Part shown: positions 1 through 64,000 of the stretch, in pieces | How positions within the stretch are numbered: position 1 is the stretch's first letter | Layout: each line of letters starts with the position of its first letter | Assembly (NCBI RefSeq): GCF_964213995.1 | Contig: NC_135815.1 | Location: 3,038,001 to 3,102,000 of the forward strand | Source of the DNA: Mustelus asterias | Lineage: Eukaryota | Reading direction: 5' to 3' | DNA: 64,000 nt | Program-made: the position numbers and the translations under genes | Notes under the pieces: generated by a model | Databases searched by the model: none | What the model was told of the DNA's origin: nothing | What the model saw: the letters and a program-made list of their open reading frames with translations, nothing else

Positions 1-100
1 CGGGGAGAACGTGAAGACTGTACACAGACAGTGACCCGAGCCGGGAATCAAATCCAAGTCCCTGGCGCTGTGAGGCAGCAGTGCTAACCACTGTGCCGCC
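1..100 (-). mobile_element. HE1-type tRNA-derived SINE, 5' part (truncated by window edge)
   Basis: Reverse complement reads GGGCGGCACAGTGGTTAGCACTGCTGCCTCACAGCGCCAGG, the same head as the other copies in the window. Confidence 0.8.
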
Positions 101-1621
101 CTTACCTAATATGGCAGCCCACTACCTAAGGAACCCTTTAATATGGCCTCCACCACCCCAGGGAGCCCACAGCATGGGTTCTGTCCTTCCATTACTTTAA
201 GGGGTCATTGGATACTAACAGTGTTCAAAGTCCACATGTTCTTTAACACCAGCTCCCCCACTCCCCACCCCGTGACCTTTAACCATCAGACAGCTCATAG
301 CCCGGAGTGTGTGCATTATGGTACAGAAGAAATACTGGAGACTAACACAAACTGGTTAACAAGTGTAATGGATTTACATTATACAGTCTTGTGTTTCATA
401 TCAAGTGCCTGTAATAAATCATAGGAGATGGCCATTTGGCCCATCGTGCCTGTGCCAGCCCTTTGAGAGGACAATCAATTCATCCCACTCTCCTGTCCTT
501 TCCGCATAGCTTCGCAAACTTTCACTTTTATTCAACTTTCTTTCCAACGCCGCAACTGAATCTGCTTCCATCAGGTTTTTTTTGCCATTTCAGGCAGCAG
601 ATTCCAGCTCACAACAAGACGCTGTGCGAAAGGGTTTCTCCTCACCTTGCCATGTCTGCACTCATTAAGCAGTTCAGTCACATTTCTAGTCAGATGAAAG
701 GAGTTTGCGTTTTAAACCTCTGATGGAATGGAGCAGCAAAATGGATTAAAGAAAGAATGAAAGACCTGAACCACTGGATATGTCCTGTCTCAACGTGACC
801 CCATTAGATGGAGATGTACACTAATACGGCCTCCAGCTGGCAACTCCATAACCTAACTCCAATGTGTTTAATTTCTTTAATTGAAAGTTTTAGAAGTTGA
901 AAATACAGCAGGAGCTTTTGTATAAAACTAAAAACGGATAAGCAAAGCCATGGAAAATTCCAGGATGAAAGCTATTTGTGACATTGAGTATCCATATCTG
1001 TACTTACTACAATTTAAATAACTTCTCTTAGCAGCAAGCACAAGTGGCTATAGGAATAGGCAGGGATTGGGTGCACGGCCATAAAGATGATGCAGGAGGG
1101 AGAGTTTTAGATTCCTGGGGCACTGGGACTGGCACAGGGAGAGGTGGCATTTGTACGAGCCAGACTGGCTGCAGCGGAACAGGTCCGGGAGCAATTTCCT
1201 TGTGGAGCAATTTGTTTGTGCTGTTGGGGAACTTGGCAAGGGTGTGGGAAGCAGACGGAAATACCAGAGAGGAATATCAAACTCTACAGAACACTGGGAG
1301 AGACAGACAGCACTATAGCAGGAGATTGTAAGCTATTCAGTGGGTTCAGAATAAGGGAGTAACAAAGATTAAGTCAGGGCTGCTGTTGATGAATGTGAAT
1401 GTGCAGAGTGTGGTCGATGAGATTGGTGAGTTACAGGTGCAGATTACCACATGAAAGCCTGGCTATACCTAGTTCAAAGGCAGTAGGACTGGATAATAAA
1501 TATACTGCATTAAAGGTGTTTAGAAAAGGAAGAAAGATGGGGGGTGGGGGAAATGGTAGGATTGGTTAAGTAAGATGCTGCAGTGTGGAGAGACATCATG
1601 TCCCACAAGGATCAAAGACAG

Positions 1622-2230
1622 AGGGCGGAATTTTACCGGAGGAGGACGGGTCATTGAGTGTCTTTAAGACAGAGATAGATAGGTTCTTGATTAATAAGGG
1701 GATCAGGGGTTATGGGGAAAAGGCAGGAGAATGCGGGTGAGAAAAAGTCAGCCATAACTGAATGGTGGAGCAGGCTCAATGGGCCGAGTGGCCTAATTCT
1801 GCTCCTATGTCTTACGGTCACCCGTCGATGGGCCGGCGAAATCGCGCAACAGTCAAGAATCAGAATCGCCTGATTTCCCGGCTCTCGTGATCTTACGGGA
1901 GCCAGAATTCTGGCAAGGTCAGCCTCTCTGGCGAGAGGCTGAATAATGTATTTAAATTTATTGAAATGAAGATTTGCATCTGTTTAGTGAGTCCGGCGAT
2001 CAATCCTCCGGGTTCGCTTGCCTTTCTGGCCTCACCGGGAGAGGTTCTCTCCGGCGAGAAAACACCTGCTCCCCATGAATGGGGAACAGTCATCTTGGCC
2101 TCGCCGGTGGAACCGGAGGCCACTGAGGGCCCCCGGTGAGGCTGAGGGCAAGGTGGGGGTGCCCCTTGGGTAGTGCCAGCCTGGCATCTTGGCACTGCCA
2201 GCCTGGCACCTTAATAATGCCCACTGGGCA
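1622..2230. mobile_element. Degraded non-autonomous DNA transposon (Harbinger-like) with a CR1 3' tail inserted at about 1650-1815
   Basis: Starts GGGCGGAATTTTACC, similar to the terminal inverted repeat (TIR) at 23981; GC-rich body; CR1 3'-UTR motif gggccgagtggcctaattctgctcctatgtc inside. Confidence 0.4.
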
Positions 2231-2234
2231 CCAC

Positions 2235-2597
2235 CAACAAACAGTAGCAGCTGTGTGTATCATCTACAAGATGCACTGCAGGGAGTCACCACTGCTTCGT
2301 AGGCAGCAGCTTACAAACCCTCAACCATTACCATCTGGAAGGACAAGGGAACACCACCACCTGCAACTTCCCCTCCAAGCCACTCATCATCTTGACTTGA
2401 AAATACATCGGCATTCCTTCACTGTCACTGGGTCAAAATCCTGGAACGCTCTCCGTACCAGCACTGTGGATGTACCCACACCTCAGGGACTGCAATGGTT
2501 CAAGAAGGCAACTCAGCACCACCTTCTGAAAGATAACTAGAAATGAGCAATGAGCAATGAACACTGGCTGAGCCGGCGACGCCCACATCCCATCATA
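2235..2597 (+). mobile_element. 3' end of LINE family B (non-HER1 non-LTR element)
   Basis: Matches the 3' region of the longer copy at 39425-41370 (ccttcactgtcactgggtcaaaatcctggaa ... caccaccttct). Confidence 0.75.
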
Positions 2598-2798
2598 ATT
2601 TTTAGAAAGTCTGATGTCGGTATAAATTTTAAGTGCAGGAACCATTCAGTACAGGTCACACACTGCTGCCTTTTGGCTTTCTATTCATTTGCGGTTTGTG
2701 ACAGGAGGCACGCGACAGGGGGGTTGGGGGGAAGGGGGAGGGGACAGGGGGCCATAATCATGCACGCAATATGATTGAGGGTATTTGCTTCTTCCTAC

Positions 2799-3146
2799 CT
2801 CTTACTTCCACAGCGACCGTTATCTCATTGCTTTGGGATTGACTAGCGACAGAGAGTCTGTACAGTCCTGAGTCAGACAGAGTCACATTCTTCAATCTCA
2901 GGGACACATTCCCATTCCGGATCTCATGGTTACGGACCTCAGCTCTGTGCCAATAGCTGGGGTCCAGATGTCCCAGGCTGCTACTGCTCATTGTGTAATT
3001 ATAGATTGTCACCACAGTCTCCACCTTCATCCAGTACAAAGCAATGGGTCTGGATTCATCCACAGGATGGTAACTGCAGCCAATAACAAGATCTCTTCCA
3101 AGCTTCACTGTGATTTGGTCCCCCTCACAGTTAACCTTCAAATCAT
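2799..3146 (-). CDS. Ig V-set domain exon of a B7/butyrophilin-like Ig-superfamily protein
   Basis: Acceptor tgtttgttacag|AT at 3146; donor GAA GTA AGA G|gtagga at 2799; 348 nt, phase 1-1 as typical of Ig exons. Peptide DDLKVNCEGDQITVKLGRDLVIGCSY..LYW..GNVSLRLKNVTLSDSGLYRLSV..ITVAVEVR has the B-strand Cys, C-strand Trp and the GNxSLxLxNVxxxDxGxY motif. Confidence 0.88.
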
Positions 3147-3199
3147 CTGTAACAAACATGGTGTCAGATCACTGCTCGGTTTTAACCAGGGCCTCAGAT

Positions 3200-3738
3200 A
3201 TTAACAAATGTGAGGGAGTTGGGTTAACATCAGTACAGATACAGTCAGTAACACAGGGTGCTGGGGGGAGAGGGGTTACTGAGTGATAGTGTGAGGGAGC
3301 TGGATTAACATCACTACAGATACAGTCAATAACACAGGGTGCTGGGGGAGAGGGGTTACTGAGTGACAGTGAGAGAGAGTTGGATTAACATCAGTAGAGA
3401 TACAGTCAGTAACACAGGGTGCTGGGGGAGAGGGGTTACTGAGTGATAGTGTGAGGGAGCTGGATTAACATCACTACAGATACAGTCAGTAACACAGGGT
3501 GCTGGGGGAGAGGGGTTACTGAGTGACAGTGAGAGAGAGTTGGATTAACATCAGTAGAGATACAGTCAGTAACACAGGGTGCTGGGGGAAAGAGGGGTTA
3601 CAGAGTGACCGTGTGAGAGAGCTGGATTATCAGTAGAGATATAGTCAGTAACGCAGTGTGCTGGGGGGAGAGGGGTTACTGAGTGACAGTGTAAGGGAGC
3701 TGGATGAATATCAGTAGAGACACAGTCAGTAACACAGT
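3200..3738. repeat. About 80-bp minisatellite, about 6.5 units
   Basis: Unit acatcagtacagatacagtcagtaacacagggtgctgggggagaggggttactgagtgatagtgtgagggagctggatta recurring about every 80 nt. Confidence 0.92.
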
Positions 3739-4335
3739 AATCCGCGCTCCTCTGTATGTTTTGGAGACATGGACAACCTACAGCAGGCATCCGAAAGCAC
3801 TGGAGAAGTGTCACCCATGTCGCCTTCTCAACATCTTCCAAATTCAGTGGCAAGGAATATGGTCCAACAGCATCGTCCTCTCCCACATGCCCAGCGTTGA
3901 GGTGTTAATCACCCAGAACCAGCTCCGCTGAGTGGGACACGCTGTTTGTGTACCTGACAGCAGATCCCCAAAGCCACTGTTCCACCCGGAACTCAGTCCC
4001 AGCGGGAGACTGCCAGGAGACAGCGCAAACACTCTCAGGATGTCCTCAAGCAAGCCTCAAGTGATGAAACATACCCACCCACTCACGGGAGACCCTGTCA
4101 CGTATCCAAGCAAAATGTCAAAGGTTCATTCAGGATTGTGTAGAGGTGAAGTTGAGGCATTGGTGGGAGCACGCAAACCTCTCACCAACCCACCTACACA
4201 ACTCTTCAAACACCACCTGCCCAGCAGGTGGCAGAGTCCACACATGGCACATTGGATTGATCAGCCTTCTCCCAACCAGCCAACCAGAGTGGAGGCAAAT
4301 CATCCTTCATTCCGAGGGACCGCCTAAGAGGAAGA
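3739..4335 (+). mobile_element. RTE-clade LINE 3' relic
   Basis: Frameshifted peptide LYVLETWTTYSRHPKALEKCHPCRLLNIFQIQWQ / VLITQNQLR / GHAVCVPDSRSPKPLF resembles the RTE RT C-terminus. Confidence 0.75.
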
Positions 4336-4399
4336 TGGCGAGAGGGTGCTGGTGGAAGAGGGGCTCCTGAGTGACAGACAGACTGAGCCACACACTCAC

Positions 4400-4469
4400 C
4401 AACTGTGAAGCCCTGAGCAGCAGCCAGCGTTATGAAGAAATGAGCGAGGGAAATGAAGAGACGACTCAT
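4400..4469 (-). CDS. Signal-peptide exon of the Ig-superfamily gene (MSRLFISLAHFFITLAAAQGFTV)
   Basis: Acceptor cttttcatctcttacag just upstream of ATG 4469; hydrophobic leader with small residues near the cleavage region; donor GTT G|gtgagt at 4400; phase 1 joins the V exon in frame (G+AT=Asp). Confidence 0.82.
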
Positions 4470-6139
4470 TCTGCTGTAAGAGATGAAAAGTTATCAAAAC
4501 AACGAAAAATATTTCTTCAGAGTCACCATGACAGCAGCACGTCACGAGTATTACTACTCCATCTGCAATAGAAATGGCAGTGAGTTCAGTTCTCCATTTA
4601 AGTAACAGAAAAGATCTCAAGCAGAGGACAGTAAGAATCATTTCTATTAAATCGAGGACCAAGAGACAAATATTGAAGGAACAAAGTCCAAATAGCAATG
4701 GATAAGTGTCATAAACAAAACTATTTTACTTTTAAATATCATTTTTGCTCCCTCACCTTGTGTGCTCTCGTCACTTTCGTTCTTGTTAACAGTCCCCTAC
4801 CACTCAATTGCATAAAACCTCAACCAGCGGTTCAGGGGGGTGACCCACTGCCACCTTCTCAGGGTAACTAGGGATGGGCAATAAATGCCAGTGACACCAT
4901 CACCCTCAGAATGATTAAATCAATTGTGTTCTCTTAGCTGACTCACGAGTCAGTCCGGGGAATAGAATCACAGTGGCAGACAATACCCGTGACTGCTCAT
5001 AGTCTATTCGACAGGATGTTTGGGATAGTCTGTATAATAGTACAAGGCAGTCAGTAAGTCATTGCCTCCTCATGTCGTCAGCAATTTAACATGCAAGGAC
5101 TGTCTCTATGATATAAACAGTTTATACTTCCAGAAGGCATTTGGCAAGAGGGCTCTGTCCCAGGGTTCACCAGATAAAGACTCATGGTCTCGCTGGGAAG
5201 GGGAGAATACACTTGTTTATTGTAAGTTAGTCACTCCCACACACCAGTGGTCATCCTAAAACCAAATGTTCAAGCTGACCAGCAGCTGACCCTGTTCAGG
5301 AGCACGCGCCCCGGACTAATTAAACTATGTGAAACAGTAAACTCGGGAACAAATCAGACACAATTAAACCGCGAACGCCAGAAAAAAACTCATGAATCAG
5401 CAGACATGTCACAGCAGAGTATTTCAGATCAACCATGTGAGGCAGCGTGTGGAGCAGCATGAGTGATCGCATGTGCACACACGTGAGTGAGTGTGAATGC
5501 GTGTGTGAGTGAGGGAGAGCGCACATGCAATGGGTACAGAGAACGAGCGAGAGTCTGACATTATCTGTCAATGATTCATAATGCCAGTCAAAGATCAGAT
5601 GCACCAGAGGTTCCAATGTGTTCATTCTTTGCAGGAGGTGCTCAGATACAGGATGAAAAATGAATACAGTGTGGTCCAACAATGAAACAGGGATTGTGGT
5701 AACTTCCCTGGGAAACAGGCTGCATAACAACAGACTTACTGAGACAGGAGTGAACTATTCAACCCTTTGATTCAATTCCATTATTCAATTCGATCACATC
5801 TGATCTGTATCCATATCCCTTACACCTACCTAACAGAAACATACTGACCTCAGTTTCAGAATATTCAATTGACTCCCAGTGTCTACAGCTGCTTAGCAGA
5901 GAGTTTGTCAGGCTCCTATCACTATTTATGTGAAGATGTGTTCCCCCACATCACCCTCAAATGGCCTCACTCTAATTTTAACATTATTGACAAATGGAAT
6001 TTGACAGCTCAGCACAACAGAAACATGACAGAGTAAATGAAAAATGTAAAAACACACTCCCCACTGTTTCCAATGGTAAACATCTGTGTGTAGACAAGGC
6101 AATAGGATTCTAAAACAACTGGGGGAGGTAGTGGTTTTT

Positions 6140-6962
6140 TAAAAATTCATTCGTGGGACATGGGCGTTGCTGGCTGGCCAGCATTTATTGCCCAGCCCTA
6201 GTTGCCCTTTAGAAGGTGGTGGTGAGCTGCCTTCTCGAATCGCTGCAGTCCATGTTCTGTGGGTTGACCCACAATGCCGTTAGGGAGGGAATTCCAGCAT
6301 TTTGACCTAGCGACTACGAAGGAACGGTGATATACTTCCAAGTCAGGATGGGGAGTGGCTTGGAGGGGAACTTGCAGGCGATGGTGTTCCCATTTATCTG
6401 CTGCCTTTGTCCTTCTAGTTGGAAGTAGTCATGGCTTTGGAAGGTGCTGTCTAAGGATCTTGGGTGAATTGCTGCAGTGCATCTTGTAGATAGTACACAC
6501 TGCTGCTACTGAGCGTTGGTGGTGAAGGAATTGAATTTTGCAGATGTGGTGTCAATCAAGTGGGCTGCTTTGTCCTGGATGGTGTCGAGCTTCTTGAATG
6601 TTGTTGGAGCTGCACCCATCCAGGCAAGTGGGGAGTATTCCATCACACTCCTGGCTTGTGCCTTGTAGATGGTGGATAGGCTTTGGGGAGTCAGGAGGTG
6701 AGTTACTCGCCGCAATATTCCTAGCCTCTGACCTGCTCTTGTAGCCACTGTGTTTATGTGGTGAATCCAATTGAGTTTCTGGTCAATGGTAACCCCAAGG
6801 ATGTTGATAGTGGGGGATTCAGTGATGGTAACACCATTGAATGTCAAGGGGCGGTGGTTAGAGTGTCTCTTGGTCATTGCCTGGCATTTGTGTGGTGTGA
6901 ATGTTACTTGCCACTGTCAGCCCAAGCCTGGATATTGTCCAGATCTTGTTGCATTTGAACAT
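6140..6962 (-). mobile_element. LINE family B, 5'-truncated
   Basis: ORF 6506-6877 (ATRAGQRLGILRRVTHLLTPQSLSTIYKAQARSVMEYSPLAW) plus 3' tail gggcaactagggctgggcaataaatgctggcc. Confidence 0.85.
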
Positions 6963-7319
6963 GGTGTGGTAGAAATGTCACTGGACAAGTAACCCAGAAA
7001 CCCACTCTGATGCTGTTGGGACAAGGGTTCAAATCCCTTTATCATGTGACAAAATCAACCACAAAAACACCCCACGAAGAGCACTGACAAAAACGGAACC
7101 CTGCAACTCTGTTTACAAGGTACAAAAACTGACTGCACCATTAATGATACCCACAAGAGAAAGGACCTCACATTTCAAAATAAAAATTCTAATTACCAAC
7201 CAAATCAAACTAAAAGAAAATTCTTAAGGACTTGTAGCACAGAACTTGAGCTTGCACTCATCAGGACACATTCCAAGAATACCAACATAAGGGAAAATTC
7301 ACAATTTATATTGCATGAG

Positions 7320-7591
7320 TGATGCACTATCAATCGAGTCAAGACTAGTTGTGAGCAAGACAAATAGGCTTTTATTAGCAAGAACTTGGAGCCATCCCTG
7401 TCGGAGATGGCTGGTCTGGTCTGAACTGAAGGGCAGGGGGAGGAGCCACCGCCTTTATACCCGGACCAGGGGGAGGAGTCTTGGGCGGAACCGACAGGGA
7501 TGTGCCACATATACAGGTAGTACAGGTAATAATAAATACTAACTAACAGTGGTTAACCACCACAGATAACAGGTAACAGTGTTTTACCACA
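7320..7591 (-). mobile_element. Solo LTR (272 bp)
   Basis: TG...CA ends; 5-bp TSD ATGAG (7315-7319, 7592-7596); minus-strand TATA (ggtataaagg, about 7452-7461) followed by AATAAA (about 7370-7375). Confidence 0.8.
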
Positions 7592-8341
7592 ATGAGAAGA
7601 GAATGCTGATTGGCAAGTGGACTCTGATTGATGTAGTGTTTCCATGGAGAATGCCCCAGTTAATGGTGACTGATAGATAACTGTCAAGCTTTGTTTGAAA
7701 TGTAAACTAGGCAGCTTGACCCTGATTGATCAAGACATTGCCCTCAAGAATGAATCAGCAAATGGCTGTCACTTATTAGATGCAATGTGCGTAAATGTTC
7801 TTTCTGTCTACAAAAAAACAGGGCCCCTGTGTATTAATATATACAGCCTCCAGTACACGCAAATGTGCCACACTATGAGCCCAACTTACAATTTAAGATT
7901 GTCAAGTCAGGCTTGCAGTGTGGTGCATTTCAAATGTTTCAATTAAACCTGCCTTCATCACACTCTCAGGCAATGAATTCCAAGCTCACCACGTGAACAA
8001 GACTTCTTTCTCATATCACTTTTGCTCCTTTTGTCAATTATTTTAAATCTGTGTCCTCTCATTCTTGATCCTTTTACAAGTGGGAACAGTTTCTCCTTTT
8101 CTACTCTGTTCAGACCCCTCATGATTTTGAACATCTCTATCAAATTTTCTCTCAACCAAGGAGAACAGTCCCAACCTCTCCAATTTATCCTCATCACTGA
8201 AGGTTCCCATGCCAAGAGCCATTCTTCTAAACCTCTTCTGCATCCTCTGTAATGCATTCACATCCTCTTAAAATATAACACCTAGGACTAGATGCGATAC
8301 TCCAACTGATAGCAAACTATTGTCTCACTTCGACAAAACGT

Positions 8342-8680
8342 GGGCGGCACGGTAGCACAGTGGTTAGCACTGCTGCTTCACAGCTCCAGGGTCCTGGGTT
8401 CGATTCCTGGCTTGGGTCACTGTCTGTGTGGAGTTTGCACATTCTCCTCGTGTCTGCGTGGGTTTCCTCCGAGTGCTCCGGTTTCCTCCCACAGTCCAAA
8501 GATGTGCGAGTTAGGTTGATTGGCCATGCTAAAATTGCCCCTTAGTGTCCTGGGATGCGTAGATTAGAGGGTAAAATATGTAGGGATAGGGGGGTAGGGC
8601 CTGGGTGGGATTGTGGTCGGTGCAGACTCGATGGGCCGAATGGCCTCTTCTGTACTGTAGGGTTTCTATCATGATTCTAT
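8342..8680 (+). mobile_element. HE1-type SINE, full length
   Basis: GGGCGGCACGGTAGCACAGTGGTTAGCAC head with pol III A/B boxes (GGTTCGATTCC); CR1-derived tail ending in (ttctat) repeats. Confidence 0.9.
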
Positions 8681-8734
8681 CAAAACCTCCTTGCTCTTAT
8701 AATCTATGTCCCTATTAATAAAACCTAAGATTCT

Positions 8735-9488
8735 ACATAAGAACATAAGAAATAAGAGCAGGAGTAGGCCATCTAGCCCCTCGAACCTGCCCCGCCATTC
8801 AATAAGATCATAGCTGATCTGACGTGGATCAGTACCACTTACCCGCCTGATCCCCATAACCCTTAATTCCCTTACCGATCAGGAATCCATCCATCCGCGC
8901 TTTAAACATATTCAGCGAGGTAGCCTCCACCACCTCAGTGGGCAGAGAATTCCAGAGATTCACCACCCTCTGGGAGAAGAAGTTCCTCCTCAACTCTGTC
9001 CTAAACCAACCCCCCTTTATTTTGAGTCTGTGTCCTCTAGTTTTAACTTCCTTACTAAGTGGAAAGAATCTCTCCGCCTCCACCCTATCCAGCCCCCGCA
9101 TTATCTTATAAGTCTCCATAAGATCCCCCCTCATCCTTCTAAACTCCAACGAGTACAAACCCAATCTCCTCAGCCTCTCCTCATAATCCAAACCCCTCAT
9201 CTCCGGTATCAACCTGGTGAACCTTCTCTGCACTCCCTCCAATGCCAATATATCCTTCCTCATATAAGGGGACCAATACTGCACACAGTATTCCAGCTGC
9301 GGCCTCACCAATGCCCTGTACAGGTGCATCAAGACATCCCTGCTTTTATATTCTATCCCCCTCGCGATATAGGCCAACATCCCATTTGCCTTCTTGATCA
9401 CCTGTTGTACCTGCAGACTGGGCTTTTGCGTCTCACGCACAAGGACCCCCAGGTCCCTTTGCACGGTAGCATGTTTTAATTTGTTTCC
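8735..9488 (-). mobile_element. Young 5'-truncated CR1 LINE
   Basis: ORF 8829-9551 CR1 RT C-terminus (LYRALVRPQLEYCVQYWSP..LEGVQRRFTRLIP); (ttcttatg)n tail. Confidence 0.9.
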
Positions 9489-9807
9489 AATTCTGTATGC
9501 CTTATTAAGTATGCTGTAAACCTGTCCTGCCACCTTCAATGACTTCTGCACATATAGACACTGGCGCCCCCCCCCTGCACCCCCTTTAGAGTTGTACCTT
9601 TTATTTCACATTGTCTGTGTTCTTCCTACAAAACGGATCACTTCACATTTCTCCACATTGAACTTCATTGACCACCTATCCGGCTACTTCAACTTGTCCC
9701 TGTCCATTTGACAATCTACACACTCCTTCTCACAGTTTACAAAGCTTCCAAATTTTGGTTCATCTGCAAATTTTGAAATTGTGTCTGCTTTCTTGAAATT
9801 CAGTCTG

Positions 9808-10532
9808 CCTGGGGGTCCTTGTGCATGAGACGCAAAAACCCAGTCTGCAGGTGCAACAGGTGATCAAGAAGGCAAATGGGATGTTGGCCTATATCGCAAG
9901 GGGGATAGAATATAAAAGCAGAGATGTCTTGCTGCATCTGTACAGGGCATTGGTGAGGCCGCAGCTGGAATACTGTGTGCAGTATTGGTCCCCTTATTTG
10001 CGGAAGGATATATTGGCCTTGGAGGGAGTGCAGAGAAGGTTCACCAGGTTGATACCAGAGATTAGGGGTGTTGATTATGAGGAGAGACTGAGCAGATTGG
10101 GTTTGTACTTGTTGGAATTTAGAAAGCTGAGGGGGGGGATCTTATAAAGACCTATAAGATAATGAAGGGGCTGGATAGGGTAGAGGTGGAGAGATTATTT
10201 CCACTTAGAAAGGAAGCTAGAACTAGAGGGCACAGCCTCAAAATAAAGGGGGGGTCAGTTTAGGACAGAGTTGAGGAGGAACTTCTTCTCTCAGAGGGTG
10301 GTAAATCTCTGGAATTCTCTGCCCACTGAAGTGGTGGAGGCTACCTCGTTGAATATGTTTAAATCACGGAGAGATGGATTCCTGATCGGTAAGGGAACTA
10401 GGGGTTATAGGGATCAGGCGGGTAAGTGGAACTGATCCACTTCAGATCAGCCATGATCTTATTGAATGGCGGGGCAGGCTCGAGGGGCTAGATGGCCTAC
10501 TCCTGCTCCTATTTCTTATGTTCTCATGTTCT
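9808..10532 (+). mobile_element. Young 5'-truncated CR1 LINE, same subfamily as 8735-9488
   Basis: ORF 9821-10147 nearly identical to 8829-9551; same 3' UTR and tail. Confidence 0.9.
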
Positions 10533-10549
10533 ATCCCAATGTCAGATAG

Positions 10550-11407
10550 AAACATAGAAACATAGAAAACTACAGCACAAAACAGGCCCTTCGGCCCCAC
10601 AAGTTGTGCCGAACATATCCCTACCTTTTAGGCCTATCTATAACCCTCCATCCTATTAAGTCCCATGTACTCATCCAGGAGTCTCTTAAAATACCCTATT
10701 GAGTTTGCCTCCACCACCACTGACGGCAGCCGATTCCACTCGCCCACCACCCTCTGTGTGAAAAACTTACCCCGAACATCTCCCCTGTACCTACCCCCCA
10801 GCACCTTAAACCTGTGTCCTCTCGTAGCAGCCATTTCCACCCTGGGAAAAAGCCTCTGAGAGTCCACCCGATCTATGCCTCTCAACATCTTATACACCTC
10901 TATTAGGTCTCCTCTCACCCTTCGTCTCTCCAAGGAGAAAAGACCGAGCTCCCTCAGCCTATCCTCATAAGGCATGCCACTCAATCCAGGCAACATCCTT
11001 GTAAATCTCCTCTGCACCCTTTCAATCTTTTCCACATCCTTCCTGTAATGAGGCGACCAGAACTGAGCACAGTACTCCAAGTGGAGTCTGACGAGGGTCA
11101 TATATAGCTGCATCATTATCCCCGGACTCCTAAACTCAATCCCTCGATTGATAAAGGCCAGCACACCATACGCCTTCTTAACCACCTCCTCCACCTGTGG
11201 GGCCGATTTCAGAGTCCTATGGACTTGGACCCCAAGGTTCTTCTGATCCTCCACAGTACTAAGAATCTTTCCCTTAATATTGTACTCTTTCATCCCATTT
11301 GACCTGCCAAAATGGACCACTACGCATTTATCTGGGTTGAAGTCCATCTGCCACTTCTCCGCCCAGTCTTGCATCCTATCTATGTCCCTCTGTAACTTCT
11401 GACATCC
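10550..11407 (-). mobile_element. 5'-truncated CR1 LINE
   Basis: ORF 10634-11500 RT C-terminus; (tttctatg)n tail; TSD CAGATAG at 10543-10549 and 11408-11414. Confidence 0.9.
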
Positions 11408-12118
11408 CAGATAGTTGATATACAAGGAAAAGCAAGGGCACCAACGCTGACCCATGGGGAATTCCAATACAAACCTTCTACCAATCTGAAAAGCATCCAT
11501 TAACCACTGTGCTCTGTTACCTGTTGTGCAGCCAGTTTTGTATCTGTTTTGGTACTGTCCCTTTTACCCCATGAGCTATAATTTTGCTCCGAGGTCTGTT
11601 GTGTGGCACTGTACCAAATGCCTTTTGTTAGTCCATGTACACCACATGTACAACATTGCTCTCATCAACCTTCTCTTACCTCTTCAAAAAATGCCAGCAA
11701 ATTAGTCGAATATGATGTTCTCTTCAGAAATCCATGCTGATTTTTCTCTGACTACTAATTTTGTCCCAAATTATTGTTTCGACAGGTTTCTCCATGACTG
11801 AATTTAAACCAACTGGCCTGTAATTCCTTGGCTTTTTTGAAGAAGGATGTAACTTCTCCAATCTTCTGGCACCATTGAGTCTAAAACAAGACTAAGAAAT
11901 TCTGGCGAGTGGATCCGCAGTTTGCATTCTGATTTCCCTTGATATCTCATCTGGTCTGGTGCCTTACCAACACCAAGTACACAGCCTACCAATACTTCCT
12001 CGTTATCTGTTGTAAACCCTTCTAGTGTCTGAATTATCTTCGCATTTGTTCATTTAATCCTTTAACTATGCCCCTGCCTCCAGGTTTAAATCCACTTTTT
12101 GGACCCTAATCAGCCCTC

Positions 12119-12437
12119 GAATCATAGAATTCCGACAGTGCAGAAGGAGGCGATTGAGCCTATCGAGTCTGCACCGACTACAATCCCACCCAGGCCCTAT
12201 TCCCGTAACCCCACATATTTACTCTGCTAATCCCCCTGACACTAAGGTCAACTTAGCATGGCCAATCAACCTAACCCATACATCTTTGGACTGTGGGATA
12301 AAACCAGAGCACCCGGAGGAAACCCACGCAGACACTGGGGGGAACATGCAGACTCTGCACAGACAGTGACCCAAGGCCGGAATTGAACCTGGGTCCCTGG
12401 CGCTGTGAGGCAGCAATGCTAACCACCGTGCCACAGC
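12119..12437 (-). mobile_element. HE1-type SINE
   Basis: Reverse complement of the HE1 head, body and attctatgatt tail. Confidence 0.88.
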
Positions 12438-12609
12438 ACTGCACTATTCCTCCTTTTACCATTTTTTAATGATTTATATGCCTAAAGACGACTCTGTTAT
12501 TCCCTTTCATGTTGGCTGTTGTCTCTTTTCATAATTCGCACTCTGCATCTCTTATCTGCTTTTTCACCTCCCCTCTGAACCTTTTTAAAGTCAACCTGGT
12601 TCTCAATTG

Positions 12610-13637
12610 AACATAGAACATAGAAGAGTACTGCACAGAACAGGCCCTTCGGCCCACGATGTTGTGCCGAGCTTTATCTGAAACCAAGATCAAGCTATCC
12701 CACTCCCTATCATCCTGGTGTGCTCAATGTGCCTATCCAATAACCGCTTAAATGTTCCTAAAGTGTCTGACTCCACTATCACTGCAGGCAGTCCATTCCA
12801 CACCCCAACCACTCTCTGCGGAAAGAACCTACCTCTGATATCCTTCCTATATCTCCCACCACCAACCCTATAGTTATGCCCCCTTGTAATAGCTCCATCC
12901 ACCCGAGGAAATAGTCTTTGAATGTTCACTCTATCTATCCCCTTCATCATTTTATAAACCTCTATTAAGTCTCCCCTCAGCCTCCTCCGCTCCAGAGAGA
13001 ACAGCCCTAGCTCCCTCAACCTTTCCTCATAAGACCTACCCTCCAAACCAGGCAGAATTCTGGTAAATCTCCTCTGCACTCTTTCCAGCGCTTCCACATC
13101 CTTCTTATAGTGAGGTGACCAGAACTGCACACAATATTCCAAATGTGGTCTCACCAAGGTCCTGTACAGTTGTAGCATAACCCCACGGCTCTTAAACTCC
13201 AACCCCCTGTTAATAAAAGCTAACACACTATAGGCCTTCTTCACAACTCTATCCACTTGAGTGGCAACCTTTAGAGATCTGTGGATATGAACCCCAAGAT
13301 CTCTCTGTTCCTCCAGTCTTCAGAACCCTACCTTTGACCCTGTGATCCACATTTAAATTAGTCCTACCAAAATGAATCACCTCACATTTATCAGGGTTAA
13401 ACTCCATTTGCCATTTTTCAGCCCAGCTTTGCATCCTATCTATGTCTCTTTGCAGCCTACAACAGCCCTCCACCTCATCCACTACTCCACCAATCTTGGT
13501 GTCATCAGCAAATTTACTGATCCACCCTTCAGCCCCCTCCTCTAAGTCATTAATAAAAATCACAAAGAGCAGAGGACCAAGCACTGATCCCTGCGGCACT
13601 CCGCTAGCAACCTGCCTCCAATCCGAAAATTTTCCAT
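12610..13637 (-). mobile_element. Young CR1 LINE (one frameshift)
   Basis: ORFs 13249-13722 ([16 protein letters not shown]) and 12690-13256; (ttctatg)n tail. Confidence 0.9.
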
Positions 13638-14321
13638 CGATTTTCCATGGATTTTTTTTAACCTGATACTTGTCACAAACACACTCTTTCTTCTTTACCT
13701 TAATTCCTGTCTCCTTTTTCATCCAGCTATGCTGGATTTGTTTACCCTATCTTTCCTTTTGAGGGAATATATCTCGACCTTCTTTGAAGGTAGCCACTGA
13801 TCAGCTATCGTTTCTCCTGCTAACTTTTAGCTCCAGTTTATTTGGTTCTGATCTATTCTTACCCCTTTGAAATTGACTTTCCCCCAGTTAACTATTCGTG
13901 CTCTAGATTTCCATTCACCTTTTCTGTAGTTAGCCTAAACATTATGCTACAATGATCACTGTTCTCCAAGTGCTCCCCAATATCATTTAAAGTACTTGGC
14001 CTGCTCATTCCGAAAAGCCAGCTCTAGCAGCGCCTCCTTTCACACTAGACTGGAAACACACTGCTGAACAACATTCCCTGAATACACTCGGAACTCTTGT
14101 CCCCCTCAGTCTTTTACACCACGACTAATGAAAGTTCCCAATTCTAACTACAATTTTTGTACCTCTCTGCAATTTCCTTCTACATTTCCTGCACTTGTTG
14201 GTGGCATATTGACGACACCAAGCATTGTAACTGCACCTTTTTTGTGTCTTAGCTCGAGCAAGATTGATTCTGTCCTTGGACCCTTTGGGGCATCCTCTTT
14301 CTCCAGCACTGCAATGTTCAC

Positions 14322-14584
14322 CATAGAGTCTTAGAGGTTTACAGCATGGAAACAGGCCCTTCGGCCCAACTCGTCCATGCTGCTTTTTTTTAACCACTAA
14401 GCTAGTCCCACGTTTGGCCCAGATCCCTTTGTATCTATCTTACCCACGTAACTGTCTAAATGCTTTTTAAAAGGCAAAATTGTACCCGCCCCTACTACTA
14501 CCTCTGGCAGCTTGTACCAGACACTCACCACCCTATGTGAAAAAATTGCCCCCCTGGACACTTTTGTATCTCTCTCCTCTCACC
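14322..14584 (-). mobile_element. CR1 3' fragment
   Basis: Same 3' UTR as the copy at 25102-26800. Confidence 0.75.
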
Positions 14585-14957
14585 AGGTCTCTGTTAAAGC
14601 CATGTCATATTTCCACATGGCAACCTGTGTCTGTAACTCACCGATCTTAGTTACCACACTCTTCACTTACGTGCACCTAATCCTGATTTTGTTTCTTTCT
14701 CCTTACTCTGACCCAATCTACTAGCTTACTACTTTCTATTTCAGTGCTGTCTGTCTCTCCATATATTTTGTGCACCCTGATATTCCTCTCTGATATTACG
14801 TACAGGTTCAAATCCGTTTAAACCCAATGGCACTAGCAAAACTCAATCTCCAGTCTACTTTGTGCAACCCACCTTTAAAGATTCCATCTCCAGCGGAGCC
14901 AGCTACAATGTCCCAAGTATCTAAAGCCCTTCCCCTTGCACCATCTATCAACACATT

Positions 14958-15315
14958 CTTTCTTTTTATTCGTTGATGGGACACGGGCTTCACTGGCTGG
15001 CCAGCATTTACTGCCCACCCCTAGTTGCCCGAGGACAGTTGAGAGTCCACCACATTGCTGTGGCTCTGGAGTCACATGTAGGCCAGGCCAGGCAAGGATA
15101 GCAGATTTCCTTCCCTGAAGGACATTAGTGAACCAGATGGGTTCTCCCGACAATCGACAATGGTTTCATGGTCATCAGTAGATTCTTATTCCAGATTTTT
15201 AAAAATTGAATTCAAATTCCACCATCAGCTGTGCTGGGATTCGAACCCGGGTCCCCAGAACAGCTGAGTTTCTGGATTAATAGTCTTGCGATAATACCAC
15301 TCGGCCATCACCATG
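14958..15315 (-). mobile_element. tRNA-derived SINE family B (LINE-B tail)
   Basis: B box GGGTTCGAATCCC; central aaccattgtcgattgtcg..ggttcactaatgtcc domain; tail gggcaactagggg..gtaaatgctggcc shared with LINE B. Confidence 0.8.
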
Positions 15316-15809
15316 TCTAGGCTTTTTCGAATGGCTTTATCCTCCTACTTCTACAATCATGGCACTGGGAGTAACTTGGAGATTATGATTTTTCAGGTCT
15401 GTCTCAATTGCTAATTTCCTACCTAGCTCCCTAAATTCTGACTTCAGGACCACATCCCTCTTTCTACCCATGTCACTGGTACCAATACGGACCACAACTG
15501 CTGGCTGTTCACCCTCTCCCTCCACAGAATGCATGGCAGAGACTCAGTGATGTCCTTGACTCTGGCACCAGAGAGGCAACGCACAATCCTGCATTCATGT
15601 CTGTGGCCGCAGTAAGATCTATTTTCCATAACTATCAAATCGTCCATCACTATCGCTCTTCCTAATTTTTTTGTACCAACTTGTATAGTTGAGCCTCTTA
15701 TGGACTCATGGACGTAGCTCTGGCAACACTCCCCAGATAAGCCATCAATCTTATCAGTATTCAGAACTGGATACTGGTTGAAGAATGGGATGCACTTGCC
15801 AGCACCACT

Positions 15810-17260
15810 GACTCCTGACCTCATTACAGCCTTGGTTCAAACATGGACGAAAGAGCTGAATTCCAGAGGTGAGTTGAGAGTGACTGCCCTTGACATCAAG
15901 GCAGCATTTGACTAAGTGTGGCATCAAGGAGCCCAAGTGAAACTGGAGTCAATAGGAATCGGGGGAAAACTCCGCTGGTTGGAGTCATACCTGGCACGAT
16001 GGAAGGTGGTTGTGGTGGTTGGAGGCCAATGTCTCAGCTCCAGGACATCTCTGCAGGAGTTCCTCAGGGGAGTGTCCTCGGTCCAACCATCTTCAGCTGC
16101 TTCATCAATGACTGTCCCTCCATCTTAAGGTCAGAAGTGGGGATGTTTGCTGATGACTGCACAATGTTCAGCACCATTCGGAACTCCACAGATAGTGAAG
16201 CAGTCCATGTCCAAACGCAGTAAGACCCGGGCAACATTCAGGCTCAGGCTGATAAGTGGCAAATAATATTCATGCCAGACAAATGCCAGGCAATGACCTC
16301 CTCCAACAAGAGGGAGTCCAATTATCTTCCCTTGACATTCCATAGTATTACCATTGCTAAGTCCCCCACTATCAACATCCCGTGGGTTACCACTAAAAAG
16401 AAACTGAACTGGACAAGGCATATAAATATTCTGCAGTGAGCAACTCACCTCCTGACTCCCCAAAGTCTGTCCACCATCTACAAGGCACAAGTCAGGAGCG
16501 TAATGGAGTAATATCCACTTGCCTGGACGGCGGCACAGTGGCACAGTGGTTAGCACTGCTGCCTCTCAGCGCCAAGGACCCGGGTTCGATTCCTGACTTG
16601 GGTCAATATCTGTGTGGAGTTTGCACGTTCCCCCTCTGTCTGCATGGGTTTCCTCCGGGTGCTCCAGTTTCCTCCCACACTCTGAAAAATGTGCTGGTTA
16701 GGTGGATTGGCCACACTAAATTCTCCCTCAGTGTATCTGAACAGGGCTGGAATGTGGTGACTGGGGGATTTTCACAGTAACTTCATTGCAGTGTTAATGT
16801 AAGCCTACTTGTGACTAATAAATAAACTTTAAACTTTGAGTACAACTCCAACAACACTGAAGAAGCTCAACACCATCCAGGCCAAAGCTGGCTGCTTGAC
16901 TGGCACCCCATTTACCAATTTTAATATCTATCTCTGCATTACTGACGAACAGTTGCAGCAGTGTGTACCATCTACAAGATGCGCTGCAACAACTCACCTT
17001 CGAAAGCACCTGCCAAACCCACAACCTCCACCCACCTAGATTCCAGAAGGTCAAGGGCATCAAATGATTGAGAATACCACCACCTGCACATTCCCCTCCA
17101 AGCCAACTCCCTCCCCAACAGCACTGTGGGTGTACCTACACCACATGGACAGCAGTGATTCAAGAATGCGCACACTTACACCTTCTCAAGGGCAATTAAG
17201 GATCAGAAATAGAATTGCTGGCCGAGCCAGCGATCCCCACATCCTGTGAAAGAATAAACA
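15810..17260 (+). mobile_element. LINE family B relic interrupted by a SINE
   Basis: [11 protein letters not shown] and GMFADD in ORF 15918-16223; LINE-B 3' tail. Confidence 0.8.
16528..16835 (+). mobile_element. HE1-like SINE with alternative 3' tail
   Basis: HE1-like head, but ends ggattttcacagtaacttcattgcagtgttaatgtaagcctacttgtgactaataaataaa. Confidence 0.8.
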
Positions 17261-19065
17261 CTCTCAGTCTCCTGCATTACCTGTTTCTTTTTGACTGTCT
17301 GGTGGTCACCCTTTCTCTCTCATCCTGCATAATCTTAAGTTGTGGGGTAACTACATCCAGAAACGTGTATCCACAACTTCCTGGATGCTCTGCGATGATG
17401 CCAGCTGCTGTTCCAGTTCCAAACCCAGAGCTCAGGTTGCTGCAGTTGATGATACGTCCTGCACAAAGATTATCCAGGACACGGGAGCTATCCTGGAGGT
17501 TCCCACATATCACAGAATGTGCGCCCTCATGGTTAGACCAGCCTGCCATTCCTCTGTTAGTAATAAAGTTGCTGCTACTAACAAACCTTGCTACTGTGAA
17601 TAAATCTTTAACAATGTTTAAGAAATGATAATTACAAGGGGGCACAAGTTCAAGGAAGGGGGAAAAGGTTCAGTGGAGATGTGTGAGGGAAGTTTTTTTT
17701 TTACATAGAAGGTGATGCATGGAATGCACTGCCAAGTGAGTTGATTGAGGCAGTTACGTTAGCCACATTTAAGACTTATTTTGATAAGCATATGAACAAA
17801 AGGGGAATAGAGGGATATAAACGGTTGGTCCAGAAGAGGTAAACGTGATTGGCGCAGGCTTGGAGATCCAAAGGGCCTGTTCCTGTGTTGTACTGTTCTT
17901 TGTTCTTTTGTAATGCTAATAAACCTTACTGTTAATAAACCTTACCAATTCTAATTAACTTTACTAATTCTTACAATTCCTACTAATACTGAACACACCT
18001 TACTACGAGTAAGGAGCCTTACTTTTTAATAAAAATCAGACATAGCAGAATATTCCATAGTTTAGATGGGAAATACTCACCAGCTAAACACTTACCTGCT
18101 TTCCTGTGATGTCACACCTGGATTTTCCTTTTCGAATTCAGGTTCTGATTGCCGACCCCCACTATTCCTGCTGCTCGGACTGAGCTCCTGCCTTCCCCCT
18201 CCGTGCTGCTAAAAGCCCCTTTGCTCTTGCTGCTTCTTATCATTCAGATTGAGCTCTCTCCTTCGCTCTCTGCATTGATTGTATCGCTGCTGTTCTCACT
18301 GTTTCTCACCGCTCAGGCGGAGTTCTTTGCCTTCGTTCTGTGCAGTTGTATGAAGACCGTTACAAAGAGAGCACCGCAGCACTGCAACTCACCACCTCAA
18401 AGAAAAGCAACAAATGCCAGCACTGCCAGTGATGCCACACTCTGGGAATGAATTGGAGAAAAAAACATTTCTCCTTTTTACCCACTTAGAATATTCCAAA
18501 CTGCTGAAACGTGGCAGAGGAATAGCCTAATTTACAAGTCGCCAGAACAAAGTACAGATTTCAGACAGAAACCATTTGGACATTAAGGCAAACTGCAAAA
18601 CAATCTCACTCAGCAAAAGAAACTCTCAGGCATTCGTTCCAACTAACTGGACTTGGACCATCACAAGATAAAACCACAAGTCATTGCACAATCACGATCA
18701 CATTCTTAATCACAGATTGAAGTGTTTTATACCCACCAAACAAAACAATCTATTCAGAGCACAGTAAGTCACACATTCAGTTCTAAGAGATTAACTCATA
18801 AACCTTTTATACCTCACATGACAGGTCAGCAAATTTTTTAAATGCTAAAGCATTCTTCCAAAAACAACTCGTTATTATTTTTTGCACTGGGAGGTCTTGT
18901 GCAACAGCGGGTAATGTCCCTACCTCAGGGTCAAGAGCTCTGGGCTCAAGTCCCAAACAGGATTTGTTGGCCACGGAAAAATGCTGTCCCCAATATGGTT
19001 CAACAGGCTGCTAATCAGCCCAGGAATCTGTTCACTACCTCCCCACTATTCCCTGCAGGAGAAAC

Positions 19066-19340
19066 ATGTGTGCGCACGTGTGTGTGTGTATGTGCGTGTG
19101 CAGTTACACAATAAAAATCATTGCACAACTAGGATGGTAAAAGGTGAATGCAATAGACCTCGAGTTTTTGTTCAGCAATTCCAGCGTTCCCAGAACACAC
19201 ACACACAAACACAGTGCGCGCGCATGCACCCACACACCCGTACGTGCGCCCACACACACATGCGCGCGCACACAGACAACACATGCAAACACTACACAAA
19301 CAAACACAACACACACGCACACACGTGTACGCACACACAC
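19066..19340. repeat. Degenerate (GT)n/(CA)n microsatellite mosaic
   Basis: tgtgtgcgcacgtgtgtgtg and acacacacaaacac runs. Confidence 0.85.
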
Positions 19341-20094
19341 CTTTTAAAAAACTGAGCTAAATAGAAACTTGGTTCACTAGAGATAGAAAGGATTACAATG
19401 ATTTATAATGATAAAGGCACAATAACAATGTAAGCTGCTGCACAAGAACCCCTGTTGTAACCTCACATAAAAATAAATTAAAAATACGATGCAGAGGCAG
19501 CCAAAGAGTCATCGCAACACAGGAGGGGGCCATTCGCTCCACTGAATCCATGCTAGCTCTCTGTAGAGTAATCCAATCAGTCCCATTGACCACTCCATCT
19601 CTGTCATCCTGCAAATTTATTGCAAATCAGCGATCTTCCTGAAGGCGAGTTCTCTGCTCACTTCTCCACACCTCAGTTTTGTGCTTCCATCTTCAGTCGT
19701 TCATAGGCACCTCCCAGTTTAAATTTCAAGTGATCTAACATTCTCTATCACCTGCTTGGTTTACAGCCCTTTACCCTGGGAGCACCGCCATCTTCAAGTT
19801 TATCTCCAAGTCACTCACCATCCTGACTTAGAAATATATCACCGTTCCTTCACTGTGGCTGGGTCAAAATCCTGGAATTCCCTCCCTAACAACACTGTGG
19901 GTAGGCGCCAGATGGAATGCAGCGGTTCAGGAAGACAGCTCACCAACACCTTCTCAAGAGCAATTAGGGATAGACAATAAAAATGCTGCCAAGCCAGCAA
20001 CGCCCATATCCCATAAAATGAAGAACAAAAACAATCTTCCTTCAATCACCTCCAGTAATTTCCTATATCCTAAAATGTGGCCAATCAACCTTTT

Positions 20095-20440
20095 TTGATT
20101 TGATTTATTATTGTCACATGTATTAGCATACAGTGAAAAGTATTGTTTCTTGCATGCTATACAGAGCATACCGTTCATAGAGAAGAGAATGAGAGGGTGC
20201 AGAATGTATGTTACAGTCATAGCTAGGGTAGAGGAAGATCAACTCAATGCACAGTCCATTCAAAAGTCTGATGGCAGCAGGGAAGAAGCTGTTCGAGTCA
20301 GTTGGTACATGACCTCAGACTTTTGTATCTTTTTCCTGATGAAAGGAGGTGCAAGAGAGAATGTCCGGGGTGCGTGGGGTCCTTGATTATGCTGGCTGCT
20401 TTGCTGAGGCAGCGGGAAGTGTAGACAGAGTCAATGGATG
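20095..20440 (-). mobile_element. Rex1/Babar-like LINE 3' end
   Basis: Peptide SIDSVYTSRCLSKAASIIKDPTHPGHSL; tail tgtgacaataataaatcaaatcaaa. Confidence 0.8.
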
Positions 20441-20554
20441 TCTTTTCTTTACAATGTGCCATATTGATCTTTCCTCTTTCACCATCGTGACAATTTCTTT
20501 CAGTATTCTCTTGTTCTTTCCACCTGATCCACTCCATCCTTCTCCAGGACCACA

Positions 20555-20757
20555 TTTCACTCAAGAACAGCTTCTTCCCTGCTGCCATCAGGCTTTTGAA
20601 TGGGCCTACCTCACATTAAGTTGATCTTTCTCTACACCCTAGCTATTCTGCACTCTCTCCTTTCCCTCTCTATGAACGGTATGCTTTGGCTGTTTCGTGC
20701 ACAAGAAACAATATTTTTCACTGTATGTTAATACATGTGACAATAATAAATCAAATA
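20555..20757 (+). mobile_element. Rex1/Babar-like LINE 3' end (inverted partner)
   Basis: aagaacagcttcttccctgctgccatcagg ... tgtgacaataataaatcaaat. Confidence 0.8.
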
Positions 20758-21294
20758 AAAGCTTTCCAGCTTTTGAATGTCCACTTTTCATAAGCTCTGT
20801 GTTTCAGCCTCGTACAACTGGACACTCCAAATTACTGCCTTGGTAATTCTTTCCTGAAAATCTTTACTCATTCCTGTGCTGAGTAATTCTTCATGTTTGG
20901 AAAATCATTCTTTACCATTGTTATTCTGGCTGATTTCTTCCGGTTAGTGACCGTCTTCTGTCAAGATGCTTCCCACAAACTTAAATTGTAATATCTGTTC
21001 CACCATTTACCATCTGCTTTTCCATTCTTTCAATCTTCAGAACTTTTGTCTTTTTTTACATTAATTTCCATTCTTGAAACATCATATAATTTCCTTTGAA
21101 ATCATTCATCGTCTCTGTCTGCCCTGGTGGGCAGCGAGTTCAGGTCATTACCATTTGCTGGTTTAAAACATTTTTCCTCCTCTATCTCTCGCTGGAAACC
21201 TTGTCCCTGACACCTTGCAACATCAGCTAGTGGGAAGAGCTTTTCTTTCTCAATCTCATCTAAACTGAGGAGGATTGTCAGAGGATACAGCAGG

Positions 21295-21985
21295 GATTTG
21301 CAGCCTTCACTGCGGGAGTGGAGCCGAGCTGGGACAGACAGAGAGAGATAGCCGGGTTAAGGTAAGAGTATAAATATTTTACCTCAGGGATTTGCGGCCT
21401 TCATTCTGGAAGTGGAACCGGGACGGACAGAGGGGCAGCAGGGTAACGCTGAGACTTTGTTTGTTTCATAATTCGAAAAAACCAGTAACATGACGTCACA
21501 GGAGACTGTGGCCTGATTGGCTGGAAGGGAATCTGGGCTAAATTTGAAAATGTATTCTGAGTTACTGGTTTTAATTTCATTTCAGATCAAGAGGAATAAG
21601 TAATCAGTTTTTAAAAAACGAATTAGTGTAGGAGACTAGTGTATTTAATTATTAATATTTATAGTGGAAATCTAGTACCAGGGACTGTAGAGCTAATTCT
21701 AACCTAAATTTTTTAAATGTTTTATTTGTAAATAAATTCATTAGTGGTATAAATGTCAGTCAGTGGGGTAAAGTGCTTCATCTGTGAGATGTGGGAGATC
21801 CGTGAGACTTCAAGTGTTCTGGACACTTACATCTGCAGGAAGTGCACCCAATTGCAGCTCCTCACAGACCACATGGATTGGTTGGAGCAGCAGTTGGATG
21901 CACTTATGAGTATGCAGATGGCGGAAAGCGTCATAGACAGGAGCTTTAGAGATGTGGCAGGCAGATAGATGGGTGATTGCTAGAA
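21295..21985 (+). mobile_element. CR1 5' UTR plus ORF1 N-terminus (Cys-rich finger)
   Basis: ORF 21753-21968 VKCFICEMWE..YICRKCTQLQLL..LEQQLDAL: CxxC..CxxC plus a coiled coil, typical of CR1 ORF1. Confidence 0.75.
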
Positions 21986-22134
21986 AGTACAGTGCACGAA
22001 TAGGATGGGGAATGGAAGGATACGGACTCCGTAAGTGCATATGGTTTTAGTTTAGACAGGCATCATGATCATCGCAGGCTTGGAGGGCCAAAAGGCCTGT
22101 TCCTGTGCTGTGCTATTTCTTATCTTTATCTTTA

Positions 22135-22977
22135 TAAATTGGCTAGGGACCTGGGCCGAAAGATGGCAAATGGAATTTAACTCAGACAAATGCGAGGTGA
22201 TGCGATTTGCAAGGTCGGCTGCAGAAGGAAAATACACAGTAAATGGTAGAGCCCTTAGAAATATTAGCATACAGAGGGATCTAGGTGTTCAGATCCATAG
22301 TTCCCTGAAGGTGGCAACTCAAGTGGACAAGGTGGTCAAGAAGGCGTCCGGCATGCTGGCCTTCATCGCTCAGCGTGTTGAGTATAGGAATTGGAAAATC
22401 ATGTTGCAGCTATATAAGACTTTGGTTAGGCCACATTTGGAATATTGTGTAAAATTCTGGTCACCACACTACCGGAACGATGTTGATGCACTGGAAAGGG
22501 TGAAGAAGAGATTTAACAAGTGTTGCCTGGTTTGGAGGATATGGACTATGAAGAAAGGTTGAACAAACTTGGATTGTTTTCATTGGAGCGTCAGAGGATG
22601 AGGGGGGACCTGATAGAGGTTTACAAGATATGACAGGCTTGGATAGAGTGGAAAGATGGAGTCTTTTTCCCAGGGTCGAAGAGTCAATTACTCAGGAGGC
22701 ATAGGTTGAACGTGAGAGGGAGAAAGTTTGAAAGAGATGTAAGAGGCAAGCTTTTCACAGAGGGTGGTGAATGCTTGGAACGCGCTGCCGGAGGAGGTGG
22801 CGGAAGCAGATTCTATAACAATGTTCAAGAGGCATCCGGATAGATACATGAATAGGCAGGGAGTAGAGGCTTAGGAACCATGTAACGGCATTAAATACTA
22901 GATTAGAGAGGCATCTGTGTTGGCACAGACTTGGTGGGCCGAAGGGCCTCTTCCTGAGTTGTACTGTTCTTTGTTCT
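22135..22977 (+). mobile_element. 5'-truncated CR1 LINE
   Basis: ORF 22065-22562 WAERWQMEFN..LYKTLVRPHLEYC; (gttcttt) tail. Confidence 0.85.
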
Positions 22978-23016
22978 TAAACCCGCTGTAATCACGTACA
23001 TCTCCATCAAATCTCC

Positions 23017-23348
23017 TGGGCGGCACGGTGGCACAGTAGTTAGTACTGCTTCTTCACAGCACCAGGGACCTGGATTCAATTCCAGCCTTGGGTGACTGTG
23101 TGGAGTTTTCACGTTCTCCCCATGTCTGCGTGGGTTTCCTCCAAGCGCTCCGGTTTCCTCCTGCAATCCAAAGATGTGCGGGTTCGGTGGATTAGTCAGG
23201 GTAACTGTGGTGTGGAGATGCCAGCATTGGACTGGGTGGGTAAATATGTGGGGTTATGGGGATAGGGCAGGGGGGATGCCTGGGTTAAGATCCTCTTTTG
23301 GAGAGTCGGTACAGACGCGACGGATTGAATGGATTATGGGATTCTATT
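23017..23348 (+). mobile_element. HE1-type SINE containing a short Penelope-like terminal fragment
   Basis: HE1 head and tail; internal tgtggagatgccagcattggactgggtgggtaaa at about 23211-23244. Confidence 0.75.
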
Positions 23349-23980
23349 CTAAGTCCTTTGCTCCAAGGAGAACAACCCCAGCTTCTCCAACTGAACCCTA
23401 TAATTAAATTCCACCCACCCCCCCCCGCCCCCCTCAACCCCAACCCCAAAGCCAGATTTCCAGAACCCTTCTGGTAAATCTCCCTCTGCCACCCCTCTGA
23501 AAGTGTGGTAATCAAAACTGGTGCAGTGTCCTAGTTGTGGCCTATTCAGGAGGTTCAGCATAGCTTCCCTGCTTCTGGACTCAATGCCTCTATTTATGAA
23601 ACCCAAGATTCCCTGTGCTTTGTGTCCTGTCACTTTCCAAGGTCTTTGCACATGAACGCACAGGCGCCTCTGTTCCTCCGCACTCTCTACAACAGTGCAA
23701 TCAAGCTTCACATGAGCAAACAATCCACAGCAGATTAATCTGTCCTTTTGCCATGTCCACTCATCCATCTAGCCAATCTACTCTGACATGTTGACATACT
23801 GATGGTGACAGGAGCCAAAGCCAAAATAAAACACGCAGCCTCATAATTCTCTCTGCCCTGTGCTCAGAATCATTTACCTTTAATATGGCCCCTTGATGAT
23901 GAGAAACAGACTGCTTCGATCTACCCTGTCCCATCCTTCCCACAGAGGAGCTCAACACTGTACATAGTTAAAGAGTCATA

Positions 23981-25101
23981 GGGCCCCGATTTTACCATTT
24001 TCATTCGAAGTGCTGAATCTGGGCGCAATTCAGATCCGACTTGGAAATCTGCTTTCCCCCATACACACTCAGCTTGAAAAAAAAATCGCGGGTCTGAATT
24101 GCGCTGTGGGCGGGGCTTAACGTGCCCGAAACAATCAGAGCTCTGAACTGTGCATGTGCAGTTAGAAAAAGAATTGAAAATGGCGCTCCTGTCGCATCAA
24201 TCCCGGGCCGCAAAAAGCAGATAAAGTGGCCCAGGAGCGAAAAGCGGGAGCGGTGGTCCCACAGACATCACCCTCAACCCTACAACATAACTTTCTCCCT
24301 TATCCACCCACTCCCCCCCCTGCTAACCAGACCGATTGCGAGCCACTGCCCCCTTTCCCCCCCACCGATCGCCCACAAAGTGGCAGCGGACCCCCATGCC
24401 CTTGCCACCAGCCCCCCCCCTACCACCAGGGATCCATCTGGCCTCCCCCCCTACCCCCTGGCCCCCCTCCCAGACGACGATCGGGCCACCCCCCCCCCCC
24501 CAACAGAGAATGATCAGGCCTGCCTTCCCTGCCCACCCACCGCCCCCCCCTCCACCAGACGACAACCTGGCCTCCCTCTGCCCCGCCGCCCCTCCCCCCC
24601 CCAACCAGAGAGTGATCTGTCCTCCCTCCCCTGAATCCACCAGAGGTACATCTGACCCACCTCCCCCCGCCCCCCCCACCCCCACCACCAGAGAATGTTC
24701 TGGCCCGCCTCCCTCCCCATCCCCCCCCCCCCACCCACCCGGCCCCACTGATTTGAGTCAGAGAGCCGTTGGAAGCACTGAACTTACCTCTTCAGCAGCT
24801 GAAGCGGCCGAAACAGATCTTTGCCGAGCAGGTTTGTTTCGTGCCGAATCTGGACAGGTGAATGCGATGGTAAAGGGGGGAATGCTGATAAAGTTGGGTG
24901 GGCAGTTTATTAATTCAATTTAAATACATGCAAACGCATTTAAATCGTCGTTGTGCCTGTTTCGGGTGCGAATCGGATCACGGCCATTCCCAGGCCTCAG
25001 TAAAGTTGGCACCTGCACGGACGTAGGCGCAGATTGCATTAATAGCCTCACGCCCAACTTTACCATGTTTTCGCGCCCAACGCAATGGTAAAATTTGGCC
25101 C
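23981..25101. mobile_element. Non-autonomous PIF/Harbinger-like DNA transposon (1.1 kb)
   Basis: Imperfect TIRs GGGCCCCGATTTTACCATT / AATGGTAAAATTTGGCCC; 3-bp TSD ATA; no credible transposase ORF. Confidence 0.75.
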
Positions 25102-26800
25102 ATAGAGTCAGAGAGGTTTACAGCATGGAAACAGGCCCTTCAGCCCAACTTGTCTATGCTGCCCTTTTATAACCATTAAGCGAGTCCCAATTGCCTGCAT
25201 TGGGCCAATATCCTTCTGTAACCATCTTACTCATGTAACAGTCTAAATGCTTTTTAAAAGAGAAAATTGTACCCGCGTCTACTACTACCTCTGGCAGCTC
25301 ATTCCAGACACTCACCACTCTCTGCGTGAAAAAATTGTCTCTTGGGACTCTTTTGTATCTCTTCCCTCTCATCTAAAACCTATACCCTCTAGTTTTAGAC
25401 TCCCCTACCTTTGCGAAAAGATGTTGACTATTTACTTTATCTATGCCCTCATTATTTTATGCACCTCTATAAGATCACCCCTCTGCTTCCTACGTCCCAG
25501 GGAAAAAAAGTCCCAGTCTATCCAGCCTCTCCTTGTAACTCAAACCATCAAGTCCCCATAGCATCCTCGTAAATCTTTTCTGCGCTCTTTCTAGTTTAAA
25601 AATATCCTTTCTATAAATAGGGTGATTAGAACTGTACACAGTATTCCAAGTGTGGCCTTATCCATGTCTTGTACAGCTTCAACAAGACGTCCCAACTCCT
25701 GTATTCAATGTTCTTAACAATGAAGCCAAACATGCTGAATGCCTTCTTCAGCACCCTGTCCACCTGTGACTCCACTTTCAAGGAGCTATGAACCTATACC
25801 CCGAGATCTCTTTGTTCTGTAACTCTCCCCAATACCCTACCATTAACTGAGTAAGTCCTCCCCTGGTTTGATCTACCAAAATGCATCACCTCGCATTTGT
25901 CTAAATTAAACTCCACCTGCCATTCGTCAGCCCACTGGTCCAATTGATCAAGATCCCATTGCAGTCCGAGATAGCCTTCTTCACTGTCCACTATGCCACC
26001 AATCTTGGTGTCATCTGCAAACTTACTAACCATGCCTCTGATATTCTCATCCAAATCATTGATATAAATGACAAATAAAAGTGGACCCAGCACCGATCCC
26101 TGAGGCACACCGCTGGTCACAGGCCTACAGTTTGAAAAACAATCCTCTACAACCACTTCTGTTTTCTGTCATCAAGCCAATTTTGTATCCAGTTAGCTAC
26201 CTCACCCTGGATCCCATGAGATTTAACCTTATGCAACAATCTACCAGGCAGTACCTTGTCAAAAGCCTTGCTAAGGTCCATGTAGATAACGTTGACTGCA
26301 CTGTCCTCATCTACCTTCTTGGTTACCCCTTCAAAAAACTCAATCAAATTTGTGAGACATGATTTTCCACTCACAAAGCCATGCTGACTGTCCCTAATCA
26401 GTCCTTGCGTCTCTAAATGCCTGTAGATCCTGTCTCTCAGAATATCTTCCAACAATTTACCCATTACAGATCTGAGGCTCACTGGCCTGTAATTCCCAGG
26501 CTTTTCCCTGCAGCCCTCCTTAAACAAAGGCATAACATTTGCTACTCTCCAATCTTCAGGCAGCTCACCTGTGGCTGTCGATGATTCAATTATCTCTGCT
26601 AGGGGACCCACAATTTCTTCCCTAGCCTCCCACAACACCCTGGGATACACTGCATCAGGTCTGGGAATTTATCTACCTTGATGCGCTTTAAGACTTCCAG
26701 CATCTCCGTCTCTGCTGTATGTACACTCCTCAAACATCACTATTTATTTCCCCAGGTTTCCTAACATCCATGCTTTTCTCAACAGTAAATACTGATGATA
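25102..26800 (-). mobile_element. CR1 LINE ORF2 relic
   Basis: ORFs 26147-26650 (PGNYRPVSL, SQHGFV, DLSKAFDKV) and 25794-26156 ([12 protein letters not shown]). Confidence 0.9.
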
Positions 26801-28389
26801 ACAGAGATCTCAAAAGTTTTACAAAAGGCTCCCCGACAAAATTGATCAACTCAGACATTTCAGCTGAAACCTCCATCTAATCCATCAACTAGATTGTACC
26901 CCCCCAAACACCTGGCCAGCAGTATTTGTCAAACGCATTGCGTGCCTTGCCCGCAGTGTACCTCCCTGCCCTCAATCTGTCTCAATGTCTCAAGCCAGTC
27001 ATGATCCTATTGGAGGATAGTGGAGCTGACCTGTGGCCTTTACACCACTGTGGCTACTAAAGTTAGTAAGTGGCCACTTAAGTGCCTCATCCAACTCCCG
27101 TTGCTATTTTACCCATTACGTAGGTAGCCTGGCAGCTTTGAACATAGATTGGTGTTAGGCATGATGTGGCGAGAGAGCAATCTCCTTAGTGGATTCACAT
27201 TGGAAGCACCCCCTCCCCCCATTTAACCTTGCACTCTGGCATCTCAAACGCAGACGCCCACCCCCCCAATGCCCCTTGCTGGTGCCTGCCAGCCAGGCCC
27301 TGCCAATAGTCCAACAGACCTTCAGTCCGCCCATGGCTGCCTCTTCTTCGGGGGCTGCCTGTCTTCCCAGCAGTGACCTCTGCTCAAAGCTGGCACTGCT
27401 GGGATGACCCATCCAATTGGCTGGCAGCTCCAAGGCGAGACTCTCTCCCCAAGTGAGGCCAGAGGTCTCACGTTGAGTCAGTTGGGGGCAGCGTGGGTGT
27501 GCTCCCAAACGATTCACACAGTGCAGAAGAGTCCCTTCGGCCCATCGAGTCTGCACCAACACATTAGAAACACTTGAACTCCCATCGAATCCCACCTGCC
27601 AGCACTTGGCCCATAGTTCTGAATGACTCTTTAATCTGGGAACACAGCGTCCTATTAAATCCAGCCCAATATCCCAATGCAGCTTCCTTTGATGTTGCAA
27701 TGAATTACAGCTTATAGGTACATTTTGAACTATAGGACAGTCGAGGGCTCTGGGAAATAGGTAGGAGAGTGGCTATGAGGCCAAGATCAGGCAGGAATGG
27801 CTCGAAGGGCTGAATGGCCCACTCCTGCTGCAAGTTATTTTGTTCTCTAGTTAATTACATTTTCTATCTTGATATTGTCTACAAATTCACACCACCTCCC
27901 TCAGCCTGAGTAAACCAAAATGCTGCCAAAACAGAACCACGGGCAACTGCCACTTTCACCCACCCAAACTAAAATTCCCTTAATTCCTACTTTTTACTTT
28001 CGTCTAAGCATTTTTTAAATGCAGTTTTCTGTTCTCCCACGAATGTCACACTCCTTAATGTACTCTCGTAACGGCCCATGTGATATCCTGCCAAATGCTT
28101 TCCTGAAATGCACTGCATTTCCTAACTGACCAAGTCCTGACCTACCTCCACACTGAACTCTATGAGGTTCCACCACAGCCACTCCTCTGGAATACTATAT
28201 TTTTTCTCTTGGAGAAGTTGAGGTTTTTCCTACCGCGGATGCCAAGTCTGCAATTATCCATTTGATCTCAATCTTGTTTCAGAGTAAAAATAAATTGTGT
28301 GCTTTTTTCAGCTTCCTGAGGAAATTTCACAAGCGTCACCATGTGGCAGACTGTCCACGCACTCAGTGAAAAGATCATTATAGTGATCA

Positions 28390-29160
28390 CACACTTGCCT
28401 TGGAGTCAGAAGGTCAGGAGTTCAAGCTCCAGTTCAGGGGCATGGCTCATAATCCTGGGTGATATTCCCAGTATTGAGGGAACGCCGCATCTTCCAGATA
28501 GACAAAGAACAAGACCATAAGGACCATTAGACCATAAGACATAGGAGCAGAATTAGGCCACTCGGCCCATTGAGTCTGCTCCGCCATTCAATCACGGCTG
28601 ATATTTTTCTCATCCCCATTCTCCTGCCTTTTCCACATAACCCCTGATCCCCTTATTAATCAAGAACCTATCTATCTATCTAACAAAGAAAAGTACAGCA
28701 CTGGAACAGGCCCTTCAGCTCTTCAAGCCCGTGCCAATCATGATGCCCTAACTAAAGTAAAAAAACCTTCTGGTCTTACTCGGTCCCTATCCCTCTATTC
28801 CCTCCCTATTCATGTACATATCTTAAATGTTGCTAATGTCCCTGCTTCCACCAGCTCCTCTGGCAGTGCATTCCAGGCACCCACCACTCTCTACGTGAAA
28901 AACTTCCCCTGCACATCTCCCATAAACTTTCCCCCTCTCACCTTGAACCTGTGCCCCCTTGTAATTGACACTTCTACCCTGGGAAAAAGCCTCTGACTAT
29001 CCACCCTGTCTATGCCTCCTATAATTTTGTAGACCTACAGGCTATCTTCAGTTTGTCCTAGCAGATGGCTGTAAAAGAAAATCCTACAATCGTTTTCAAA
29101 GAAGACAAAGGGAATTTGCCACCTGTCTGAGGATTACATCATCTCTACTGGCACATCAGT
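28390..29160 (+). mobile_element. Old DeuSINE-like relic split by two minus-strand CR1 3' tails (about 28505-29040)
   Basis: gagtcagaaggtcaggagttcaagctcc..ccagtattgagggaacgccgca head; CR1 tails with (gaccataa)n. Confidence 0.5.
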
Positions 29161-29179
29161 GCACCAACAGAGCTCCACT

Positions 29180-32100
29180 TACATAGAAACTAGAAGCAGG
29201 AGGAGGCCATTCGGCCCTTTGGGCATGCTCTGCCATTCATTTTGATCATGGCAGTTCATTGAATTCAATATCTTGATCCCCCCCATCTCCCAATATTCCT
29301 TGATCTTTTTAGCCCCAAGAGCTATATCTAATTTCTTCTTGAAATCAGACAACATTTTGGCCTCAACTATTTTCTGTGGTAGTGAATTCCACACATTCAC
29401 CACCCTCTGGGTGAAGAAATTTCTCCTCACCTCAGTTCTAAAAGGTTTACCCCTTATCCTCAAACTATGACCCCTAGTTCTGGACCCCCCGCCCCTCCCC
29501 AACCTCACCATTAGGAACATTATTTCTGAATCTACCCTGTCTAACCCTGTTAGAATTTTATAATTTTCTATGAGATCCCCTCTCACTCCTCTAAGCTCCA
29601 GTGAATATAATCCTAACTGACTCAGTCTCTCCTCATATGACAGACTTGCCATCCCAAGAATCAGCCAGGTAAACCTTCACTGTACTCTCTGTATAGCAAG
29701 GACATCCTTCCTCACATAAGGACACCAAAACTGCACACAATACTCCAGGTGTGGCCTCACCAACACCCTATACAATTGCAGCAAAGCATCCCTATCCCTA
29801 TACTCAAATCCTCTCGCTATGAAGGTCAACATACCATTTGTCTTCTGTGCTGCCCGCTGTATCTGCGTGCTTACTTTCAGCGACTGATGCACGAAGACAC
29901 CAAGGTCTTGCTGAGTATCCACCTCTCTCAATTTACACCCATTCAAGTAATAATCAGTCTTCCTATTATTGCTACCAAAGTGGATAACCTCACATTTATC
30001 CACATTATACTGCATCTGCCATGCAGATGCCCACACACTCAGCCTGTCCAAATCACACTGAAGCATCTCTGCATCCTCCTCACAGCTCACCCTCCCACCC
30101 AACTTTGTATCATCTGCAAACCTGAAGCTAATACATTTAGTTCCCACTTCCAAATCATTAATATATAATGTGAACAGTTGGGGTCCTAGTACAGATCCAT
30201 GCGGAACCCCATTAGTCACTGTCAGAAAAAGATCCATTTATGGAAGCTCTTTGCTTCCTATCTGCTAACCAGCTTTCTATCTATCTCAAGACATTACCTG
30301 CAAACTGATATGCTTGAACTTTACATTGTAGTCTATTACATGAGACCTGGTTAAAAGCTTTCTGAAAGTCTAAATAAACCACATCCATCCACTGGTTCTC
30401 TTTGGTCAACTCCACTAGTTACATCCTCAAAAAATTCAATAGATTCACAAGCATGATTTCCCCTTTGTAAATCCATGCTGACTTTGTCTGATTATACCAC
30501 TGCCTTCCAAATGCCGAGTTATGAAATCCTCGATAATAGACTCTCGCAACTTCCTCAGTACTGACGTTAGGCTCAATATAGTTCCCTGTTTTCTCTCTCC
30601 CTCTCTTTTTGAATAACAGGCTTACATTAGCTACCCTCCAAACAATAGAAACCCGTCCAGAGTTCAAAGAATTTTGGAAAATAACCACGAATGGATCTAC
30701 AATTTCCAGAGCCACTTCCTTAAGTAGAACATAGAACATAGAACATTACAGCGCAGAACAGGCCCTTCGGCCCACGATGTTGCACCGACCAGTTAAAAAA
30801 AAAAACTGTGACCCTCCAACCTAAACCAATTTCTTTTCGTCCATGAACCTATCTACGGATCTCTTAAACGCCCCCAAACTAGGCGCATTTACAACTGATG
30901 CTGGCAGGGCATTCCAATCCCTCACCACCCTCTGGGTAAAGAACCTACCCCTGACATCGGTTCTATAACTACCCCCCCTCAATTTAAAGCCATGCCCCCT
31001 CGTGCTGGATTTCTCCATCAGAGGAAAAAGGCTATCACTATCCACCCTATCTAAACCTCTAATCATCTTATATGTTTCAATAAGATCCCCTCTTAGCCGC
31101 CGCCTTTCCAGCGAAAACAATCCCAAATCCCTCAGCCTCTCCTCATAGGATCTCCCCTCCATACCAGGCAACATCCTGGTAAACCTCCTCTGCACCCTCT
31201 CCAAAGCCTCCACATCCTTCCTGTAATGTGGGGACCAGAACTGCACACAGTACTCCAAGTGCGGCCGCACCAGAGTTGTGTACAGTTGCAACATAACGCT
31301 ACGACTCCTAAATTCAATCCCCCTACCAATAAACGCCAAGACACCATATGCCTTCTTAACAACCTTATCTACTTGATTCCCAACTTTCAGGGATCTATGC
31401 ACACATACACCTAGATCCCTCTGCTCCTCCACACTATTCAAAGTCCTCCCGTTAGCCCTATACTCAACACATCTGTTATTCCTACCAAAGTGAATTACCT
31501 CACACTTCTCCGCATTAAACTCCATCCGCCACCTCTCGGCCCAACTTTGCAACCTGTCTAAGTCTTCCTGCAAACTACGACACCCTTCCTCACTGTCTAC
31601 CACACCACCGACTTTGGTGTCATCAGCAAATTTGCTAATCCACCCAACTATACCCTCATCCAGATCATTAATAAATATTACAAACAGCAGTGGCCCCAAA
31701 ACAGATCCCTGAGGTACACCACTTGTAACCGCACTCCATGATGAATATTTACTATCAACCACCACCCTCTGTTTCCTATCCGCTAGCCAATTCCTGATCC
31801 AATTTCCTAGATCACCCCCAATCCCATACATCTGCATTTTCTGCAGAAGCCTACCATGGTGAACCTTATCAAACGCCTTACTAAAATCCATATATACCAC
31901 GTCCACTGCCTTGCCCCCATCCACCTCCTTGGTCACTTTCTCAAAAAACTCAATAAGGTTAGTAAGGCACGACCTACCTGCCACAAAACCATGCTGACTA
32001 TCACCTATCAATTCATTACTCTCCAAATAACTATAAATCCTATCCCTTATAATTTTTTCCAACATCTTGCCGACAACAGAAGTGAGACTCACCGGTCTAT

Positions 32101-32270
32101 AATTCCCGGGGAAGTCTCTGTTCCCCTTCTTAAACACTGGGATGAAGATTATCAGGACCTGGAGATTTATCCATCTTCAATCCCATCAATTTCCCCCAAA
32201 TCATTTCTCTAAAAGTGCTGATTTCCTTCAGCTCCTCAATAAAACTTGTTTCTCTCAGAACTTCTGCTAA
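29180..32270 (-). mobile_element. Older CR1 ORF2 relic hosting a younger CR1
   Basis: ORFs 29179-29652, 29677-30237 and 30419-30739; continues after 32136. Confidence 0.8.
30725..32135 (-). mobile_element. Young CR1 LINE with uninterrupted 438-aa RT ORF (5'-truncated)
   Basis: ORF 30821-32137 with RT motifs [32 protein letters not shown]; (ttctatg)n tail. Confidence 0.93.
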
Positions 32271-32956
32271 TGAACAATGCAAACACAGATTTTCTGGTCC
32301 CAATTTCTCTGGGTATTGTATTGGTGTTGTTCAATGTGCCTCAACTGGCTGATAAGCGGTTCAGAAATCCTTCCCCCACTTCACCCCACTGTTCCCCAAA
32401 GAGTAAAAATTAGTGTGGAATGACAAAACGCAAAAAGAAAATGCTGTAAGTAAAATCCTCCAGTTATGCAAATGCATCATATAAAGTAAATGGAGTGAAA
32501 CAGAAAGCGATCCCAAATCAATGGGGATACAGGAAGAATATTTTTTTTCCAATTGCTATGTTAGAAATCGTATTGTTTTAGTTTCTGAGAAAACAGATGT
32601 GACATTTTCAGACAATATGCTTGGGCATCATTAACCTCTTCTAAACATACACAGAATCGACATAATACAGGTCACTGGGTCAAAGCAATCCATCTTGATG
32701 CTTATCCTCAACTGAGCATTATTCCAAATTCCTTCCAATTTCCATATCCTTTATGTTCACAACCATCGACTAATCCATTCGTAAATAGTGACCCAACCAC
32801 CAACTCCACACAACCATTTGATATTAAAATGTTCCTCCCACTCTCTGTCCCAAATTTTACATTTAATCTTATATCTGTGACCCCCTCATTCTCAGCCTCA
32901 ACCGTTGAAACCAGATGATGTATGGCTTTGGACTCCACGCAGTGTTTTTAAACTGT

Positions 32957-33220
32957 AGAATCATAGAATACCTACAGTGCAGAAGGAGGCCATTCAGTCC
33001 ATCCAGTCTGCACTGACTCTCTGACAGAACATCCCACCCAGGCCTTTTCCCCCGAAATCCCACATAATTACCCCACCAACCCCCCTAACCTACACATCTA
33101 AGGGACAACTTAACATGGCCAACCTGCACATCATTGGAATGTGGGAGGAAACCTGAGCACTCAGACGGAACCCACGCAGACACAGGGAGAATATGCAAAC
33201 TCCACACAGATACCCAAGAT
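32957..33220 (-). mobile_element. HE1-type SINE, 5'-truncated
   Basis: HE1 body and tail on the minus strand. Confidence 0.75.
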
Positions 33221-33569
33221 AGTCTTAATAATATTCTCTACTTCACCATTATACCCTGACTTTTTTATTCTATACTTCCAGCCATATATCCTGGTACCCC
33301 ATTTCTAACGTGTTGGTGCAGACTCGATGGGTTGAAGGGCCTCTTCTGCGCTGTATGATTTTACGATTAGCATTTTTATTCAATTGTGAGATGCAGAGAG
33401 TGTAGGATAATAATATTTTAGAATTATAACTGCTATTTCCAATAATCTCTCTCATTTCTTCATCAATTCATTCCTGTTACTGGGGGACTTCAATACAGGA
33501 ATGTACAATCCCTCTTTTCCCACATTGACTGTCTAAGCCCATTTTATGATGTGAACCAACCCTCCTCAC

Positions 33570-34990
33570 TGCAGCATCCTGAGATACAGGGGTAATGCCA
33601 GAGGACTGGAGAATTGCAAACATCACAGCCTTTTTCAGACCATTCAGTTTAACCTCAGTTGTCAGGAACCTTTTAGAGACCAAAAAACAGGATAAAATTA
33701 ACAAGTTGTTTGGGAAAATGCAGCTTAATTAAGAAAAGCCAGCATGGACCAGTTAAGGGAAAATTGTGTTTAGCCAATTTGCTTGGGTTTTTTGATGATG
33801 TAACAGAGGGAAGATAAAGGTAATGCAGTTGATGTGGTAACATGCACTTGCAAAAGGTATTTTGATAAAGTGCTACGTGAAGTTTCTTAAACACATTAGA
33901 GCCCTGGAAATAAAAGGGAGAGCAACAGCATGGATATGAGGATTACTAAATGGAAGGGAACAAAAAGGAGTGGCGAATGGATGTGGTTTCGACTGAAGAA
34001 AGGTTTATAATAGCGCTCCCCTTAGCTAAGTGTTAGGCCACTTGTTTTTCCTGGTACATATTAATGATGTCGGCTTGGGTATACAGGGCCCCCTTTCAAA
34101 AATTTGCAGATGACAAAAACATGCGATGTTTTGTGAATTGATTGTTGATGTTGTAAAGCCTCAGAAGGACACAGACTAGTGGAATAGATAGAAGGGTGGG
34201 GGATGAACTTTAATGTAGAGAAGTGTGAAGCAATTCATTTTGGCAAAAGAAATGAGGAGAGTATCATATAGCACAAAGATTATAATTCTAAAAGGGATGC
34301 AGGAGCAGAGGGACCTGGCTGCATAAATTCATAAGTCATTGAACGTGGCAGAACAGATAGAGAAATCAGTTAACAAGTTATACACACGGGATCCTGGGTT
34401 TTATTAATCGGGGCAGAGAGTATAAAAGCAAGGAGGTTATTTATGTTGAAATTGTGAAAAACACTGGCTCAGCCTCAGTTGGAGTGTGGCTTGTTCTGGG
34501 CATCCCACTCTCGGATTAGAGAGAGTACAGGAACAATTCATAACGGTTCCAGGGAGGAGGAATATTGGTTACATGCATAAATTGGAGAAGTTGGAGATGT
34601 TCTCCTTGGAGAAGGTTGAGAGGAGAGTTGATAGAGATGCTCAAAATCATGAGGCGTCTGGAACAGAGTAGATCGGGAGAAACTTCCTATTGGGGGAAGG
34701 ATTGAGAACCAGAAGACACAAATTGAAGGTGAACGGGAAAAGAAGCAACTGCAACACAACGAGAACCATTTTTCACACAGCGAGTGGTTAGGATCTGGAA
34801 TGCACTGTCTGAGAGTGTGGTGGAAGTAGGTCCAATTGAGACTTTCAAAAGAAAATTGTATAGCTATCTATACAGAAAAATATTGCAGTGCTACAAGGAA
34901 AAGGACCAGTTGAGTTGCTCTTTGAGAGCCAGTATAGACCTGAAGGGCAGAATGGCCTCCTTTTGTGCCTTAACCATTCTATGATTTTAG
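33570..34990 (+). mobile_element. Highly degraded CR1 RT relic
   Basis: Recognisable CR1 segments (aaatttgcagatgac; 3' UTR gggcagaatggcctcc..ttctatga). Confidence 0.65.
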
Positions 34991-35939
34991 GTATTTACCT
35001 CTTGGTGACATCACCACAACCTCGTCTTATTCCAATCCCTTTAAAAAGTACTCTAACCTGCTCCAATTATTTTCCACTCCTGCTCAGTTAGCAATCATGT
35101 CATGATGAGTGTTATTATTTCGATATCCTGTGACATAATTGCTCTGATTACCCTGTTCATTTCTCACACTGAACAATACAGTTTTTCTGCTGGTATCTGA
35201 TCCCATTATGATGTGATATCCTACTTCTGATCCCTGCATTCCTTCTCCATGCTATTCTTTTACTATCTTTTTTATATTGACATATTCATTTAATCTACTT
35301 CCAAATTCCCTACATTGATCTTTCTGAATGTTTTTTTATTTTCCCCCATCTTCTGTCCTACTCTAAATGATTCTTCACTTTGCAGTCCATTAACTCCCAC
35401 ACTGGGTGGAAGTCTCCGTCGCTGAGACTAAGTGTAGTGTCAGGTGCTCGGGCAATGCCTTTCCTGCTGGCCAGAATGGCAGATCCCACACCAGAATTTG
35501 CGCTTGGAATCTTATTAATTATGCCCAGGTGCTTTCCCTCGGAGTCACTTTGCAGGTCAGGATTCATCCATCCACCCTCAGCTGATGGGTTTGAAGGCCC
35601 CAGCCCCATATTGAAATCCCAGTCCAGCACACTCACATCACTCTCTCCAGCCCAGCTGTCTTTCCCAGACTATGCAGACGGCCTGCGTGTCTGTGTGTAT
35701 TCCCTTCCCGTAAACAATATGGTTTCTCTTCGACTCACGTGTTTGTGAGCTTTTCCAGCAGCTTTGTCAGAGTCCAGCTTTCCCGCACCCCCACCGGTCT
35801 TCCCTCTGCCTTCCATTGTTCATCTTCTTCATCCATCCCCTTCCATCTCTGCCGACTATTATGAGCTCCTCCTCCCCCTCTTGCACAGTCCTCCCTCCAT
35901 TGCCCCACTTGTCTTGGGCAGGCCAAACCCCTACTTCAC

Positions 35940-36475
35940 CTACCGCACTTGGAATATAGTGTTCAATTCTGGTCGCCACGCTACCAGAAGGATGTGGAGG
36001 CTTTGGAGAGGGTACAGAAAAGATTTACCAGGTTGTTGCCTGGTATGGAGGGCATTAGCTCTGAGGAGAGGTTGGAATGACGGAGGTTGAGGGGCGGCCT
36101 GATAGAAGTCAACAAGATTATGAGGGGTATGGACAGAGTGGATAGTCTGAAGCTATTTCCCAGTGTGGAAGAGTCAATTACTAGGGGGCATAGGATTAAG
36201 GTGCGAAGGGCGAGGTTTAAAGGAGATGTACGAGGTAAGTTTTTTTACACAGAGGGTGGTGGGTGCCTGGAACTTGCTGCCGGGGAAAGTAATGGAAGCA
36301 GATGCGATAGTGACTTTTAAGGGTGGCTTGACAAATACATCAAAAAGGATGGGAATGGAGGAATATGGTCTCCGGAAGGATAGAGGGTTTTAGTTCAGTC
36401 GAGTAGTATGGTTGGTGCAGGCTTGGAGGGCCAAAGGACCTGTTCCTGTGTTGTAATTTTCTTTGTTCTCTGTTC
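35940..36475 (+). mobile_element. CR1 3' fragment
   Basis: RGGLIEVNKIMRGMDRVD..TRGHR; CR1 tail. Confidence 0.8.
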
Positions 36476-36558
36476 TTATTGCACCCGCAACCTCCCCGGG
36501 TGTACTTCAGACTTTTGTTGTAGTGGCTGCATGAGTCCTGCAGCATACTGCAGATCAC

Positions 36559-36920
36559 AGAATCATAGAAACCCTACAGTGCAGAAGGAGGCCATTCGGC
36601 CCATCGAGTCTGCACCGACCACAATCCCACCCAGGCCCTACCCCCATATCCCTCCATATTTACCCGCTAATCCCTCTAACCTACGCATCTCTGGACTCTA
36701 AGGGGCAATTTATAGCCTGGCCAATCAACCTAACCCACACATCTTTGGACTGTGGGAGGAAACTGGAGCACCTGGAGGAAACCCACGCAGACACAAGGAG
36801 AATGTGCAAACTCCACACAGACAGTGACCCAAGCCGGGAATCGAACCCAGGTCCCTGGAGCTGTGAAGCAGCAGTGCTAACCACTGTGCTACCGTGCCGC
36901 CCCACTGTGCTACCGTGCCG
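36559..36920 (-). mobile_element. HE1-type SINE with duplicated 5' head
   Basis: Full SINE; ccactgtgctaccgtgccg is present twice in tandem at 36881-36920. Confidence 0.88.
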
Positions 36921-38282
36921 ATAGACACTGGTGTGTGGCACCAGGAGGAAGGGGGCCTCTGTACTCCCCAACCCCAGGCTCAGTACTGATCTGACTTGGT
37001 GACACAGGAGGGTCCATAGGTCCAGCAGCACGGTGCTGACCCTGAAGACCAGCTGGGCTTGGAGACGGAGGTAGGAACTGGTCTTCCCGGGCAGAATGGT
37101 GAACAGCGCATCAGGAGAAGCGCAGCGCTATAGCAGGAAGTTGTTTCACTCACCCCGAAGTCTCTGGTGAACTGAGAACCACCTTGTACACGTCGCCCAT
37201 CAACAATCGGGTTTGACGCCAACATGATTTCCCATTGGTCTGTAGCAAGATTGGAAGTCCTGACGGGACACTGGGCGGGCGGCTGTTTAATGAGCATTCA
37301 TCAGAGGCAAATGAATGCAAATATGTTCACACCTCCAGACAACAGGAAAGCCAATCCACCATTAACCCGCCACTGGGAAAATAGCAACGGGATTTTACGC
37401 TGGCGGGTTTCTGACCTTTTGGCTCCCGCTTGATTCTTCGCTCCTGTCCACCACCAAACACGCCACGGGCAAGATGGAAGGATTCCACTGTTTCCATTCT
37501 TATAGAATAGCTTCCTCAGTCCCAGTGTCAACGCCTCAAACCAGCTGTCTCCCTCATACAAACCCCACAGCTAAGATTGAGTCCCCATGATCATCTGAAA
37601 ATGCCACGGTCTTCAGTCACCCTATTCTTAATCATGGACCCCAGCAACTTCTCAACACCAACTGCCAGGCTAACTGGTCGATAATTTTCTGAATCCCCCT
37701 CCCCCGTCTCCCCAACTAATCTTCTTTATCCCAGCACAAGGCTGCAAGAGTAATCCAAACTCTATATCATTCTCACTATACTGTTCCTAAACTAGTTTTC
37801 AAATTTCCATTGCTGAACCAGGCCTTTACTTCCCGATATTGTCGGCTCCCACATGGACAATGCTAACTGGCTGCCACTGCTTTCCCCTCCACCATTCCAG
37901 AATCTCTTCACTTTCTCCTGAAACATTCCTAGGAGTCATCAAAGCATCTGGGAATCTGTGCCGAGAACATATCGTACCCACTCTTCAAAATATCAAATCT
38001 ATCAGTGCTACATACAACCCTAGCTCACCCCGCTCCTCACAATTTCTTCTCTTTTGGTCTCCTTGTCCTGTTCAGAGTCTTCACAATTACATTTGTAACT
38101 TATTGGAGATGGTAAGTTGCTCCAGACATTCTGCTAAGAAAGATGAGAGAGAGGATTCAGGGAATTATTGACCAGTTAGCCTAACATCTCTTATTGGGAA
38201 AAACTAGGATCCAAAACTGAGGATAGGGTGACTGATCACCTTGAACATTTTCAGCATGGGGTACGTAACGCTTGATTTTTAA

Positions 38283-38970
38283 ATAAGAACATGAGAACTA
38301 GGAACAGGAGTAGGCCATCTGGCCCCTCACACCTGCTCCACCATTCAATAAGATTATGGTTGATCTTTTTGTGGACTCAACTCCACTTACCCGCCCGCTC
38401 ACCACAACCTTAATTCCTTTACTGTTCAAAAACCTATCCATCTTTGCCTTAAAAACATTCAACAAGGTAGCCTCAACTGCTTCATTGGGCAGAACATTCC
38501 ACAGATTCACAAGCCTTTGGGTGAAGAAGTTTCTCCTCAACTCAGTCCTAAATCTGCTCTCCCTTATTTTAAGGCTATGCCCCCTAGTTGTAGTTTCACC
38601 TGCCAGTGGAAACAACCTCCCTGCTTCTATCTTATCTACTCCCTTCATAATCTTATATGTTTCTGTAAGATCTCCCCTCATTCTTCTGAACTCCAATGAG
38701 TGTAGTCCAGTCTACCCACTCTCTCCTCATAAGCCAACCCTCTCAACTCCGGAATCAACGTAGTGAATCTCCTCTGCACTCCCTCCAGTGCCAGTACATA
38801 CTTTCTCAAGTAAGGAGACCAAACCTGTACACAGTATTCCAGGTGTGGCCTCACCAGCAACTTATACAGCTGCAACATAACCTCACTGTTTTTGAACTCC
38901 ATCTCTCTAGCAATGAAGGACAAAATTCCATTTGCCTTCTTAATTACCTGCTGCACCTGCAAACCAACTT
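38283..38970 (-). mobile_element. CR1 3' fragment inserted in an older plus-strand CR1 relic (about 38100-39400)
   Basis: ORFs 38678-38962 and 38298-38696. Confidence 0.85.
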
Positions 38971-39424
38971 TTTGGTTTCAGATTCCAGCATCCACAGTGA
39001 TTTACTTTTATTATGTAAAAGCCACACTTCAGCTATACAAGGCTTTGGTTAGATCATATCTGGAGTTACTGTGAGCAGTTCTAGGCACCAGTCTTCAAGA
39101 AGGACATACTGGTCTTGGAAGGAATGAGGTGTGGATTTACTGGAATAATACTAAGGGTAAGCTCTGAGATGAGGTTTTAAAAACTAGTATTGTACTCCCT
39201 TAATTTAGAAAGTTAAGGGTGATTTAATCCAACTTTTCAAAAAATTAGGATAAAGAGATAGGTGAAACTACTTCCATAATTTGGGATGCCCAGGATTAAG
39301 CATGGTCCAAACTCGATGGAATAGAGGCAGATTTTTCACACAAAGGGTGGGAAAGTTTGGAATGTGCTTTCATAAATGACAATTATTGAAAAGTAAATAA
39401 TTTGTTTAAGAAACCTGAAATTTG

Positions 39425-41370
39425 TAAGCAACAGGCGTGCCTAAAAATGAGGTGTCAATCTGGTGAAGCTACCAAACAGGTCTACTTACATGCCAAATGG
39501 CAAAAACAGCAAGTGATAGACAGAGCTGAGCGCTCCCACAACCAATGGATCAGATCTAAGCTCTGCAGTCCTTCCGCATCCAGTCGGGAATGGTGGTGGA
39601 CAATTAAACAACTCATTGGAGGAGGAGGTTCCACAAATATCCCCATCCTCAATGATTGAGGAGCTCACCACATCAGTGTAAAAGATAAGGCTGAAGTACT
39701 CACAGCAATCTTCAGCCAGAAGTGCCAAGTGGATGATACATCTTGGCCTCCTCCAGTGGTTCCCAGCATTTCAGATGCCAGTCTCCAGCCAATTCGATTC
39801 ACTCCACATGATATCAAGAAACGGTTGGAGGCACTGGATACTGCAAAGGCAATGGGCCCTGATAACATTCCGGCAACAGTACTGAAGACTTGCACTCCAG
39901 AACTTGCCGCTCCCCTAGCCAAGCACTTCCAATACAGTTACAACACAGGCATCGACCCAACAATGTGGAAAATTGCCCAAGTATGTCCTGTACACAAAAA
40001 GCAGGACAAATCCAACCTGGCTAATTACTGCCCAATCAGTCTACTCTTGATCATCAGTAAAGTGATGGAAGGGGTCATCAACAGTGCAATCAAGCAGCAC
40101 CTGCTCAGCAATAACCTGCTCAGTGACGTCCAGTTTGGGTTTCGCCAGGGTCACTCAGCTCCTGACCTCATTACAGCCTTGGTTCAAACATGGACAAAAG
40201 AGCTGAATTCCAGAGGTGAGGCAAGAGTGACAACCCTTGACATCAAGGCCGCATTCGACCGTGTGGGGCATCAAGCAACCCTAGTGAAACTGAAATCAAT
40301 GGGTATCGGGGGCAAACTCGCCGCTGGTTGGAGTCATACCTGGTACATAGGAAGATGGTTGTGGAGGGCCAGTCATCTCAGCTCCAGGACATCTCTGCGG
40401 GAGTCCCTCAGGGTAGTGTCCTAGGCCCAACAATCTTCAGCTGCTTCATCAATGACCTTCCCATCATAAAGTCAGAAGTGGGGATGTTCGCCGATGATTG
40501 CACAATGTTCAGCACCATTTGGGACTCCTTAGATACTGAAGCAGTCCATGTTCAAATGCAACAAGATCTGGGCAATATCCAGGCTTGGGCTGACAAGTGG
40601 CAAGTAACATTCGCGCCACACAAATGCCAACCAATGACCATTGCCAATAAGAGACACTCTAACTACCACCCCTTGACATTCAATGGTGTAACCATCACTG
40701 AAACCCCCACTGTCAACATTCTTGGGGTTACCATTGACCAGAAACTGAACCGGACTCACCACATAAACATAGTGGCTACAAGAGCAGATCAGAGGCTCGG
40801 TACACTGCGGCGAGTAACTCACTTCCTGACTCCCCAGAGCCTATACACAATCTACAAGGCACAAGTCAGGAGTGTGATGGAATACTCCCCACTTGCCTGG
40901 ATGGGTGCAGCTCCAACAATACTCAAGAAGCTTTACATCATCCAGGGCAAAGCAGCCTGCTTGATTGGCACCAGATCCACAAACATCCACTCCTTCCACC
41001 ACCAACACTTAGTAGCAGCAGTAGACGCACTGCAGCAATTCACCAAAGATCCTTCGACAGCACCTTTCAAACCCACAACCACTTCCATCTAGAAGGACAA
41101 GGGCAGCACACAAATGGGAACACCACCACCTACAAGTTCCTCTCCAAGCCACTCACCATTCTGACTTGGAAATATATCACCGTTCCTTTGCAGTCACTGG
41201 GTCACAATCCTGGAATTCCCTCCCTAACGGCATTGAGGGTCAACCCACAGAACATGGACTGCAGCGATTCGAGAAGGCAGCTCACCACCACCTTCTCAAG
41301 GACAACTAGGGATGGGCAATAAATACTGGCCAGCCAGCAATGCCCATGTCCCATGAATGAATAAAAAAAC
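39425..41370 (+). mobile_element. LINE family B, longest copy (RT domain, frameshifted)
   Basis: ORFs 39729-40424 (KAMGPDNIP, NYCPISLL, QFGFR, LDIKAAFD) and 40328-41092 ([12 protein letters not shown]). Confidence 0.9.
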
Positions 41371-42091
41371 AAATTGTTAGTCAACGGTATGAAGGGATAT
41401 GGACTTAAGGTGTAGTCTACAACATCAGGTCAGCATCTAACAATTCTGTGATGAGTAACTCCCCAAAGCCACAGGAGTGTGATGGATTGCTCTCCATTTG
41501 CCTGAGAGTGCAGCTCCAACAACATTCAAGATGTTTGACGCCAACCAAGACAAAATATTGTGCAATGAAGAGAGGCTCGTTAGGCTGGGGTTGTTTTCCT
41601 TTGGGCAGATAAGGCTGAAGGGGGACCTGATCAAGGTGTATATAATTCTGAAAGACATAGGTAGGTGGAATGGAACTTTTCCCCTTGGTAGAGGGGTCAA
41701 TAACCAGGGAGACATAGATTTAAGGCAAGGGGCAGGGATTTGAGAAAAAACTTTTTCACCTAGAGGGTGGAACTCACTGTTTGACAAGGGTGTCAGAGGC
41801 TGGAACCCTCACAACATTTAAGAAGCATTTGGATGAGCACTTGAAATACTGTAGCATACAGGCTAGGCACCAAGTGCTGGAAAATGGGATTAGGACAGGT
41901 GCTTGTTGGGCAGTTCAAAAACAATGGACTGAAGGGCCTCTTTCTGTGCTGTAAAACTCTATGATTCTACCAATATCTCAATCTATATTTGGATAAATGA
42001 AGTCCCTCATTAGAATTAAGCTATGATTTTTGCAAGTCCCTGTAATTTCTCTGATTTATTACTTTCTCCTTTACTCTGGCTCAGTTTTTAA

Positions 42092-42553
42092 GATGTGGAG
42101 ATGCCGGCGTTGGACTGGGGTAAACACAGTAAGGGTTTTAACAACACCAGGTTAAAGTCCAACAGGTTTATTTGGTAGCAAATGCCATTAGCTTTTGGAG
42201 CGCTGCTCCTTCGTCAGATGGAGTGGATATCTGCTGTCAAACAGGGCATACAGAGACACAAAATCAAGTTACAGAATACTGATTAGAATGCGAATCTCTA
42301 CAGTCAACCAGGTCTTAAAGATACAGACAATGTCTCACAATTCAATGAGACATTGTCTGTATCTTTAAGACCTGGTTGGCTGTAGAGATTCGCATTCTAA
42401 TCAGTATTCTGTAACTTGATTTTGTGTCTCTGTATGCCCTGTTTGAGAGCAGATATCCAATCCATCTGACGAAGGAGCAGCGCTCCAAAAGCTAATGGCA
42501 TTTGCTACCAAATAAACCTGTTGGTCTTTAACCTGGTGTTGTTAAAACTCTTA
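42092..42553. mobile_element. Penelope-like element remnant arranged as a long palindrome
   Basis: 210-bp inverted arms (42128-42337 / 42346-42555) with an 8-nt loop; flanking direct repeat CTCAGTTTTTAA (42080-42091, 42554-42565); hammerhead-like motif in each arm. Confidence 0.8.
42462..42498 (+). ncRNA. Minimal type I hammerhead ribozyme-like motif (G12A variant); mirrored at 42185-42221 on the minus strand
   Basis: CCAU-CUGACGA-A-GGAGC agc GCUCC-AAAA-GC-UA-AUGG: stem I CCAU/AUGG, core CUGANGA, stem II, palindromic AGCU at stem III. Confidence 0.65.
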
Positions 42554-42815
42554 CTCAGTTTTTAACTCAGTTCTTTTCACAGTAATTTCATTGGTGTTAA
42601 TGTAAGCCTACTTGTGACACTAATAAATAAAGTAACTTAGCACTAAAATAGTGTATTGCATTTTGTGCCCCCTGGCCTGGTATTCCTCTCCTGGTTTTTG
42701 CCTGATATTTTCTCATGACTGTCATGTGACAACTCCCAGAATGATACCCAATTCCTCCCAACATTGACAGGATGATGCTTCTATCTAAACTTTGACACTT
42801 GCCACAACCACATCT

Positions 42816-43117
42816 TTTAATTATTAGTGTCACAAGTCGGCTTACATTAAACTGCAATTAAGTTACAGTGAAAATCCCCTAGTCACCACACTCCGGCGCC
42901 TGTTCGGGTACACTGAGGAAGAATTTAGCATGGCCAATGCACCTAACCAGCACGTCTTTTGGACTGTGGGAGGAAACCAGAGCACCCGGAGGAAACCCAC
43001 GCAGACACAGGGAGAACGTGCAGACTCCGCACAGACAGTAACCCAAGCTGGGAATCGAACCCGGGTCCCTGGCGTTAGCAGGGGATCTGTTAGCAGTGCT
43101 AACCACTGTGCCACCCC
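42816..43117 (-). mobile_element. HE1-like SINE with alternative tail
   Basis: Same family as 16528-16835; a further tail fragment lies on the plus strand at about 42572-42632. Confidence 0.8.
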
Positions 43118-43489
43118 TGTTGATTCCCCCACCTACCACGCAGGTTGAACCGAGCCTCCTCTCCTCTCCCCCTTTGGAGATGGGGACACTTGTTCTCTGC
43201 CCAGTGACGCTGAATGTCACACTGAGAACTGAACTGTAGCAACAAGAGATGGGAATGTAGCCTTGTTCACTGCACAATTCACACATGTGAATGTGGCCAT
43301 GGTGTTTGCAGTGCCTCCAGCCTTGACCTCAGTGCATTGACACAGTGCCCTTGGGGTGGGGGATAGAGATGTTGTTATTGTGTTTCCCCGCACAGGAACA
43401 ACTCAAGGATACACAGCGTCTGATTTGTAACAGTTTTAGTCTCTGCTGTGTGTGTAAGAAAGAAAGGGAAGGTCCACATTGTGCAAGGC

Positions 43490-43880
43490 TGCAGCGGCGG
43501 AGCCCCAACCCCACACACACTGCAACGTCCGCATTCCAAACCTGAGGGACGCCGCCGTTGATATATAAATGCAATCCATACCTGCCAGAGACCCCCGTCC
43601 CGTCCCGTCCCGCCAGGTAAGGAGCCCGCGCGCCGCCACCCACCTGGAAGCCGGGGCCCCTCTCGTGCGCGCGCACTCAGTCAGCGCGCACGCACGGGGC
43701 GCGCTCCCGAGAGGGGGGTCCGGCCAATCAGCGTTGGCGGGAGGGCAGGTATTTGCATACCGTGCCCGTCTCCCTCTCCTGTGGGCACTCGAAAGCCCAT
43801 TGGCCAGAGGCGGCTGTCAGTCAGAGTAGGCAGTGACCAATAGGAATGCGGTGTTGTGAGGCCAGGACCCGCCCTCCCAG
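43490..43880. promoter_or_regulatory. CpG-island promoter, probably bidirectional
   Basis: Only clearly non-repeat CpG-dense tract in the window; TATATAAA 43562; CCAAT about 43723 and 43837; ATTGG about 43799; octamer ATTTGCAT 43751; GC box CCCGCCC about 43868; splice donors pointing in both directions. Confidence 0.75.
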
Positions 43881-43966
43881 AGGCTGTGGATTGTGTCTGT
43901 CACTGGGCTGCACCCTCACATTGCTGCTCCTGTTTCTAACTGCTGTGTGTGTCTTCACACGTCCAG
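43846..43966 (+). other. Candidate first exon of the plus-strand gene (5'UTR or uORF/signal-anchor MRCCEAR..LTLLLLFLTAVCVFTRP)
   Basis: Strong donor CCAG|gtaaat at 43966 directly downstream of the promoter elements; exact start unknown. Confidence 0.55.
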
Positions 43967-45204
43967 GTAAATACTCTCCAATTCTTCTCTGCGCTCTCAC
44001 TGATGTGAAGAGAGGGGGGGGGGGGGGGGTTGATGGTGACTCTGCATTGAGGGAGACATTGGGGGCAGGTTGAAGCTATTGAAAGCTCTCTGTCTGTCTC
44101 GGTAACTGGTTCCAGCCTGTTCACACTGGCTGCTGTTCAGTCAAAGCTCTCCTCATACCTTAATCAATACACTCTGGCAATCTCAAACCACCAGAGAAAC
44201 TGCTGCCAACATCCAGCAGCTCGGCAAAAGCCGAAATCGGAAAGAAGAACAAATTATTTTTTGTTTAAAAATTGGGAGAAGTTGCATTGAAAAAAACACC
44301 TCTGGTGCTCACAGGATGTCCCAGTGCTCTTTGCAGCCGCTGTTGTGTTTTGTTATGTAGAAAACACGACAGGATTTGCACAAACAGCAGTGAGATAATG
44401 GGAGATGTTTTTATTCCTTGTCGTGTTTTGGTTGTTGTGAGTTAAACCTTCACCGGAATACTGAGAACCTGCTTTGCTTCAAAACAGCGTTCATTAGAGG
44501 TTCTGTTAACATCCACACGATTAAGGGGAAAATGGTGCCTGGGTTTAATGTCTTGTCCTGAAAGATGGCACCTCCGACAGTGCAGTAAGTTCCAGTACTG
44601 CCAGCCTTGATGTGAAGTGAGTGTTTCAGGTTGACGGCTTTTCATCAGAATCGGAAAATGTTTTATTTTTATGATATTGATTGTGGGATAAATATTGGCG
44701 AGAACTCAGGTTTTTAAGTAAGTATGGAGGCAGGGAAAAGGGGGAGAGAGAGGACAAAAAGGCGATCTGTGGCAAGCAGAATAGATTGAATGATAAAGCA
44801 AAATGGGACAGGAATATATATACTTGAGACAGAGAGATCAGTAGATTTTCTGATGTATTTGTATAGCTCGTTAATGTGATAAACATCCTAATGTGCTCCA
44901 CAGGATTCTTAGAAAACAAAATATGACACAGCCACATTAGTTAGGGCAGGTGGACAAAGGTTTGGTGAAAAAGGGAGGTTTTAAGGAGTGCCTTAAGTTT
45001 TAAGAGAGAGGTATAGAGGCAGGGAAGTTTGTGAAGGGAGTTCTAGGTCTTGACTGTTGAAAACACAACTTCTCAAATTTAAAATCAAATCCCGACCAGT
45101 TTCCTTATCACAAATTGCTCTTTTTAATGTTTTTCTCTGTCTTTCAGGAGGAAAAATCTTGTCTGTTCAATTGATTGGTTACTGATGATGTGTCACATTC
45201 TGGG

Positions 45205-45294
45205 ATGACTCGCACGGCCATGTTTTTGAATCACTTTGACTATTTTTATTTACGTAGAAAAAAACGGATTAAGAAATTTAGGAAAAGCAAAGAG
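45205..45294 (+). CDS. Candidate first coding segment of an unidentified gene: MTRTAMFLNHFDYFYLRRKKRIKKFRKSKE (exon 45148-45294)
   Basis: Strong acceptor tttttctctgtctttcag|G at 45148; in-frame upstream stop before ATG 45205; donor GAG|gtattg; non-repetitive sequence. Confidence 0.5.
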
Positions 45295-45419
45295 GTATTG
45301 GGTAATACTAAGTGACAGCCATAGCTCCCTGGGTAGTACTCTTCCTTTCTGAGTCAGAAAGTCGTGGGTTTGAGTTGCATTTCATGGACTTGAGCCCAGA
45401 ATCTAGGCTGACTCAGTAA

Positions 45420-48400
45420 TAATCTCAGGATCACTCCCAGTGCCACATGCTAAAGCAGGAATAAGAGAATAGACCGGATGAATGCGTGGCTGGAGAGATG
45501 GTGTAGGAGGGAGGGATTTGAATTCCTGAGGATATGGAGCGTGAAGAAAGGTTGAACAAACATGGATTGTTTTCATTGGAGCATCAGAGGATGAGGAGAG
45601 GAGGGGGGGGGGGGGGGGCGGGGGGGGACCTGATAGAGATTTACAAGATTATGACAGGCTTGGATAGAGTGGATCGTCAGAGTCTTTTTCCCAGGGTTGA
45701 AGGGTCAATTACTCAGGGGGCATCGGTTGAAAGTGAGAGGGGGAAAGTTTAAAAGTGATGTAAGAGGCAATTCTTTCACACAGAGGGTGGTGAATGCCTG
45801 AAACGCGCTGTTGGAGGAGGTGGTGGAAGCAGATTCTATAACAACGTTCAAGAGGCATCTGGATAGATACATGAATAGGCAGGGAATAGAGGGATATGGA
45901 CCACACAGAGACAAGAAAATATTAGATTAGAGAGGCATCTGTGTCAGCACAGACTTGGTGGGCCGAAGGGCCTGTTCCTGTGCTGTACTGTTCTTTGAGA
46001 CATTGGGATCAATTCTGGGTAAGATGGGATCTGTGCAGGCTGGACAGGTTGCACCCCAGCTGGACCAATATCCCTGCAGGGGTATTTGTTCGTGCTGTTG
46101 GGGAGAGTTTAAACTAGAGTGGAGGGGAATGGGAATCTGAGTGGGGAGATAAGAGAGGGAAACAAAAATAGAAGTGAAAGACAGAAGAGTAGAAAACTCA
46201 AGTGGAAGGCAGAAGAAACAAGGGCTAGCAGCAAATAGGCCATAGCACAAAAACAATGTAAAAGTGTTAAAAAGACAAGTCTAAAGGCAGTATGTCTGAA
46301 TGCACAGAGCATTCGCAATAAGGTAGACAAATTAACAGCGGTATACATGGATATGACATGATTGCGATTACGGAGACATGGTTGCTGGGTGACCAAGGCT
46401 GGGAACTGAATATCCAAGGGTATTCAATCTTTAGGAAGGACAGACAAAAAGGAAAGGAGGTAGGTGAGGTTGTTAGTTAAAGATGAAGTCAGTGCGATAG
46501 TGAGAAAAGGTATTGGCTCAGAAAATCTAGATGCCGAATGGGTCTGGGTGGAACGAAGAAGCAACAAGGGACTGAAAACATTAGTGGGAGTTGTCTGTTG
46601 GCCTCCAAACAGTAATGGTAAAGTCGGGGATGTCCTTAAACAGGAAATTAGAAATGCTTGTAAGAAGGGTGACTTTAATCTACGTATATACTGGACAAAT
46701 CAAATTAGCAACAATACTGTGACAGATGAATTCAAGGAGTGTGTACAAGATGTTCTTTTAAGACCAGTATGTTGAGGGACCAACTAGGGAACATGCTATC
46801 CTAGTTTTGATGTGATGCAATTAGAAATGTTTATTTAATAATCTTGTTGTGCAGTGTTCTTTAGGAATCAGCAACTATAATACGATAGAATTTTTCATTA
46901 GTATAGAAGTGACATGGGAAGGCAATGGCCTAGTGGTATTATCGCTAGACTATTAATCCAGAAACTCAGCTAATGTTCTGGGGACCCGGGTTCAAATCCC
47001 GCCACGGCAGATGGTGGAATTTGAATTCAATAAAAAATTTGGAATTAAGAATCTACTGTTGACCATGAAACCATTGTTGATTGTCGGAAAAACCCACCTG
47101 GTTCACCAATGTCCATTTAGGGAAGGAAATCTGCCGTCCTTACCTGGTCTGGCCTACATCTGACTCCAGAGCCACAGCAATCTGGTTGACTCTCAACTGC
47201 CCTCGAGCAACTAGGGATGGGCAATAAATGCTGGCCAGCCAGCAACGCCTAAGTCCAACAAGTGAATAGAATGTGAAGAAGACCAATCAAACTAGGTTCC
47301 AAAATCTGAACAAAGGAAATTATGAAAGTATGAGGCCTGAGTTGGCTAAGATAGATTGGGGAACTTTGTTAAAAGGCATGAAGGTGGACAGGCATTGTCT
47401 AATACTCAAGGAATGAATGTATGCATTGCAAAAACACAAGGAAAATGATCCAAGCATGCCTTACAGAAGAAATAAAGGATGGTTTTAAATCCAAAGAGGA
47501 GTCATATAAAGTTACTCGAAAAAGTAACAAGCCTGAGGATTGGGAGCAGTTTCGTATTCAGCAAAGGAGGACCAAGAGATTTGAGTCAGAGAGCAAAATA
47601 GAGTATGAGAGCAAAAGTGCAAGGAACGTAAAAGTGGATTGTAAAAGCTTCTGTAAGTATATAAAAACAAACGGATTAGCGAAGACAGCCCAAAACAAGA
47701 GATTTTATAATAGAGAACAAGGAAATGGCAGAGCAATTAAACAATTAATTTAGTTCTGTCTTCACAGAGGAAGATATAAATAACTTCCTAGAAATGCTAA
47801 GGAACCAAGGATCTAGTACAAAGGAGGAATTGAAGGAAATTAATATTACTAGAAAAATAGTGTTGGTGAAATTAATGGGACTGAAAGTCATTAAATCCCC
47901 AGGGCTGAGAATGTAATTTCCAGGGTACTAAGAGAGTTGGCCATGGAAATAATGGATGCATTAGTTGTCATCTACAAAATTCTGTACATTATGGAACAGT
48001 CCGACAGATTGGAGGGTGACAAGTGTAACTCTGATATTTAACAAAGGAGGGAGGGCGAAAACAAGGAATTACAGACTGGTTAGCCTAACATCAGTAGTAG
48101 GGAAAATGCTGGAGTCCATTATAAAGGATGCGATAACAGGACACTTAGAAAACATCAACGGGATTAGACAGATCAACATGGATTTATGAAAGGGAAACCC
48201 TGTTTGACAATCCTACTGGAGTTTTTTTTTTGTGGATGTAACTAGTAGAATAGATAAGGGTGAACCAGTGGATGTGGTGTATTGGGATTTTCAGAAAGCT
48301 TTTGATAAAGTCCCAATAAGTGTGCAAAATTAAAGAGCATGGGATTGAGGATAATGTATTAGCATGGATTGAGAATTGGTTCACAGACAGGAACCTGAGA

Positions 48401-49390
48401 GTGGGAATAAATGGGTCTTTTTCAGAGTGGCAGGCAGTGACCAGTGGGGTCCCACAGGGTTCAGTGCTTGGGCCCCAGCTATTCACGATATACATCAATG
48501 ATTTGAATGAGGGAACCAAATGTAATATTTTCAAGGTTGCTAACGACAGGATGTTAAGAGGCTTCAGGGTGATTCTGGAAAGTTGAATGAGTGGGCAAAT
48601 ACATGACAGATGCAGCATAATGGGGATAAATGTGAAATTACCCACTTTGGACAGAGAAACAGAATGGCAGAGTATTATTTAAATAGTGATAGCTGGGAAA
48701 TCCTGACTTGCAAAGGGACCTGGGTGTCCTATTACACCAGTTAATGAAAGCAAGAATGCAGGTACAACAAACAGTTAGGAAGGCAAATGGTATGTTAGTC
48801 TTCATTGCAAGAGGATTTGAGTACAGGAGCAATTGATGTCTTACTGCAGCTGGTGAGACCACACCTGGAGCACTGTGTGCAGTTTTGGTCTCTTTGTCTA
48901 AGAAAGGATATACTTGCCATATAGAGGAAGTTTAGCAAAGGTTCACCAAACTGTTTCCTGGGGTGGCAGGATTGTTGAATGAGGAGAGATTGGGTCAACT
49001 GGACCTGAATTCACTGGAATTTAGAAAAATGAGATTTAATTGAAATGAATAAAATTCTGCCAGGGCTGGACAGACTGGATGCAAGGATGTTGTTTGCTCT
49101 GGCTGGGGGTGCCTAAAACAAAGGTTCACAGTCTCAGGATACAGATAGGCCATTTAGGACTGAGATGAGGAGAAGGTTCTTCGAGGGTGAGGAACCTGTG
49201 GAATTCTGTACAACAAAAGACTGTGGAGACTAAGTCACGAATATATTTAAGAAGGAAATAGATATATTTCTAGACCCTAAAAGATGTCAAAGGTATGGGG
49301 AGAGCGTGGGAGTATGGTGTTGAGATAGAGGATTAGCCATGATCCTGTTGAATGTCGGAGCAGGTTCAAAGGGCTGAATGGCCCACTCAG
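45420..49390 (+). mobile_element. Long degraded CR1 (ORF1 end, endonuclease, RT, 3' UTR) with a nested CR1 tail (45530-45996)
   Basis: CLNAQSIRNKVD endonuclease start about 46290; RNYRLVSLTS; PQGSVLGP; 3' UTR about 49380. Confidence 0.8.
46916..47270 (+). mobile_element. tRNA-derived SINE family B
   Basis: A box tggcctagtggt; B box gggttcaaatccc; LINE-B tail. Confidence 0.82.
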
Positions 49391-49489
49391 TGCAGTATTG
49401 GTGTGCTGTTTTTCGCACTGAGACACTACTCCATCTCAGTGGATCTTTTTCGAAAGAAATCAAGGAAGTCGTGAAGGCCCTCACTCCAG

Positions 49490-51330
49490 CAGACATTCAG
49501 GCAACCCTCATCATCCACCACCATCCTTCACCTAGCCAAACCTCTGCATTGACTTGATTCACTTTCTCCAAGTGAAGGGTGTTGCAATGGGAACCCATGT
49601 GGATCCTGGTTGTACCTGGTTGTGGAACATTCTTTGTTCCAGTCCTACTCTGGTACCCTCTATCATCTCTTTTTCTGAAACATTGAGGACTCTTATCAGT
49701 GCTATTTCCTGTTCTGAGCCTGAAGTGAATCCACTATTCTCTTGCTCCATGCTCCATTGGCTCTTCCCTTCCTCTACTTCTCATATCTACTTCGGGGATG
49801 TGCAGTTGACCAAAATCCACGATAAATCTATTGATTCCGACAGTTACCTTGACTGTATTTCCTCACTTTCTCAGTAAGGAATTGTTTTAGTTTGAGTCTC
49901 TGTCCAATCTAAATGGATATGCTTCCAATATGTTCTCCTTTCTCCCCAACCGACGATTCCCCAAATATGATTGACAGGGCTAGTACCCTGCCCCACCCTC
50001 CTGACCTTGTCCTATCTCCTCCCTCCCAGGATCACAGTGGGGTTTCTCTTGTCCTCACCTTCCAACCCATCAGCTTCCATGGATCCTCCTCCATCATTTC
50101 CGCCAATTCCAGTGCATTCTCACCACTGAACACATCTGTTCAGTCCGCAAGCATGATCTCAAGCTCCTGCTATCCTGTCACTTTAATTCACCCCCACACT
50201 GTCGTTCACACCTGGGACCCCTACACTCTTCCAATGTGATCAACAAAGCTTGACGAATAGCAGGTTGGAGGCAGGTTGCTAGTGGTGTGCCGCAGGGATC
50301 AGTGCTTGGTCCTCTGCTCTTTGTGATTTTTATTAATGACTTAGAGGAGGGGGCTGAAGGGTGGATCAGTAAATTTGCTGATGACACCAAGATTGGTGGA
50401 GTAGTGGATGAGGTGGAGGGCTGTTGTAGGCTGCAAAGAGACATAGATAGGATGCAAAGCTGGGCTGAAAAATGGCAAATGGAGTTTAACCCTGATAAAT
50501 GTGAGGTGATTCATTTTGGTAGGACTAATTTAAATGTGGATTACAGGGTCAAAGGTAGGGTTCTGAAGACTGTGGAGGAACAGAGAGATCTTGGGGTCCA
50601 TATCCACAGATCTCTAAAGGTTGCCAGTCAAGTGGATAGAGCTGTGAAGAAGGCCTATAGTGTGTTGGCTTTTATTAACAGGGGGTTGGAGTTTAAGAGC
50701 CGTGGGGTTATGCTGCAACTGTACAGGACCTTGGTGAGACCACATTTGGAATATTGTGTGCAGTTCTGGTCACCTCACTATAAGAAGGATGTGGAAGCGC
50801 TGGAAAGAGTGCAGAGGAGATTTACCAGGATGCTGCCTGGTTTGGAGGGTAGGTCTTATGAGGAAAGGTTGAGGGAGCTAGGGCTGTTCTCTCTGGAGCG
50901 GAGGAGGCTGAGGGGAGACTTAATAGAGGTGTATAAAATGATGAAGGGGATAGATAGAGTGAACGTTCAAAGACTATTTCCTCGGGTGGATGGAGCTATC
51001 ACAAGGGGGCATAACTATAGGGTTCGTGGTGGGAGATACAGGACGGATATCAGAGGTAGGTTCTTTACGCAGAGAGTGGTTGGGGTGTGGAATGGACTGC
51101 CTGCAGTGATAGTGGAGTCAGACACTTTAGAAACATTTAAGCGGTTATTGGATAGGCACATGGAGCACACCAGGATGATAGGGAGTGGGATAGCTTGATC
51201 TTGGTTTCAGATAAAGCTCGGCACAACATCGTGGGCCGAAGGGCCTGTTCTGTGCTGTACTGTTCTATGTTCTATGTTCTAATAGCACTTTTCAGTCTTC
51301 CAGACTCAACACTGTTCAATAATTTCAGAT
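49490..51330 (+). mobile_element. Old Penelope-like RT relic interrupted by CR1
   Basis: HFLQVKGVAMGT motif in ORF 49554-49877; PLE-like terminal segment resumes after 51281. Confidence 0.55.
50263..51280 (+). mobile_element. Young CR1 LINE, 5'-truncated, open 303-aa ORF
   Basis: ORF 50287-51198; (ttctatg)n tail; TSD AATAGCA at 50256-50262 and 51281-51287. Confidence 0.93.
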
Positions 51331-51435
51331 CGTAAGCACTGGCCCTTGTTTTGGAGGACAGCGAATTGGGATGATTGTTTGATTTGCATTTCCACTTCCT
51401 GAGAGCTATTGATTAGGAACATGGATTAGACTATT

Positions 51436-52110
51436 CATAGAATCCCTGCACTGCAGAAGGAGGCCATTTGGCCCATCAAGCCTGCACTGACAACAATCCC
51501 ACCCAGGCCCTATCCCCATAACCCCATATTTACAGTCCTAATCCCCCTGACACTAAGGGGCAATTTAGCATTGCCAATCAACCTAACCCGCACATCTTTG
51601 GACTGTGGGAGGAAACCGGAGCACCCGGAGGAAACCCACGCAGACACGGGGAGAACATGGGCGGCACGGTAGCACAGTGGTTAGCACTGCTGCTTCACAG
51701 CTCCAGGGTCCCGGGTTCGATTCCCAGCTCGGGTCACTGTCTGTGTGGAGTTTGCACATTCTCCTCGTGTCTGCGTGGGTTTCCTCCGGGTGCTCCGGTT
51801 TCCTCCCACAGTCCAAAGATGTGCGGGTTAGGTTGATTGGCCAGGTTAAAAAAAAAGAAGAAATTGCCCCTTAGAGTCCTGAGATGCATAGGTTAGAGGG
51901 ATTAGCGGGTAAATATGTGGGGGTAGGGCCTGGGTGGGATTGTGGTCGGTGCAGACTCGATGGGCCGAATGGCCTCCTTCTGCACTGTAGGGTTTCTATG
52001 ATTCTATGATTTCTAACATGCAAACTCCACACAGATAGTCACCTGAGGCTGGAATTGAACTCGGGTCCCTGACGCTGTGAAGCAGCAGTGTTCACCACCG
52101 TGCCACCCCC
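51436..52110. mobile_element. Minus-strand HE1 SINE containing a plus-strand HE1 SINE (51660-52014)
   Basis: TSD AACATG at 51654-51659 and 52015-52020; host SINE resumes in register. Confidence 0.9.
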
Positions 52111-52199
52111 TTCCAGTTTGTCCCACCATTCAGTATGATGATGGCTGATCTTCGACCTTAATTCCACCTTCTCATACAATCCCTATATCCAATAATTCC

Positions 52200-53270
52200 C
52201 TCAGTACCATCCTCTGCCATGGCACCAAAATGACTCTTGCCAAATTCACCAAGTACATCCTCTGGAACTGTGACAAAGATTAACTTGGTTAACTGTCACT
52301 TTAACATGGTTGACCACCCCATCCTCCAATGCCTCTCCACTCTTCCAGCTCGGTGGCACCACACTCACCTTGTCCCACACTTATCTGTTAACTGTGCACA
52401 TGGAATCGCCCAACTCTGGTATCTATCCTTGATCTCTTCTATTTCTCGTCTACATGCTGCCTTTTGGCAATGTCATCTGAAACCATCAGCATCACTGATG
52501 ACATCCAGCCTTGCCTCCCCGCCACCATGTCGGCAGTTCTAATTTGCAAACTGGCTAGACATCCTGTATTGATTGTCAGAAATTTCCTCCAATTAAATAT
52601 TGGGAAGGATGCAGCCATTGCCTTCGGCCCCTGTCGCAAACTCCATTCCAACCCTGGCTACTGACCTGAAGTTGAACCAGACTGCTAAACTTGGTGTCAT
52701 ATTCCACCCTGCAATGCACTTTCAACCACACATTCATGCCATCCCGAAGACCAGTTATTTCTATCTCAAAAGATGAAGCTCAACTTCATCCCTACCTCTG
52801 TTCATCTGCTGCTGAAATCCTCATCCGTGCTATTGCTACCTGCAGAATCAACTATTCTAAAGCATGCCTTACTGCTCTCCCACATCCTACCCTCCATAAT
52901 CTTTCAGTCATACAAATCTCTGTTGTAGATGCTAATCCACTTTACCTTGCACCACTGGCTCATTAATCTACATTGGGTTCAGGTCAAACAGTGCCTCGAT
53001 TTTAGAATGCTCTTCCTTGTTTTCAAATCCTGTCACCAATTTGCACCACTCTAATTCTCTAACCACCTCTGGTGTCATCTCATCTTCTGTGATATTTGCA
53101 TTTCTCCAATTCAGGTTAAGCATCATTCTTGCTTTCAGCTAACTTGGCCCAAAGCCCTGGAATCCACTCGCTGAACCTCTCCGCCTCTCAAACACTTTTC
53201 CTCACCGCCTTCCAGCCACTCCTTAAAAATCTCTTAGACCAAGTTTTTGGCTAGCTGTCCTTTTTTGGCT
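52200..53270 (+). mobile_element. L2-clade LINE relic
   Basis: NFLQLNIGK and AAEILIRAIATCRINYSKACL motifs. Confidence 0.65.
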
Positions 53271-53296
53271 GGACATCAGTATCTGCTTCTTTCTTT

Positions 53297-53598
53297 AGAA
53301 TCCATACAGTGCAGAAGGAGGCCATTCAGCCCATCGGATCTGCAGTGACCACAATCCCACGCAGGCCCCATTCCCATAACCCCACATGTTTACCCTGCTA
53401 ATCCCTTGGCACCAGCGTCAATTTAGCATGGCCAATCAACCTAACTCGCACATCTTTGGACTGGATTTGTGGAAGGAAACCGACGCAGAAACGGGGAGAA
53501 CGTGCAGACTCCGCACAGACGGTGACCCAAGGCCGGAATTGAACCCGGGTCCCTGGCACTGAGGCAGCAGTGCTAATCACTGTGCCACCATGCCGCCC
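53297..53598 (-). mobile_element. HE1-type SINE
   Basis: HE1 head, body and tail on the minus strand. Confidence 0.85.
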
Positions 53599-55379
53599 AA
53601 AGGTCTTGGGGTTTTTTTGTACGATATTAAAGATATTAACTAAATACTAGATGTTTATATTATCCTGTGCCGTGGGGAGTTTGAAAAAGGCCATGGCTTT
53701 TTTAAAACATTAAATAAGGATAATGAGGCAGGAACAGAAGAATGCAAAATATAATCCAGTGGAGTAAAGTTTCTGTGAAATTTCACACTCGGGTAAGTGA
53801 TGACACATGAAATCTTAGGCAATTGCACCGGAAAATACAAGCTGAGCACAAAGGTATTTGTGTGGTGTTGGTCTATTACAGACCATTCAGGGATCCAATT
53901 GCTCTGGAACATGCACTTTAAAAGGATAGTGATGGTGGAGTCAGAACTTTCCTCGCATCATACAACTGACCATAGGAACATAGGAATTAGGAACAGAAGT
54001 AGACAAATTCAGCCCTTCGAGCCTGCTCTGCCATTCCATCAGATCATGGCTGATCTGTCCCTGGTCTCAAATCCACCTTCCCATCTGTTCCCCTTATACC
54101 TTTTTTTTAAATTAGAAATATATCTATCTCCCTCATGAAACCATTCAGCAATTCAGACTCCACCGCGCTATGGGGCAGCAAGTTCCACAGATTCACCCCC
54201 CTCTGCGAGAAGTAGTTCCTCCTCATCTCCGTTTTAAATCTACCGCATCGCAACCTATACCTGTGACTTCTTGTTCTAGATTACCCCAGAAGAGGAAACA
54301 TTTGATCTACACTTACTCTATCAATCTCTTTTTAAGTTTCATATCCCTCCATCAGATCCTCTCTTACTGCCAGCCATTGCCATGTTGGAAGGATTTTACA
54401 GGTTGGCACTCAAACCTGTTTGGCTGTGTTTTGAATGCACCTTCCTTGGCCATTGGGTCCTGGGGTGGGACTCAAACCCAGAACTGCTGGCTCAGGAGGC
54501 AGGGATGGTAACCACTGCAACACAAGATCTCTGGTTCAAATGTGTTGTAAAATTAAAATAAAAACCAGAAAAGACTGAGGCTCAGACATAAAAATACACG
54601 CACACGGCAGGTGAGTCAGTGTTTGTAACAAGAAGAAACAGATTATTTTTGAATGTTGAACCCATTCATTAGATGTGCAAATTGAAAATCTAGACCTGGC
54701 ATTTTAAAACTAGACAGCTAAAATTACAACCTTTCATAAAACACAGAGAAAGGGAGTTGGAGGTGGGCAAGCGAATGGGATTGTCAATCCAGAAGAGGAA
54801 AACAGCTCAACACTAATGCCCTTGTGGGAAGGAATTCTGCCAGTCTTTGTCAGTCTGGGTCTATACGTGACTCCAGCCCCACTGTGCTTGACTCTTAACA
54901 CCCCTCTGATGTTGCTCAGTGAAGCAGTCATTTGTATCAAGATCTACCACCAGTATTAAGAAGAAGGCCCACCATCACCTTCTCAGGGCACCTAGGGATG
55001 GACAATAAAATGCTGGCCGTGATATGATGCCCATGTCCCCAGAATGAAATATTCGATATACATCAGAGCATCATTATCATTCACAGAATCTTTGTGATCA
55101 CTGAATAGTGTCGCACTCACCTCCATGAGACATGAAGCTAGGCCCTGGATTTGGAATTGTTGCCACTCTTTTATTGATTTGTTGGGTGGAAGTTTTCATT
55201 CTAAGTCCATGTCCTTGGAAGGAACCAGCGATGTTTCCTGTTGTGGAGGCCAGTGGGAATTTGCACCGAATTGTGCGATTCTAGACTGATTAATTATGCA
55301 GTGGGGGGTTGCCTCGTGTAACGTGAGGACTGGATGGTGTGCGTCGTGCTGTTAGATTCTTCAACTTCTTCCATAACCA

Positions 55380-56042
55380 CTGTGCCTCCATAACCACAGC
55401 CTCCCATCCATTGACTCTGTCTATACTTCCCGCTGCATTGGCAAAGCAGCCAGCATTATTAAGGACCCCACGCACCCTGGACTTCTCCCATCGGGAAAAA
55501 GATACAAAAGTCTGAGGTCACGTACCAAGCGACTCCCTGCTGCTGCCAGAGTTTTGAATGGACCTACCTCGCATTAAGTTGATCTTTCTCTACACCCTAG
55601 CTATGACTGTAACACTACATTCTGCACTTTCATAGAACATAGAACAGTACAGCACAGAACAGGCCCTTCGGCCCACGATGTTGTGCCGACCTTCATCTGA
55701 AACCAAGATCAAGCTATCCCACTCCCTACCATCCTGGTGCGCTCCATGTGCCTATCCAATAACCGCTTAAATGTTCCTAAAGTGTCTGACTCCACTATCA
55801 CTGCAGGCAGTCCATTCCACACCCCAACCACTCTCTGCGTGAAGAACCTACCTCTGATATCCTTCCTATATCTCCCACCATGAACCCTATAGTTATGCCC
55901 CCTTGTAATAGCTCCATCCACCCGAGGAAATAGTCTTTCTCGTTTCCTTCTCTATGAACGGTATGCTTTGTCTGTATAGCGCGCAAGAAACAGTACTTTT
56001 CACTGTATGTTAATACATGTGACAATAATAAATCAAATCAAA
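55380..56042 (+). mobile_element. Rex1-like 3' end interrupted by a young minus-strand CR1 tail (55631-55938)
   Basis: Rex1 tail split at gcacttt|..|tctcgtttcc; CR1 piece almost identical to the 3' end of 50263-51280. Confidence 0.82.
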
Positions 56043-56044
56043 GG

Positions 56045-57950
56045 AGGAGATAGCTCGCTGATCACAGGGAGCTTGAGTCCCCAGGTTCAGTGACACTTCC
56101 CTCGGTGCTTAATCCAGGAGGGGTGGCCGAGTTGTCAGGCTAACTCTGCATGGGAGGAAGTCTCAGGGTGGTGACTGCCCAGGGACCCCAGCAGAGGACT
56201 GCCCTACAATGCCACAAATAGATGAATGAATCAACTGCGCCAACAAGCTGTGGACCCTCAACTGCTTCCACTCACCTGACAGACCTGGTAGAGGGGACAT
56301 GAGCTTCAGTGGCAAAGATGCCATCCATGCAACCCCTGCATAAAGGAGCTACTCAATGTGACAATGTGATACTTCATAGTCCCCATCTTGTCTGCAAGTG
56401 CAGAAGCCGCTATGGGTTCCTGATCCTTTAGCGCAGGGAACTCAGTTGCTGTCTGTGGAAGTGGAGTGGGGGTGGGAAAGAGGGCTAGGCATTGAAGGCA
56501 CCAGCAAGGAACGCTAATGAGATGCCTCTGTGAACCTTATCCCTCTAAGTGCAGGGGCTCAGTGCTCTGAAGTGTGCTGCTCCAGACACTTGAGGATCAC
56601 CTGCAGTGCATCAGTCAAATGGCACACAATCCAGTGGGGTATTTGTAAGACTGAGGAAGCAGGAGAAAAATCTCTGAAAGCCAATTGCCCCCAACCCGTT
56701 CTTTGTTTGTGCAGGGGATGTGGAGGCACAACATGACAGAGCGAGAAGACAGAAGGGGGTCCTCCAGAACTTAGTGATGTCGAAGAGCAGCAGTCCTGCT
56801 GTCAGGGTAGGAACCTTGCTAAATCTGTGCGGATGGAGCGATGGACGGGTGGCCTCCACTCAGTTAAGGATCTGTACATAATGTAGTCACTTAGAAATCT
56901 CAGCACCATGCATTCCTCGCTGATGGAGGCAATTCATGCAGTCACTCGCTCTCTCTCTCTCATAGGTGCCAGCAGGAAGGGGGAAAGGCAAGAAGAGAAA
57001 ACCCTGTCCAGCAGTTCCTCCAGCCCACAGAGGACACTGGTGAAGTGGAAGAAAGTGCACCGGTAGAGCCATCACAGCAGTCATCTGTACCCTCCAGCAC
57101 ATAGACACACTCCTTGGTGGATCCTAGATCAATTTCAGGCAGGGTCTCACATTCTGGTGGTCAATTCTTGGTCACATGTCTGAGGCAGGAAGACGCAGGG
57201 TCATCCAGGCTCACCAGTACTTGGAGGACTGCTGGGGAAGCGGGCATCTACAACGTCCAAGTTGGATGGGCCCTGCACGAGATGTTGGGGAAGCTGCAAG
57301 AAGTGGGGTAACATCAGGCAGAGGTGTTGGAGGCCCAGAGCAGAGTGCTACATGAGGTGGAAGAGTCTTTTCCTTTGCTGGCTGATCAAGTGGTGACGAA
57401 GCGAGGTCTCCATTAGGGGGATAGAAGATACCATTGGGAGCCTGGTTCAGTAGAATGCCTAATTTCTGCTGGAGATATGTGTAGACTTGCACTCCATCAC
57501 TGTAGCCATGAGTGAGCTGTTGCAGAGGCTACGAGATAGGCAGACCAGGGCGCCTTGACCTCTCCTGAGGTGTCCCTTCTCAAGGAGTCAGGCAGGGACT
57601 CTCAGGCACCCAATGGGAGGAGTTAGACACCTGGGACCATCAATCAGGACTCTGAGGGTGTCTGGCCCTTTGGAATCCCCTTTGCCGGTGCCCCTTTGGT
57701 CTCATCCTCTGCGACCCCCACAGGGAGCAGCTATCCCCACAGCAGGAGAGCCAAAGCAAGCCGGGGCCCTCCAGGCCTCGCGTCTCCAGCAGACAGCTGC
57801 CAAGGTCATCCAATAGGGCCAGCTGGTCACTGGGCAGCCTTCACCCCTGCTACAGATATCGATGGGGCACCTAGAAGAAGTAGCAGAGAATGCAAGATTA
57901 AGGAATTTTGATTTGACTTGTGTGATTGCATGAGTGTGCGATGTTATGAC
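56045..57950 (+). pseudogene. Harbinger-type Myb/SANT gene relic
   Basis: Degenerate AWEEV..QRTALQCHK*MN near 56150-56230; acceptor tttgtgcag at about 56713 followed by an HN..ER..T.GG.P-like segment. Confidence 0.4.
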
Positions 57951-58199
57951 ACTTGTAAAAGGGTCCAGGTGACTTCCTGGCACTCAGTGATGAGCAGTCA
58001 CAGGCAGTGATGTGAATGATAGCTATGACCTTTCACTCTGCTCTCGGGAAAGGCTGAACAGGCTGGGGCTCTTTTGCCTCGGGCAGGGAACGCTAGGAGT
58101 GACTAATAGATGTCATTAAAACTGAAAAGGCTCAGCAGGATATAGGATAAAAACAATAACAACTAGCACTATTTAAAGCAGTGAAGGTACTTCACTAGA

Positions 58200-59100
58200 G
58201 TGTTAGCAAACAAAATGATATGAAGCCATGTAAAGGGATATTAGGACAGATAACTGAATCTTGGTCAAAAGTGGAGATTTTAAAAAGCATCTTGAACAAA
58301 GAGGGAGAGAGAGTTGGAGCGGGAAGGGACACAGATTTAGAAAGGGAATACCAGAGCTTGGGATCCATTCAATTAATGGTATGACAATCACTGGTGAAGA
58401 CATTAAAATTGGGGATGTACAAGAAGGCAGAATTGGAAGAGCACAAATATTTCGGAGGGTTGTTGGGCTGGGGGAGGTTACGGATGAGCAAGGGAGAACT
58501 ATAGAGATATTTAAAGCCAGGTTGTGAATTTTGAAATCGAGGTGCTACTTAATCTTGAGCCAAAGAAGGTCAGTGAGAAAAGGTTGAACAAGACTTGATG
58601 CGAGTTAGGAAACAACGAGCAGAGTTTTGGAAGTTGTGGAGGGATTGGAGGAAAGTGGGAGGCTGGCCAGTAATGCAGTGGAGTAGTTGAGTCTAAGAGA
58701 CAATAAAGATATGAGTGAGGGTTTCAGCAGCAGGTTGAGGTGAGACAGGAACAGAGGGAGGAAATAGTCAATCTTAGGGATGGCCTGGATATGTGTTCTC
58801 AAATATGACACCAAGGTTATGAACGGTCTGGTTCAGTCTCAGACAGTTGTCTGCGAGGTGGATGGAGTTGGTTGCTAGGGGACAGAGTTTGTGGCGGGGA
58901 TGATGGATTTAGTCTTTCCAACACATAGTTGGAGGAAATTTCTGCTGATCCAGCATGTTGAATAAGCAGCCTTACAATGAACAGAGAGGACGGGTTGAGA
59001 GAGGTTTGGTGAAGTGGAGCTGGGTGCCATGAATGTGTGCATGGATCACGATGCGGTGGTTGTTTTGGTGATTCTGCTGAGGTATGGCACTGAGACGAGA
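58200..59100 (-). mobile_element. L2-clade LINE relic
   Basis: LLKPSLISLLSLRLNYSTALLASLP (ORF 58605-58814). Confidence 0.6.
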
Positions 59101-60108
59101 AAAGACATGGGGCACAATCTTCTGGCTGTACACACAGGCAGGATCTTCCTGTTCTGCCGACAGCACACCCTCCTCCTGTGTTTTCCAGGGAGTGGATTCA
59201 ATGGGAAATCCCATTGATAGTGGCAGGACTGGAAGATCGCTCCACTGGCGCACACCAGGCTGCTGAGAAACCTGCCAAAACATGGGGGCAGAGGGGTGTT
59301 ATAATCCCACCCACGGAGTACATTATTCCACTTGTGCGGGGGCATCAATTATGAAGACACAGTAAGTTTAGCAGAAACCTCTTAGGCCAGGGAATGGTTA
59401 GAATGTAGAATAATTTCTCACAAGGAATTATTCAGGTCACACTCACTAAACACATTAGGAATAGAAAGAGAATACCAATAGGTTGCGTGGAAACCTGCAT
59501 GGAGCATAAATACCAACATGGACCAGTGAGGAACAAATGCAGGAATTGAGACGGACTGAGCAAGGACATCCTTGCAGAATCTGAGGGGAGGTGGAAATAC
59601 TATGGTATTTTATTGCAGGTGGCAGGACTGCAAGATGGAACACCACTTCCCATGCAGCTCCATCACATTCCTGACCAGCCTCTTGCCTTCATCCCTCCAT
59701 AAAACTTCCAAAACTCTGGTGACGGTATTCTAACTTGCATCAAGTTCTGTTCACCCTTTGCCCACTGACCACGTGCTCCAGGTTAAGTGGCGCCTCGATT
59801 TTTAAAATTTGGCCCCGTGTCGTAGGGCCCCAAGCATTCGTTCCGTCTGCAACACTCTTTTACATGTCCATGTCTGTTCTCATGTTCAATGCTGTCCAAG
59901 CAATCTTCTCCAAACACAAATTAAGTGACCGTTTTTGCTGAACAGTTCTGTCTGTATGTATGACCCTGCTTTCCTGTTGCCCACCAATTTACTATTGCCC
60001 TGCTTATTCGCACCTCTGCCCTCCAGCATTTACTCAAAATTTTATGTTTCTCCGTTACCTCACTGAGAATCTTTGTTTCAGAAAAAAAACCTCCTTATAA
60101 CACTCATA

Positions 60109-60428
60109 AAATCATAGAATCCCGACAATGCAGAAGGAGGCCAGTCGCCCATCGAGTCTGCACCCAACACAATCCCATCCAGGCCCTATTCCTGTAACCC
60201 CTCTCACTTATCATTCTAATCCCCCTGACACTAGGGTGAATTTAGCATGACCAATCAACCTAACCTGCACATCTTTGGATTGTGGGAGGATCCTGGAGCA
60301 CCCGGAGGAAACCCACGCAGACACGGAGAGAATATACAAACTCCACACAGTGACCCAAGGCCGGAATTGAACCTGGGTCCCTGACGCTGCGAGGCAGCAG
60401 TGCTAACCATTGTGCCACCATGCCGCCA
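60109..60428 (-). mobile_element. HE1-type SINE
   Basis: HE1 head, body and tail on the minus strand. Confidence 0.85.
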
Positions 60429-60439
60429 CTCAATACTTT

Positions 60440-60805
60440 AGAGCCAGTGAAGTAATGTAGAAAGCACAGCAACCAATTTGTACACCACCAACTCCCACAA
60501 ACAGCACCGTGGCAAGGGACAGATAATCTGTTTTATTGATGTTGAATAAAAGATAAATATTGGCCAGGAGAACTTCCCTGCCCTTTTCCAAAATAGTCGC
60601 CATGGGATCGTTTACGTTCACTCAAGAGCCCCGACAGGGTCTCAGTTTAACATTTCATCTAAGAGGTAGCGTCCCTGGCAGTGATGCATACCCTTTTTAC
60701 TGCACTCAGATTTCCAGATTGCGTGTTCAAGTCCCTGGTGTGGCACTTGAACCCATAGTCTTCTGGCTCAGAGGGGAGAGAGTTATCCGTTGACCCACAG
60801 CTGAC
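60440..60805 (-). mobile_element. Old DeuSINE-like relic
   Basis: Minus strand ctctgagccagaagactatgggttcaagtgcc head plus central domain; similar relic at about 44300-44600. Confidence 0.5.
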
Positions 60806-61697
60806 ACCTTGTCCTCTAAAAGTCTTCTACTAGCAGTTTCTAATTAAATGCCTCTTCTATTTTTATCCTATTCAATTTCTCCACTACCGCCTCCTGTACT
60901 GAGACCTTGGCAGCACCCTCTCCTCCAGTGAGGACAGGTCAGCAGTTACCTAATTAAGTTCAATTAAATCTGGAGTTTAAAGCTAGTTTCAGTAATGGTG
61001 GTCACGAAACTGCCAGATTTGTCATTAAAAACCTGACCGGTTCATGAATATTCATCGGGGAAGGAAACCTGTCGACTGTAGCTGTTTTGGACTGCATGTG
61101 ACTCCAGGCCCACAGCAATGACTTTGACTTTGAACTGCCTTCTGCAATATTCTGAAGGGTAATTAGGGATGGGCACTACAGTGATGCCTATGAATAAATT
61201 TTAAACAGAGTTTTCATCCCCTTATTTTCTCTCACTTGGTTTTTCCCTCCCCTTTTCTTAATGTTCCATGTTTTTCAAACTTACAAAAATAAATGTTTAT
61301 CTTTTAGTTTTCAGTTGCGACGAAGAGTTGCACACCCAGAATGTCAAGTATAGGGCACATCTCTTTATAGACGCTGACTCACCTGCTTTTATTTCCAGAT
61401 TTTAAAAAAGAAATTGGTTTTATTTATACATGCATACACACGCTGCAGGCCGAGAAATTTTGGTGGTTCAGTGAGGAAATCATTTAGAATGGAAGTGTTC
61501 AGGTCCCAGCTTCTGATTGCAAAAGGACAGAATGTTTTCCCTTTTCACTTCCAAGTTTTAAGACCTGTTAACATTCCTGCAGGTGCATACCTGTGTGGTG
61601 TGACATAAAGCTTCTTTCTTTGGGATGAACAAATGTAGAGGAGAGAAACAGGCCACAGGATTAATGAAACAGGCTAACACAAGGCGAGATTAAACTT

Positions 61698-61861
61698 GAT
61701 GTGGAGATGCCGACATTGGATTGGTGTGGGCACAAGAAGAAGTCTCACAACACTAGGTTAAAGTCCAACAGGTTTATTTGGAATCATGAGCTTTCGGAGC
61801 GCTGCCCCTTCATCAAGTGAGTCACTCTCCTGATGAAGGAGTGGCGCTCCGAAAGCTCGTG
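61698..61861. mobile_element. Mini Penelope-derived palindrome with two back-to-back hammerhead motifs
   Basis: Same gatgtggagatgcc..ggttaaagtccaacaggtttatttgg leader as 42092; CTGATGAAGGAGTGGCGCTCCGAAAGCTCGTG at 61830-61861 and an inverted copy at 61785-61819. Confidence 0.75.
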
Positions 61862-62350
61862 TTTGAGATCCGAGCCACTACGGTGGTGTCGTCAGCAAAC
61901 TTGAAAATTGAATTGGAGGGGAATTTGGCCGCATAGTCATAGGTGTATATGGAGTATAGTAGAGGGCTGAGAACACAGCCTTGTGGGACACCGGTGTTGA
62001 GGATGATCGTGGAGGAGGTGTTGTTGCGTATCCTTACTGATTGATTATGGTCTGTGAGTTTGGAAGTTCAGGATCCAGTCGCAGAGGGAGGTGCCGAGGT
62101 CCAGGCCACGGAATTTGGAGATGAGTTTCGTGGGAATAATAGTGTTGAAGGCTGAGCTGTAGTCAATAATTAGGAGTCTGACATAGATGTCCTTGTTATC
62201 TAGGTGTTCCATGGTTGAGTACAGGGCCAGGGAAATGGCGTCTGCTGTGGACCTGTTGCGGCGGTAGGCCAACTAGTGGATCCAGGCAGTCCAGGAGGCT
62301 GGAATTGATTTGTGCCATGACTAACCTTTTGAAGCACTTCATAATGATGA
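61862..62350 (-). mobile_element. Rex1/Babar LINE RT fragment
   Basis: [43 protein letters not shown]; FADD motif near 61890. Confidence 0.85.
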
Positions 62351-63069
62351 AGTTGCTGGCAAACTTGATATTTATTGCCCATTCACAGTTGTCTTGAGAA
62401 AGTGCACTTTCTACTTTGTAGCAATTTTGGGGGGGAAAAGTGAGTGGCTTTAGCAGTTGGATGCCACCACATTTGGATAGGTGCTGAGAGGCTGTTTCTT
62501 CCTTGCTGCAGAGTTCAGACGTGGAGATCATAGTATCAGGATAAGGGATTGGCCATTTAGGACTGAAATGAGGGGAGTTATGTACCTTGGGAATTCTCCA
62601 TCCCAGAGAGTTGTGGATGTTCGGTTGTTGACTATATTCAAGACTGAAATCGATAGATCTTTGGATACTGTGGGTGGAATTTTGTGGCCTCTCCCACCGG
62701 CCAACTTGTCCAGTCTCACCAAAGTCTTTCCGTATTTCCTGGCCCTGCCCCCAGCATGACGGGGTTGTAAAGTTCCACCCTACAGGAATTGAGGGATATG
62801 GAGATTGTGTAGGAAAGAGGATTTGATGTAAATTTTCACCCGTTATCTTTACTGTTTATTCCTGTTCCTATTTCTTGGGTACCTATGTTCAGATTAAGGA
62901 AGGACAAGAGTAAACAAGTTGTTTTCTACTGGTTCAGTTTCATAGCCACTTTTGCGAGTGCCAACTATTTATTTCCAAATTCTTTAGACTAAAATTAAAT
63001 TCTCAAACTGCCCCTGGAGGGATTTAGACTCTTGTTCTCTTGGTTTATTAGCCCACTAGGCTAATGTGT

Positions 63070-64000
63070 CAACAAGTCGTGGTTGTAGAGGGTTGTTTTT
63101 CAAACTGGAGGCCTGTGACCAGCGGTGTGCCTCAGGGATCAGTGCTGGGTCCACTATTATTTGTCATTTATATTAATGATTTGAATGAGAACATAGGAGG
63201 CATGGTTAGTAAATTTTCAGATGACACCAGGATTGGTGGCACAGTGGACAGTGAAGAAAATTATCTCCAATTGCAACGGGATATTGATCAATTGGGCCAG
63301 AGGGCTGACAAATGGCAGATGGAGTTTAAATTAGACAAATGAGAGGTGATGCATTTTGTAGATTGAACCAAGGCAGGACTTACTCAGTTAATGGTAGGGC
63401 GTTGGGGAGAGTTACAGAACAAAGAGATCTCGGGCTACATGTTCATAGCTCCTTGAAAGTGGAGTCACAGGTGGACAGAGTGGTGAAGAAGGCATTCGGC
63501 ATGCTTGGTTTCATCAGTCAGAACATTGAATACAAGAGTTGGGACGTCTTGTTGAAGTTGTACAAGACATTGGTAAGGCCACACTTGGAATACTGTGTGC
63601 AGTTCTGGTCACCCTATTATAGAAAGGATATTATTAAACTAGAAAGAGTGCAGAAAAGATTTACTAGGATGCTACCGGGACTTGATGGATTGAGTTATAA
63701 GGAGAGGCTTGATAGACTGGGACTTTTTACTCTGGAGAGTAGGAGGCTGAGGGGTGATCTTATAGAGGACTATAAAATAATGAGGGGCATAGATCAGCTA
63801 GATAGTCAATATCTTTTCCCAAAGGTAGGGGAGTCTAAAACTAGAGGGCATAAGTTTAAGGTGAGAGGGGAGAGATACAAAAGTGTCCAGAGGGGCAATT
63901 ATTTCACACAGATGGTGGTGAGTGTCTGGAACAAGCTGCCAGAGGTAGTAGTAGAGGCGGGTACAATTTTGTCTTTTAAAAAGCATTTAGATAGTTACAT
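63070..64000 (+). mobile_element. CR1 LINE relic running off the window
   Basis: ORF 63064-63342 [15 protein letters not shown]; same subfamily as 25102-26800. Confidence 0.88.

Follow-up and report, generated by a model that had tools for sequence, protein, structure and literature searches.

Gene A and its genomic setting

The left end of the 64,000-nucleotide stretch of Mustelus asterias DNA analyzed here (the window) carries the leader and IgV exons of a gene, gene A, whose 264-amino-acid leader-V-C2-TM product is identical to M. asterias XP_078085495.1, named 'butyrophilin-like protein 2' at NCBI (the V exon is 100% identical in a protein search). An earlier note on this DNA had seen two of the four coding exons, the C2 and TM exons lying outside the window (Table 1), and had described the leader and V exons as in frame, free of stops, and cleanly spliced; this description stands, with both exons phase-1 and the reading frame open. 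A splice acceptor lies directly before the leader coding exon (4469-4400), which indicates that there is a 5' untranslated exon further upstream, and loose contig ends match the end of the leader exon (4400-4469). Intron 1 contains an 80-bp tandem repeat of ~6.4 copies (window ~3224-3737). Pfam searches of 143 of the 202 non-repeat open reading frames of the window identified no other genes, with one weak TNFR match below the cut-off.

Table 1. Positions of gene A features, and of other loci discussed in the text (window positions unless a contig or locus is named)
Feature	Position	Strand	Description
Leader (signal peptide) coding exon	4400..4469	-	23 codons + 1 base; MSRLFISLAHFFITLAAAQGFTV; phase-1 GT donor
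Intron 1	3147..4399	-	phase 1
IgV exon (P0001)	2799..3146	-	115 whole codons; AG acceptor, phase-1 GT donor
Cys6	3127..3129	-	TGT; on strand A, 17 positions ahead of Cys23; present in 27/27 family proteins
Cys23	3076..3078	-	TGC; canonical B-strand Cys; invariant in 27/27 family proteins
Trp38	3031..3033	-	canonical C-strand Trp; 27/27 family proteins; replaced in some skate-cluster transcript sequences
N-glycosylation sequons N49 (NYT), N79 (NVS), N86 (NVT)	within 2881..3000	-
Leu97	2854..2856	-	CTC, where a canonical V domain has its F-strand Cys; this residue is Leu in 24/27 and Val in 3/27 family proteins
Intron 2	1..2798	-	phase 1; extends past window position 1
C2 exon	G000:C15:3037600-3037316		beyond the left end of the window; BTN-type
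TM exon with stop codon	G000:C15:3033743-3033628		beyond the left end of the window
TRIM gene and flanking exons	L083 5983-6891, L082 7938-8288, L081 9295-9900	- (all)
Three-cysteine butyrophilin of Mustelus (L013)	G000:C8:4337330-4337653	-	MHC contig; A-, B-, and F-strand Cys

Contigs assembled from all four runs span exactly 2799-3147 and extend into both the leader exon and the C exon, which shows that gene A is spliced as modeled (leader-V-C). These exon-joining contigs constitute the expression evidence for the gene; the run types are guessed or unrecorded, with no listed run recorded as RNA, and runs X15 and X17 derive from one sample. No alternative letters are listed at the Leu97 codon (2854-2856) in the contigs of any of the four runs. 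The view of the earlier note that a base-call error is unlikely here is thus strengthened, as the spliced contigs have the same CTC codon and all 27 homologues share the pattern. For these same reasons we regard as negligible the chance that loss of the F-strand Cys is a sequencing or assembly artefact, or that gene A is a pseudogene, for which the fast rate of the V exon is the sole point.

Contig C15 is not the MHC contig: MHC class I gave 140 matches, every one of them on C8 and none on C15. Around the family, Pfam searches of 145 of 167 candidate open reading frames identified GBP exons on both sides, with GULO-like and NDK exons further to the left. A TRIM gene encoding a RING domain, two B-boxes, a coiled coil, and PRY/SPRY lies between paralogues C and A, and a PRY-SPRY exon 44 kb downstream of A, which might have been a B30.2 tail that A had lost or that had been split from it, belongs to this TRIM gene. 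An IRG GTPase neighbor, suggested by a fused Chiloscyllium model, was also discarded, as none of 43 matches is on C15. Between A and B there are CpG-rich patches (window 24001-24500, 37001-37500, and 43251-44000), which are possible promoters of untranslated first exons; a loose scan of this interval gave 12 ISRE and 0 GAS matches, without a control and with start sites not known. Elsewhere in the genome, we note a 494-residue intronless open frame with several B7/BTN-like Ig domains (L108/L111; G000:C22:12493107-12493988, minus strand).

The A, B, and C paralogues of sharks and rays

There are four related V exons on C15, those of paralogues A, B, and C together with a leader+V duplicate of C. 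Paralogue B is arranged head-to-head with A, ~76 kb leader to leader, and encodes a tail-less protein ending in WSWW; in 10/10 proteins its C domain contains an additional, invariant pair of cysteines (NCxGxSxC; L053 ~4860-5145, plus strand). Paralogue C encodes two C domains (V-C-C-TM) and a tail that is short and basic. The duplicate of C (L057 1724-2074, minus strand; leader at G000:C15:2965080) is 97% identical and recent, and no C exon for it was found in the fetched region; a 1007-residue Ty3/gypsy-type pol open reading frame lies upstream of it (L058 257-3277).

Protein searches found members of all three paralogues among sharks and rays, with A intact in 11 named genera, and no family members in Callorhinchus or bony fish among annotated proteins (best 150 representatives). 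The proposal that this is an elasmobranch molecule is thus well founded, the family proteins coming from sharks and rays of 14 named genera. In profile searches, two further family fragments have V-profile scores of ~180, and scores outside the family are 89 or less. A, B, and C form one clade with support of 99/95 (V), 95 (C, a quick tree), and 99/97 (V+C), separate from the shark butyrophilins of C8 and from exons of C21 and C17 that we take, from PDB matches and known sequences, to be CD276-, VTCN1-, and HHLA2-like. All trees were built without human sequences, and three rows without an adjacent V-C pair were dropped from the V+C tree. The phylogeny with B7 and BTN sequences that the earlier note proposed therefore gives a partial answer: the family is a clade of its own outside the BTN and the CD276/VTCN1/HHLA2-like rows, but neither the V nor the C tree supports a grouping with any named B7 (CD276, VTCN1, HHLA2, PD-L1, ICOSL, CD80/86, or B7-H6). 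A CD276-like row is the nearest to the family in the V+C tree, on a long branch (94/83). The deep branches of the trees do not resolve, and the family could be sister to the butyrophilins.

The V domain belongs to the V-set by fold. The V exon scores 42.8 bits against Pfam V-set (cut-off 26), and the AlphaFold2 (AF2) model (pLDDT 88) matches the PD-L1 V domain with a Z score of 17.7 (rmsd 2.0, 112 residues aligned) and B7-H3 with 17.1 (1.9, 110), with VSIG4 and B7-H6 tying with these as fold matches. The B-F intersheet disulfide of V-set domains is missing, with Leu or Val at the F position in 27/27 proteins; because other V-set domains lacking this bond are known (CD2, CEACAM, Siglec), V-set membership by fold stands. 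By sequence, the V exon matches B7-H4 best among PDB entries (E 3e-9), and for V+C the best single-copy matches there are BTNL8 and BTN1A1; the top Foldseek match is a BTN complex, interleaved with PD-L1, and the atlas neighbors of gene A are HHLA2- and CD276-like clusters. The original description of the product as B7/butyrophilin-like is thus supported by both fold (V-set Pfam, PD-L1 and B7-H3) and sequence (B7-H4).

How closely the family fits either group depends on the character considered. It has the IgV-IgC2 (PF22705) ectodomain of butyrophilins, and also the membrane-anchored IgV+IgC ectodomain with B7-type V sequence of the extended B7 group. It has neither the cytoplasmic heptads nor the B30.2 (PRY-SPRY) domain of butyrophilins, with the stop codon of A and B inside the TM exon, and shows neither grouping with the BTN clade nor MHC linkage, as it forms its own starred clade and MHC class I is found only on C8. 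Some accepted BTN/BTNL proteins also have no B30.2 domain. Because it lacks B30.2, lies off the MHC contig, and forms its own clade, we classify the family as B7/BTN-like but not as strict butyrophilins. It is apparently an undescribed B7/BTN branch misnamed by automatic annotation.

The C-terminus of the gene A protein is unusual, as it ends in YWSW without a single cytoplasmic residue, a TGA stop lying inside the TM exon. Ten of the 12 A proteins and nine of the 10 B proteins have such tail-less ends, as do all 12 proteins of a second set, 10 of them from short assembled contigs (1-2 kb). The stops lie 24 bases (A, L050 628-743, minus strand) and 29 bases (B, L053 ~8887-9010, plus strand) before the TM-exon splice donors. 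The TM exon is 116 bases long in A, 124 in B, and 135 in C, and past the stop of A and B another frame encodes a basic, tail-like TRWKK or TRKR; together, these sequence features suggest that the basic tail of A and B was lost by frameshift. Stop-codon readthrough has no support, and the two paralogues use different stops, TGA in A and TAA in B. With no tail, the A product cannot signal alone, and the previous term 'receptor', or a reading of co-signaling as autonomous, is not supported for a protein without either a cytoplasmic tail or a B30.2 domain. The C-terminal segment might instead be a GPI-anchor signal, with A and B lipid-anchored, given that the proteins stop with the hydrophobic segment and no charged cytosolic residue, and that several A proteins have Ala-Gly-Ser ~28 residues from the end. 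We consider this rather unlikely, as the small-residue site is not conserved (it is PEK in Heterodontus and absent in B), and the segment is 25 residues long, has Trp at both ends, and is predicted to form a single helix (239-263).

The V domain of A evolves faster than those of its paralogues, with identities between Mustelus and other genera of 46-67% for A, 63-88% for B, and 67-83% for C; the C domain of A is better conserved (63-80%). In comparison with run X2, 17 of the 18 listed changes in the V exon are non-synonymous and three more changes are unlisted, giving a pN/pS of 5.3 (P 0.05), or of 1.3 (P 0.42) if the three unlisted changes are silent. This non-synonymous excess may reflect relaxed constraint rather than selection. 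The earlier note had named an unexpressed locus with dN/dS near 1 as a finding that would refute its reading; the pN/pS of 1.3-5.3, from one related run, partly touches on this, but the frame is intact, the gene is spliced, and the cysteines are untouched. These rates also bear on the idea that A is not a lymphocyte ligand but either a pathogen-facing molecule, serving as a decoy or as a receptor that pathogens exploit, or a duplicate of B under partly relaxed constraint. Both the faster divergence of its V domain and the pN/pS values are in accord with this, as is the lack of Trp38 in five of nine V-covering sequences of the skate-containing cluster of paralogue A (Cys23 being retained). However, A is intact in its 11 named genera and spliced in all four runs, its C domain is better conserved, and the non-synonymous excess loses significance if the unlisted differences are synonymous, and we regard this idea as rather unlikely.

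In several genera, the sequences of A and B also show signs of gene conversion with each other across V residues 43-103, although chimaeric gene models could produce the same pattern. Within a genus, A and B are 98% identical over this segment in Pristiophorus, 89% in Heterodontus, and 84% in Chiloscyllium, and they group by genus (96, 95), the segment having been chosen after viewing the alignment. Residues 1-42, with both cysteines, are paralogue-specific. The Mustelus loci concerned are L053 973-1323 and window 2800-3144, and Mustelus A has diverged since.

Cysteines of the V domain and the candidate A-B disulfide

V-domain residues are numbered here with the first complete codon of the V exon as residue 1. 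Re-reading of the sequence upholds the previously reported F-strand motif (DSGLYRL, with CTC at 2856-2854), and the conserved B-strand Cys, the extra A-strand Cys, and the NYT, NVS, and NVT sequons reported with it are all present in the V exon. The 27 family proteins used for counting represent three paralogues, in 14 named genera of sharks and rays plus one further record, with P0022 (a model without a V exon) and P0023 (an ordinary chimaera BTN) omitted. None of the 27 has a Cys at the F position (its presence in orthologues is what the earlier note had said would refute its reading), and 23 have no V-domain Cys other than Cys6 and Cys23. There is no E-strand Cys in family V domains, in which the E strand reads GNVSL. 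In skate-cluster sequences P0234, P0236, P0238, P0240, and P0242, Trp38 is replaced, apparently as a polymorphism. Because Cys6 and Cys23 without an F-strand Cys occur throughout sharks and rays, which split ~270-300 million years ago, this state is older than that split.

We surveyed 547 non-family V-domain rows, set aside 388 as incomplete, and among the 159 complete domains found 122 with B and F cysteines only, 17 with A, B, and F, nine with A and B, two with A and F, and nine with F only. Of the nine A+B rows, two are fragments of paralogue B, six are repeats of one Sparus protein, and one is a zebrafish domain. The Sparus repeats also have an E-strand Cys (A+B+E without F), and other teleost patterns include A+F without B in Labeo and the A+B zebrafish domain without F (teleost ids P0096, P0154, and P0102).

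The best reading of these data is that a cross-strand disulfide between Cys6 and Cys23, connecting strands A and B, replaces the B-F bond, and on the predicted structures we regard this as probable. The comparative argument for the bond is that Cys23, which lies in the core of the V fold, is retained in every member where its partner has become Leu, together with the new neighbor Cys6; we infer that the B-strand Cys would have been kept because it is still bonded, and no V-domain Cys besides these two is invariant. DSSP strands are E3-6, E19-21, and E23-26 in the V-only AF2 model (pLDDT 88), and E27-30 and E43-50 in the full-length one. An antiparallel ladder that sets residue 6 against residue 23 suits both models, in a register read from DSSP strings; strand A (3-6) is predicted to ladder with strand B along its C-terminal half (23-26). 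Positions 6 and 23 of antibodies have the same opposed cross-strand arrangement. Of the structures offered previously, the rewired A-B disulfide is thus the better reading, with Cys6 and Cys23 kept in 27/27 proteins, and free cysteines used for dimerization are the weaker alternative. The F-strand Leu of A and of B should not be counted as independent evidence, because the segment looks homogenized between them.

A difficulty for the A-B reading is that a Cys at the same A-strand position accompanies an intact B+F pair in 17 of the 159 non-family domains, and that two domains keep A+F without B. The 17 include P0205 (Pristis XP_051899635.1), a true V-C-TM-B30.2 butyrophilin with A-, B-, and F-strand cysteines, and its Mustelus counterpart L013; here, the equivalent of Cys6 persists where Cys23 has its usual partner. 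Three core V cysteines are thus common to shark and ray in this protein, with a maximum of two bonded at once. The same conservation of an A-strand Cys with no evident intrachain partner, in these butyrophilins and in teleost-type domains, favors the alternative that Cys6, Cys23, or both are free or link two chains as a disulfide-linked homo- or heterodimer. A single unpaired Cys has persisted for a long time in CD4 D2 (PMC4354306), so that retention of a Cys is by itself no proof of a bond. Nonetheless, free or interchain cysteines seem improbable, as Cys23 is in the core, Cys6 is at a hydrophobic and normally inward position (it aligns in a profile alignment to the Val of B7-H3 EVQVP), the two co-occur in all 27 proteins and fit the cross-strand register, and chain pairing has another route, as the TM segments of most A and B proteins contain small-residue motifs and a Cys.

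If the A-B bond is real, it could be a strained, redox-labile switch opened by thioredoxin or PDI, by analogy with CD4 D2; opening would alter binding or permit swapping of strand A, and we regard this sub-case as doubtful. Strand A is an edge strand, and GBP and TRIM genes are neighbors. Cross-strand disulfides are described as metastable, and the CD4 bond is reduced by Trx, Grx1, and PDI (PMC4354306), although full conservation across sharks and rays equally fits a plain structural bond.

The three-cysteine butyrophilin is also of interest for the origin of the family. It is the best non-family match of the paralogue C V exon (E 3.4e-10), and in the V+C tree no other BTN lies closer to the family (88/94, unstarred), but it falls among other BTNs in the V-only tree; it may be a surviving intermediate. 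A more elaborate scenario would have a disulfide-migration series preserved in one genome (B-F butyrophilins, then the A+B+F butyrophilin, then the A-B family), with the A-B bond acting as a redox switch on tail-less ligands from an interferon cluster; these would bind an orphan lymphocyte receptor of sharks and be diversified by gene conversion and positive selection, but we think it unlikely that all of these hold.

Proposed working and relation to known systems

Our overall interpretation, which we hold to be likely, is that gene A is a member of a three-gene family with an F-strand Leu and a Cys6-Cys23 bond, and encodes a tail-less, membrane-anchored ligand rather than a signaling receptor. 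The product would be a glycosylated, membrane-anchored V-C2 protein with its V domain closed by the intrachain Cys6-Cys23 bond, and with Leu or Val occupying the core space vacated by the lost B-F bridge. The outward, fast-evolving GFC face would meet a lymphocyte receptor or other partner in trans, and any signal would pass through a partner chain, such as the tailed paralogue C. Prediction of an A + B complex gave a score of 0.01 with alignments not used, and is evidence neither way. Several CD28-family receptors of chondrichthyans are orphans (PMC11599192), which makes them candidate partners, but no more.

The probable lineage-wide A-B replacement, with a three-cysteine relative in the same genome, provides a small, testable series for movement of a core disulfide, and a natural template for V domains stabilized in another way. 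It also marks an apparently undescribed B7/BTN branch in the oldest lineage with adaptive immunity, and a set of candidate ligands, whether of shark gamma-delta-type TCRs or of the orphan receptors in the CD28 family. In a literature search mostly outside subscription papers, we found neither this family nor a V domain with an A-B bond in place of B-F described; the passages of PMC12841164 consulted contain no discussion of cysteines, and its tree figure may include these genes.

Among known systems, butyrophilins (BTN1A1, BTN2A1, BTN3A, BTNL3/8) share the IgV plus BTN-type IgC2 (PF22705) ectodomain, and the automatic NCBI names of family proteins are mostly 'butyrophilin-like'. The family differs from them in lacking B30.2 and the B-F disulfide, in its location off the MHC contig, in the absence of a cytoplasmic tail in A and B, and in forming a clade separate from the shark MHC-linked BTNs. 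The three-cysteine butyrophilin has a Cys at the same A-strand position as Cys6, but retains the F-strand Cys and B30.2, and is on the MHC contig. The B7 ligands CD276 (B7-H3), VTCN1 (B7-H4), PD-L1, and HHLA2 share the V+C ectodomain, and B7-H4 has a near absence of tail; however, closer canonical candidates for these ligands, with B and F cysteines, are on C17 and C21 of the same genome, outside the family. Siglec/sialoadhesin V-set domains similarly keep the B-strand Cys and lack the F-strand Cys, but they have a B-E intrasheet disulfide, whereas this family has no E-strand Cys and is unrelated.

The B-F disulfide is a hallmark of the Ig fold, and the rewiring of disulfides in Ig domains has a precedent in CD4 D2, although the A-B version is apparently undescribed. 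A bond flanking strands A and B has been described as an addition beside the canonical one (bioRxiv 2024.03.17.585361). In CD4 D2 (PMC4354306), the B-strand Cys became Leu and a redox-active C-F cross-strand bond arose, so that, as in the family, a canonical Cys was replaced by Leu and a new Cys appeared on an adjacent strand of the same sheet. The two differ in that the B-strand Cys was lost and a C-F bond gained in a C-type domain of CD4, whereas here the F-strand Cys is lost and an A-B bond is predicted in a V domain, in a pattern fixed across sharks and rays.

Follow-up and report, generated by a model that had tools for sequence, protein, structure and literature searches.

A head-to-head Penelope-like element insertion in Mustelus asterias and what its family suggests about the formation of inverted repeats

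Introduction

A long and nearly perfect palindrome is found in the part of the Mustelus asterias genome analyzed here, a window of 64,000 nucleotides on contig NC_135815.1. The locus raises the question of how such a structure formed and whether it does anything for the genome that carries it. The original prediction read it as the paired ends of a Penelope-like element (PLE) with a minimal hammerhead ribozyme motif in each arm, and proposed that it could act as a self-masking hairpin or, next to a promoter, as a source of double-stranded RNA. Structures of this kind have been reported before. An inverted 5'-truncated copy with a tail of 30-40 bp on one end has been described for PLEs (PMC8557442), rotifer examples with target site duplications (TSDs) are on record (PMC3846280), and minimal hammerheads located about 100-700 bp apart on opposite strands were noted earlier (PMC4209133). 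The step at which the inverted repeat forms has been called undefined (PMC8557442).

Results

Anatomy of the palindrome

The palindrome has the complete anatomy of a PLE insertion. Its features are listed in Table 1. Upon alignment the two arms differ at 5 of 210 positions, exactly the near-perfect match that had been estimated by eye, and they are separated by an 8-nt loop (42338-42345, CAATTCAA). In an inverted-repeat search the match is longer, 216 nt at 97%. The DNA fold of the palindrome reaches -256.7 kcal/mol (z = -49.9), and none of 100 shuffled sequences was as stable. A transcript through the insertion is predicted to form one long hairpin from either strand, with energies of -399.5 and -382.6 kcal/mol. 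The flanking 12-bp direct repeat that had been claimed, CTCAGTTTTTAA, is present as two identical copies, and the 36-nt family tail is found on the left arm only.

The turn between the arms is not derived from the element. In a BLAST comparison to a natural copy, the PLE family sequence starts at 42333 in the left arm and at 42350 in the right arm, so the true centre of the palindrome is 16 nt of non-family sequence that includes the innermost 4 bp of both arms. The family sequence upstream of the start point does not resemble this junction. About 206 nt of pseudo-LTR remain in each arm, and the locus has no open reading frame (ORF).

Table 1. Features of the insertion and its surroundings, in window coordinates
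Feature	Position	Strand	Remark
Left TSD copy, 12 bp	42080..42091	+	identical to 42554-42565
PLE tail, 36 nt, left arm only	42092..42127	-	matches the 3' extension of the family
Left arm, 5'-truncated pseudo-LTR	42128..42337	-	family-derived from 42333 down
Minimal type I hammerhead motif, G12A at 42196	42185..42221	-	from sequence
Non-family junction, 16 nt: 4-bp stem and 8-nt loop	42334..42349	.	resembles short element pieces beside the turn
Right arm, 5'-truncated pseudo-LTR without tail	42346..42555	+	family-derived from 42350
Minimal type I hammerhead motif, A12 at 42487	42462..42498	+	from sequence; architecture as in PMC4209133
Right TSD copy, 12 bp	42554..42565	+	first 2 nt overlap the end of the right arm
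CpG-rich promoter-like stretch, outside the insertion	43250..44000	+	context only; CpG o/e 0.73-0.75

Another inverted repeat lies close to the insertion. Its 35-nt halves (42597-42631 and 42816-42850) are the two ends of a different, very abundant repeat with high read depth. The copy at about 42816-43115 on the minus strand resembles a tRNA-derived SINE.

Identity and abundance of the family

Judged by its sequence, the family is an endonuclease-bearing (EN+) PLE, and it is very abundant. A search of the 3.68-Gb genome with the left arm gave 878 candidates, and the best of the 40 that were scored are 94-98% identical. The 31-nt hammerhead core has 11,015 exact matches in the genome, and a 29-nt word nearer the 3' end has 171,007.

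The coding evidence comes from fragments of sister copies. A reverse transcriptase (RT) domain lies upstream of the same end (RVT_1, E = 2.7e-9 and 8e-10) and scores above the cut-off in two of the four fragments scanned; the translations contain the motif YIDD. A GIY-YIG-like domain (PF01541) scored E = 2.7e-4 and 21.6 bits, slightly under the Pfam cut-off of 22.6. A pair of cysteines within the GIY-YIG core and two histidines after it (CCHH) were recognized by eye in L010, L014, L018, and L019, and the linker between RT and endonuclease reads CHSNLCKTC (CX4CXXC) in L010 and L018. The order of domains is RT, CX4CXXC linker, and GIY-YIG-like domain, and the family ORF terminates about 110 nt before the start point of this insertion. 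The locus is, as had been predicted, a PLE pseudo-LTR that is inverted and truncated at its 5' side and that contains minimal type I hammerheads.

The CX2-5CxxC linker and the GIY-YIG-like CCHH domain of the sister copies are common to the Neptune and Nematis clades (PMC8557442), a likeness that rests on motifs and does not separate Neptune from Nematis. The locus shares head-to-head arms, a tail on one arm (36 nt), a TSD, and 5' truncation with other complex insertions of EN+ PLEs (PMC8557442, PMC3846280, PMC8969392). It differs from them in having no ORF, with about 206 nt of pseudo-LTR per arm, and in belonging to a far more abundant family; its TSD is 12 bp, while those of the rotifer examples are 8-10 bp.

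Usual form of insertion

Head-to-head pairs are the usual product of this family. A position-ordered sample was built from 99 of the first 100 hammerhead matches on contig C1, which gave 86 loci after four overlapping duplicates were removed. In 50 of these loci there are 51 adjacent head-to-head pairs, and this count is a lower bound because only gaps of up to 60 nt were counted. The tail is on exactly one arm in all 51 pairs, and the same is true of all 83 pairs in an enlarged set (151 loci, nine overlapping duplicates dropped). Twelve of the 151 loci had been picked as pairs, so the enlarged set was not used for pair frequency. TSDs of at least 7 bp flank 60 of 67 pairs, compared to 20 of 1,318 mismatched controls, and the commonest length is 12 bp (18 of 67). 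The arms of the present locus are 97.6% identical, against a median of 96.4% for 20 pairs that share at least 150 nt.

The view of this locus as something special is not supported, as its layout is the one that most of the sampled loci have. The insertion is ordinary and of a known kind, with a head-to-head arrangement that has already been published, and it is most likely without a function of its own.

Several further observations concern the points at which arms begin and turn. At least seven other loci (L005, L015, L023, and L031-L034) turn at the near-palindromic word ACATTGT as this one does, with short junction patches. Among loci L035-L124 (contig C1, 0-31 Mb), 52 of 152 arm starts are concentrated in a segment of 20 nt immediately 5' of hammerhead stem I, compared to about 2 per 10 nt further upstream. 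A GATATC palindrome is located in this segment, and the cluster may reflect either an RNA start or RT that stops once it has passed the ribozyme hairpin. Starts at the cut site are uncountable in this sample because an intact core was required in one arm. L058 (C1:4400358-4403388) is a nested or double insertion in which opposite arms lie 400 bp apart and both are G12A. The window itself contains a second, older head-to-head hammerhead stub at 61690-61865, from a sister subfamily and at 78% to the reference copy. GAAA is kept in the two motifs of this stub, and its hairpin is about 45 bp.

Hammerhead motifs

Both arms contain the predicted minimal hammerhead, and both copies carry the same core change. 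Each motif is 37 nt long (Table 1). In the right arm it consists of a 4-bp stem I, CUGACGA, an extra A, a 5-bp stem II, A12-AAA, and a palindromic GC, with a predicted cut after 42494. Sequence and predicted fold agree with the published minimal architecture (PMC4209133) in stems I and II, the extra nucleotide after A9, G10.1-C11.1, and the palindromic stem III. Stem II is shorter than the 7-8 bp of the Schistosoma families (PMC4209133), and both copies here are G12A. The CUGACGA part is intact, and GAAA reads AAAA in both arms, so the core as a whole is not. The substitution at position 12 is a CpG change. G12 serves as the general base of the hammerhead, and in a minimal hammerhead its change to A reduces the rate more than 500-fold (PMC2553840). 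The change therefore probably inactivates both ribozymes at this locus. The Infernal search that had been suggested as a check came out negative, with no Rfam hammerhead model matching at E<=10 in 41000-43500, a scan that covered this A12 locus only. The eight matches at that threshold in the same interval are to seven miRNA-precursor models and one snoRNA model, all under their gathering scores. A miRNA precursor was considered and rejected: the top match, MIR841, scores 102 bits where the gathering threshold is 200, and the sub-threshold matches mirror the long hairpin.

The idea of a self-masking hairpin stands in part. Either strand does fold as one hairpin, but with G12A in both motifs there is probably no active ribozyme for it to mask. 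Since the motifs are on opposite strands, a single transcript contains one sense motif and one antisense motif, and no same-sense dimer can form in cis. In a related element cleavage is dispensable for insertion in vitro (PMC11167929).

The family as a whole retains the core. The original prediction depended on the family consensus having it, and position 12 is G in 5,918 of 6,579 exact family copies and A in the other 661 (10.0%). Both cores are intact in 17 of 44 family pairs and one core is intact in 24. Twenty-nine A12 loci were examined, and in all 16 cases where an A12 arm has an adjacent partner, the partner keeps G, suggesting that A12 is mostly decay after landing. Pairs with A12 in both arms do occur elsewhere, with five among the first 100 A12 matches listed. 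Set against 12 G/G pairs in the first 100 G12 matches, this makes A/A pairs roughly 3-4 times commoner than independence predicts (p ~0.01, a rough figure). Arm-to-arm conversion could account for the shared G12A, and an equal A/A excess would be expected from common age or methylation. At this locus the change may have arisen twice, been copied from one arm to the other, or come from the template. A ribozyme-dead sub-lineage as the source was rejected: A12 copies are not linked to the other rare alleles of the left arm (810A in 0 of 13 and 978C in 1 of 25 scorable copies).

How the palindrome probably formed

The locus is very probably a non-coding, 5'-truncated, head-to-head PLE end that likely arose from two nick-primed cDNAs joined together and that most likely has no function. 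By this route the element's enzyme would nick both target strands 12 bp apart, and one cDNA would be primed at each nick. The tailed cDNA would start at the outer RT start site and the tail-less cDNA at the inner one. Both would stop near ACATTGT and be joined head to head with the 16-nt patch, and after landing the arms would have gathered their five private changes.

Biochemical work on another PLE provides a precedent. With purified Poseidon protein, both target strands are cut and extended, and the two RT start sites that it uses lie on either side of the tail (PMC11167929). This combination fits one tailed and one tail-less cDNA joined head to head, with the limit that in vitro double-strand extension is known from an element of another clade than this family. 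The Poseidon element PAc of Anolis carolinensis resembles the present family in its pseudo-LTR hammerhead and in having two classes of 3' end that bracket the tail; Penelope and Poseidon elements differ from the present family in being without the CX2-5CxxC linker. No explanation of inverted insertions was found in the text of PMC11167929 that was examined. Likewise a two-priming model for PLE inversions was not found in the titles and abstracts searched, in which the older, subscription PLE literature is thinly covered.

The published interpretation for rotifer Penelope elements is fold-back self-priming (PMC3846280), in which the copied strand folds over at a short palindrome and goes on with itself as the template. 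It would leave the same dead insertion. Turns do cluster at short palindromic words, and the 5' ends of the two arms are within 20 nt of each other in 47 of 83 pairs. At the present locus the arms do not disagree at any family-polymorphic site, G12A is present in both, and the five positions at which they differ are private changes, so this locus cannot separate two primings from fold-back. Evidence against fold-back comes from the other pairs of the family. No tail can be added during fold-back if the first strand is without one, yet among the 83 pairs the arm with the greater 5' reach is the tail-less one in 21 and the tailed one in 15. Partner arms are also discordant at 44 of 442 family-polymorphic non-CpG positions (10%), against a background of 1.6%, and at 14 of 122 polymorphic positions (11.5%) when transversions are considered, against 0.5%; the excess is thus 6-20 times background. 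At least one discordant polymorphic position is found in 21 of 31 well-covered pairs.

Partner arms are nevertheless much more alike than chance pairs. Shuffled pairs are 31% discordant, compared to 10% for true partners, and rare alleles are common to partners about ten times as often as in shuffles (33 of 8,217 sites), a result that fold-back or a single template also predicts. Both haplotypes were found elsewhere for only three of the ten pairs that have at least two discordant sites, which also speaks against two templates. The two arms of a pair are close relatives, with a number of differences above what a single template would predict.

Overall the differences between partner arms fit two cDNAs with separate primings better than they fit the published fold-back, which appears unlikely as the origin of this insertion. 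Later gene conversion or hypermutable sites could yield the excess of discordance, because these same data served to define the polymorphic sites, and the unequal arm lengths could reflect later central deletions. Two lines of evidence were set aside. Three of the arm differences here had looked like family polymorphisms, as would be expected from two templates, and this proved to be an effect of BLAST ascertainment; in the ordered copies the alleles occur in 2 of 71, 0 of 101, and 1 of 136. Discordance at a 2-bp indel was dropped as well, four of the five discordant pairs having come from the BLAST-picked set.

The extension to PLEs in general is more tentative. It is possible that PLE palindromes consist of two separately primed cDNAs and that a sizeable share of them come from two templates of an active subfamily, in which case each landing can recombine two elements.

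Neighborhood and the regulatory idea

The nearby CpG-rich, promoter-like stretch is present by base composition. From about 43250 to 44000 the GC content is 0.59-0.62, and the distance from the right arm is 0.7-1 kb. A TATA-like word occurs near 43562 and a donor-like CAG/GTAAGG near 43617 (43560-43620); a second donor-like site is seen at 43960-43970, and an exon-like segment at 45149-45296 contains an ATG together with an open frame, short and basic, that runs to a donor. The signals between 43560 and 45296 are possibly the first exons of a plus-strand gene. A scan of 150 ORFs of at least 55 amino acids (all 67 on the plus strand after 43400, and 83 of 159 on the minus strand before 44200) for a neighboring gene gave seven RT fragments and nothing else. 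These RVT_1 fragments, at 25797-26668, 29680-32176, 48320-48583, 50254-51195, and 63052-63339, are probably decayed LINEs.

It is very improbable that the palindrome has been co-opted as a regulatory hairpin, either through antisense transcription that yields a 210-bp double-stranded RNA for Dicer or ADAR, or through a cruciform that affects the promoter. Either strand does fold very stably as one hairpin, a CpG-rich stretch is close by, and rotifer Penelope elements give rise to small RNAs (PMC3846280). Against this the copy is unremarkable within its family, with ordinary divergence, an ordinary TSD, and mutations in both ribozyme cores. More than half of the sampled family loci are palindromic (50 of 86), so chance alone is expected to place one near a promoter. 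Such insertions may, as a class, contribute long hairpins to silencing, which is not a trait of this particular locus.

An assembly artefact, from a read folded back on itself or from two repeat copies joined in error, can be dismissed almost entirely: although no read contig from four runs crosses the centre of the palindrome and the best one, coming from the left flank, extends only 20 nt into the element, such an error would not be expected to produce five private arm differences, a tail on one side, and a 12-bp TSD without mismatch, which all accord with the family rule.

Discussion

The locus itself is of little importance. The value lies in its family, whose young head-to-head insertions number in the thousands within one genome and provide a test of how PLEs make inverted repeats. 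An origin of the palindromes in two cDNAs with separate primings, if true, would take the place of the published self-priming and would tie the rule of one tail per pair to the start sites and double-strand extension observed in vitro. If the two cDNAs were in addition copied from two templates, insertion would be a step at which PLEs recombine. Palindromes of this type could, taken together, supply the genome with a large amount of long hairpin RNA.
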